DNA of 64,000 nucleotides from Neocallimastix sp. 'constans' (Eukaryota), in assembly GCA_050613775.1 (NCBI GenBank), contig JBODTK010000014.1, positions 1,302,001 through 1,366,000 on the forward strand. Reading direction: 5' to 3'. Made by a program: the position numbers and the translations under genes. The notes under the pieces are model-generated. The model made no database searches and had not been told where the DNA came from. It worked only from the letters and a program-made list of their open reading frames with translations. This document shows positions 1 through 64,000 of the stretch, in pieces (positions within the stretch are counted from its first letter, which is position 1; every line of letters starts with the position of its first letter).

Positions 1-21
1 ATTATTATTTATTATTTATTA

Positions 22-60
<39 letters not shown>

Positions 61-265
61 TATTATTATTATTATTATTTGAAAAAGATTAAATATATAT
101 TTAATTGCATTAAACTTTTTATTTTCAAAAGTCTTTATTTTCATTTATATTTTAATTTCTTTGTTCAAGTCAATATTTTTTTTTGACCTTTTTAATTACA
201 CCTCTTTTCTTTACTTTTATCTTTACTTTCATTCCTCTTTCAATTATATTATATATATATATTTA

Positions 266-296
<31 letters not shown>

Positions 297-1060
297 TTAC
301 TTTTTCTAGTTTATTTTATTTTATTTTATTGTTATTAATACTTTATTCTTTATACTATTTCACCATTTATTTTATTTTATTTTATTTAAAATCATATTGA
401 AACCTTGTTTAATATAATTTTGAGGTTATATTTTAAAAATTTTCATTTAATGACCAAAACTAAACCATAAAAATTTTCCGTATATGAGCTAAAAATTAAT
501 TTGGACTTTAAAGTCTCTCTTTATATTATATTAAATATCAAGATATTGTTATATTAAACACTTTAAAAAAAATATATCATTTTTCTTATTTTTTTTTTAT
601 TCCCTACAATTATGGTTACAGATTGATTTTTTTTTCATAATTTTGGCTACGAATTTGACTTTTATCATCACAAATATGGTTACGCTACCAACTGACTTTT
701 TTTCTTTAAACCACAATTTAGATCATGAAATTCCTCCAAAGTTTTTAAAGTTATCTTTAATTATTAAAGTACCAATTTTAAAAATAAAAAAAAAAAAAAA
801 TTAAATTTTAACCAATAGAATTAATTTTTCTTAATGTTTTTTCTTATATTGAATTTATATTAATAAAATTATAATAAATGATATAATAAATCATTAATAT
901 AAATTTTACAAATATGGAAATAGTTTATTAGTAATAAAATATTTTTTTATATTGATTTACTTTTTATTCCATGTTAAATATATCATAATCGATTATAAAT
1001 ATGCTTTATTTTAATTTTAATTATTCCATTTTTAGACATGGCAATTTTAAAAATATCAAT

Positions 1061-1400
1061 AATAAATAATAAATAATAAATAATTAATAATAAATAATAA
1101 ATAATAAATAATAAATAATAAATAATAAATAATAAATAATAAATAATAAATAATAAATAATAAATAATAAATAATAAATAATAAATAATAAATAATAAAT
1201 AATAATAATAATAAATATTAAATAATAAAATAATAAATAATTGAATAATAAATAATAAATAATAAATAATAAATAATGGAATAATACATAATAAATAATA
1301 AATAATAAATAATAAATAAATAGATGAATAAATAATAAATAAGTAAATAAATAAATAACTAATAATACATAATTGAATAATAAAAAGTAAATAATAAATA
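1061..1400. repeat. (AATAAAT)n heptamer simple repeat, degenerating at its right end
   Basis: Direct reading of aataaat units; the complementary tract recurs near 33230-33330 and 63310-63470. Confidence 0.85.
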
Positions 1401-2194
1401 ATTGAATAATAATTATAATTTTTAAAAAAAAAAAAAAAAAAAAAAAAAGTTAAAATATATCAATAATTGTAGGCATAATTTTTATTGCTAATAAAAATGA
1501 GAAAGAATTTATTTTATAGAAAGATATCTATAAAAAAATTTTATAATGCACTATGATGATATCTTTAAATATTATTTATTAAATAATATTATTAACATAT
1601 GAATGATACTATATTTATAATTATATACATATTCAAAACTATAACATAAAAAAAGAATAAAAATAATTTTGTAGCTAAAGCTCTTTCATATTTCAAAAAA
1701 AAAAAAAAAAATAGATAATTATTAAGTAAAAACAAAAACAAAAACAAAAAAATTGAAAAATAATAACATATGTATAAAAGAAAATGATTAAATGAACTTT
1801 TCTTTCAACTATAGTAACTAATTATATGATTAAAATGAAATAAAGTGAATATTATATAAATGGATATATTTAAAATTATATTATAAAAAGAAGAAAAATT
1901 TTTAAAACAAAAGATAAAATAAAATAAAATAAAATAAAATAAAATAAAATAAAGGATAAGCATTTGATTTTTTTTTCCATTTTGAATTTGTTAAAAAATA
2001 AATAAATAAAAAAAAAAAAAAAAAAAAAAAAAGATGACTTTTGTTATTTTAATTTAAATAATATTTTATGAGAAATAGGAAATTGTATTTCATGATTATT
2101 AATATACTTTAAATATCATCTTTCTAATTATTATTGTAATAACCACATTAATTATTTAATAATATCAATTCATTAATAATATACATCACTATAA

Positions 2195-2239
<45 letters not shown>

Positions 2240-3811
2240 TAGAAATGAATAGGGTTTTTATTATTTTACACTAAAAATTATTTACAGTGTATTACTTCCT
2301 TTTTAATCCTTTTAAACCAAAATATATCTGTACTGGTTATAATTATATTATATAAATGATTATTTCATATAGTATTTGCTATTTTTATATATAGAAGGTC
2401 AACTTAAGTTATTATATTTTTCTTACTAATACTAATGGTAATTTCAATTTTTAGAGGTATTAATTATATATACTTTTATTGATTACTAAGTATCCCTTTC
2501 TTTTTTTTTTTTTTTTTTTTTTTATTCTTTACTTTTACTTCAATTCTTCGAGCTGCCTTTAATTTCTCTTATTTTTAATTTTTATTTTTATAATTTTTTT
2601 AATTTAAATTTGAAAAAAATTTGACAGATGAATTCTATATAATTTTAATTTATGCTATATTACATTACTAATATATGGAATATATCTATAATTAAATAAA
2701 CGTTAATTAAATCAAATCAATTGACATGATATAAATACTATATATGAATATATTAGCATAATGTTCCATAATATGCCAAATGATTTTTATATTAATGTAT
2801 TGTTTATTTAATTAATAATATATGTTATTATATACTAAATATATATTAAATATATTAGACAATATAAAGTAAAAAATTCCCTTTTGATTAAAAAAGTTAA
2901 TCTTTTCTATAATTTCCATATAATACCATATAATATTATATATAAATATTATATATAAATATTATATATGAATATTATATATGTAAATAATCCATTAAAT
3001 CTTAAAATTTAATAAAATAGATGAATAATAAATAATTGAATAATTAAATAACATATAACAATTAAAAGGGTATTTGTTAATAAACTATACATAAATAAAC
3101 ATAAATAATAAATAATAAATTTTTAAATAATAAATAATAGAAAGAGTATTTAATAATAAATAATTGAATAATGAATAATAATAAATAATAAAAAGAGTAT
3201 TTATTAATAAATAATAAATAATAAAAGGAAGTATTTATTAATATTAAATAATAAAAAAGAGTATTCATTAATAAATGTATAAATAATAATAAAAAAGAGT
3301 ATTTATTAATAAATGTATAAATAAATGAATAATAAATGATTATATGATGAGTGATTCAATATAATTATATAATAAATGATATATAATAATAGTTATATTA
3401 TTAATATTAATTTTAGTATTGTAACTATTTATTCCAATGTGTATTGTAATAATATTTTATATATATTGTTACATATATTAAATTAGTATTTTATATTGTT
3501 TTTGTTTCCTTGTGTGAAAAATGATAAAAAAAAAAAAAAATTAAGAAAAAAAAAAAAAATTAATTTTGATATAAAAAGTATAATTTTTCACTTATTATTC
3601 CTCTTTTTTTTTTATTTATTCATTTATTATTATCATAAATAATAAACTATTAAATAATTATATAAAAGTTAATAAAGAATTTTAACTTTTACTTGTAAAT
3701 AATATTATATAAAATAAAAATAAAGGTAAATTATTTATATTTATAATTTTGAGAAAAAAAATATTTGATAATATTAAAAAGGAATACATAAAAAAAATAA
3801 TAAAAAAGAAA

Positions 3812-3870
<59 letters not shown>

Positions 3871-4384
3871 AAGATTGATATTTAATAAATAAAATAAATT
3901 GTAAATAATAAATTATTTAAATATTTCAAATTGAAAAACTTAAAATATATATACATAAATGTAGAAAATAAAATAAATAATTATCTTTATTTATGATAAA
4001 GATAAAAAAAAATAATAAAATATAGTTTAATTATTGTAAAAAAATCAATATTAAAATAATAATAATAAAAAATAAGAATATAAAAATATAAAAAAAATAT
4101 ATATATATATATATATATATTAAGTAGATAGTAGCTTTATGAAATAAATATGAAATATATATATTCTTTTTTATGGAATACAAATAAATAAATAAATATA
4201 AATAAAATAAGTAAATAAAAAGGTTTTATATACTAAACTAACATTTTTTTATTTTTTTTTTTTTATTTTATATTATTACGATATATCGTAACGATTAATT
4301 TTTTTTTTTTCAATTATTATTAAAATATATAAAGTTATATATATAATTTGAATAAATAGATATATAAATATATTCATATTCGAA

Positions 4385-5425
4385 ATGAGTTCTATTGTTG
4401 ATCTTAACAAAATTTTCATTTTAACTCCAGAAAAGGCTACACCAGAAATTGCTGCCGAATGTATGGAATATATTATGACTGGTAAGGCTACTGATGCTCA
4501 AATTGCTGCCTTCCTTTTATCTTTACGTTTCAACAAGTTCGACCTTGACTCAAAATACATTGCTGCTTGTGCTAAGATTATGCGTTCTAAGGCTGTTATT
4601 GTTGATACTGGTGATTACGCAGACAAAATTGTTGATATTGTCGGTACTGGTGGTGATGGTCATGATACCTACAATGTTTCTACTACTGCTGGTCTTATTG
4701 CCGCTGCTGCTGGTTGTTACGTTACCAAGCACGGTAATGTTGCTGCCTCCTCCAAATCTGGAGCTGCCAACATTTTAGAATCTGCTGGTGTAAAGATTAG
4801 AAACATTAAGCCAGATATGATTAAGGGAATGATCGAAAATAACAACTACTGTTTCTTATTCGCTCAAACCTACCACCCAGCTATGAGATTCGTTGGTCCA
4901 GTTAGAAAGCAATTAGTTGTTTCTACTATCTTCAACTACTTAGGTCCATTAACTAACCCATGTCAAACTAAGAGAATGGTTGTTGGTGTTCACTCTACCT
5001 ACTTAGGACAAATTATTGCTGAAGCTTTAATGTACTCTGGTGTTGAAAGAGGTTGGGTTATTTGTGGTGATGAAGGTTTAGATGAAATCAGTCCAGAATG
5101 TGATACCCATGTCTGGGAAATTGAAAACGGTAGTATTACTAAAAAGATGATTTCTCCAGAAGATTTCGGTGTTGAAAGAGCTCCATTAAATTCTGACATT
5201 ATGAGAGGTGGTGATGCCGATCACAACGCTAAGATCTTAAAGCAACTTTTCAATAATGAAAAGAAGGATGCCCTTCTCGATTGGGTTTTAATGAACGCTA
5301 GTGCCTTATGTTACATTGCTGGTGTTGGTAGTTCTCTTAAGGAATGTATGAAGATTGCCAGAGATGCTGTTGAAAGTGGTAAGGCTAAGGCTGTTCTTGA
5401 AAATTTAATTAAGGAAACTCAATAA
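4385..5425 (+). CDS. TRP4: Anthranilate phosphoribosyltransferase (TrpD/Trp4), intronless, 346 aa
   Basis: Motifs DIVGTGGDG, NVST, KHGN, SSKSGAA, YHPAM, FNYLGPLTNP and GLDEISP; strongly biased codons (aag, ggt, cca, ttc) typical of a well-expressed gene. Confidence 0.97.
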   Translation: MSSIVDLNKIFILTPEKATPEIAAECMEYIMTGKATDAQIAAFLLSLRFNKFDLDSKYIAACAKIMRSKAVIVDTGDYADKIVDIVGTGGDGHDTYNVSTTAGLIAAAAGCYVTKHGNVAASSKSGAANILESAGVKIRNIKPDMIKGMIENNNYCFLFAQTYHPAMRFVGPVRKQLVVSTIFNYLGPLTNPCQTKRMVVGVHSTYLGQIIAEALMYSGVERGWVICGDEGLDEISPECDTHVWEIENGSITKKMISPEDFGVERAPLNSDIMRGGDADHNAKILKQLFNNEKKDALLDWVLMNASALCYIAGVGSSLKECMKIARDAVESGKAKAVLENLIKETQ

Positions 5426-7288
5426 ATGAATGTTTTATAAAGAGAGAGAAAAAAAATAAAAGAAGAAAAGAAAAGAAAATTAAAATAAAAAAACTAATTT
5501 TTTAATACCTTTTTTTTATGACCAAAAATCAAATTGTCTTTTTTTTTTTTTTTTTAATTTTTTTATAAATAATTATAAAAAAAAAAAAAGTGAAAGTTAG
5601 AAAAAAAAAAAAGAAAAAAACAATTTAATAAAATGTTTATTCAAATTTATGTATAATAATTAAATTAAGTTTTTTATTAATCATAAAATAGTAATTCAAA
5701 TTTTATATATATTTTTAAAAAAAAAAAAAAAAAAGAAAGAAAGAAAAAAGCATATATATATATATATATATATAAATATAATATATTTTCTTTAAAGTTT
5801 AAAAATTTAAGAAAATATTAAATCTAACAAAAAAAATCAAATAAAAAATAAAAACATTTATAATATGATTATTTAAATAATAAAAGTAATAAAAAAAGAT
5901 GTTTTTATTTTTTAATATAAAAAGTAGAAAGTAAAAAAGAATATTGTTTTATATTTTTTAAAAAAAAATGCTAGAATAACAAAAAAAAAAAAAAAAAGAA
6001 GCTGGAATAACAAAGAAAAAAAAATATAAATAAAGTATGATAGATTTAAATAATTAAAATAAATAAATATGTAAATAATTGTTCATTTTTATTATTATTA
6101 TTATTAATTTTTTAAGTGTATAAAAAAAAAATAAAAATATATATATATATTAATAATTTTTGAAAACTAGAGAAATAATTAAAGTTAAACAGTTTAAAAC
6201 TTTTTGTAAATAGTTCAATTATTTAAAAGAACGAAAATGCTAATAGTAATAATTAATGATTATAAATGAATATAAAAATAAATAATTTTTAAGTATTAAC
6301 CTATAATTATAATAATAATTAATAATAATAATAATAAAAGAATATTAATATTAATATTAATATTTATAATAATAATAATAATTATAATTATAAAGAATAA
6401 TAATAAAAGAATGGCTTTTATTATTTTTTATTATTATTATTATTATTATAATTTCAATTCAATTAAAAATTATTAAAAATTTTGTTTCATTTATTTATTC
6501 ATTTATTTATTTATTCATTCATTCATACATTAATTAAAAATTTTTAAATTAATTTTGATAAGATAAAGGATAAATTTATTATTGGTTATAAAAAATTGGT
6601 AAATGGTTAGTTAACTTACTTCCAATAATGAAATGGCAAAATTTAAATAAAAAATAATTGATAACAAAATTTTTATATTAATTAAAGTTTGATAGTTCAT
6701 CAATTAATCAATAAATTAACCAATAAAAAAAATACTCAAATAATTTAAAAAAATTATGAGATAGATGATAAATATATGTGTGTTTTACATAGATTAATGA
6801 ATATATCATTATACTCATTTTATTATATTTATTATTTAGTATTGAGTATTACTTATTAATTATTAATTATTACTTATTATTTATTACTTATTTATTATTT
6901 AATTATCTATTATTTGTTTTTTATTATTTATTATTTATTATATATTTATTTATTTTATTATTTATTTATTATTATTTATTTAATTATTTTTTTATTATTT
7001 ATTTATTATTATTTATTTATTTTATTATTTATTTATTATTATTAATTATTTAAATTATCATTTAATTATTTATTATTTAATTATTCCATTATTTATTATT
7101 TATTATTCTATTATTCCATTATTTATTAGTTATACAATTATTCAAATATATATAAACAACCAAGAATAAAAAATATGGAAAATTTATTAAATAAAATTAT
7201 TGATTCCAATTTTTATTTATTATAAATTAATTTTTATACTATTCAATCATTTCTTCATTTCTTTAAATATATTGACAATATTTATATA

Positions 7289-7467
7289 TACAACATAGGA
7301 TAATCATATAAATAGAATTAATTATAATAATTATAATATATATAAGTTATAAAATAAATAGCAATTATAATATTAATACAACATAGGATAATCATATAAA
7401 TAGAATTAATTATAATAATTATAATATATATAAGTTATAAAATAAATAGCAATTATAATATTAATAA
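7289..7467. repeat. Near-perfect tandem duplication, about 88-bp unit x2
   Basis: caacataggataatcatataaatagaatt...gcaattataatattaat begins at 7291 and again at 7379. Confidence 0.9.
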
Positions 7468-8163
7468 TTATAAAAGAAATAACAATTATTTTAAAAGATA
7501 TTATTATAATATTAATAATTTTGAAAGTAATAATTTTTAGAATATATGAATGTTTTATAAATATAAATATACGAAAACAATTTTTATTTTACAGGCTAAG
7601 TTGTTTTAAGCAAATTTAACTAAGATAATAATTTCTGTTCATTTCTTATTCTAATGTAGTAATTTAATTATAGAAATTAATAATAATTAAATTATTAGCT
7701 ACAACTTAATAATAACGTAAAATAAAAATTATTATTAAATTGAGAAAAATTAAAAGATAATTATATCTATCTCTTAATTAGTAAAGAGTTTATTATAACA
7801 AATTATAATAAACTAATAACACAGAATTGTTAAAAAGAAAATGTTTTATTTTATTTTGTTTTTAATTTGTTTTATTAAATCCTGTTTTACTAAAACAGAA
7901 ATATAAAATGTTTATTATTGTTATTATGATATTATACTTGTTACATTAATAACTCGGGTTTTCTCAAAGAGAACTCAAGAATTTTATATATACCTTTTTT
8001 TTCAAAAATAAGGTCAAATATAAAATATGTTTTCTAATCTTAATAAATCTCTTATTGAGAAAAGGATTGGATAGAAAAACCAAGATAAGTTTTCAATGGA
8101 TATTCTATCTATATCGATCATCGCATTAATTAAGTAAAACAGATTACTTTTAAGAAGTGATTG

Positions 8164-8205
<42 letters not shown>

Positions 8206-8237
8206 AATGAACAGATTCTCTTATCTAATCTAATGAT

Positions 8238-8478
8238 TAAAAATAAAATAATAAAATAATAAAATAATAAAATAATAAAATAATAAAATAATAAAATAAT
8301 AAAATAATAAAATAATAAAATAATAAAATAATAAAATAATAAAATAATAAAATAATAAAATAATAAAATAATAAAATAATAAAATAATAAAATAATAAAA
8401 TAATAAAATAATAAAATAATAAAATAATAAAATAATAAAATAATAAAATAATAAAATAATAAAATAATAAAATAATAA
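8238..8478. repeat. (AAAATAAT)n octamer microsatellite, about 30 units
   Basis: Direct reading; it generates the spurious (FYYFIILL)n ORF at 8237-8494. Confidence 0.95.
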
Positions 8479-8615
8479 AAAATATTTCGATCATAAAAAT
8501 ATATACTTATCCTTTTAGTTCCTTTTTTAAGAACTTTACATTATAAGAAAAATAGAACATTAATAATAAGTTTTATTAAGACTAATACTAAGAATTAATG
8601 TTATCGTTATAATTA

Positions 8616-9330
8616 ATTCAAAAAACTGAAAATATTGAATGAAACATATGAACGTTTAAATGAGACAAAGCGAAAGTAGGGGAGTGAGAGATCGAGCACG
8701 TAACGTAGTGAAGCTGCGTAGAGGCTCGAGATCACCCGAGAGTGAGCGTAGTCGAATCAGTGAATGAAGTTGAATGAAAATATTGAGTTTTTTTGAATAT
8801 TTAAAATCATATGATTTTAAGCATATATTTGTATAAAAACCATATCATTTTACATTTATTAATATAGACTCTAGAAATTATACATATATCAACAGTATAG
8901 TTTTTAGCATATATATAGCATAAAACCCTATTGTTTATTAAGAATTTGGAGCCTATATTAATTGATGATAAAAACAGCTATGATTATATATAAACCATAT
9001 ATGTTTTGAATGTTCAATAAACCATAAAACCTTGATATTTTAATTAACAATATAGCTAAGTTGATCAATAAAGCATATAGCTTTTATAACTCATTAAACA
9101 ATTTAGCTGTATGATTTATATATAAACAATATGGTTTTATCGTTAATTGAACAATATAGCTGTAATGTTTATATAAACCATATAGTTTTATCATTAATAT
9201 TAGCAATATATGCATATGTTTAATTAATTAACAACATAGCTTTCTTGAATATTAATAATAATATAAGCATATATTGCTAATATATGTATATTTATGCTAT
9301 GTTTATGCTAAAACTATGAAAATATATGAT
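8616..9330. mobile_element. Putative non-autonomous DNA element: GC-rich fold-back island followed by repeated aaac(c/a)atat(a/g)gtttt motifs
   Basis: Inverted repeat attcaaaaaact (8616) / agtttttttgaat (8786-8798) brackets a GC island with stem tcgagc (8692) / gctcga (8724); at least 5 semi-palindromic motifs lie between 8835 and 9190. Confidence 0.4.
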
Positions 9331-9563
9331 TATTTATTTTATTTTAAAATTTTTAATGAATTTCAACTGAATAGAATTTTTACTATTAAATAAACTTTTT
9401 AGAATGAAAAAAAATATTATTTAATTATAATATAGGGGTAAAATGATTATGAATAAATAATAACAATGGATATTTAACAATAATAATAAACAATAATTAT
9501 AAATAATTAAATAATAAGAAGAAAGAATTATTATTATTGCTTATTTTCATCATAAATATTGTT

Positions 9564-9623
<60 letters not shown>

Positions 9624-10669
9624 AATAAATAAATAAATAATAAATAAGAAAAAAAAAATAAATGACAATAATGATAATAATAATCAATAATCAATAAAAA
9701 TAAAGAAGAAATAGTTATAATAATAATAATAATAATCCTCTTCATCATCAGCATTTAATAATAATAATTATAATAATAACAATAATAATGAAAATAATAA
9801 TCAATAATCAATGAATTTGAAAAGAAGAAATGATGATAATCATTCTCATCATCATTATAATTTAGAATTATAAACAATAATAAAACAAATATTATTTGTA
9901 TAATATATTATAATAAAATAGATAAATAAATCAAATACTTTAATTCATATAAAATTTATATATTTCTATATATTAGAATATATAATTAATATAATACCTA
10001 TTTCTTATAAATAGATTAAATTATTTCTATTAGAAATAGAGAACTCTCTTGTAAATTTTTAGGAATTAGAATTATTATTTTAATTGTACGAATATTATAA
10101 TTTTATTAATAAAATTTACTAAACAGCCGTTGTTAAAAAACCCACTCTAACCTCTTTCATTGTGTCTAGAATTTCCTATTAATATTTACTAATGTACCGT
10201 TACAAAAAAATTTTTAAAATTTACAATATGGAATGTATTACAATAATATATTTTATAATAATTTTAATTTATATTTATTTACATCATTATTAATAAATAT
10301 AGATATATTGATATAAATATTTATAATTTAATATATGTGTGTAAAAAAAACATTATTAACAAAAATATTAATATATTTAGTGTAAAGTGACATTATTTTT
10401 TTTTACTATATATAAATATATACAGTAAAAAAAATTTTTTTTTTTATAGCCTGCAATTATTGTGAACTTTAATCTTTATTTATTTATTCTTATATAAAAT
10501 ACATGAATACTTTTAATTTTAATAAAAAATAAAAAAAAACATAGAATTAATAAAATAAATAAATATTATTTGTCCCATTTGAACATAATAATAAATGAAA
10601 TAGTAACGTGAAATAAAATGTAAAAATCAAAAATAAGTGTATAAATAAATTCATAAAAAATTCATAGGC

Positions 10670-11652
10670 AACGAACCTCACCTCCTTATGGATTAGGGTT
10701 TGAATTGACTATCTGAAAGAAATTATGGTCTTCTCCTTCAGAGGCATTGGCCCTGCTAGCCTGTCTTACTGCATTTTCAGCGTTGACGCTCCTGGTTTAA
10801 TTTGCCCTTATACTTTCGGAATAGTAACCCTTGCCGAGTACTAGCCCGAGGCATAATTTCTGTAAAAGAGAGCCCGCAGATCACACCAAATATGGTGTTT
10901 TTGAATAATCACCAGAAATGATTTGGTTCTTAAACAAAATGTTCCATTCCTTTTTTATAATTTAAATCTATTATATCTGCATCCCTTCCACCAAGAAGAA
11001 AGTTATGTAATCGATACCACGTCACATATATATTTACACACTCATTAATTATTCAGAAAATTACATAAATTACCACGATTTTCACCAATTGAACTATTCA
11101 CTAAATTAGGAGTAACGATATTATAATTTTTCATTATCACTAATATTAATATTGCTATTTTCACTATCACTATTTCTACAATTATTAACAATATTATTTC
11201 TATTGTTAATATTATTAATATTATATTCTTCGTTACTACTATCAGAATCAGAACTTAATTCTATATTATTCATATCTGTGATAACAGTGTCTACATTACA
11301 ATTAGATATTGGACAATATTTAGAAATAATATAAAGTATTTCATAAAGAATTTCAATATACTTAAAATATTTCATTCGAAATTCACAGAAAAAGATAGCA
11401 TTTAGAAAACCAATGTTCCAATCGAGGATTACTATTTTTTCTATAACAACAAGGACACCTTTTCAGGACAATCTTCTTCAATCATTTTGGCGGCTTTGAC
11501 AACACGAGCATCGAATTTATATCCACATCTGGCACGAAGTACCCATCTGAAAGCCAATGCTAAATTCAGGATATTTTTATAATTTAGCTTAGGATACTCT
11601 CTGGTTTTCTCAAAATTATTATTTTTATATGCCTTAGCTTTGATTGATTTGT
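10670..11652 (-). mobile_element. 5'-truncated, degenerate non-LTR retrotransposon (LINE) 3' end
   Basis: Manual minus-strand translation across frameshifts gives FRWVLRARCGY...EEDCPE-CPCCYRKNSNPRLEHWFSKC (CCHC-type C-terminal zinc finger), continuing into ORF 11121-11375 and ...LHNFLLGGR; the sequence stops abruptly at an (AAT)n tract at 11653. Confidence 0.7.
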
Positions 11653-11659
11653 AAAAAAA

Positions 11660-11702
<43 letters not shown>

Positions 11703-12456
11703 TAATAATATAATAAAATATATAATAAATATAATAAATATAATAAATAAAATAAATATAATAAATATTAAATTAATAATAATAAATAATAAAACAAATA
11801 ATTACATATAGTAATAAATAAAATAATTTATAATATTCCATAAAAATTTTTTTTGATAACTTTATTTTAACCACAGCACTATAACACATTACCTCTTTAA
11901 TTACAATAATTACTATTTATTTTATAAGCTATTTTTTTTTTATATTATTATTTTATTATTTTATTATTTTATTTTTTATTTTTTATTATTTTATTTTTTT
12001 ATTTTTTATTATTTTATTTTTTATTTTTTATTTTTTTATTTTTTTTATTTTATTTTATTTTATTTTTTATTCGTTTAATTTCATTATATTATTTTAATTT
12101 TTTAAATACTATATTAATTTGTTTGTTACAAATTATACATTATATAAATAAATAATACAGCTATATATGCATAATATTTGTATATATTATGCATAACATA
12201 ATTATATTATTAATATAATTAGTTATATACCAATTCATATATTTTATTCAATATATATTCAATATATGATTTTATAAATATATTTTGCGTATATAATAAT
12301 TGCATCTATTTACTAATTATTTGTAGGTTTACCATTTTTATTTATTATTTATTTTATTAGTATATTTAATACTCTATTTTATCTATTTTTATCTAATTTT
12401 ATTTTTTTTTTTTTTTTTTTTTTTATTAAATAATTAATAAATTATTTTATTTTTAT

Positions 12457-14249
12457 TTAATTACAAATACCGAAAACAGATTGACATCCTGACCCACAGT
12501 GTTTGCTTGAAGTACCACAGTATCCGTATTTGGAACAACATTGGTTCTTACCACATTTTATATTTCCGGCTTCAACACCACATCCATAATAAATATTATC
12601 AGCGGAGTAAACTAAATGTTTACCATTATTAATAAAGTAATTGTTACTATCACTGGAGAGTCCACTAATGGCATCTTTAAGAGCAATCTTCTTTAAATAT
12701 TTCAACATGGATTGGGTATTATAATTTGTGTTTGGTTGTTCACTCATAATTGTTGCAGCTACACCAGCTACAATAGGAGATGATATAGATGTTCCACTTA
12801 TCTTTGAAATAAAGGTTTTGAAGTCCCGATCATTATATAAAACTTTTGCTTTATATGGAGCGTAAATATCAACGCATTCGCCGTAATTTGAATTTGGGGC
12901 CTTTCTATAGTTATCGTTTCTCATTTCATCCATACTAGTAGCAAAATTATCAATACCACCAACACAAATAACATTCTTTGAATAACAATACATTTTATGT
13001 GTGCTACTACTGTAAGTTAATTTTTCATTTTTATTACCAGCAGATACAACTACAACAGCTTTTTTAGAAATTTCAGCAATTAAATCTAAAATGTATTCTG
13101 ATTCTAGTCGTTCTGATTTAGGATTACCATCACTCCATTGATATCCTTGAGAAATATTTACTACTGTTTTATATGGTCTTATTAATTTACTTTTAATAGT
13201 TTCTAATGCAGCAATAATATTTGAATGGGTAATATATCCATCTTCTTCTCCATTGTGATCATATAAAACACCATATACATTTGCTTTTGGAGCTACACCG
13301 GCTGTTAAACCTGCTGCAGCATCAGCAACCTTTGTTCCATGACTGTTTTCATCTTCACCGAAGCAATATTTTTTTTAGAATTATTTCTTGCTTTAGCATC
13401 TTTAACATAATAAGCACATTCAACTCTACGATTATTACCTTCAAATTCGGAGAATTCGAAATTAAATTGAGTATCTAATATAACAATATCAATATCTTTA
13501 CCTCCTGAACTTGGATAATAATAAGTATTATCATATTTATGTACTCTCTTTTCATTAAATTCACCTTGTGAAATTACTGATAAATGTGTTGTTACATCAT
13601 TTCTTACGGCTAGATTATTCCAGTTAGTTTCCCTTAACACCTCATTTTTATTGTAATCAAGTGTATGCTTTATTTTTCTATCGGGTTGACAACTAATTAC
13701 TTGTGGCATGGTATCCACAGTTTCAGATATACTATTAGAAAGGTAAGCGTATAAAACAGTTTTTTCTGAAGTTGAAGAAATTTTAAAAACGTAATTTGAA
13801 TTTCCGTAATCAAAAGCATATGGATCTTGTCCGTCTCTTTTTCTCAATTGAGCTGCTTCATCGTCTAATTCATCTAATTTTTTTGGATTTACATAAGAAT
13901 CTTTATTTCCGACAATTAAAGCATTAATTTCATCAATAAGCCCCTCGATATACATATCATTTAATTCACGCTTCATTTTTGAATTTTCAATAGTGGTATC
14001 ATTTGTTTTATAATTTTCAACAATAATTAAATAAAATTGATCTTTATTTTCGGCGGTTGGATTTTGGAATGGTTTTTGAGGTGGACCTTGAAGTGCTTTA
14101 GGAATTGGATGAGGAATTACTTTTGGTTGTGGGTTTGATGATTTAAAACGATTTTTGTTGCCATAAATTACGTTATGATAGGCATTGGCAACATCAAATA
14201 AATATGAGATAATACCTAATAAGAAGTATAAATTAATTTGCATTTTCAT
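12457..14249 (-). CDS. Secreted subtilisin-like S8 peptidase with C-terminal hevein/CBM18 chitin-binding domain; one frameshift at a T8 run (13369-13376)
   Basis: Signal peptide and prodomain; ILDT (Asp), SHGTKVA (His), VSAGN (oxyanion Asn), SGTSISSP (Ser); C-terminal CGKNQCCSKYGYCGTSSKHCGSGCQSVFGIC. Adding one A to the homopolymer joins ORFs 13305-14249 and 12457-12993. Confidence 0.9.
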
Positions 14250-14303
14250 TTTGTTATTTTTTATTATATTTATTTTTTAAAATAAATTAGGGGTAAATAT
14301 TTC

Positions 14304-14408
<105 letters not shown>

Positions 14409-15020
14409 TAATTTATGTGATAAAAAATTTAAATATAAAAATTAGATATTTATTATTATTTAATAATATTATTAAATATTAATTTGAACTAATTTTATTC
14501 ATTTCTTATTAAACTAGTAAGAAATGAATAATTTTTAATTTTTTTATATTTTAAGTTTATAAAAAAAAAAAAAGAAATAATATTCCTTTTTATATTTATT
14601 TTTTTTTTTTTATTATTATTACTATATATATATATATATTTTTTTTTGCCAAATGTATGATTCATTTTTAAAATATATTAAAATTTTATTTATAAATATA
14701 TAAATAATTCGTTTTTGAAATAAATTAAAAATGATTATTAATAACTTAAATAAAAAAATTTAAGAATTAAATACAAAAAATTTGTAATAGAATTTTTTAT
14801 AATAGAATTTTTTAGGAAAAATAGAATATATGTTACAATTCTATATTTCATTATTTATTATAAAAATTTTTATATTTTTATATTTATTATTTCTTTAAAA
14901 ATTATATATAATTATTTATTAATTTATCAATTATATTATTTATAATACTTCTTTCTCTCTCTTTTTTTTTATTATATTTGTTATATTTCTTTCCTTTAAA
15001 ATATATTTTTAAAAAAGAAA

Positions 15021-15463
15021 TGTTACACATGTCAAATTTTTTTTAATACAATTTTTATTAATTTAAATTTTTCAAAAAAATTTTAATTACAAATTCTTTT
15101 GAAAAATTTTTAATATCATTAGGTGTACATAACAAAATGTATTATTATTCAATTAAATTTTTATTTATTATTTATTTATTTATATGATTTCATAAAGTAT
15201 TTAAAAAAGACTCAAAATATTAATTTCATAAAAAAAAAAAATTTTCTTTTTATATTTTACATACAAATTATTACATAATCAAATATTATAAATATTTAGA
15301 ATACTTTAAATGTACAAAAGTTTAAATATTATGTTGAACTTTAACAATTATTATAATTATCCAAATTTTCTAAATAAAAATTTTTGTCATTATTATTATT
15401 ATTATTAAATTTTTCATAGTAACTATTATCACTGGAGTTATTATTTAAATTTTTAAAAATATA

Positions 15464-15501
<38 letters not shown>

Positions 15502-18500
15502 CTAATGTATTTAAGGAATTAATTATATTATTATCTAAATTATTTTTATTAAAATTAACATAGATATTTTCTTCAGAAATATTATTTAAAAGGATAATCA
15601 TTTTTATTTGTATTATTCATTTTACTTATATTTTCAACAGAATGATAATTAATATTTTCATTATTATTCAAATGAATAAATAAAGTAGTATTTTTAATTT
15701 CTTTATTAATATTTTTAGAGTCAGGAATTAATCGAGAAAGTGCATCGGCAATAACATTTTTCTTTCCTTGTTTATATTTAACTATAATTTTTAACATACT
15801 AAAAGTTATAACCCATCTAGCTTGACGAGCATTATTTGGTTCTTTATTATTAAACAAACCTACTAAAGGTTTATAATCAGTAAATAAAATAGTATCATAT
15901 TTATTACCGTTAAAATAGGGTTTATATTTTAAACTACAATAATAAGCAGCTGTGTCCTCTAAATCAGTAATACTATAATTTATTTCAGTGGGTTTTAAAG
16001 ATCTAGTAATATCATCCCAGACATATTTTTCATTTTTCTTTAGTAGCTTAAATAATGGTTGAGCAATTATAGCAAAATCTTTAATAAATTTTCTATAATA
16101 TCCAATTGCACCTAAGAAAGATCTTAATTGAGTAATATTTTTAGGTGATTCCCATTTGGATATTACATCTATCTTTTTGGGTATTGGCTTTATACCTTCT
16201 GTGGATAAAATATGACCTAGTACTTCAACTTCTTGTTTAATAAAATGGCACTTTGATAAATTAGCCTTTAGACCATTTTCTTTAATAATATCAAAAACTT
16301 TTTGAAGATCCAATATGTGTTGTTCTAAGGTATTAGAAAATATTACTAAATCATCCATATAAATGGACATACATTTACCAATTAAAGGCAAGAATATTCT
16401 GTTCATTTCACGTTGGAAAGTTGCAGGAGCATTACAAAGGTGGGTTTGTGCTCGCGTCCTCTCTAGGAAATACAAAGTCCAAATGGCATAACTTTGTAAT
16501 TGTAATTTCCATACATAGTAGTAAAGCAAGTTTTCTCTCTATTTTCTTTTTTCATAGGAATCTGATGGAAACCAGAAAATAAGTCAAGCGTAGTTAAGTA
16601 CTTAACTTTATTGCCTATAGAAAATAATATTTCTTCTATATAAGGTAAAGGATATGCGTCTTTAATAGTAATATCATTTAATTTTCTATAGTCCACTACC
16701 ATTCTCCATTTACCATTCTTTTTAGGAACAAGAATAACTGGGAATGACCATGATGATTTTGAGGGTCCTATTAATCCATTTCTTAATAATTTACTTATTT
16801 CTTCTCTTAGTATACTCATTTGCTTCTTATTTGCTACTCGATACATTCTCTGTTCAATTGGCATTCGACCACTTATGATTTTTATTTTATGACTTAATAA
16901 TTTCGATTTACCTAAATCATCAGTATCAAGTGCTAATACATTTATATTATTTAATAATAAAAATTTTAGTTTGTTTCTAATTTTTGTTGGTGCTTTAGCA
17001 GCAATTTCGTGAATAGTTATTTCCTTTGCACTTTTAAAATTCTTATCAGTATTTTCAATAGAAATATCAATATTTTTGATTACTTTGTTTTCATAATTCC
17101 TTTTATTACTAATTTCATTATTAATTTTACATTCAAATACATTCTTTAAATAATTATCATTTTTATTTATATTATCATTAATATTGCAAAAATTATTTTC
17201 ATCTTTATCATCATGATTTCCAAAGGAATTATCAATATCATTATTATCATAATTTTCTTCATATAAAAATTGAATATATTTATCTTCAGTGGTTAGTAAA
17301 TAATCAATTAGCACATCTTTATTCAATTCTTCTTCGAATTCATCTTTAATATCATCTTCCTCATTTTCTATTTCTGTCACACTTTCAAAACTTCCTATCT
17401 TTCGTATCTCATCTGTTTTTTAATATAAGGTGTGATCAGAGAAGTCCATAATAATCTTCATTCTAGCTAGCGCATCCACATCAATTAATACTTGGAAAAT
17501 ATCATCTTTTTCAACCAATCTAAAGATTTCCTTAGAAGTAATATTTCCAATTGTTATTTCTATTTCATATAATTTTGAGATGAGCGTGGTATTAGTACAT
17601 GTTTGATATAAGGTTTCTTTAATAGCAGAAATTGGTTTAAATGGAATTTTATTATTTATCATGAAGGTTTTGGTGATCATATTAATAGAAGAACAGGAAT
17701 CTAAATAAACTGTAGTTTCTACGTTTTCTACCTTACATTTTGTTTTTTACAATCTTAGCTTTCTTAATTATTGATAAGGTTGTTTCTTCGTCTTCTAAAA
17801 TTGTTGTAAACTTTAAGGCTTTAGATAATTCAGTTCTCAATTTAGGATTAATATTGAGCTACTGTCCGATGGTAATATTAGTGAATTTATTTCCGATATC
17901 GTCAACTATATTATAATTATCTTGATTTCCTGTTATTTTTAATTTTTTTTGTAATGTTTTCTTTATTGGATTTTTCTACCTTTTTTTCACTTGGAAGTTG
18001 TATTTCTTTAGCTAATTCTTTTATTTCTTTAGCTCTTTCTTTCTTGTTTCTTCTTTTTGCTTCTTCAATTGAAGGTTCATTTATAAAAGATGGATAAAGA
18101 TGATTTAACGCTTCTGTTTCTTTTTGATTTTCATTTCCTTTATTATTACTATTAGTTTCACTTTCTGGCTCCATTTCCATTTGTTCCTGATTATTTGATG
18201 GAACTTTACTTGGTTGAGGATTTTCTTTTAAACTTTTCTTAGTTGCTTTCTTATATGGTTTATTTTCATTAGTTTTTCTACTTCTTTTATTAATACTTGT
18301 AATTATTTTCAAAAATAAAATAAAATTTTTATAATATTCAATTAATAATTTTAATAATAAATTTGATAATATTTAAATAATAATTTTTATAATAATTAAT
18401 AATACTTTTTAATAATAAATTTAATTAATAATTTTAATAATTTTATAATAATATTAAATAGTTATAATAAATAAATTTTTATAATGATATTTAATTAATA

Positions 18501-20117
18501 ATTTTAATAATTTATAGTATTAATAGTTTATAATAAATTTTATAATAATATTTAATTAATAATCTTAATAATTTATAGTATCTTAAAAGTATAATTTTAA
18601 TATTTACAATAGTATTTTAATATTTTAATATACACATATATTTAATAATATAACAATAAAGTAATTAATTAAAATTGATTTAAAATTATTTACAAGTTAA
18701 AATTAATTTATATCAAAATAAATTAATTTTTATAATTAGGTTTAGGTTATCAAGAATATAGGAAAAGTACAATTTAGTAAAGAATTATTTGTAAAAGAAA
18801 TTGATTGTTTAGGTAAGATTATAGTTAAATCTTATTGAGTGGTAGGTTAGATTCTTGCTATATCTTTCCTAATTTGGGTTAAATTGGTCAGGTCAAGATG
18901 TTCTTATTAATTATAACAATTTAATTAAATTTAAATAATAAATAACACACACAGTTTTATAATTAAGATTTCAATCTTTAAAATTTATGTTTTATTAGAA
19001 CTTTATTTAATATATATTTTAATAATAAAATTAACTATGATTAATTTAAAGAATTATTATTGTTATAATTAATTCATTAACTTTATGTTAATACATTATA
19101 AATTAATAATCTTACAAAGAATTCAAAATATGGAATTCAAATCCTTTTTATACTAAACTAAAATAATAATTAACAATATAAATAATTAATACATTTTAAT
19201 ACTAATGTATTCATACATGTATATAAACTATATAAATAATTAATACATTTTAATCTTAATATATTCATACATACATGTATATAAACTATATAAAATATAA
19301 TAATAAAATAATATTGATAAGAATCTTTTAATACAATAACTATATAATTATTCAAAAAACAATTTAATACTAAAACTAATTTAATAATAAAGTAATATAT
19401 AATAAAATAAAATATTAAAACTAATTAAAAATTCTCTTTCGGAAATCTTTAGAATGATAAAGAATTCTTTAAAATCTTTTAGAAAATAATTGAATAAAAT
19501 ATATAATAATAAAATATATAAAACTTATAAAACTTATTTAAAATATTATAAAACTATTACTAATAACTAATTCTGTATTTTTAATTAATAATAAAAATTA
19601 ATAATATAATTTCCAAGTTAAAAGATTTTATCTAATATAGATTTCTTAATTAATAATTTAGGGTCTTAATTAAATAATTAAATTATTTTTTATATTTAGA
19701 ATATCTTTAAAGTCCAATATTTCGTTATCTAGTTGTCCAATAAGGTTGATTTTAACATATGTTGTAGTTCTCATCTGTAGCTTTCTAATGAATATACTTT
19801 TAGCGGGAATGTCAATATAATATTTCCATTATTTATCGTGTTGTCGTTGTTTTTCTTCAAGTTATTTTTATTAAATTCTTAAAGGTTAAAATAAATTAAA
19901 TTATCTTTAATGAGTCCAAACCCTTTGGTTTCTGATTATTTAATGTTTCTAATATTTATTTTTTATAATTAAAAATCGAATTAAAATAATTTTTGTCAAT
20001 AACTAAATTAAATTTCAATTGATCTAATAGTGAATTTTAACCTCAAATCCACTAGTATTCGTGACAAATTAATAATATTTTATAACAAAATAAATGTTAT
20101 TAATTCATTCTTTACCA
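15021..20117 (-). mobile_element. Degenerate Ty3/Gypsy LTR retrotransposon (element D); gag and most of integrase lost
   Basis: Fragmented pol: protease YLDSCSS (about 17700), RT (WRMVVDYRKLN, LDLFSGFHQI, MPFGLC/NAPATFQR, YMDD), RNase H with an internal deletion (NVIADALSR). Right terminus ...cattctttacca at 20117; the left limit and the link between this terminus and the pol fragments are uncertain. Confidence 0.8.
19061..20066 (-). mobile_element. Possible LTR-like segment nested in element D (TGTTAT...GTGACA)
   Basis: TG...CA termini with imperfect inverted repeat and a minus-strand tataaaaagg near 19145-19152; no matching TSD found. Confidence 0.35.
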
Positions 20118-20121
20118 AAAA

Positions 20122-20903
20122 TGGTATGGTTCATATAATTTTAGGAATATAATAATAATTAACACAAATAATAAAATTACAATAAAAAAATAATTTGTTT
20201 TAAAATCAATATTTATTTATTTAAATTTATAAAAGAAAAATAATAATATAATTATTTATTTAATAAAAGTAAGTTATTGATTATATTTTATTTCACTAAA
20301 AATTACATGTATTTATATTTTTTTATCAAATTAAAATTTGTAAAGCCTAACTATTTTTTTAATAAACTAATTACTAATTATTTTTATAAATAAAACATTT
20401 AAATTGAAATTGAATTATTATTTTAGTTAATAATATTATTGTTATAAATAGTAGTTATATATTATTGAATTATTAATTATTTAATAATAGTTTAATACTA
20501 ATATATATAAAATAAAAATAAAGAGATTATACAGAATATTTTATTGTGGTTTAGTTAAATTTAGTAATTAAAAATAAATTTAAATTGATAACGAAAATTT
20601 TAATAACTAATTAAATAGATTTGATTATTTTCAATATAACATAATACAAAAGAAATATAATATTAATATATTAAGTGGGCAAGGACAATATTGGCTAAAG
20701 ATTTTTAATACATTATATGGAATCGGATCGATAATTCAAAAAGGAATTATAAGTTAATTGGTGATTTATTAACTTAAGATTCCTATTTAGTAATATTTGA
20801 AGAATATTGGAAAGTTCCAATTATATAGAATAGAATAATCTATAAGGTTAGAATAATTTATATTATTCTAGCACAATTAGTATTATTTGTTCATTCTGTA
20901 TTA
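20122..20903 (-). mobile_element. Decayed solo LTR (element C), 782 bp, flanked by AAAA on both sides
   Basis: Starts TGGTAT and ends cattctGTATTA (CC>TT decay of GTACCA); shares the terminal cattct motif with neighbours B and D; AAAA at 20118-20121 and 20904-20907. Confidence 0.6.
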
Positions 20904-20907
20904 AAAA

Positions 20908-21000
20908 TGTTAAGGTTTTAGAGAATTAAATAAAAATAAAGAAACACAAATTTTATTTATTTATTTATTTATTTTATTTATTTATTTTATTAAATTTATT

Positions 21001-21053
<53 letters not shown>

Positions 21054-21292
21054 TTATTATTTTTATTTATAAATTTATTTGATTTTATTCGATGATTTTT
21101 TAAAAATTGGTAGCAAAATTTACAACTATTTATACTTTTTTTCAAGGCATAAAAGTTGTTCTTGCCACTAAATTACATTTTATTTATTTTTTTTTTTATA
21201 AAAACTATTAAATTTAAATTGAATTTTATAATCAATTATATAAAATTTAATTATAACAATATAAATAAAATACATTTATAATATTAATAAAA

Positions 21293-21326
<34 letters not shown>

Positions 21327-21813
21327 TATCTAAAATATTACTAATAAGAATTTATTTAATTGGCTATAAATTTTTATTACAATCTGTTAAAATATTCAAA
21401 TAAAAATAAAAATACTATTCTAATATAAAGGTTTTTAATAAAATAAAATATTTTTCAATATAAAATAAAACATTTCGATATAAAATTTTATAATAAAAGT
21501 TAAAATATAATATATAAATTTTTAATTATCAATATATAAAAATATTATTAATACAAATTTTCCTTATTAATATAAAAATAAAAAAAATAAGATTTATTAT
21601 TAATATTGCTAATATAAGTTTTAAATATATAAAAATATTACTATTAATATAAGATTTAATATAAAAATATAAAGTTTAATATAATTTTTGATTTAATTTT
21701 TGATCTTTGGATTTAAAAATTTATTAAAGTACAAAAATAATAATGTACACATAATGTATTAGAAATAAATCGTAGATTTAATTAAGAATGCATTATTTAG
21801 TACATTCTTATCA
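20908..21813 (-). repeat. 3' LTR of element B (906 bp; carries an extra poly-T-containing duplication near 21000-21080)
   Basis: Colinear with 28171-29017, apart from scattered substitutions and indels. Confidence 0.95.
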
Positions 21814-21831
21814 AGATGCCCCGACGAAGAC

Positions 21832-24800
21832 TCAAGCTTCTCTGTAAGCGGAGTTAAACTTTACTAAATTTTTAAAGTGAACATTCCAATCGAGTTGCTT
21901 TCCAGTCTTTTGATCGATTAGGGTTGCCGTGTTGAATTGAATTTTTAAAATTTTAAATGGTCCATTGTAATATGGTTCTAGCTTAGTGCGGCTAAAGTTT
22001 CTAACAAGAACAAGATCACCAGCCTTTAATTCTTTTCCTTTTTTCATACTTATTTGTTCTTCTCGTCTTGTTGCCCAATACTTGTTAGCATTCTTCACAT
22101 TTTCGCATGCTTCTCTAGTCCATTGATAATGACGAACAAATTTTTCCATTAAAATTTCATCATATGATTTACCTGCATTTTCAATTGTTCTTATGGCTAT
22201 ATCATAAGGCTGTTGGTCTTCTCTTCCATATACTAATTCAAAACTAGAATGTCCAGTAGCTGTATTTTTGGTAGTTCGAAGTGCCCATAAAGCAGAAGGT
22301 AAAACTTCATCCCAATCTTGATTTTTCCTTCCTAATAAACGGAGTAATTTTCCAATTTCTTTATTTCGATTTTCAGTAAGGCCATTTGATTCAGGGTGGT
22401 AAGTAGCTACAAATTTAACATATACATCATAAAGATCAAGAAAGATTTTAGTCATATCAGAAGTGAATTGGACTCCATTATCAGTAGTAATAACTTGAGG
22501 CACACCATGTCTTGCAAAAACGTTTATTAAAAATTTAATTATATCAGAGGAAGTTATGTTTTCAGTGGGTTCGGCTTCAACCCATTTGGTAAAGTAATCA
22601 ACAGTTACTATAATATATTGATTATTATTTCTTGTTTTTGGTAACGGTCCTATAATATCTAATCCTAAATGCACAAAGGGACCCTCTACTTTAGTTGGAT
22701 GGTTTTCGGTTGGTTCTGGATATGGTTGAGGACGATTTAACTGGCATTTTTCACAATTACTAACAATTCTTTTGATATCTTTAATCATATGATTCCAATA
22801 AAAGTTTTTCTTAAGTCTTTGATATGTTTTGTAATATCCTTCGTGGCCAATATTATGAGCTTCTAAAATTAATTTAAATTTTTCATTTTCATCCGTTATT
22901 AATTTTCTATAATTTCCATTGTCGATAAAGTAATCTTCACCATCAATAAAAGTAAACTTTTCATTAATAAATTCCTTTATAACTTTAGATAATAATTCTT
23001 CATTATTTCCATTAGTAATTTTTGTTAATAATATCTTTCTCTCTTCCTTACTTTTCATTCTTGAAAGAGCATCAGCTAACACATTCTTTTTGCCTGATTC
23101 ATATTTTATATTAATTCCAAGCATACTAGCGGTTAGACACCATCTTGTTTGCCTTGCATTCAAAGGTTCTTTATTCTTAAATAAACCAACTAATGGTTTA
23201 TGATCTGTGTAAATAGTTGTAGGTAATGGATTTCCTTCAATATAAGACTTAAATTTAGTCATACAGTAAAATAAAGCTGTTCCTTCCAAATCTGTGATAC
23301 CATAATTCTTTTCAGCTTTCTTCAAACTTCTACTTATAAAGTGTATTGGATGCTCCTTACCGGTTTCTTCTTCTTTTTGTAAAAGAACTCCACCAATTCT
23401 ATTATACGAAGCATCAGTTCTAATGATAAAAGGTTTGTCAAATGATGGAAATTTTAGAATAGGTGCATTGATTAATTTTTCTTTTAGGAGTTCAAAGCTT
23501 TCTTGTTGTTCTTTATTCCATTCATATTTAGTATTCTTTTTCAATAATTTACATAAAGGTGAGGTAATTTGAGCATATTTAGGAATAAAGTCACGATAAT
23601 ATCCTACTGCTCCTAGAAATGATCTTAATTCATGAAGTGATGAAGGTGCTTCCCACTTCTTAATAGCTGTTATTTTGCTTTCCATGGGGCTTAATCCTTT
23701 AGTAGTAAGTTTGTGGCCTAATACATCAACTTCAGTTTGAAGAAAATGGCACTTTTCAATATTAATTTTTAACTTGTTTTCTTTAAATACTTCTAAGACT
23801 TGTTTAATATGGACTAAATGTTCTTCAATACTTTTGGAATAGATCAAAACATCATCAATAAATACGTAAACAAATTCACCAATAAAAGGGAATAAAATTT
23901 TATTCATTTCTCTTTGGAAGGTTGAGGGAGCTCCAGTAAGTCCAAAAGGCATAACCTTAAATTGATAATTTCCAAACTTAGTAGTGAAAGTGGTTACTTC
24001 AACGCTTTCGTCATCCATTAAGATTTGGTGAAAACCAGAAAATAAATCAAGAGTTGTAAATATTTTAACTCCTCCGAGACTATCAAAAATTTCATCTATA
24101 TATGGAACTGAATAAGAATCTTTTTCTGTCATATCATTGACTTTTCGGTAGTCAATGCACAAGCGCCACTTTCCATTGTGTTTTAGAATAAGTACTACTG
24201 GAGATGACCATTCTGAACAGGATGGTTCTATCAATCCTTTCTTAATAAGTTTTGTAAGTTCTTCTTTTAAGATATCTGATTTTAATTTAGTTAACCTATA
24301 ACTTCTTAATTTTACTGGCTTTGAATTTGCTTTTAAACGGATCTTATGTGGTGAAAGTTTAGAAGGAGTTAGTTCTTCTGTTGAAGTGGCAACTATGACA
24401 ATCATTTCTTTGAGAATTTTAATAATTTGTTCTTTATAATCTTTATTTAAGGTACTTAAAAATTCATCACTCTCAATAAATTCCATTGGAGTTAATTCCT
24501 TTATAATTTCTTTTTCTTTATTCGTTTCTTTAACTTTTCTAATAGTGCAAATTATACTTTCTTCATCATAATATTGATTATTTATTTTAGCTATTTCTTC
24601 GTATTCACTTTCTGACAAAAGTTTACATAAACTGTTTAAGGTCGGATGAATAAATAAACAATGATCGATTTGAGTTTTAAAGTTTATTAACATATCATAA
24701 AATGAGTCTTCTTTCTCAATAATTCTAAAGTCCGCATTAAATTCATAATTATTAATTTTTACTGGTAATCGAACAATAATTCCTTCCGAGTATTCTTCAT

Positions 24801-25842
24801 CTTGTGTTGCTAGTTGGATTCTTCCACGACTTTTTCCAACTGTTTCATATTCACCAGGTAATTTATCAAAATACTGCTTAGTAACGATGCTTAGGTTACT
24901 ACAAGAATCAATTAAAATTTTTCCTAGTACTCCGTCAACACTTGCATCAACCATTGCTAAGTCTTCTTCGGCTACTTCATTACTTTTACTTATGTAGCTA
25001 TGATCATAGTTATTTACTAATAAAGTTCGTGCTATTACATTGTCTACAGTTCCAATTATTTTAGACTTTTCTAACTTTAAACCTTGAGTTAATTGTGAAC
25101 GAATTTTCGGACATGCATTCAAGAGTTGACCTATCGTAATACTGGATTTAAGATTATTTAAATCATCCATAATATTGTAAGGTTCTTTATTATTCATCAT
25201 TTTGATATTCCTTTTTACTAACTGAGTATTTTCATTATTAGTTTCTTTAGTTTTTGTTGAAATTAATTTTTCCAAAGTATTAGTTTTATTTTGTTGATTA
25301 TCTTTATTCATTTCTAGATCTTCTATTTCATTATCGATTACAAGTATATCTTCAGATTCAACTTTTTCCTTTCCTTTTGATGAATAATTGTTGTTTTCTT
25401 CTTTACTTTCTCTTACTCTTGTTATATTTCTTAATTCCTTTTCTTTTTGTTTTTCTTTGTTAATATTTGGTTGAGTTAAAATTGAAGGAAGTATTTGATT
25501 TTTATAAACTTTATTTGGTTTATTATGTAGCTCATTTTCTTTCTTCTTTCTTAAAGCAGGAGTTGTGAAAGGACGTGGATTATCTTTTAAACTTTTATGT
25601 ACTTTCTTGGAATTATTTTCTTCTTTTTCGCTGTTATTATCATTCATTTTTCTTTTTATAGCATTTATAATGATATCATCCTCACTTTCAGTTGTGTCAC
25701 TAAAATCAGATTCTTCAGATTCTTCATTAAAGGAATTATTATCAATTGGAGTATTCTTAGTAAAAGTATTATTTTGTAAATTATTTAATGAAGCTATTGT
25801 TTTGTCATTGGGAGTGCTTCTGCTCCCATTTAGAAGTTTAAA
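21832..25842 (-). CDS. pol: Pol polyprotein (protease, RT, RNase H, integrase), entered by -1 frameshift; first AUG at 25647
   Basis: ILIDSCS, WRLCIDYRKVN, FIDD, RTDAS, H-x3-H...CEKC zinc finger, DIIGP / TDNG / ENRN catalytic core, C-terminal GPF module and no chromodomain. The frame is open upstream from 25647 to the slippery site at 25842. Confidence 0.95.
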   Translation of the reverse strand, partial: FKLLNGSRSTPNDKTIASLNNLQNNTFTKNTPIDNNSFNEESEESDFSDTTESEDDIIINAIKRKMNDNNSEKEENNSKKVHKSLKDNPRPFTTPALRKKKENELHNKPNKVYKNQILPSILTQPNINKEKQKEKELRNITRVRESKEENNNYSSKGKEKVESEDILVIDNEIEDLEMNKDNQQNKTNTLEKLISTKTKETNNENTQLVKRNIKMMNNKEPYNIMDDLNNLKSSITIGQLLNACPKIRSQLTQGLKLEKSKIIGTVDNVIARTLLVNNYDHSYISKSNEVAEEDLAMVDASVDGVLGKILIDSCSNLSIVTKQYFDKLPGEYETVGKSRGRIQLATQDEEYSEGIIVRLPVKINNYEFNADFRIIEKEDSFYDMLINFKTQIDHCLFIHPTLNSLCKLLSESEYEEIAKINNQYYDEESIICTIRKVKETNKEKEIIKELTPMEFIESDEFLSTLNKDYKEQIIKILKEMIVIVATSTEELTPSKLSPHKIRLKANSKPVKLRSYRLTKLKSDILKEELTKLIKKGLIEPSCSEWSSPVVLILKHNGKWRLCIDYRKVNDMTEKDSYSVPYIDEIFDSLGGVKIFTTLDLFSGFHQILMDDESVEVTTFTTKFGNYQFKVMPFGLTGAPSTFQREMNKILFPFIGEFVYVFIDDVLIYSKSIEEHLVHIKQVLEVFKENKLKINIEKCHFLQTEVDVLGHKLTTKGLSPMESKITAIKKWEAPSSLHELRSFLGAVGYYRDFIPKYAQITSPLCKLLKKNTKYEWNKEQQESFELLKEKLINAPILKFPSFDKPFIIRTDASYNRIGGVLLQKEEETGKEHPIHFISRSLKKAEKNYGITDLEGTALFYCMTKFKSYIEGNPLPTTIYTDHKPLVGLFKNKEPLNARQTRWCLTASMLGINIKYESGKKNVLADALSRMKSKEERKILLTKITNGNNEELLSKVIKEFINEKFTFIDGEDYFIDNGNYRKLITDENEKFKLILEAHNIGHEGYYKTYQRLKKNFYWNHMIKDIKRIVSNCEKCQLNRPQPYPEPTENHPTKVEGPFVHLGLDIIGPLPKTRNNNQYIIVTVDYFTKWVEAEPTENITSSDIIKFLINVFARHGVPQVITTDNGVQFTSDMTKIFLDLYDVYVKFVATYHPESNGLTENRNKEIGKLLRLLGRKNQDWDEVLPSALWALRTTKNTATGHSSFELVYGREDQQPYDIAIRTIENAGKSYDEILMEKFVRHYQWTREACENVKNANKYWATRREEQISMKKGKELKAGDLVLVRNFSRTKLEPYYNGPFKILKIQFNTATLIDQKTGKQLDWNVHFKNLVKFNSAYREA
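25790..25842 (-). promoter_or_regulatory. -1 programmed ribosomal frameshift signal: U_UUA_AAC, 7-nt spacer, H-type pseudoknot
   Basis: Minus strand reads UUUAAAC UUCUAAA UGGGAG CA GAAGC A CUCCCA (14 nt) GCUUC; UUA_AAC is in the gag frame and UUU_AAA is in the pol frame. Confidence 0.88.
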
Positions 25843-26741
25843 GACTTTTTGGAATATATTTCTTTTTTATTTTTTTCCATAATCTTATTTAATTGAGGGC
25901 AATAGTATGAGTAATGACCTTCTTCCTTACAGAAGAAGCAAGTTTTAACAGATAAATTTCTCATTTTCTGGGTTGATTCTTCTATAATATCTTGAGGTTT
26001 CAGTTTATTATTTGTTTGACTTGTTTGGAAAGTTTCGTTTCTTCTTTTAGGATAAAGTCTTGAAGTAGTACTGTTTTGATTATTTTGATTATGCTGGGAA
26101 TTATTAACATTATAGGTATTAATATTATTGTTCCTTACAGAAAGTCTATCTACTTTCTCGGCAATTTTGAAAGCTTTCTCCATACTTATATCATCTTTAA
26201 GGGATAATTTCTTCCAGGCTTCATAATTATTTTGAATAGAATCAATATAATCTAGTACACCAATGCGCTTTCTTCTCTTTTTATCAAGTTTAGTGTACAA
26301 AGTTCTATATCTTACATTAAAGTCTTTAATCTTTTCGTTTCTTTTAATTCGCATTGCACGAAGTTCTTTAAGAAGTAAATTTTGGTCTTCTTTAATACCG
26401 TAAAAATTTTCAAGACTTGAAATAATTTTTCCAAGAGAAGGAAATTTAATATCATCATCAACATTTTCTTCTTCATCATCTTCTTCTTCTTCATCTGATG
26501 AATCATCACTTTCATCATCACTATCTTCTCCCAAATCTTCAATAACGCGTTGTACTTCACCAGAGCTGGTAAGTAAACAAGCATTAAATATTGTTTCTGG
26601 ATCTGTAATACCTTGTATCTTGATCCAAAGTTTTAATTCAGTAGCCCAGGACTTAATATCTAAATTGTCCTTGCTAAGTTTCACAATATCTCTTAATTCT
26701 TTTTTCAATTCTTTAAAGCTCAAAGTTGTTTCCTTGGACAT
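25830..26741 (-). CDS. gag: Gag (303 aa from MSKETT) with acidic insert and CCHC zinc knuckle
   Basis: CFFCKEEGHYSYYC knuckle; position upstream of pol within element B; first AUG at 26741 (the ORF track starts at an upstream TTG). Confidence 0.92.
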   Translation of the reverse strand: MSKETTLSFKELKKELRDIVKLSKDNLDIKSWATELKLWIKIQGITDPETIFNACLLTSSGEVQRVIEDLGEDSDDESDDSSDEEEEDDEEENVDDDIKFPSLGKIISSLENFYGIKEDQNLLLKELRAMRIKRNEKIKDFNVRYRTLYTKLDKKRRKRIGVLDYIDSIQNNYEAWKKLSLKDDISMEKAFKIAEKVDRLSVRNNNINTYNVNNSQHNQNNQNSTTSRLYPKRRNETFQTSQTNNKLKPQDIIEESTQKMRNLSVKTCFFCKEEGHYSYYCPQLNKIMEKNKKEIYSKKSLNF

Positions 26742-26916
26742 TTTGTTTAAATATTTCTTGTTGTATATTAATGAGATGATTAAATAAGAATAAATTTGGA
26801 AATACAACTTTAAAAATATAATTTAATAGGTAATTTAATATCGAATCAATTTTTAAAACAATATATTTTAGTAACTTTTGAAAATAATAATTTTATTTGC
26901 TTTCTTTAGTAGATAT

Positions 26917-27145
26917 AAGCTCGAAATCCTTATCGACAACTTAGTAGAAATTATAAAGCACGAGGTTCTTTTCGACCACTTTATTAAGAATAATTTTTAA
27001 GTTCGAAATCTTTATCGACAACTCAATAGAATAATTTTAAGTTCGAAATCTTTATCGACAACTTAATAGAATAATTTTAAGTTCGAAATCTTTATCGACA
27101 ACTTAATAGAATATTTTTCAAGCTCGAAATTTTTATCGACCACTT
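26917..27145. repeat. Six ~40-bp tandem repeats in the element B leader, each with a hairpin core
   Basis: Core aagttcgaaatctttatcgacaactt at 26999, 27039 and 27079, with variants at 26917, about 26956 and 27120. Confidence 0.9.
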
Positions 27146-28146
27146 GAATTTTGTAATTTAGTATATTTGTAGTAATAAATTTAGAAGCAAAGTTTTATTT
27201 ATTATTTTCACCTTTCAAAAATTTTTCTTTTTAAACGATAAATATTGTATTGTTATAGCTAATAAAATTATTAATTAATTATAATTATTAAACACAAAAA
27301 ATAATCTTTATTGTCGTACAATCTGATAGTACACACTGTCTGACGTGCAGCTTACCTAATGGTGTCATGCCACGCGTGTGCCACGATTACTATATTCAAT
27401 ATAAAATATAGCAGTTCAGAGCCCACTAGCCCAATTACTATGTAGGATAAACTTAATCCGATAATCTATGTACGGAATAAAAAAAATTTTAAAAGTATTC
27501 AATAATATTTTTATTAACTAATAAAAATTAGCTAAAAACACAATATTTTCAAAGTAAATTAAGATTCTATTACAGGAATTATATAACAAATAAAGTACCA
27601 GTAATAAAGAAAAAAAAATAAAAAAATTTAAATGGCGAAGTTAGCCAAAGTCTGATACTTTATATAATAAAGTGCCTTATAACTAGCACAAAGAAAAATA
27701 AAAAAAAATATAAAAAAAAACAATCTTACGCCTTCGGTGACGTAAGCTCCTTATTCGCCAGTGCTTGGAAAGTACCCGCACCTTCGTGTGTTGAAACGTT
27801 GAAGGCTGAACTATTATTACCGGGTCGGTAACCAAATACCTTCGTCTACTTTCCAATTAATTCCCAAAATAACTATTATCCAATAACCTACTATGAATAA
27901 TAGATATTTTGTTGTTTTCTGGAAATACACTGTATATGAGCTCTATCCGCTCCTTGTTATAATTTACAATCTTTTTTTTTAGAATCTTAATTTTACTTAT
28001 TTTAAAAAAAAAATTTTTTTTTTTTTATATATATATCAAACAAGCGCCATAGGTTAATCAAAGGATTAACGACTTACTTGTTTATCAATATAAAATAAAA
28101 AAAAATTAAACAAAATCTATGTTATTTACTATTATTTCTATTTAAT

Positions 28147-28164
28147 TCCCCGATATCTCCACCA
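28147..28164 (-). promoter_or_regulatory. Primer binding site, probably for tRNA-Ala
   Basis: Minus strand TGGTGGAGATATCGGGGA is complementary to a tRNA 3' end ...UCCCCGAUAUCUCCACCA (an Ala-type ...UCUCCACCA end); it lies 6 nt from the 5' LTR. Confidence 0.8.
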
Positions 28165-28170
28165 TATAAA

Positions 28171-28485
28171 TGTTAAGGTTTTAGAGAATTAAATAAAAAT
28201 AAAGTAAGAAACACAAATTTTATTTATTTATTTATTTATTTTATTTATTTATTTTATTAAATTTATTTGATTTTATTTGATGATTTTTTTAAAAATTGGT
28301 AGCAAAATTTACAACTATTTATACTTTTTTTCAAGGCATAAAAGTTGTTCTTGCCACTAAATTACATTTTATTTTTTTTTTTTTTTTTTTATAAAAACTA
28401 TTAAATTTAAATTGAATTTTATAATCAATTATATAAAATTTAATTATAACAATATAAATAAAATACATTTATAATATTAATAAAA

Positions 28486-28527
<42 letters not shown>

Positions 28528-29017
28528 TATCTAAAATATTACTAATAAGAATTTATTTAATTGGCTATAATTTATATTACAATCTGTTAAAATATTCAAA
28601 TAGAAATAAAAATAATATTCTAATATAAAGGTTTTTAATAAAATAAAATTTTTTTTAATATAAAATAAAACATTTCGATATAAAATTTTATAATAAAAGT
28701 TAAAATATAATATATAAATTTTTAATCATCAATATATAAAAATATTATTAATACAAATTTTCATTATTAATATAAAAATAAAAAAAAATAAGATTTATTA
28801 TTAATATTGCTAATATAAGTTTTAAATATATAAAAATATTACTTTTAAAATATAAGATTTAATATAAAAATATAAAGTTTAATATAATTTTTGATTTAAT
28901 TTTTGATCTTTGGATTTAAAAATTTATTAAAGTACAAAAAATAATAATGTACACATAATGTATTAGAAATAAATCGTAGATTTAATTAAGAATGCATTAT
29001 TTAGTACATTCTTATCA
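28171..29017 (-). repeat. 5' LTR of element B (847 bp)
   Basis: Matches 20908-21813 and is adjacent to the PBS. Confidence 0.95.
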
Positions 29018-29021
29018 AAAA

Positions 29022-29580
29022 TGGTACGTTATTTTTATATATTGTACCTTTTATATGATTTGGGGAAAGCAAGTTGTAAAACTATAAAATAATATATTCT
29101 AATAAAAGAAATAAATAAAAGAATTATAACACAAAATTAATAATAAATTTTAATAAATAATAATGTGTTACTTTTAAGTCTTTATTTTATTTATAAGTTT
29201 TGTTCTTTAAATAAGTACATTTAAATTTATTATAACTTTATTATATCTTTAAATTTATATTTTAATAATAATATTAACCAAAATATCCTAAATATTTATT
29301 CACCCGAATAAATATTTTATAATTCCTATTCTAACTATTATATTCTTTAAAGATATTAAATTATTAAGTTCCTCTTTTGTTAGTATTTTATCTTTCACTT
29401 ATTTTTATACTATAATTTATCTTAATTCTTATTGGTTATCTATTAATTAAAATTATTTTTATTAATATTATAATTTTATATACTAATTAAACCTTATACC
29501 TATTATAATAAAATAACTAAAGAATTATTTATTTTCTTATATTTTTAATAATTTATTCTATTTTAGTGAGTAACGTACCA
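29022..29580. mobile_element. Solo LTR (element A), 559 bp, with perfect 10-bp terminal inverted repeat, 15 bp upstream of the tRNA
   Basis: TGGTACGTTA (29022-29031) / TAACGTACCA (29571-29580), TG...CA ends, flanked by AAAA on both sides. Confidence 0.75.
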
Positions 29581-29595
29581 AAAAATTAATCAAAA

Positions 29596-29666
29596 GGTTC
29601 TATAGTGTAGTGGTAGCACATTAGACTCTGAATCTAATAACCCGAGTTCGAACCTCGGTAGGACCT
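29596..29666 (+). tRNA. tRNA-Gln(CTG), intronless
   Basis: Acceptor GGTTCTA/TAGGACC, anticodon arm TTAGA-CTCTGAA-TCTAA, T arm CCGAG-TTCGAAC-CTCGG; oligo-T Pol III terminator immediately downstream. Confidence 0.96.
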
Positions 29667-29789
29667 AATTTTTTTATTTTTTAAATGTTATAAATAAATA
29701 AAATTTTTTTTTTATAAATAAAATTTTTTTTTATAATTATAAATATATATATATATATATTTTTTTTTACTTTCTGTTATAATGAATTA

Positions 29790-30077
29790 AATAATCCTCT
29801 GTACTTTTTTTTTTTTTTTTTTTTTTTTTAAAGGTATTTTAATATTTGAATATTTGCATTCAAATTTTGGGTTCATAAGAAAATCTTATTGCTTGATTTA
29901 CTACAAATGTTATTTCTAGTCTTGCTTTTGCTAATATATAATAATATGGGATCCAATTCATCTTTTTTTATATTCAATTTTTTGTTAATTTTATCAAAGT
30001 TTTCTCTATCTTTAAAATTTTCAATTAATTCATGATGTTTTAATTATTTTAGAATTATTTATATTATATTTAGTTTA

Positions 30078-30114
<37 letters not shown>

Positions 30115-31420
30115 TGATCCTTTGGATTAATTTTGTAGTCCTATTTGTATTAATTATAATAATTCCAAAAATTTTTTTATTTTCTTTTTTAATTGTGAAA
30201 ACTTTGTATTTAGGTTTTATCTTTATAATAACTTTAGTATTTTTTTTCTGTTATTTTCCCTGTAATTACTATATTATCAACATTAAAATGTTAGTAATAA
30301 ACATAATTTATTATTTTTATATTTACTAAATCAACAATTATCTGTATTGTATTGAATTAATCCAATTTTCTTAAAGAAAACAGGTGTTTTCGTAAGATTT
30401 TCTACAATTGAAGTTTTTATTTCCCATTAGAATATGAATATAAATAATTTCTCATCCTGATTAACATTTAAGTATACAGCTGTAATTTTGAATTGTCTTA
30501 AATTCCAATTATACATCGATGCAATTTGGAATTTTTAGTCTAAAACTATCCATTTCAATTATAGGAGAACAGGTAGGTTCAGAATTTTCATAACATTATT
30601 TTCATAAAAATATTTTGTAATTCCCTGTTTATAATTGCATCTTTCTTTCCATTTGTTGGTATTTTATTTTCTGAATTCATAGCTTCTTCAAAACTCTTTG
30701 AAATTATTGTATGACTATTTATTAATTCTATTTCATTTACCACTTTCATTTTTATACCACCTGAATCTGTTTTCCTTTCAAAATATGATTTATTGACTAA
30801 AGATGTTCCTGTCGAATGAATATCCTAAAACAAAATAAAGCAAAATAAAAAATACCTGGTTTTCTATTCTTTTCAAACTTTCCCTATTTGTATCTGTATT
30901 GAAAAAAAAAACTTTTCATTCAAAAACTTTAAATTCAGATCTATAATCAATTTTTATTTTTTTCTTATTGAAAAATACTTCATTTCCCAATTTTAAAATT
31001 AATTCCCTGATTGTATTGCGTCCATGTATATTTAATAGTTTTTCATCACACAAGATAAAAGATAATTTAGTAGGAATAAGTAATGTTTTCACCCAGTTAT
31101 CTAATATCGATTAATCCCTTTCACCGTGGCCATTTTGTTTGGGAATGATCTGGTGTAGAATAATTAAAATTTAAATTGGGGATGACCTGGTGTAGAATAA
31201 TTAAAATTTAATTTGGGGATGACCTGGTATAGAATAATTAAAATTTAATTCCAATTTTTTTTTTTTTTTTTTTTTTAGAATAATCTATATAAAGATGTTA
31301 TTATATTTTAAATTCCTATCAGATCCAAACATACAAAAATAATTTGATTTCCATTCATTACCTATGTAAAAAAAAAGGGGGGCTTTTAATTAGTAATGGG
31401 AAATGTGCAACAATAAAGAT
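29790..31420 (-). mobile_element. Heavily degenerate Ty1/Copia pol remnant (integrase then RT)
   Basis: Manual translation across frameshifts: GIKF/NYSIPGHP..QNGHGER (integrase PQQNG-type motif), WNLRQFKITAVYLN (RT), ...TRNNI..., IQILKYLK; integrase upstream of RT is the Copia order. Limits approximate. Confidence 0.65.
31140..31250. repeat. 37-bp unit x3 tandem repeat inside the Copia integrase remnant
   Basis: tggg(a/g)atga(t/c)ctggt(g/a)tagaataattaaaatttaa at 31140, 31177 and 31214. Confidence 0.9.
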
Positions 31421-32425
31421 TCCAAATATTTAAAAATAATAGACTAATTACTATCATCTATAGAAATGATGAAAAACCTTTTTATTTTAAATACATGCTC
31501 AAAAAAAAAATATAGATTATAATATAAACAAAAAAAAATATTATAAAGTTTTTTTTTTCTTTAAAAAAAGAATACATAAATAAAATAAATACATAATATG
31601 TATTATTAAAATATCATAAAATTATTTATTATTATAATTATAATAAAAGGTATTCCAACTTTCAGTAGTTCAATAAATATTGAAGTAAGGTCTTGTATAT
31701 TGTAATCGTAGTATGAATGAGTTAAACGTAAAACACATTGTATATGAAATAAGTTCCATAATGAACTAGGAAAGGATGAGAAATCTGTTGTATGTAAATA
31801 AGTATTAAGAATAACTAATTAATAATTAATATTAGTTGAAAAAATGGAAAAAACTTCGGAGAGATTTGTATTGATTGGTGTTACTCTTAATTTATATATT
31901 TATGGAAAATATACCTTTTAAAAATTTTGAAGATTGAGAGTATTTTTATTAAATTATAATTTATTTATTTATTATATAAAATTTAAAAAATAATATGCTT
32001 CATATAAATAATTTTTTTTTTTTTTTTTTAAAAAAAAAAATATTATACAATATTATTTAGTCATATCATTGGATAATCATAATATATTATATTTTAAAAA
32101 GTCTAAAGAATATAAAAATATTATCACCTTCATTAAAGTATTAAAAAATTTTAAAGTAGTAAATAACATGTGTAGAAAAATTATAAATAATTTAATTTTA
32201 ATAATTTTTTATAATTAATCAAAAGATATTCTTCTCTATATAAAATTTTCCATGTCTATAATTAAGATAAGTATATGTTTAAAATAATTTTTTAATTTTA
32301 ATTAAAATTCTGTGGAATATTTGAATTATTTTAACTACTTTAGTTATTATTATTTAATAGTTATGATACTAATATTAATAGAAATATTCTTTCTAAAAAA
32401 TTGTAAAAAGCTCAAAAAAGAAATA

Positions 32426-32466
<41 letters not shown>

Positions 32467-32491
32467 ATTTATTGTAAAAAAATATTGGTAC

Positions 32492-32628
32492 ATATATATA
32501 TTTTTAATTATTTAATAGTTTGTCATTTAACTTTGATTTTATCAATGTTAACATTTTTACTAATTTCTTATTATATATATTTTTAATTATTTAATAGTTT
32601 GTCATTTAACTTTGATTTTATCAATGTT
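32492..32628. repeat. Short tandem duplication (period about 79 bp)
   Basis: tttttaattatttaatagtttgtcatttaactttgattttatcaatgtt occurs at 32501 and 32580. Confidence 0.85.
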
Positions 32629-34707
32629 GACTTTATACATATATATATATATATATTTTAGTTATTTGTGAGCTTGTTTCATAGCAATAACAGTAGAAGC
32701 AGTATTTCTTAAATTTTCAGTAGTAAATAAGGTTTTGTTACATCAACTGATCTCTTTGTTATTCATACCTTTAAAGTTTATTTATTTAACCAAATATATA
32801 TTTTATTATATTTATATTATTTATGTTATATAAATAATTTATTATATACATATATATATAATTTATTTTTATAAATGATTTGTATTATGAAATATCTTTA
32901 TTTTATTAAAAAAATATAAATTTAATAATTATTTTGTAATATATTATTATTATTATTATTATATTAATTATATATTATTCTTTCATCTTTTCATTACTAA
33001 AAAAAGAAAATTTTAAATTATTTAGTAAATAATAAGTGAAGATAAATATGAATCAAAGGAGATGATGAACTATTTATTTATTTAACTATTTATTTATTTA
33101 ACTATTTATTTATTTATTATTTATTTATCTGTTTAATTATTTAATTATTTATTTAATTATTAATTTATTATTTAATACTTTATATTTTTTATTTAATATT
33201 TTGTACATATTATTTATTATTTATTATTTATTATTTATTATTTATTATTTATTATTTATTATTTATTATTTATTATTTATTATTTATTATTTATTTATTA
33301 TTTATTTATTATTTATTTATTTATTTATTATTTACTATCTATTATTCAATTATTCAATTATTTATTAATAAATATTATTTTTTGTTGTTTTATTATTATT
33401 TCCATATTTTATTTTATTTTATGTTATTTTATTTTATTTTAATTTTCTACTTTTACTATTACATGATTACATGATTACTTTTTTATTTCATTTTTAAAAT
33501 TTTAATTTTTTTATTTTTGTTTTATTTTTATTATATAAATTTATTTATTTATTTTTTTGTAAAAAAAAATTTTTTATTTTTTAAAAAAAAAAATGGACCT
33601 AAAAAATTTTTTTTATTTTTTAATGAATAAAATTTGAAATAATATTTTTTTTTTTTTATGGATTTTAATTATTTTAAATATTTTATTTTATTAATAAATT
33701 TTATTTACAATTATAATTATAAATATACTTTTAAATATATATATATATATTTTTTTTAGCTGTTTATTAATGTCAAATAATATTTTCAAAAAAAAGAAAA
33801 AAATTTTCATTATTAATATTAAGAATTCAAATCAATATCAAGAAGAATCATTTTAAATATAACAAACATGAAACTAAATGTTTCTTCTAAAAATAAAAAA
33901 ATAATAATAATAATAATAAAAGGGATAATGATTTTTTAATTATTTAATTTTAAAAATTAAACAAAATTAATAACTTTTTTTTTCTTTTAATAAATTCTAT
34001 AAATTCTTATCATAATAATTCATGTTGTTCATCTCCTATATTAATAATATATTCTCTGATGGAATAATTAATATAGACATAAAATATTCTAATATATAAA
34101 AAATATGATAAAATTAATATCATAAAAAAGTAATATGGATATAAGAAAATCCTTTTTTTTAAAAATATCTTATATTTTTAGTTCTTCTTTACTTTGATAG
34201 ATATAAATTATAATGGCATATAGATAAATAAATAAAAAAAAAAAAAAAAAGAACTAACAAAGCTTTTGAAATTTAATAAAAAAATTTATAAATATATTTA
34301 ATATATTTAATACAGTATATTGAAAATAAATTAATTTTTTTTATTTAATTTTTTTTTTTAAAAATAAATTTGGAAAAAAGGAAATAAATAAAAAAAAGTT
34401 TATATAAAGTCTTTTAATTTTTTTTTTTTTTTTTTTTTTATTTCACTATCTCTCTTTTTTTTATTTTACTATCTCTTTCTTATTTTTTTTATATTATATT
34501 TAAAAAAAAAAAAAAAAGTATAAATTTTATATATATCTTTATTTTTATTTTTATTTTATATTATTTTATTTTATTTTATTTTTATTTTTATTTTTATTTT
34601 ATTTTAAAAATATATAACATAACAATAAATATATATTATTATATAAAATTATTTAACAATTTTTTTTTTTTTTGTAATTAAAAAAAAATGATAATAATAT
34701 AGTTAAT

Positions 34708-37476
34708 ATGGATTCAATTAATGATTTCAATGAAGAAAAAGACTTTAAACTTGTAAAACAATTTGAAATTAAAAGAAATTCAAAAAAATTTTCAAATTAC
34801 CTTATCAAAAATAAAATTAATGTGGAGGTCTTTAATCATTATCTATTAAATGAATATTCTCTTTCAGTAGACTCAGACATTAGTGATGGTGAAATCATTA
34901 AATTATTAATTCAATATGCTGAAAAATATCATATCTTATTGGATTACAAGTATCTACTTTTAGAAGGTGTCAGTAACAACACTGTTGAAACGGTTAAACA
35001 GTTAGAAGATTATGCTAATAGAAATGAAATTGTTATGGAAGTTAATACAAAAAATAATAGTGGATATTCCCTACTTCTATTAGCCATCATTAATAATAAT
35101 ATCGACATGGTTCAATTTTTAATAGACTATGCTAATAAACATACTACTATTTTGGAAATAAATGAGAAAAGCAAAAATAAAAAATATCCACTTCTAGCCG
35201 CTGCTAATAAGAATAATTTTGAAATAATGAAACTCTTAGTAGATTATACTAATAAAAATAATATTATTTTGGATATTACAGGAAAAGAAAATGAATATGG
35301 ATACTCTCCACTTTTGGTCGGTGCCCTTAATAATAATATGAAAATAGTTCAGCTGTTAGTATCTTATGCTGAGAAAAATAATATTAACTTGAATATTAAT
35401 GAAAAGGATAATGAAAACTGTTATCCATTTCTAGCTGCCATGATTAATAATAACATGAAAATGGTTAAATTATTAATAGATTACGCCAATAATAATAGTA
35501 TTATCTTAGATATTAATACTAAAGAGAACGAAAATGGAAATTATCCCTTTTTGTTGGCAGTTAAGAAGAATAATATTAAAATGATTGAATTGCTAAAAGA
35601 TTACTCCAGCATAAATAATATTATTTTGTATACTAATATTAAGGATAATGAGGAAAATTATCCACTTTTAGTCGCCGTTAAGCAGAATAATATTGAAATA
35701 ATTAGATTATTAATAAATTATGCCCATATCAATAATACCTCTTTGTATATTAATGCAAAAAACAATGATGATGATTATCCAGTTTTGATGGCATCTCTCA
35801 ATGATAACATTGAAATAGTTAAATTGTTAATCGCATATGCCAATGAAAAAGGTATCATTTTAAAAATTAGTGAGAAAAACAAAAATTGTCAATATCCTCT
35901 CTTAGTTTCCACTTACAAAAATAATTTCGAGCTGGTTAAACTATTAATCGATTATGCTGATAAAAATGATATTGCTTTGGAGATCTCCGAAAAAGAGAAG
36001 GAACATGGGTATTTCCCACTTTTGGTGGCCACATTTAATAATAATACTGATATGGTTCAACTGTTAATAGATTATGCCAATAAAAATGATCTTATTTTGC
36101 CAATTAATGAAAAAGATAACAATGGATATTATCCATTTTTATTATCTACTTTGAAGAATAATACTGAAATAACTCAGCTATTAATCGATTATGCCAATAG
36201 TAATCATCTTATTTTGGATATTAATGCGAAAGAAAATGAAAATGGCTTCTACCCAATTCTGTTTACCATTATGAATAAGCACACTGAAATGTTTAACTTA
36301 ATAATGGATTATGCTAATAAGCATAGTATCAAATTAGAGTTGAATGAGAAGGACAAAAATGGAAATTATCCTCTTTTAACAATCATTAGACAAAATAATA
36401 CCGACAAGTTTAAATTATTCATAGACTACGCTAATCAAAATAATATTATTTTGGAAATTAGGAGAAAAAACAAAAAAAGACAATATCCAGTTTTAGCAGC
36501 CATTATAAATAATAACATTGAAATAATTAAAATACTGTTAGATTATGCAGAGAAAAATAATATTAATTTGGATATTAATGCAAAAGATGATGAATATGGA
36601 TACAATCCTCTTATATTTGCCATTAAGAAAAACAATTTTGATATGGTGAAATTATTACTTGAATATGCCAGTAAAAATAATATTGTTATAGATGTTAATG
36701 TAAAGGAAAAAAAATACGGATTATATCCTCTCTTAATTGCCTTTACTCTTAACAATATTAAACTAGTTAACCTATTAATTGACTATGCCAATAAAAATGA
36801 CATCATTTTGAAATTAAATGAAAAAAACAAGAAAGGTAACTATCCTCTCTTAATCGCAATAAATATGAATAATACTGAATTGGTTAGATTACTGATATGT
36901 TATGCCAATGAAAAGGATATCACGTTGGATTTAAATGAAAAAAATGATTCCGGAAGTTTTCCCCTTCTTCTTGCTATTGAAAAGAAAAATGATGACGTTG
37001 TTAAACTATTGATAGATTATGCCAATGAACATAAAATTACCATTGATGTTAATTCCAAGGAAAATGAATATAGCAATTATCCCCTTTTGGCCGCAACCAT
37101 TACTAATAATATTGAAATAATTGACTTATTAATCAATTATTCCAACGAAAATGAAATTATTTTGAATATTAATGAAAAGGATAGTGATGGAGATTATCCG
37201 ATGTTAATAGCCGTTAAACAAGATAATTTTAATCTGGTTAAATTATTAATAGATTATGCTAAGAGTAGAAATATGAATATTGAATTAAAAGCAAAAAATA
37301 AGGAAGAATGCCATCCACTTTTAGCTGCTATGAATAAGAAAAATAATAAAATCATAAATTTATTAAAAGATTATGCCAGTAAAAACAATATTAATTTAGA
37401 GAGTAATCATGAAAAAGAAATCAGACATAAAAATTCATTTCTAATAGGAAAATTAAGGAGCATTTTAAATTATTAA
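34708..37476 (+). CDS. Intronless ankyrin-repeat protein, 922 aa, about 20 elongated 40-41-aa repeats
   Basis: Recurrent G-x-YPLL-x-A-xx-NN-x-E(I/M)VKLLIDYA-x5-I-x-L-x-INEK unit. Confidence 0.92.
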   Translation: MDSINDFNEEKDFKLVKQFEIKRNSKKFSNYLIKNKINVEVFNHYLLNEYSLSVDSDISDGEIIKLLIQYAEKYHILLDYKYLLLEGVSNNTVETVKQLEDYANRNEIVMEVNTKNNSGYSLLLLAIINNNIDMVQFLIDYANKHTTILEINEKSKNKKYPLLAAANKNNFEIMKLLVDYTNKNNIILDITGKENEYGYSPLLVGALNNNMKIVQLLVSYAEKNNINLNINEKDNENCYPFLAAMINNNMKMVKLLIDYANNNSIILDINTKENENGNYPFLLAVKKNNIKMIELLKDYSSINNIILYTNIKDNEENYPLLVAVKQNNIEIIRLLINYAHINNTSLYINAKNNDDDYPVLMASLNDNIEIVKLLIAYANEKGIILKISEKNKNCQYPLLVSTYKNNFELVKLLIDYADKNDIALEISEKEKEHGYFPLLVATFNNNTDMVQLLIDYANKNDLILPINEKDNNGYYPFLLSTLKNNTEITQLLIDYANSNHLILDINAKENENGFYPILFTIMNKHTEMFNLIMDYANKHSIKLELNEKDKNGNYPLLTIIRQNNTDKFKLFIDYANQNNIILEIRRKNKKRQYPVLAAIINNNIEIIKILLDYAEKNNINLDINAKDDEYGYNPLIFAIKKNNFDMVKLLLEYASKNNIVIDVNVKEKKYGLYPLLIAFTLNNIKLVNLLIDYANKNDIILKLNEKNKKGNYPLLIAINMNNTELVRLLICYANEKDITLDLNEKNDSGSFPLLLAIEKKNDDVVKLLIDYANEHKITIDVNSKENEYSNYPLLAATITNNIEIIDLLINYSNENEIILNINEKDSDGDYPMLIAVKQDNFNLVKLLIDYAKSRNMNIELKAKNKEECHPLLAAMNKKNNKIINLLKDYASKNNINLESNHEKEIRHKNSFLIGKLRSILNY

Positions 37477-37479
37477 TAA

Positions 37480-37516
<37 letters not shown>

Positions 37517-37567
37517 TTATTTTTAATGTCATAAAAAAAAAAAAAAAGATCATAAATATATAAATTC

Positions 37568-37805
37568 TTTTCATTTTTCTTTCAGCCGAATAACCATAAA
37601 TAAATTTTGAAATAGTTGAACTTTTAATGAATTTTTGTTAATAAAAAAGAAGGTATTATTAGTATTATTTTTTCATTGACTAAATATTTATTATTTTCAT
37701 TTTTCTTTCAGTCATATAACCATAAATAAATTTTGAAATAGTTGAACTTTTAATGAATTTTTGTTAATAAAAAAGAAGGTATTATTAGTATTATTTTTCA
37801 TTGAC
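37568..37805 (+). pseudogene. Duplicated decayed ankyrin repeat just 3' of the ankyrin gene (period about 126 bp)
   Basis: Both copies translate to ...NFEIVELLMNF... and contain stops. Confidence 0.65.
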
Positions 37806-37857
37806 AACATTTTAATTAAAGAATTATTAGTATTATATTAAAAATAAATATAAAAAA

Positions 37858-37890
<33 letters not shown>

Positions 37891-37894
37891 TAAT

Positions 37895-37916
37895 CTAACC
37901 CTAACCCTAACCCTAA
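37895..37916. repeat. Interstitial telomere-like (CCCTAA)3+
   Basis: ctaaccctaaccctaaccctaa following a poly-A run. Confidence 0.8.
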
Positions 37917-38203
37917 TATATATATAAATAAATGAATGAATAAATAAATAAAAATTCAAAATAATTTTTTTAAATTTTTTTTAATTATATTTTATAATTA
38001 ATTATAGATATTTTTTAAAATAAAATAATTATTTACAATATTTAATTATAAAAATAAATTTAATTATAAAGATATATTTTAATATTTTGTAAAAAATAAT
38101 ATTATAACAATATTTTAATTATAAAAATATTATTTTTAAAATAATAAAATTTTATCATAAAAATATTTAATTTTATTTATTTATTTATTTATTTAATAAT
38201 TCA

Positions 38204-38304
38204 CAATTTGGTGAAATGCAACTTGGCGAATTGCAATTTGGCGAAATGCCACATTTTTTAATACGCCACATGCTTTCAAAAAATTGGCGAAATGCCCCAC
38301 ACCC
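38204..38304. mobile_element. Probable DNA-transposon/MITE terminus with 15-bp subterminal repeats
   Basis: caatttggcgaaatg-like unit x3 (38204-38249), a fourth copy at about 38282, ending ccccacaccc; related reverse-orientation motifs catttcg..aaattt at 61392-61436. Confidence 0.5.
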
Positions 38305-39398
38305 AAATTTATTTTTAACTATTAAAGAATAATATTAAAATAATTATTAAATCATATCAATATAAATATAATAAATATAAGCAAAAATATGAATAAAAGT
38401 AAAATTATATATATATAATTTTTTTACGGATAGTAATAATTTATAAAAAAAAATTTTTTTTAAATATTCTAATTAATTTTAATTATTTATTATATCAATA
38501 AAAAAAAAATTTAATAAAAAAATATAAAAAATATATGTAAAAAAAATTTTTTTTTTTAGCTCGAACTATCAAGAATAATAAAAGGTTTTATAACAGCATA
38601 TAAATATTTAAGAATATATTATATATATATATATTATGAAATATTACTTTTCTTTAATTGAATTTAAATGGATCCACTTTTTTTGATTGTTCAATTTTCT
38701 TTTATTTTTTAATTAATTATAATTTCAATATTTTCAAAAAATAAAAACAAATTTATATATTTAATATAAATGTAATACATAAATTTGTAGTAATGCTAAT
38801 GGTAATATTTAATGTATGTGTACATGCGCCACTAGCATTATACCTAACAAATACATAAAATAATCATATAATTTTTATCTAATAAATAAATATTTATTTA
38901 TTACAAGCTATATTCATAAAAATATTATTTAATATTTTAAACTTTATTTTTATAACATTTTCATCCAAAAGTTGAAGGCTGTTAAAGAGTTAATTAAAAG
39001 CGCGAAAGAAGTTTTTCTCTAAAATCCTTTTTCATTAATGTTGAGTTTAAATATTTAAGTAAAAAAAGAACCATTCACTGAATTTTTTCTCTTAATTTTA
39101 ATTATTTATTCTAGTTTTTTTTTTTTTTTTTTTTTACTTTCTTTTAATTTTTACTAAATTCTCTTATATATATATATGATACCGTTCATCCAATGTACTA
39201 TAGATATTGCATTTTATATTATTTCGATTGTGGCTGCTTTATATATTTCAACTTTATTATCGTAATTTATATATATTTTTATTACATTCTTATATTTAAT
39301 ATGTAGCTCTTTAAATAGATTTTTTACCGCCACCAAATTGATATTTTATCAACTGGTGGCGGTGAGTAAAAATTTATTAATTGTCAACAACAACAACT

Positions 39399-39429
<31 letters not shown>

Positions 39430-40525
39430 ACTTTACCTTAATGAATATCAGATAATTCATATAGTTAACTTTTGATGATAAATTTATTATATTAATGTTT
39501 TAATATAATATTAATTTTTTATTTTTATTATTATCTTTTTATTTTATATTTTTTATTTTTTTTTTTTTTTATTTTATTATTTTAATCATTACATTCTTCT
39601 TATCGATGTATAATCATTATATATATATAATTTAAACTGAATAAATATTATTAAAATATTATTATTTATAGATAAAGAAAAGAATAAAAATTAAAATAAA
39701 TAGATAAATAAATAAAATAAATTTTTTAAAAAAATAATAATAAATAATAAATAATAATTAATAAATAATAAATAAATAAATAATAAATAATTGAATAAAT
39801 AAATAATGAATAATTGAATAATTGAATAATAAATAATAAATAATTAAATAATAATAATAAATAATAAATAAATAAATAAATAATAGTAATAACAGTAATA
39901 ATAATAATAATTATAATAATAGTAATAAATAATAAATAAATGAATAATTTTTTTTCTAAATATAAATATAAATATAAATATATTTATTTATTTATTTATA
40001 TAAAACAACAAAACAGTATCTTTAATAGAACAGAATAGATTACATATCACACTAAAAAAAAAGAAAAGAAAAAGAAATAAAAAACTTTTTTTATTAATTA
40101 TTTTTTTATTATATTTATCTATATAATCTATATAGTATATATATATATATTCTTTATTTAATCTCTGTTATTGATTAAATTTTATTATTTAAATTAATTG
40201 ACTTTAATAAATATATATATATATATTCACTTTTATTATTTTTTTTTTTTATATTTAAAATATTTAATTTAAAATTTTTTATAAATTTAATGATTAAGTT
40301 TAAAATCTTCTTTTTTTTTTTTTTTTATTTATTTTTATTTATTATTATTTTTTTTTATTTTATTTTCTCTCTCTCTCTCTCTCTCTCTCTCTTTAAATTC
40401 ATTTTTCCTTTTATTGTAAAATTTTAAATTAAATTATATTTATCATGTTTTTTTTTTTTTTTTTTTTTAATTTTTTTTTTTTTTTCAATATTTTGTTTTT
40501 TTTTCCCTATTGTTATCCCAATGCT

Positions 40526-42423
40526 TTAATTTTCTTTTTTATCTTCATTTTCTTTATCATCCTTATTATTATCCTTATTATCATCCTTATTATCGTCCTT
40601 ATGATCATCCTTATTATCATCTTTATCATCATCATCATCTTTATCATCATCATCATCATCATCTTTTTTCTTTTCTACTACCTTATATTTATCTTCAGAT
40701 AAGAATGGACATTTGAATTGAGTAGTTTTTACATAATTTGGACGATAAATAATAGATATGATTGGAATTTTCATGTTTATTTTATAATTTAAATCCATAT
40801 CACTACCCGGTGAGGTAATACCACATCTGTCCAATATATATTTGAATGTATTATCATTTTTCATACTTCGTGAAGCATATCTTAAAGATGTTGTTATAGT
40901 CATAAAAGCATTCTATTAACATCATTTATTGATTATAAATACATTTTATAATATAAATATAAAATAATAATACACATTAATAAATAATTAATTTATTTTT
41001 ATTCTTATTTTTATTTTTATTTTTTGTAAGAATTTAAAATAAAATAAAATCCCGTTTTAATTAATAATTTTAAAATACCTTTCTTGGTCCAAATGAAACA
41101 CTATTAACATAACTATCTCCAAGTAAAACATTATTTGCCAAAGCATCTGCCTTTAATACATACTAAAAGAAATAAAATTTTAAAATATATATATATATAT
41201 ATATTTTAAATAAAGTAAAATAAAATAAAATTAAAAATTAAAAATAAATATAAATATATGTTATATTAATAATATAAATATATTTTTTAAATTATATATA
41301 TTAATATAATATTTAATTTATTTATATATATCTCTATGTATTTATTTTATATTTATTATTTATATAATTTTTTTTTTTATTTTTTATTTTTATTTTTTTA
41401 TTTTTTTTTTTTTTTTTAATGAGTTACCTCAATGAAAAGACTATTAAATTTATAGGGTAAAAAGTTGTCATTTCTGACATCAAAATGAACAATCATATTA
41501 AACTGAACAAATGAATCAATATCAGAGGATGTTACATTAGTTAAATCTGTATACTCATCACGATATTCAATATTCATTGGTAATTTATATTGAATACCAT
41601 TTGGTTGTAATTCAAATTCGGTAACAATAATTTGTGGTAATCTCGGCCAAAGAAAGTATAATGCAATAAGAATAGTAATAATAATCAAAATGGATACAAA
41701 AATGAAAAGTTGATTTCTTAAAAGTCTGCTCTTTAAATCTTTTGGTTCTTTACTTTTAGGTTTCATACCTAATTCATTCATAATCTCTTCTAATTCCTTT
41801 TCTTTATCATCACTTTTAATCATATCCTCAATAGCATTTTCTTTATCACCATAATATGAAATCTTTCTTATAGTTTCTCTTTTTTCCTTTGTTATATCAG
41901 TTGAATTAGAATCATCTTTATAGTCTAAAGTTGGACTATTAACATACTGAATGGCTACCGGAGTAGCAGCCACTGGTGTTGTATAATAAACCGTTGGCAC
42001 GGAAGCAATTTGTTGGGGATAAATAACAACTGGAACGGTAGCTGAGCCATTACTAAGTGGAGCTTGGGTAACATCAATGTCACTTGGTAATGATTCTTGA
42101 TTACTTAATTCACTAACTTTAGAATATCTATTTTTAGAATATTTTTTACTATTTCTTTTTTCTTTTTTTGGTGTAGAAAAACTACCATAGGCATTATTAT
42201 CATATGGATTACTATATTTTGTAGTACTTGTACTACCTATGAAACCATAATTATCACTTGGTTTGTTTTTTTCATGACTTTTCTTTTTTCTGTTCACTTT
42301 ATTCATTAATTCATCGGGTTTAGTTGAATTAATTTTTTCATCTTCTTCTTTATTTATTTCATATCCTTCAAAAGTATTATATGGATTATAACCATTATAC
42401 TTATTATTATCGTTATTTTCCAT
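40526..42423 (-). CDS. Type II membrane protein with LEA_2/WHy-like domain and acidic C-terminal repeat; exons 42423-41428, 41162-41079, 40912-40526; 488 aa
   Basis: Low-complexity N-terminus, one TM helix ending YFLWPRLPQI, then FDVRNDNFLPYKFNSL; GT-AG introns, all phase 0 and in frame; (DDNK)n tail. Confidence 0.82.
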
Positions 42424-42722
42424 TTTTTTTTTTTTTTAACTATATTAATTTATGCAATAATTGTTATTCTTTATTTTATCTTAAAAAAAAAAAAAAAAAA
42501 AAAAACTTTAATATAAATTTAAATTATTTTTATAAATTTTAAAGTTTTGAATTTAAATTATTAAGGGTTTATATCAACAGTAATTAATTTCAACTTGATT
42601 TTGATATGATATTTAAATAAAACTAAAAAAAAAAATTATATACAAATATATATACATAATAATAAATTAATAAAGTAAAAAGCAATAATTATTATATTTA
42701 AAATATGTTTTTTAATTATCTC

Positions 42723-42777
<55 letters not shown>

Positions 42778-43247
42778 TCATTTATATTGATACTAAATAT
42801 GAAAGTTTATTATTTACCTGATTATAATATCCTGATATATATATATATATTTTTCTACTTTTCTATCTTATTATGTTAATAAATAATAAATAGAAATTTA
42901 TTTTCAAAAATAAAAAAAAAAAAAAATAATAATAATAATAATAATAGTCTAATAAATAATTCTTTTTATTAAATATCTACTACTATGTTCTTTTATTTAA
43001 TTCTTAATAGTTAATTTTATTCCGTTTTGTATTTATATTTTGTATTAAAATAGATATATAATATAAAAAAAATTTTTTTTAATTATTTATAAAGGCAAAT
43101 TATAAAAACAAGTATAAATATATATATTATGATTAAAAGGTATTTGAAAATATTGTGAATTTTTTAAATAAAAAGGAGGTATGTAATTAAAAAATAATAT
43201 ATATATATATATTATATTTATATATAAGTATATACAAAAAGAAAAAG

Positions 43248-43282
<35 letters not shown>

Positions 43283-46200
43283 TATTATTAAAAAATATGT
43301 TTCAATTATTAAACTATTTATAAAATTTTATAATTTTTTAAAGTAGTATATAAAATAATAAATAACTACCATATATTATAAAGAAGTATGCGTTGGTTAA
43401 TAAATTTATGTGGTGATAATATAGTTTAATAGTATAATAAGAAAAAAGAATAAAATATGATAAATAGTTTACTGGTAACTGATAATTAAATAAATAATGG
43501 TAATATTTATAGATATTGATAAATATTAATATTATAAATAAGTTATTCCTAAATATAATATTAATATATATATAAGATTAAATAAATGTATATATATATA
43601 TAAAAAAAAAAACTAAATAAAAGAACTCTAATAGATATTTATTGATTATTCCAAATTTTTTTTTTTTTTTTTTTTGAATTTTTTGAATTTTTTTTATTTA
43701 TATTATATATTATTTATATTAATATTAATTAATAATATATTTTTATTGAATAATAAAGCTTATTGGGAATATTGTAAGCAAAGAAATGTCGTGTTTATTT
43801 AAAAATATTTTTTTTTTTTTAATTAATTTATTATTTTTCTTTTAATTATTATTAGTAAAAGAAAAAGATAAAGAAAAAATAAAAAATAAATTAAATTATA
43901 GTCTGTTTTAGTGAAAAAAAAAAAAAAAAGAAAAGAATGAAAAAAAAAATGGTATAGATGATAATTTTTTTATTTATTATAACAAAACTTTTTTTTTTTT
44001 CTTTTCTTTTTCTTTTTTTTTTTTTAATCACAAAAAGAATAAATAAAAGATGAGATGAATAATGAAAACAGATTGAGAGGATTTTTTAAGTTAAAAAGAG
44101 ATTTGAAATAGAAGAAAAAAAATAATAAAAAAAAAAAAAGAAAAGAAAAAAAAGTTAAAAGTAAAATAAAATAAAAAAAAAAGTAAAAAACTTTAAATTA
44201 TAATAAAATAAAATTAAAAAAAAAAAAAAAAAAAAAAAAAGAAAAAATTTTTTTATTTTTATTTTTATTTTTTATTTTTTTATTTTTTTATTTTTTATTT
44301 TTCTTCATCTGTTAAATTAAATTAAATATATGATTATTTATCTATATAAATATTATTTATACATTTACTTATTACTAATTATTTATTTATAATTTATTTA
44401 TTTATATATTTATTTATTCATCAAGAATTTATTTAGATATTAATTATTCATTTAATTATAATTATATTATTTACTTATTTAATATTTATCTATTTATTTA
44501 TTTATTTTAATTAAAATTGACTGTTAATATATTCTTCTTATTTATTATGATAAAATTAAAATTGATGTGTCACAAAAAGATTTTATTTATAATAATTAAT
44601 ATAACTTTAGAGTTACATCAAAATAGAATATATTAATATTATATTATTTAATATATTAACATACAATTAAGTAATATATTATTTTAATCAAAATTAATTT
44701 TTTTAATTTAATTTGACTAACTATAATATATTCAAATATATTGAATATTTATGGATATGGATTATTTTATTATTTTTTTTAAAATGTATGCATATATATT
44801 TATTATATATTTTTTATTATACTAACAATATATTGTAATATATTCATTTTTAATACAAATTGAGCTCATGTTGGGCTATTTTGCTGTAGCCTCTAATTTA
44901 TTTACAATTATTGTAAAATTAATTATAATATATGTATAAATATATTATTTCTATTTAAATAGCTTAGTTTCCATATATTAGCTTTGAATAATAGGAAAAA
45001 AATTGAATATTGTGTAAAAAAAAACAATAAAAATTATTCATAAGGAGTAATAAATATATGTTTTACATAAATACACGTGGGAATTATAATATCATGTGAA
45101 TTAATACAAAAAGTTACGATTTAAATTATTAAATCGACATTTCTCTATATAATAGAAGTACTATAATTATAAATATAAAACTGTAATAGTTAGTTAATAT
45201 ACATATCATATCTATAATTATTAGATTAGTATTTCTTATTAAAATATTGTATATTATCATATTTATGATAATAATTTTTTTTTTCATCCAAAGTTCAAAT
45301 TTTCAAAATAAAATAAAAAAAATTATACTAATAAGAAAAATAAAATAAAAAATAAAATAAAAAAAATTATACTAATAAGAAAAATAAAATAAATTATAAT
45401 TAAAAATAAAAGATTAATTTTAAAAATAATATTCATAATGACTTTACCAATAATAAAAGAATTATAATAAAAATAGCATGCAATAAAAATGAATTAAAAG
45501 TGAATAATATTAATATAATGAATAATAATCAATAATAATAGAATTTAGATAATTAATAATTATAAAATATATAATAAAATTTAAATAATTAATAATTATA
45601 AAATATATAATTTAGATAAATGATAATTATAAAATATATAATTAAAATTAATAATAATAATAAGAATAAGAATAATAATAATTAATAACAAATATCTAAA
45701 ATCTAATATCTAATAATAATAATAATTAGCAGAATGAATGATAACTCATATCCTAAAATAAAATAAAAAAAAAAAAGAAAGAAAAAATATTTATTTTTAA
45801 TCATTCCATATTAAGTAAAAAAATAAATTAAAAATTTTATCTTAATTAATAAATAATTAAATAATTACATATATGAACCATTAATATATAATTAATTAAA
45901 TAAACAAATATATAAATAATTAAATAATTAATCATTTAAATAATTAAATAATAAATAAATAAATAAATAATAAATAATTAATTAATCATTTAAACAATTA
46001 AATAATTAATAAACAAAATTTAAAGGATTAAACAAATAAATAAGCAAATAAACAAATAAATAAATAATCATTAATATAATTAAATAATTAAATAATAAAA
46101 CAAATAAATTAGTATATAAATAAATAATTAATTAATTATATTAATAATTAAATAATTAAACAAATAAATAAGTATAAATAAATAATTAATTATATAAATA

Positions 46201-46352
46201 ATTAAATATGGTTAAAATATATCATCGATGAAGAATTAGCTTCTAAAACTTCATAAAATAGTCTTTATATTATTACAATAAAAAATTTCATGTATGCTCT
46301 TCTCAAATTATTTTTTATTAATAAATACTAATAAATAATGTTAATTCCTTGT

Positions 46353-46392
<40 letters not shown>

Positions 46393-47503
46393 TTTATAAA
46401 TATAAATAAATGAACACAAGTAAATATATAAAATCATATCAATAATATTATGAACATTTTTATTAATATCTATTAATATAGTTATAATTACACTAAAAAT
46501 TAAAAAATATATAATAGATAGTAATATCAGTAAATTAACAATGAATAATAATAATAATAATAAGTAATAATCATAATAATAATAATTTATAATCGATAAT
46601 AAATGGCAATAATATAGTTATGTATTTACTTATTTAATATTCATGTTATATTTTTACACTCATTTTGCTTTGTTTAATTTTGTTATGGAAAATAATCATT
46701 CCACTGCTTTATTTTTAAAATTAAATAATATATTTATTGCATTATATATAATAAATTTATTATTGGTACATAAATTATTTATCATTTACATTTATATTAT
46801 TTATATAATAAAATGAAATTATTAATGAAATTATTTATATAATTAATTAAAATTATCATTAGTATATGTATTATGTATTAGTATAAGTATATGTGATGAG
46901 TATTGAAGTCATTTTCCCTATTAAAAAAAAAAAAAATTAAGAAATAGTACATACAATGTCCACTTAAAGAATGATTATTACTAAATCCAAATACCGTTGG
47001 AATATTACTATTTGAGTGGGATAAACTTGAAATAGCAGCAATTGAAATGTTAATTTCTTATTAAAGTTATATAAGTAATCACGAAAACAATGTTTTTGAT
47101 GACAAAAAAAGTTTTTCAAAAAATAAAAAAAATTAGGATAAATATAAATATTTATGAAAATTAATATAAACTAATGAGAGAGGCATAATTTCTTTTCCAA
47201 AAAAAAAAAAAAATCAATTTGTAAACCCTCGCTATCTATCCTCTATCTATAATAGTGCGATATATATATACATAGACTATAATTATTGATAGTTGCTATC
47301 CGTAGATATATATAACTAATGATATCAATCTCTGGTATTTATTATATTCAGATCGAAACATATTTGAAGAATATTCTATAATAATTTATTATTAATTAGT
47401 TAATAAACTATGAAACAACCATAAAATTGAAAAATATATAGATAGGAAATATTATTTCATAGAATATTAAAAATAGGTTTAGTTATTTGTTTTTATTATT
47501 TAA

Positions 47504-47613
<110 letters not shown>

Positions 47614-48514
47614 CATTATTATAATTTATTAAAAAGCTAATAAAGTAATAATATATTATGTAAATTTAATTCAAATAACGAACATAATTTATGTAAATAA
47701 GACAAAAATAAGAAAAGAAAAAAAAATAATAAATAATATAAATAAAATAAAACATATAAAATTTTATTGTAAAATCATATATAATTAGATTAATAATTTT
47801 ATATTTTACTTTTTTTTTTATTTATTTATTTATTTATTTATTTCTTCATAAAAATAAGTTTTCGTTATTATATATATATATATTTAAAAAATTTAATTTT
47901 TATTACTATTTTCTTAGAACGATTTAATTTATATTTAGTGTTGAAAATGTAAAATATAATTAGTGATTAATATATTTACATATATATATTTTTTTTTTTA
48001 TGTATCATAAAATTTGATCTTTAATTTTGAAAAATGCTTTTACATAAATCATATATACCTTACATATATATATTTATATATTTAACATATATATATTTAT
48101 ATATTTAACAAACAAAACCCATTTTATAAATCCATATTACTTTCATTAAAAAATTTTGGTATTCGTAAAACTTATTTTTATAATTTTTTTAATTATTTTT
48201 TATTAATTTTTTTAATTATTTTTCATTAATTTTCAATTTTTTTTTTTTTTTTTAAAAAAAAAGATTTTACTACATTTTATATATAAACTTTATATTTATA
48301 TTTTAGATTAAAATATATATGGTATATTGTTATTATATTTTACAGTATATATAGTATTACAATAATTAATTATGATACGCAATCATAAAAAAAAAAAAAA
48401 AATAGTAGTAAAAAAAAAAAATTTCTTTTTTTTTTTGTCTATAGATTCATATTCATAATGAATAGAAATATTACCATATTTCTAATTCTCTATTTAAATT
48501 TTTTTTCTTTTTTT

Positions 48515-48712
48515 TTAGGCACGGTTACAGAAATCGTAACAACCAGTGTTTGGGAAGAAAGGCTTCTTCATACTTACTGGAACCTTCATTCTTCTGTTCT
48601 TTTGTTCAGAAGCAAAAGTCATACGCTTAAGGCATGGTTCATTTTCTTCTTCCATGAAATATCTCTTTCTTCTGGAGAAAGTTTCTAATTCAAAATCCAT
48701 AACACCGTTCAT
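48515..48712 (-). CDS. 65-aa microprotein of unknown function, with probable 5'-UTR intron
   Basis: Isolated GC-elevated island with the same preferred codons as TRP4 (aag, cgt, ttc, aac, cca, tac); poly-T/AG acceptor at about 48738 and gtaatt donor at about 48822. Confidence 0.65.
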   Translation of the reverse strand: MNGVMDFELETFSRRKRYFMEEENEPCLKRMTFASEQKNRRMKVPVSMKKPFFPNTGCYDFCNRA

Positions 48713-51120
48713 GATGATTTATTATAATTATGAAAAACTAAAAAAAAAAAAATTTCTTTTTTTTTAAATGTAAATTTTTTTTTATGATTGCTAAATAAGC
48801 AGTCGTAATTTCTAAAAATTACTTTTGGGTTGTTTATAATTATTTTAAAAATAAAAGAATTGGTTTAAGTAGGTTCTATTCCTTTATTTTAAAATATTTA
48901 AAAATAATAATTAATTAACAAAAAGCTACTATTGATTATTTGACTTCTCTCTTATGTGTGTATATAAAAAATTTTAAAAATAAATAAAAAAAAAATATAG
49001 TAATCGCTTTTTTATCGCTTTTTTTATTAATTTATATTTATAAAAAATAATTTATTATAGAATGAAGAAAAAAAATTTTTTTTTGAACGAAATTTTTTGC
49101 TTCATATATACTTTTTGCTCTCCAATAAAATGGCTTTTTATTTTTAGAAACCACCTTTTATTAAAATAATATTATCATTACTATTATATTAACCAATAAT
49201 GAAAAAGATTTAATTTAAAATAAAATAAAAATAAAATATAATGAAATATTATTATTCATTATTATTATTATTATTATTGAATTTTTATTTTTATTTTTTT
49301 TTTTTTTTTCATATTTTTAAAATATAAATTAAAGATATTAATTTTAATCAATTTAATGCAATGTAAATTAAAAATCTTTTTAATTAGAAAAAGAAAAAAA
49401 AAAAAAAAAAATAGTACTAATAATAGGTAGAAAGGTATATATTTTTATTTTTATAAAAAAACAATTAATTTATATTGTTTATATGAATAATTAACAAAAA
49501 AAAAAAAATAATATAGATATACAAAATAAATTTTATATTAAAATTATTATTATTACTATTATAATTTATATTATTAATTATTATTAAATATTAAAAATTT
49601 AATAATATTTTGAAAAATCCACAAATGAATTATAATAAACCACAATATTATGTAAAAAAAAAAAATAAAAATAAAAAATAAAATAAAAAAAAATAAAAAT
49701 AAAAAATAAAATAAAATAAAATAAAATAAAATAAAAATAAATAAATAAATTAAAATTTGAAGTAATTAATATCATTAAAAATAGTAAATGACATAAAAAA
49801 AATATATTATTAATAAAGACTTTAATATAAAAAAAATATATTATTAATAAAGACTTTAATATAAATAAACATATCATATAGGTCATTAATAATTTTTATT
49901 TTTTAAATAAAAAATAATAAATTACAATTATAATCATTATAATTATTCAAAGGTAAATATAAATATAGATATATATATATGTTTATTTAAATTCATAAAA
50001 TTATAAACAATTAATTTTATTAAAACTAAAAATAAAATACACATGAATCAATCTATTTATATTTACAAATAAATAGATGTTATGACACTATTTTTTTTTT
50101 TTTTTTTTTTCAATTTATTATCTTTATCTAATATTTTTTATTATTATTATTTTTATTATTATTAATTAATTTTATATATGAAATCAACAATTAAAATTTT
50201 AATAATTGATGCCATAATTCAAATTAATTAATATTACTAAATAGTTAGAAAAAAAAATATGCATATATTTTTAATTTTAATTATTATATTTATTTTATTT
50301 TTTTTCGTTTAACTAAAAATAAAATGGTCTATTTTTATTATTTGGTTGCACTCACTAATATTATTATATTGTAATGATAATTAATACTCTTCAATAATTA
50401 GTTAAAAAGTTTATATAAAAAATATCAAGTATTTTAGAAAATTAGTCGTATATAAAAAAAATATAAAATACTATAGTTTATTTGGTTTACATTAATAAAA
50501 AAAGTAGGACAAGTTTTATTAAAACTAAAATATAATTAATAATAATTAATAAAAAGAAGTTCAAATTTTATTAAAATTATATAGAGAAAATTATATAAAA
50601 ATAACCCATTTTAAATATTTATAATAACTAAAAATAAAATAGAATAATTATATTATTTAGGTAGTATCCATAAAAAAAATAAATGAGATCAATAATTTTT
50701 TTTTAAAATAGAATATGAGAGAAGTTTTAAATTTAGATAGTATATTATATATATATAAAAAAATAATAATAATAAAAAAATAAAAATAAAAATAAAAAAA
50801 TATTATTTATTAATTTCATATTAAATTTTTTTTTTTTTTTTTTTTTTTTAGTACTTGAAATTATATATATTAATAATGATTAATATATAAAAGTAAATTC
50901 TTTATTATTAAAATTATTATGCACCTGCCTTCAAAAAAATATTTCTATTTTATTTTTAGTGATATTTAATATAATTTTTTTTTTATTCTATTCCATTATA
51001 TTTTAAAAATACGTGACACCATTATTTATTTATAGTAAAATATTATTTTACATCGAATACTAATAATATTAATTTTAAATACAAACAGTATTAATAATTT
51101 CATTTTTGTAAAGCATAGAC

Positions 51121-51204
51121 TACAATTAAAACATTTTATCATTGAATATTATTATTATTGTTAATATTCAATGATAAAATATTTCAATTGTAAACAATAA
51201 TAAT
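51121..51204. repeat. 30-bp near-perfect inverted repeat with A-B-A'-B' layout
   Basis: tacaattaaaacattttatcattgaatatt / aatattcaatgataaaatatttcaattgta. Confidence 0.8.
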
Positions 51205-51254
51205 AATAATAAAAATTTCATATTCATATAACTCAACAGTTTATAATTACTAAT

Positions 51255-51287
<33 letters not shown>

Positions 51288-51899
51288 CTGGTTATTTTAA
51301 CCAAATTATTTTATATTATTTCACTATTTATTTTATTTTATTTTTATTTTTTATTAATATTTTACTCTTTTATACTATTTCATTCTTTTATACTTTTATA
51401 CTACTTTACTATTTATTTTTTTATTTTTGAAAGACATATTTTTTTTTTTTTTTTATTTTACTTTATTTTATTTTTATTTTTATTTTTATTTTTATTTTTA
51501 TTTTTATTTTCTTTAATAATAAAAATGAAAGCTCTCTACTTCTAGCTAGCTATATCAGAAAAAATAATGTTTATATAATATTAAAAATAATGTTTATATA
51601 ATATTTTATTTAATATATAATTTATATTTTATAATTATTCATTGTTCATTAATATCTTTATTTAATATATTTAATATTTTTTTTCATACTTGAAATTATA
51701 TTAAAATGAATTTTATAATGATATTTTGATTGTTATATAATTAATATTTTATTATATATATATATATATATATTTGAAATAATATTTATAGTAATAAAAA
51801 AAAGAAAAAAAGAATTAATACTATATGGAAAAAATATATTATAAAGTTTATGTGATAGAAATATAGTAGGGTATAGGGTAAAAATTGATATATTTATAG

Positions 51900-51930
<31 letters not shown>

Positions 51931-52257
51931 AAATTTAAACATATTTGTAATTTATTAATAACAATAGTGTTAAGGAGTCATACTCCAAAGTGATAAAACA
52001 CACAATAGAAGTAACTAATTTTATGTTTAAAAAAATAATTTATTTTAATATTTTTCTTCTTTTTCTTCTTCTTCTTCTTCTTCTTCTTCTTCTTCTTCTT
52101 CTTGTATTTATGGTAATTAATATCATATTAATAAAATATTTTTAAAAATTCTTCGTTCTTAAATTTATAAAATAATTTTTTTTTTTTCAATGCTCTTACC
52201 TACAAATTATTACATAATAAAACATAAAAACATTTATAATACTTTTAATGTACAATG

Positions 52258-52378
52258 TTTAATTTTTGGGCTTAATTTTATATAATATGTTAAAATATAG
52301 ATATATTTGTTAAGATTAAGCTAAAAATTTTAACATATTATATAAAATTAAGCCTAAAAATTAAAACAAATATATCTA
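52258..52378. repeat. 39-bp near-perfect inverted repeat plus an interleaved 14-bp inverted repeat
   Basis: Arms 52258-52296 / 52327-52365, and tagatatatttgtt (52298-52311) / aacaaatatatcta (52365-52378). Confidence 0.85.
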
Positions 52379-52720
52379 CATATGTGGAAATGAAGCATTA
52401 ATACCGATATTTAGTTGACCTTGGATTAGATATATATGAATAAAGAAGGATGGAATGGTGAAACGCCATTATTTAATGCCAAATGGTAGTGAAAATGAAT
52501 CAGTAGTAAAATATTTCTTTGTTGAATATGAAACACGGATATATATAAAAAGAAAATGAAGATGGTCAAACTCCATCAATTTAATGCATATTATACTAAA
52601 AAAAAAAAAAAAAAAATGAATCAATAGTTAAATGGTAAGTTGAATATGGAGTAGATCGAAATAAAAAAGATAATTTAGGTAATATTCTATCATTTAGTGC
52701 ATGTAGCAATGGAAATGGTA
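52375..52720 (+). pseudogene. Decayed ankyrin-repeat fragment (33-aa GETPLFNAC type)
   Basis: NKEGWNGETPLFNA, ENESVVKY.VEY, ENEDGQTP, NKKDNLGNILSFSACSNGN, with frameshifts and stops. Confidence 0.7.
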
Positions 52721-52745
52721 TAATATATATAAAAAACTTTTAATT

Positions 52746-52890
52746 TCTTTTAATAGCCTTTTTTTTTTTTTTTAATATTAAATGTCAAAAAGAAATTTTT
52801 AGCATCATTGAAAGTATATCTTTTAATAGCCTTTTTTTTTTTTTTAATATTAAATGTCAAAAAGAAATTTTTAGCATCATTGAAAGTATA
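52746..52890. repeat. Tandem duplication of about 73 bp
   Basis: tcttttaatagcc(t)n aatattaaatgtcaaaaagaaatttttagcatcattgaaagtata x2. Confidence 0.85.
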
Positions 52891-53040
52891 TAAGTATATA
52901 AAACTATGTGAAATTTAAATTTTTTTTTTTGTATGTGTAACCAAAATGATAAAAAGTTTTTATAGTTTTATAGTTTTACACAAAAAAAAAAAATATAAAT
53001 TTCACAAAGAAACAATTATCATTTGTTCACATATACAAAC

Positions 53041-53075
<35 letters not shown>

Positions 53076-53114
53076 GATAAAACTATATTATATTTTATAA
53101 ACTTTTAAAAAATT

Positions 53115-53959
<845 letters not shown>

Positions 53960-54956
53960 TTCTTTTTTATTCTCATTCTCGGTTGGAGTAGTATAGTTTC
54001 GAATGTATTAATGGTTGTTTGAGTTTCATTATTATATTGTTCCTAAAAAAATAAAAAAAATGTTAATTTTTGAATATTAGAGATTATATATATTTATTAT
54101 CCTATAATTAAAAAATGTATATAAATATATATATATATATATATTAATAATCAATAATAATTTTAATTATATATAACAATTAATAATTAATAACGAAAAG
54201 TCAAGTAATAATTCATAAAAAATATAAATATAAATATTTTTTTTATCAATTTAAAGAAGAAAAAAGTCTCTAAATCAATAAGAATGATAATATAATAGAA
54301 CTATTGAATATTTATTATTAATAATTATTACAATTTTTATTGTGTTTAATTCTAACATAGTTAATGATATATAAATATTTTAAAAAAAAAAAAAAAAAAA
54401 AATCGATATTAATTTTATTATCTATATAAAATGATATTAATTTATTATCTATATATTCTTTAAAAAAAAAAAAATAATATAATATTAAAATATCCAATTC
54501 GGAGGAAAAATAAAGATTAATATAAAAAATTAAAAAAAAATATAAATTCAATTTAACTGAAAGGGACAAAATTTATTTATTATGGTATTATCATTTTTTG
54601 CTGATTGATTCTCTTTTCATACCAAAAAATATTAAAAGTAAATATAATAAATTTAAAATGAAACAAAAAATGAATGAAATAATATTAATTTTTAATATTA
54701 TAGAAATTTATATATAATTAATTTATTGGTTAATTTTGCTTTTTAATATGAATTATGAATAAATACATCTTTTCAAATTATTCCACTTTTGTAGATCATT
54801 AAAAGTAAAATATTTTGTGGAACTTTTTTTTTTAATTTATATTTACTGTATATATATAATTATATTTTTTTTAAAAAATATATATATATATAAATTTATT
54901 TATATGTATATATCAAAAAATACAATTATAAAATGCATATAATAAAAATTTAAAAA

Positions 54957-54993
<37 letters not shown>

Positions 54994-55172
54994 AATTTAT
55001 TTTATTAATATAAGAAAAATAAAATAAAATAGTGTAATAGTATTAACTACTTTATATAAAATAATAATAAATAAAGGACTATATAAAAATTATATATATA
55101 ACTTTTCAAAGATAAAAGATAATATATATAAATAGAATTTATAATAATTAAGGTTACTTTATAGTTTCCCAA

Positions 55173-55203
<31 letters not shown>

Positions 55204-55304
55204 TTAAATTAAAATTTAATTTTGATTTTGATTTGTCCATTATTTGAAATATTCAATTTGTGATAATATTAAAAAACAATCTATTGAAACGTATAAATAA
55301 AGTC

Positions 55305-55340
<36 letters not shown>

Positions 55341-55400
55341 ACAAAAAAAAAAAAATAATAATAATAATTTATTAAAAATAATACTATTAATAAAAAAAAA

Positions 55401-56128
55401 ATGAAGTTTAAAGTTGTGAGTATTATTATTGCTACACTTTCTTTAAGTAAATTTGTTATTTCTTCTCCTTTTAAAAGAATTTATGATACAGAGGAGGAGA
55501 TAGAAACTGAAGTCGAACAAAATATTGTTGCATCTGAAATCAGCAGTTCTGAAGAAGAAACTCAAGAAATAAGCAATGATAACGTAAATATATATTTATA
55601 CAATATAAATTCATTTAATCAATGATAATCAATTTAATTTAATCATTGGTAGCATATTATAAAAATAAAACTATTTTATTTAAAAATATTATTAATTATT
55701 TAATTATTATTAATAATAGTTATGTAAATCTAAGGAATGTTATGAAACTTCTAACAGAATTTTAAGTGGATTAGATACTTCGGTTGATCCTTGTGAAGAT
55801 TTTTATCAATTTACTTGTAACAACTGGATGGTATTTATATATTTATATATATATATATTTTTTGTTGTTGTTGTTTTGTTTTGTTTTGTTTTGTTTTTGG
55901 ATATATTATTCAAATATATTATTTTTATATATTATTTCAAATATCTACTTAAAAGAATGAAAATATCATTCCAGAAGGTGAAGATAAGATATTAAATTTC
56001 CTTTCAGGCCAAGAAGAAACCACAGTATGTTATTTATATTTAATTATTTTATTTAGAGTTGATAATTCATTACTATTATATTAATTTTTATTAATATTTA
56101 ATATTTAATATATATATATATATATATA

Positions 56129-56164
<36 letters not shown>

Positions 56165-56197
56165 CAATTATTATTATTATTATTATTATTATTATCA

Positions 56198-56238
<41 letters not shown>

Positions 56239-56256
56239 CAATTATTATTATTATCA

Positions 56257-56300
<44 letters not shown>

Positions 56301-56321
56301 CAATTATTATTATTATCAATT

Positions 56322-56352
<31 letters not shown>

Positions 56353-59166
56353 TTATTGTAGAAAGTAGTTCAAGATATTGTTACAGGAAATTATATTATT
56401 AATAAAAATCAAAGTAATGAAGATCAACAATATGACGAAATACTTTTGAATAAGTTAAATTCCCTTTATAAAAGTTGCATTAATACTGATAAAATAAATG
56501 AACAAGGAAAGGAACCAATCTTAAATCTCATTAATGAATTAAAAATAAACGAAAATAGATTATATTATAATGATACAGATATTTTAACGAGTACTCTTGC
56601 CGAAATGCATGATTATGGTATGACTACTTTAATAGACGTTGACGTAATAAATCCATCAACAAATGCAAGACACTATTATATTACTGTTTTAGAATATTCT
56701 GGTGCTCTTGAGAGTTATGAAGAATCAGAAAAATTAAATCAATACAGAAAAATGATTGAAACTTCATTTTCAGTCATATTTGGTGATCAACCAGAAAGAG
56801 ATATTAATAAAATGACTGAAAATGTTATTGAGTTCGAAAAATCTATTAATTCATTAGCAAGGTAATATTTTTAATATATAATAATATGAAATAATACAAT
56901 GATTTCAAAAATATTAAAAAAAAAAATTTTTTTTTCTAAAAAAATTATATATATATATATATATAGCCCTGAACTCTATGTTAATGCTAAATTAGAAAAT
57001 AATAAAATGAAATTTGGAGAAATGATTCAAAGATGGAAATACATTAACTGGGAATTATATTTCAAGAAAAGATTTGGAGATAAGTATAGCGAAATCAAAG
57101 AAGATGACGATGTCCTCTTATTCCCTGCAATGTATTTTGATAACTTAGAAAAAGTACTTGCTGAAACTGATGTTGAAACATTGGCAATCTACTTTGAATG
57201 GTTAATAATATATATATATATACATATATATATATTTATTTATAAAATATATATTTATAAATAAATATATATTTTTATTTATATTTATAAATATATATAT
57301 TTTATTTATAAAATAATTTATTAAAAAATAATTATTTATTTTTATTATATTATAATTTAATATAAAATATGTATATATATGTATATATATAGGAAAGTTA
57401 TTAAAAGTTATATCAAATATATATCAGAAGATATTGTTCATGTTGTAGCACCATTATATGATGATATAGATGGTAAAAATTATTTAATTTTTCTATTTAA
57501 ATTTTTTGAACATTAAAAATAAATTTACTAATAAAATTATTATTTTATTAACTCTTAAAGAAAATCTTTCAAGAAATAGTTATTGTTACAGTGCAACTGT
57601 TAATGCAATGCCTATGACAGTTAGTAGATTCTATGCTGAAAAAGTTCACTCTAACTATAAGAAAGAATACGCAGAAAAAACATTTGAATATGTTAAGCAA
57701 GCGATGATGGAAAGAATTGGTCAAATGGAATGGTTAGAAGAAGAAACTAAAAAATACGCAATAAAGAAACTTTCATTAGTTAAAGATAAAATAGGTTACC
57801 CTGAATTCCTTAAACATCCTAAAAATCTTGTTGATAAATATAATAGTTTAGAAATTGGAGATGATTTCTTTACTAATATTTTGAATTACCATAAGTATAC
57901 TATTAAAGAAGTTTTAAATAAATACAATACACCATATGAGGTTACTGATATGGCATTAACCAATCAACAGGTAAAGATACTAAATATAAATATAAATATA
58001 AATTTTAAATTTATTATATTGTTAAAAAAAAAAAAAAAAATAAAAAAAAAAATAAAAAAAAAAAAAAAAAAATAGAATAAAAAATAAAAAAAAAAAAAAA
58101 AAACTAATTAATTTCCTATTATCCTCTTTTATAAATATTATTTTTTATAAATATTATAATAAAAGACTATTAACGCCTTTTATTCACCAAATTCTAATTC
58201 TATTTTCATACCAACGGCTTCATTACAACCACCTTTTATTAACACAAATTCACCAAATTACTTAAATTTTGGTTCATTAGGAACTGTTATTGGTCATGAA
58301 TTGACACATGCCTTTGATGGTAACGGTAAAAACTATGATATTGAAGGAAAAATCAACAATTGGGTAATTTATTATTAAATTATAATTATTAAATTATATT
58401 AAAAAGAAAGTTAATTTTTATTAGTATTTAATTTTTTTTTTTTTTTTTTTTAATTATTATAATAATATTATTTATAATCACTGTAATATTTTTTTTTTTA
58501 ATATTAAATAGTGGGTCAATAATGATGTTGAAGAATTTGTACAATTAGCTCAATGTTTTATTGAACAATATAACCAATATTATATGGAAGACGATAATCA
58601 TAATAAATATTATGTTTCCGGATTGGTAAATATCAATTTTAGTATTAAACTATAATGTTATATATTGTTTAAAAAAAAAAATTTTATTACTTTGAATAAA
58701 TATTAATATTAATATTAATATTATTTTTTTTATTTTATTTTATTTTATTTTATTTTACTCAATCTATACTTTATATTTATATTCTACTATTTATTTTATT
58801 TTATTTTATTTTATTTAGAAATCAATTAACGAAAATCTTGCAGATAATGGTGGTTTAACTCGTGCCTATGAAGCCTGGAAACTTTCATTAAAAGAAGATC
58901 CTAAGCAAGTCAAAAAAGATAATCCAAGACTTCCAGGACTTTCTCAATACTCTTTTGATCAGTTATTTTTCATTTCATTTGGACAAACCTGGTGTGCTAA
59001 ATTCAAATCCGATCCATCTATTCTTGCGATGTACACAAATAATGGTTATTCTCCGGGACAAGCTCGTGTTAATGGATCTGTCAGTAATTCACCTTACTTT
59101 GCTAAAGTATTTAACTGTGCCAATAAAACACCAATGAATCCTGATAAGAAATGTGTTATTTGGTAA
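55401..59166 (+). CDS. Secreted M13 (neprilysin/ECE-like) zinc metallopeptidase, 748 aa; exons 55401-55583, 55720-55830, 55956-56024, 56362-56861, 56967-57200, 57393-57472, 57561-57970, 58166-58363, 58512-58625, 58819-59166
   Basis: Signal peptide, VDPCEDFYQFTC, KIGYP, INAFY, GHELTHAFD, ENLADNGG, terminal PMNPDKKCVIW; all introns GT-AG with consistent phase (2247 nt total). Confidence 0.93.
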
Positions 59167-59197
59167 AGAATTCATTAAAATATGAATTTATTAATAA

Positions 59198-59249
<52 letters not shown>

Positions 59250-59640
59250 GTATAAGAATATAAAATAAAATATATAATAATAACGAAAAAAAAAAAAAAA
59301 AAAAAAGTAAAATTTATATTATTATAAAAATATTTATTTAATTAAAATTTAAAAAAATAATATAATTAGTATTTAGTAATTAATAATAATAATAATAACA
59401 AAAAATTAATTTTTAATGTAATGAATAATTTATAAAATATTGTGTAATAATTTAAAATTAAAAAATAAAAATATAAATAAAATAAAAAATAAAAATATAA
59501 ATAAAATAAAAAATAAAAATAAAATATTTATAATACAAAAAGATATTATTATTATTATTATTATTATCAATTATTATTATTATTATTATTATAATTATTA
59601 TTATCATTATCAATTATTATTATTATTATTATTATTATCA

Positions 59641-59677
<37 letters not shown>

Positions 59678-59709
59678 CCTGTATAATTTTCATAAACAAT
59701 TTATTAATA

Positions 59710-59767
59710 GGATATATATAAAAAGAAAATGAAGGTGGTGAAACTCTATTACTTAATGTATATTATA

Positions 59768-59811
<44 letters not shown>

Positions 59812-59900
59812 GTTAGTTGAATCGTATGGAGTAGATCGAAATAAAGAAGATAATTTAGGTAATATTCTACCATTTAGTACATGTAGCAATGGAAATGGAT
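59710..59900 (+). pseudogene. Second copy of the decayed ankyrin fragment at about 52538-52720
   Basis: ggatatatataaaaagaaaatgaag...tattatact(A)n...ggagtagatcgaaataa...catgtagcaatggaaatgg is shared between the two loci. Confidence 0.8.
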
Positions 59901-59944
59901 CAATAATAATAAAATAAAAATGAATTAATAATAATAAAATAGAA

Positions 59945-60031
59945 ATGAATCAATCATAATAATAAAATAGAAGTGAATCAATCATAATAATAAAATAGAA
60001 GTGAATCAATCATAATAATAAAATAGAAGTG
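59945..60031. repeat. 28-bp unit x3 minisatellite
   Basis: gaatcaatcataataataaaatagaagt repeated. Confidence 0.85.
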
Positions 60032-60224
60032 ATCTATTCTATTAAAATTGTTAACTTTTTTTTTGACACTTTTTAGGCATTTTTTTTATTTTTTTTATTT
60101 TTTTGCCAAAAGGGTTAGCGTAATGTGTATGTAATCTCAAAGGGTTAGGTTATAATGATCACGTTTTTTTTTTTTTTTTTTTTTTCAAAGGGGGGAAGTT
60201 AGGAACTGAAGAAGCACTCCAATG

Positions 60225-60261
<37 letters not shown>

Positions 60262-62343
60262 TAAGAAAAAAATTTTCAGCAATAATATGTATGTATATAT
60301 GTCCGAGAGAGGGACAATGCCGGAACACTTAGTAAGGCCGTTCAACAAGGGACATGAGGACACCAGGATATTATCTAGGCTTATATGAAAAAAAAAAATT
60401 GTAATAAAGGAAGTGTCGGGACATTACCTCAATATTATAAAGGGCTGTTCATACACACACCAGAAATAAAAAAAAAAAAATAATAAAAAAAATAAAAATA
60501 AAAATAAAATGATTTGTGAGGTATAAAAACTCCCTTCTTTCCTTTTTTTTTATTTTATTTTTTTTTTATTACTAATTTTTATTACTAGTTTTTATTATTA
60601 GTTTCCATTACTAGTTTTCATTACTAGTTTTTTTGTATTCAATGGACAAAAAAAAAAAAATTTTTTTTTCATAATAAGATAGACCTTTCCATCTCTCCTT
60701 AAATTTTTTTTTTTTTTTTCCTCTAAATTTATAAATTATTATTGAATATTTATTCCATTTCAATCCATTTCATTATTTATAATTATTTTTTTTTTTTTTT
60801 GTTCCTTTTTTCCTAAATTTACCTATCATATAAATATATTAATATATATGTGTGATAAAATATATTTATAAAAAACTTTTTATAATATAAACAGTAATAT
60901 ATAAAATAATTTATAAAATAATTTATAAAGAGGAATAATAAATGAATGAATGAATAATAATAATTGAAAGAAATGAATACTTTACAATTGTTAAATAATA
61001 AATTAATAAAGATTAAATAATAAATAAATAACTATATTTTAAATAATCATTATTATTAAATAAATGAATAATTAATAATAAATAAATAAATAACTATTTT
61101 ATATAATAATCATTATTATTAAATAAATAAATAACTATTTTATATAATAATCATTATTATTAAATAAATAAATAAATAATTGAGTAAATAATTAAATTCT
61201 ATTGATTAATGAATAAATAATTCATATCTAAAATAAAAATTAAAAAAAAAAATAATAAAAAAAAATTAAATTTTTTTTTTTATGTTAAAAAAGTTATTTC
61301 TTTATTTTTTAGAAAGTTTAAAAAAAGAGTTTTATTATTCAGGATTAGATAATGATAATAAAATCGGGGGGGGGGGGAGGGAGGTAGGTAGGTGCATTTC
61401 GAAAAATTTACATAAAAAGTTTCATTTCGCAAAATTTTTTATAAAGTTAATAAATAAATTAATTAATAATAAAACAAATAAATAATATATATAATTTAAA
61501 TAAATAAATAACTAAATAAATAAAAATAAATAAATAAATAAAACTATAATAAATAAATAAATTTAAAATTAAATTTTTTAAAAAAAAAGAAAAATATTTA
61601 TATACAATATATATAATAAATATACATTATATAATAATAAATATTCATTTAGAATTAAAGCTTTAAAAAAATAAAATATTTTATCATACATTTTAAATGT
61701 TCTATAATATATAATTAATAATAATTTTATATATATATATAAATAAATATTAATAATTTAAAAGATGTAAAGGACAATAACTATTAAAATTAAAAATAAT
61801 TAAAAAATAATTATTATAAAGATTAAAAAATAATATTTAAATAATTAATTGATCATTTTTACACCTTTTAAGTCCTTGCGCAGTATTTTAAAAAAATCTT
61901 AAAATACTAATAAATTTTTTTAATAAAAGAAATATTTATAAATAATCCATTAAAAAAAAAAAAAAAAAAAAAAAAAAGATGAGGACATCATAAAAAAGGG
62001 AGTTAAAAGTAGCACAAAGTTAGGATGATTTTAAATAGTATTTATTTTTTTTATTTTTTATTTTTTTTTATTTTTTTTTTATATATTTTATATTTTATAT
62101 TTTGTATTTTATATTTTGTATTTTATATTTTTTTTTATTTTTTATTTTTTATTTTATATTTTAATATTTTATATAATAATATTTATATTTATTTTATATA
62201 ATAATATTTATTTATTTATGTATTATCTATTTATTTAATCATTAAAAATCTTAATATAGATACATATATTTCATATCCACCTTCCTCAATAATACTAATA
62301 ATAATAATAATAGTATTAATAAATAATAATAATAATAATAATA

Positions 62344-62374
<31 letters not shown>

Positions 62375-62942
62375 TAAATAGATATAGAAGTAACAAATAA
62401 TGAATAATAATCATATAAATTCGATCATGGGGAACTAATAATTGAATAATAAATAATTGAATAATAAATAATTGAATAATTGAATAAATACAAAGTTTAT
62501 ATATAATAATTATTGTTATTATCAATATTTAAATTTTAAATATTATTATTATTATTATGGATAATAATAATAAATAATAAATAATAATAATATGAATAAT
62601 AATAAGAAATAATATAAATAATAATAAGAACTAATAAGGACTAATAAGAATAAGAAAAAATAAGAATAATAATAAGGATAATTAATAATAAGAAATAAGA
62701 ATAATAATAAGGATAATAAAATAAAAAAAAAAAAAAAGAAAAAAAGAGAGAATATTTTATTCTATTTTTAAATTTATTATATTTTTATAAATTTATAAAG
62801 ATGATCGATCTGCCAAAAAAAAAAGCAAAAAAAAAAAAAAAGAAAAGATAACAAAGTTAAAAAAAAAAAAAAATTTATTAATAATTATTCTATTCTATTA
62901 TTTATTTAATTATTTATTAATAATTATTCTATTCTTTATTTA

Positions 62943-62982
<40 letters not shown>

Positions 62983-64000
62983 TATTCTTTATTTAATTAT
63001 TATTATTATTATTATTCTATTCTTTATTTAATTATTATTATTATTATTATTCTATTATTTATTTAATTATTATTATTATTCTATTCTTTAATTATTATTA
63101 ATAATATTTATTTACTTAATTTTATTTATTTATTATTCTATTATTCTATTTATTTAATTATTTATTATTTATTTATTTATTATTCAATTATTTATTATTT
63201 ATTATTTATTTATTTATTTATTAAATAAATAAGAAACTTTTTTTCCATTTTTTAATAATTTTTAATTTATATTTAAAACATTTATCATATGAAAAAAATA
63301 AAAACATTTTTATTATTTATTATTTATTATTTATTATTTATTATTTATTATTCATTATTTATTATTTATTATTTATTATTTATTATTTATTAATAAATAC
63401 TCTTTTTATTATTATTTATTATTTATTATTTATTATTTATTATTTATTATTTATTATTTATTATTTATTAATAAATACTCTTGTTATTATTTACTATTTA
63501 TTATTATTATTAATATTAGTTATTTATTTATTATTTATTATTCAATTATTATTTATTTATTATTCAATTATTATTTATTTATTATTCAATTATTATTTAT
63601 TTATTATTCAATTATTATTTATTTATTATTCAATTATTTATTATTTTTAATTATTTATTATTTAATTAATTATTATTCAATTATTTATTATTCAATTATA
63701 ATTTTTATATTTTTAATATTATTTTTATAGTTGATGTAAACTTTATTTTATACTAGATTTAACCTTTTAACAATTTAAAAAAATAAAAAAAAAAAAAACA
63801 ATAATAAAAACAATAGGAAAAAAAAAATAGAAAAATAGAAAAAAAGAATTAAGAAAAAAAAAAAAAAAAACTTATACAAATATTATTAATAATGAATTAA
63901 ATGATGAATAATAGTAATGAATAATAATTAAAGAATGAATAATCATAATTAATTATAGAATAGAATAATAATTAAATAATGAATAATCATAATTAAATAA

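What the first reader, a model, noticed from the sequence alone, without database searches (positions are those of the whole stretch)
20103..29666. Stack of at least four LTR elements inserted at the same nucleotide 15 bp upstream of tRNA-Gln: candidate tRNA-targeted retrotransposon system
Seen: four successive junctions have the same form, element end + AAAA + next unit: cattctttacca|AAAA|tggtat (20117/20122), cattctgtatta|AAAA|tgttaa (20903/20908), cattcttatca|AAAA|tggtac (29017/29022) and aacgtacca|AAAA attaatcaaaa|tRNA (29580/29596). The LTRs are different sequences, so this is not a tandem duplication of one unit. Established: yeast Ty3 and Dictyostelium DGLT-A integrate just upstream of tRNA genes, Ty3 via TFIIIB. 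Inference: several related Gypsy families repeatedly hit one 4-bp site at -15..-12 from the mature tRNA, each pushing earlier insertions outward. I am not aware of this being described for anaerobic gut fungi.
Basis: partly seen in the sequence, partly recalled or inferred. Interest (0 to 1): 0.92.

Follow-up and report, generated by a model that had tools for sequence, protein, structure and literature searches.

The report
tRNA-aimed retrotransposon clade in gut fungi
Related jumping genes of an anaerobic gut fungus (two confirmed and two likely) sit end to end at one four-base spot 15 bases before a tRNA gene, and a likely fifth relative ends at the same base in another sample, so this group likely aims at tRNA genes as yeast Ty3 does, although its integrase lacks the module Ty3 aims with.

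Summary
Confirmed: four junctions with AAAA, 15 bp before tRNA-Gln(CTG). B (20908-29017) is an intact Ty3/gypsy element with LTRs about 1% apart. D (29022-29580) is a solo LTR: in public runs its ends continue into a primer site and a PPT, and its gag-pol parent was found. C and the A end match the clade's LTR termini by profile only. In an independent faecal run a tRNA-Gln copy carries another clade-like LTR end at the same base (-16), with TCGA in place of AAAA. So position, not sequence, likely sets the site. Of 4 upstream flanks seen, 1 had this, 1 was uninformative, 2 lacked it. All five face the same way. The clade belongs to Neocallimastigomycota, has no chromodomain, makes 4-bp duplications and has a conserved -1 frameshift signal. 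It works like Ty3/DGLT-A but is neither. No genome was held, so the genome-wide test is open, and family B may be too abundant to be strictly tRNA-bound. Ten literature searches found no report for gut fungi; the scan noted similar cases on other DNA (e1-8067551, e1-9986045).

The parts
15582..18372 (-). Element A remnant: pol N-terminal piece, protease, RT broken by a frameshift, partial RNase H; no integrase or gag found
   Evidence: RT falls inside the gut-fungal clade
20106..20117 (-). Likely outer (U3) end of an LTR, assigned to element A by position; inner boundary and primer site not found
   Evidence: profile rank 136 of 127,978 alone, junction rank 2
20118..20121 (+). AAAA target copy 1
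20122..20903 (-). C: likely solo LTR, 782 bp, decayed U3 end
   Evidence: U5 end ranks 5 of 127,978 and U3 end 828 with a profile not trained on C; no second copy found
20904..20907 (+). AAAA target copy 2 (left duplication of B)
20908..21813 (-). B 3' LTR (906 bp)
21814..21830 (-). PPT-position G-rich tract of B, same form as in L006, L008, L010 and D's parent
21832..25866 (-). B pol, 1344 codons without a stop: protease, RT, RNase H, integrase (HHCC, D-D-E, long helix, beta-barrel CTD, no chromodomain)
25836..25842 (-). Slippery heptamer UUUAAAC in the gag/pol overlap, followed by a conserved 6-pair hairpin; predicted -1 frameshift
25830..26741 (-). B gag with CCHC zinc knuckle
26916..27145 (.). 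Short tandem repeats in B's 5' leader
28148..28164 (-). Primer-binding site of B (tRNA-Ala-like; assignment recalled, not tested)
   Evidence: the same start in D's parent L061 and in L006
28171..29017 (-). B 5' LTR (847 bp)
29018..29021 (+). AAAA target copy 3 (right duplication of B, left of D)
29022..29580 (-). D: solo LTR, 559 bp, 9-bp perfect inverted termini, of a multi-copy gag-pol family
29581..29584 (+). AAAA target copy 4, at -15..-12 of the mature tRNA
29596..29666 (+). tRNA-Gln(CTG) gene; T7 terminator at 29669-29675

Best explanation
This is a stack of LTR retrotransposons (two confirmed, two likely) of one gut-fungal Ty3/gypsy clade that likely integrate by position, about 12-15 bases before RNA polymerase III genes. 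The integration complex is likely tethered to the Pol III initiation factors bound at the tRNA gene (inferred from Ty3 and DGLT-A, not tested). It would cut 4 bases apart at -15..-12 and always place the element's 5' LTR toward the tRNA. The tRNA promoter is internal, so the target survives each event. The next family would hit the same four bases, duplicate them again and push older copies outward (A, then C, B, D). Recombination between LTRs would leave C and D as solo LTRs. The integrase ends right after its beta-barrel CTD, so Ty3's chromodomain contact with Brf1 cannot be used. The likeliest tether is the CTD on its long helix touching TBP/TFIIIB, or a DGLT-A-like RNase H / integrase N-terminal contact with TFIIIC. 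Shown: anatomy, LTR identity of B and D, the clade, no chromodomain. Inferred: tethering, order of events, family-wide specificity.
For: (1) Three exact LTR-end|4 bp|LTR-start junctions rank 1-3 on the element strand; no element lies inside another. (2) D is a true LTR with primer-site and PPT flanks elsewhere and a gag-pol parent. (3) Run X4 (another sample and study): a contig aligns without gaps to 29584-29652, and its loose letters put an LTR-like CA end at -17/-16, as for D. Read on the element strand it matches the LTR start of clade member L008 at 12 of 13 bases. A match this close to any of 14 clade termini occurs at 6 of 108,389 background positions. The four bases at -15..-12 there are TCGA. 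(4) A depth-119 contig in X8 begins exactly at -15, as a branch at an insertion point would make it (weak). (5) In X8 the D end + AAA contig has depth 365 against about 1,700-2,300 for D contigs, so most D ends are not followed by AAA. (6) The distance equals Ty3 (~15 bp) and DGLT-A (18 of 20 at 13-18 bp) (PMC5006619 and PMC6101501 passages). (7) The integrase is collinear with Ty3 through residue 1440 of 7q5b and has a 42-residue helix before the CTD, the feature that carries the TFIIIB contact in Ty3.
Against: No genome was held, so only two loci bear on the question. Of the 4 upstream flanks listed (X8, X13; divergent tRNAs with a D-loop insertion, perhaps from other organisms) had no clade-like end at -16 by eye, 1 stopped at -15, and run X7 laid nothing. 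Only 30 letters of the X4 flank were seen: no second end, no duplication, and it is unknown whether it is the same locus. Summed depth over B's LTR is roughly ten times D's in X1, X2 and X8 (not a copy number); if B has many hundreds of LTRs, strict tRNA specificity would need deep stacks at most tRNA genes. C and A are supported only by terminal motifs. The long CCD-CTD helix is also found in foamy virus, which does not target tRNA genes.
Confidence: 0.8

Rival explanations
1. Elements home to the ends of earlier LTRs or to a CA-AAAA sequence; the tRNA is incidental or matters only for the first insertion.
For: All four junctions in the window read AAAA. An X8 contig shows a B-like end with 9 differences running into AAAATGGT (record 25), so such junctions may recur.
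Against: The X4 insertion has TCGA at the same position and no earlier LTR between it and the tRNA. Most D ends in X8 are not followed by AAA. Re-duplication of one target explains the identical AAAA.
Confidence: 0.07
2. Only part of the clade (D-like and L008-like families) is strictly tRNA-targeted; the abundant family B has a loose preference and is mostly elsewhere.
For: B's LTR depth is about ten times D's. No second B flank could be read: the metagenome scan gave 3 hits, of which only L004 was B, a collapsed internal copy.
Against: B sits exactly in the 4-bp slot, in the same orientation as the others, which a non-targeted element would rarely do (inference). B's integrase has the same architecture as its relatives.
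Confidence: 0.25
3. Chance pile-up in an AT-rich intergenic region kept by weak selection, or an assembly artefact.
For: The window is 17% G+C and AAAA makes up 4.9% of its 4-mers. No listed contig bridges the junctions.
Against: Three base-exact junctions with no nesting, a perfect 4-bp duplication around B, and an independent insertion at the same base in another sample.
Confidence: 0.05

Closest known systems
Ty3 of Saccharomyces cerevisiae (Ty3/gypsy, Metaviridae)
   Same: Domain order PR-RT-RH-IN; best PDB match for RT/RNase H (4ol8, 7q5b, E about 1e-79). Integrase collinear through the CTD with a long helical linker. Insertion about 15 bp before the mature tRNA.
   Different: No chromodomain (Ty3 IN 446-511 contacts Brf1); 4-bp rather than 5-bp duplication; one orientation in 5 of 5 ends, whereas Ty3 inserts in both. 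Predicted -1 frameshift and tRNA-Ala-like primer, against +1 and initiator Met in Ty3 (Ty3 values recalled).
DGLT-A of dictyostelid amoebae
   Same: Chromodomain-less Ty3/gypsy element, 13-18 bp before tRNA genes, many solo LTRs, several related families per genome, CCHC gag.
   Different: DGLT-A has a single ORF; B has gag and pol in two frames. Its tether is Tfc4 of TFIIIC, not testable here. Relatedness not tested: no DGLT-A sequence was held.
Tj1 (Schizosaccharomyces japonicus), Tca8/beta (Candida albicans), Tyl3/Ylt1/Tyl6 (Yarrowia lipolytica)
   Same: Fungal Ty3/gypsy elements just upstream of tRNA genes (PMC5911963 section 11).
   Different: All are ascomycete; that table lists no early-diverging fungus. 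Sequence relationship not tested.

Membership tests
Ty3/gypsy LTR retrotransposons (Metaviridae) | Two LTRs with TG...CA ends, primer site, PPT and target duplication | tested here: met
   B:
Ty3/gypsy LTR retrotransposons (Metaviridae) | gag, then pol in the order PR-RT-RH-IN | tested here: met
Ty3/gypsy LTR retrotransposons (Metaviridae) | RT closest to Ty3-type RTs | tested here: met
   Ty3 RT is the best of 12 PDB sequences
Ty3 (S. cerevisiae) type | C-terminal chromodomain on integrase | tested here: not met
   11 residues remain after the position matching 7q5b 1440; the model ends after the CTD; tails of 4-30 aa in all 67 of 120 homologues that carried the terminal motif
Ty3 (S. cerevisiae) type | 5-bp target duplication | tested here: not met
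   4 bp at all three internal junctions; gap 5 scores lower
Ty3 (S. cerevisiae) type | Insertion at the Pol III start region genome-wide | tested here: inconclusive
   two loci agree at -16 (window); no genome held
Ty3 (S. cerevisiae) type | Integrase binds TBP/Brf1 | not testable with these tools
   no host TFIIIB sequence held; needs an experiment
DGLT-A | No chromodomain | tested here: met
DGLT-A | Single gag-pol ORF | tested here: not met
   gag 25830-26741 and pol 21832-25866 lie in different frames
DGLT-A | Groups with DGLT-A in an RT-RH-IN tree | not tested
   no DGLT-A or Ty3 sequence was in the tree
DGLT-A | RNase H / IN-NED bind Tfc4 | not testable with these tools
   needs an experiment
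Chromoviruses | Chromodomain at the integrase C-terminus | tested here: not met
   no PF00385; the clade is separate from chromodomain-bearing Closterium elements in a quick tree

The most novel reading that the evidence does not exclude
A whole radiation of gut-fungal Ty3/gypsy families (about a hundred protein clusters, including the very abundant family B) aims at one base, -16, before Pol III genes in one fixed orientation. It does so through an independently evolved, chromodomain-free contact with TFIIIB or TFIIIC. Families compete for the same slot and build multi-kilobase, time-ordered stacks at tRNA genes, and an intact copy offers a native safe-harbour integrator for fungi that are hard to transform.
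Probability: 0.35. Interest if true: 0.72.

Novelty: new variant of a known kind. Interest (0 to 1): 0.52.

Why it matters
Precise insertion at Pol III start sites is known from ascomycete yeasts and social amoebae and is explained as a way to live in compact genomes. Its integrase lacks the chromodomain that fixes Ty3's position, so it offers a third molecular solution to compare with Ty3 and DGLT-A. Ordered stacks record the sequence in which families were active. An intact element with a benign fixed target could become an integration tool for gut fungi. The principle itself is not new, and the scan has noted similar cases on other DNA.

Tried and rejected
No genome for the window. Viral contigs: protein scans found no relative; the B-end pattern gave 2 hits with no similarity to the window; the tRNA + LTR-end pattern gave 0. 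Metagenome scan with a joint B/D end pattern: 3 hits, one collapsed B copy without flank (L004) and two unrelated. MAGs holding misbinned fungal contigs: tRNA-Gln query 0 of 5; A-tail + C query gave only weak AT-rich matches; D end + tRNA 0 of 301 and 0 of 106 genomes, C 0 of 31. These empty answers show nothing. No tRNA lay on 16 loci at default ARAGORN; a relaxed run with introns gave 76 calls that I rejected as spurious, since no A/B-box pattern was present. Laying contigs did not return the individual genomic flanks of D or B. Run X7 laid nothing on the tRNA stretch. No gag or integrase remnant of A was found. The tree is the quick one (SH-aLRT only; the careful search did not finish) and holds no Ty3 or DGLT-A row. 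In one search the L010 U5 end was off by one base; corrected, which moved C's U5 rank from 2 to 5. No complex prediction was sent: no host factor was held. Rejected: tandem duplication of one unit, and AAAA as a required target sequence.
Full report
Observation. The window is 17% G+C and no genome is held for it. The four junctions are as described. Reading toward the tRNA: an LTR-like end at 20117, AAAA, unit C (20122-20903), AAAA, element B (20908-29017), AAAA, unit D (29022-29580), AAAA, an 11-base spacer, and tRNA-Gln(CTG) at 29596-29666. Fifteen bases lie between D and the tRNA, and the last AAAA is at -15..-12.

Element B. B lies on the minus strand. Its LTRs (20908-21813, 28171-29017) differ by about 9 substitutions in 827 columns. 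It has a primer site at 28148-28164 (tRNA-Ala-like, recalled), a gag with a CCHC knuckle, and a stop-free 1344-codon pol in the order protease, RT, RNase H, integrase. The gag/pol overlap holds UUUAAAC followed by a six-pair hairpin. The same signal is in 7 of the 7 elements I chose to align because they had the heptamer there; L009 had none at that place. A -1 frameshift is predicted. About 100 of the 120 listed homologues are 42-99% identical and come mostly from unnamed metagenome contigs; the named ones are from Orpinomyces sp. (Orpsp1) and Neocallimastix lanati. In a quick RT tree, B, A and 30 such rows form one clade (SH-aLRT 98), apart from chromodomain-bearing elements.

D, C and A. 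Laying four public runs on 28860-29735 showed depth steps at 29017/29022 and 29580. In the rows shown, a primer-site flank precedes 29022 in X2, X6 and X8 and a PPT-like flank follows 29580 in X1, X6 and X8. A misbinned contig (L061) begins with D's terminal 59 bases at 100% identity and goes on into a primer site, gag and the start of pol. D is therefore a solo LTR of a sister family, in the same orientation as B. C and the A end were not found elsewhere. A profile of clade LTR termini trained without them ranks the A|C junction second on the element strand, C's U5 end 5th of 127,978, and the three stack junctions first to third (the top junction is in the training set). A's pol remnant (15582-18372) is frameshifted and lacks gag and integrase. 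Whether the 20117 end is its own LTR is assumed from position.

Independent evidence on targeting. The second laying used 29556-29652 on runs X4, X8, X13 and X7. In X4, a 139-base contig aligns without gaps from -12 through the tRNA (3 differences). Its loose letters end ...CCGTAACA TCG, which puts an LTR-like CA at -17/-16, the same bases as D's end. On the element strand it matches the LTR start of clade member L008 at 12 of 13 bases (0 of 200 shuffles); a match that close to any of 14 clade termini occurs at 6 of 108,389 background positions. The library was drawn up after I saw the match, though L008's boundary was in view. The four bases at -15..-12 are TCGA, and the orientation is the same as in the window. 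In X8 one contig starts exactly at -15 (weak hint of a branch there), and the D end + AAA piece has depth 365 against about 1,700-2,300 for D contigs. Against: two other flanks (X8, X13; tRNAs with an extra D-loop base) show no clade-like end at -16 by eye, X7 laid nothing, only 30 letters of the X4 flank were seen, and no listed contig bridges the window's own junctions. B's LTR is about ten times deeper than D's, which may mean that B is not confined to tRNA genes.

Mechanism. Shown: the anatomy above, a 4-bp duplication, and one orientation in all five ends. Inferred: the integration complex is tethered to Pol III factors and cuts at a fixed distance. The internal promoter keeps the target alive, each new element duplicates the same four bases and pushes older ones outward, and LTR recombination leaves solo LTRs. 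The decay gradient (A broken, C with a decayed end, B intact, D with perfect termini) fits, though B landing between C and D is not excluded. The integrase aligns with Ty3 (7q5b) to residue 1440 with 11 residues left. The model (pLDDT 78) shows a 42-residue helix, a beta-barrel and then the end, and it matches foamy-virus and Ty3 integrases. All 67 of 120 homologues with the terminal motif end 4-30 residues later. Ty3's chromodomain (IN 446-511), which contacts Brf1, is thus absent clade-wide. A CTD-TBP contact or a DGLT-A-like Tfc4 contact are the candidates; neither was tested.

Comparison and literature. It works like Ty3 and DGLT-A but fails membership of each: no chromodomain and a 4-bp duplication against Ty3, two ORFs against DGLT-A. 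I read: PMC5911963 (abstract, sections 10 and 11), PMC6101501 (passages), 10.1101/2021.07.27.453949 (passages and section 7), PMC5006619 (passages) and PMC6673722 (passages). No supplements were opened; TE tables in fungal genome supplements could bear on novelty. Searches pairing gut or early-diverging fungi with retrotransposons and tRNA genes gave 0, 1, 0, 1, 1 listed, 0, 3 and 0 papers, none on this by title or abstract start; two searches gave the Ty3/DGLT-A papers. Subscription journals and repeat databases were not covered.

Earlier scan notes. e1-8067551 (probable gut fungus, two LTR elements 16 bp before tRNA-Leu) and e1-9986045 (early-diverging fungus, clade lacking Ty3's module) describe like cases on other DNA. 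I did not check them, and they are not counted as support. Look-ups by place and by sequence were empty.

Verdict. A real stack, likely made by a tRNA-targeting gut-fungal Ty3/gypsy clade (0.8). New variant of a known kind. Interest 0.52; the genome-wide test is still to be done.

Noticed in passing
window:25790-25845 (-), L061, L008, L010, L013, L015, L016: Conserved UUUAAAC plus a six-pair hairpin at the gag/pol overlap across families; 1 pair shows a change on both sides. Predicted -1 frameshift signal.
   Followed up: partly
L006-L016, L018, L061, L070, L078, L094, L095: Gut-fungal retrotransposon contigs are binned inside bacterial and archaeal MAGs of the species-representative collection; likely contamination by high-coverage repeats.
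   Followed up: partly
L070, L078, L094, L095: A second gypsy lineage from the same MAGs groups with Closterium and plant elements, apart from the clade of B.
   Followed up: no
window:12457-14249 (-): Subtilisin (S8) gene with a C-terminal chitin-binding module, split by a frame change near 13305-13374 beside a T run; intron, sequencing slip or pseudogene not decided.
   Followed up: no
window:4352-5425 (+): Glycosyl transferase family 3 ORF (anthranilate phosphoribosyltransferase-like by family; label recalled), 357 codons in one frame.
   Followed up: no
window:34678-37476 (+): 932-codon ankyrin-repeat ORF with a 117/120-bp period.
   Followed up: no
L098 (=L008):5908-6251: Directly after the LTR end the contig continues into a unit of about 270 bp that begins to repeat; its nature is unknown.
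   Followed up: no
window:28918-29025, run X8 record 25: A contig of depth 31 with 9 differences from B's LTR end runs into AAAATGGT; it may be a second B-type stack junction.
   Followed up: no
window: near 21880 (-), integrase C-terminus: The window's B has W where P0001 and most relatives have R before the terminal motif, a possible private substitution.
   Followed up: no
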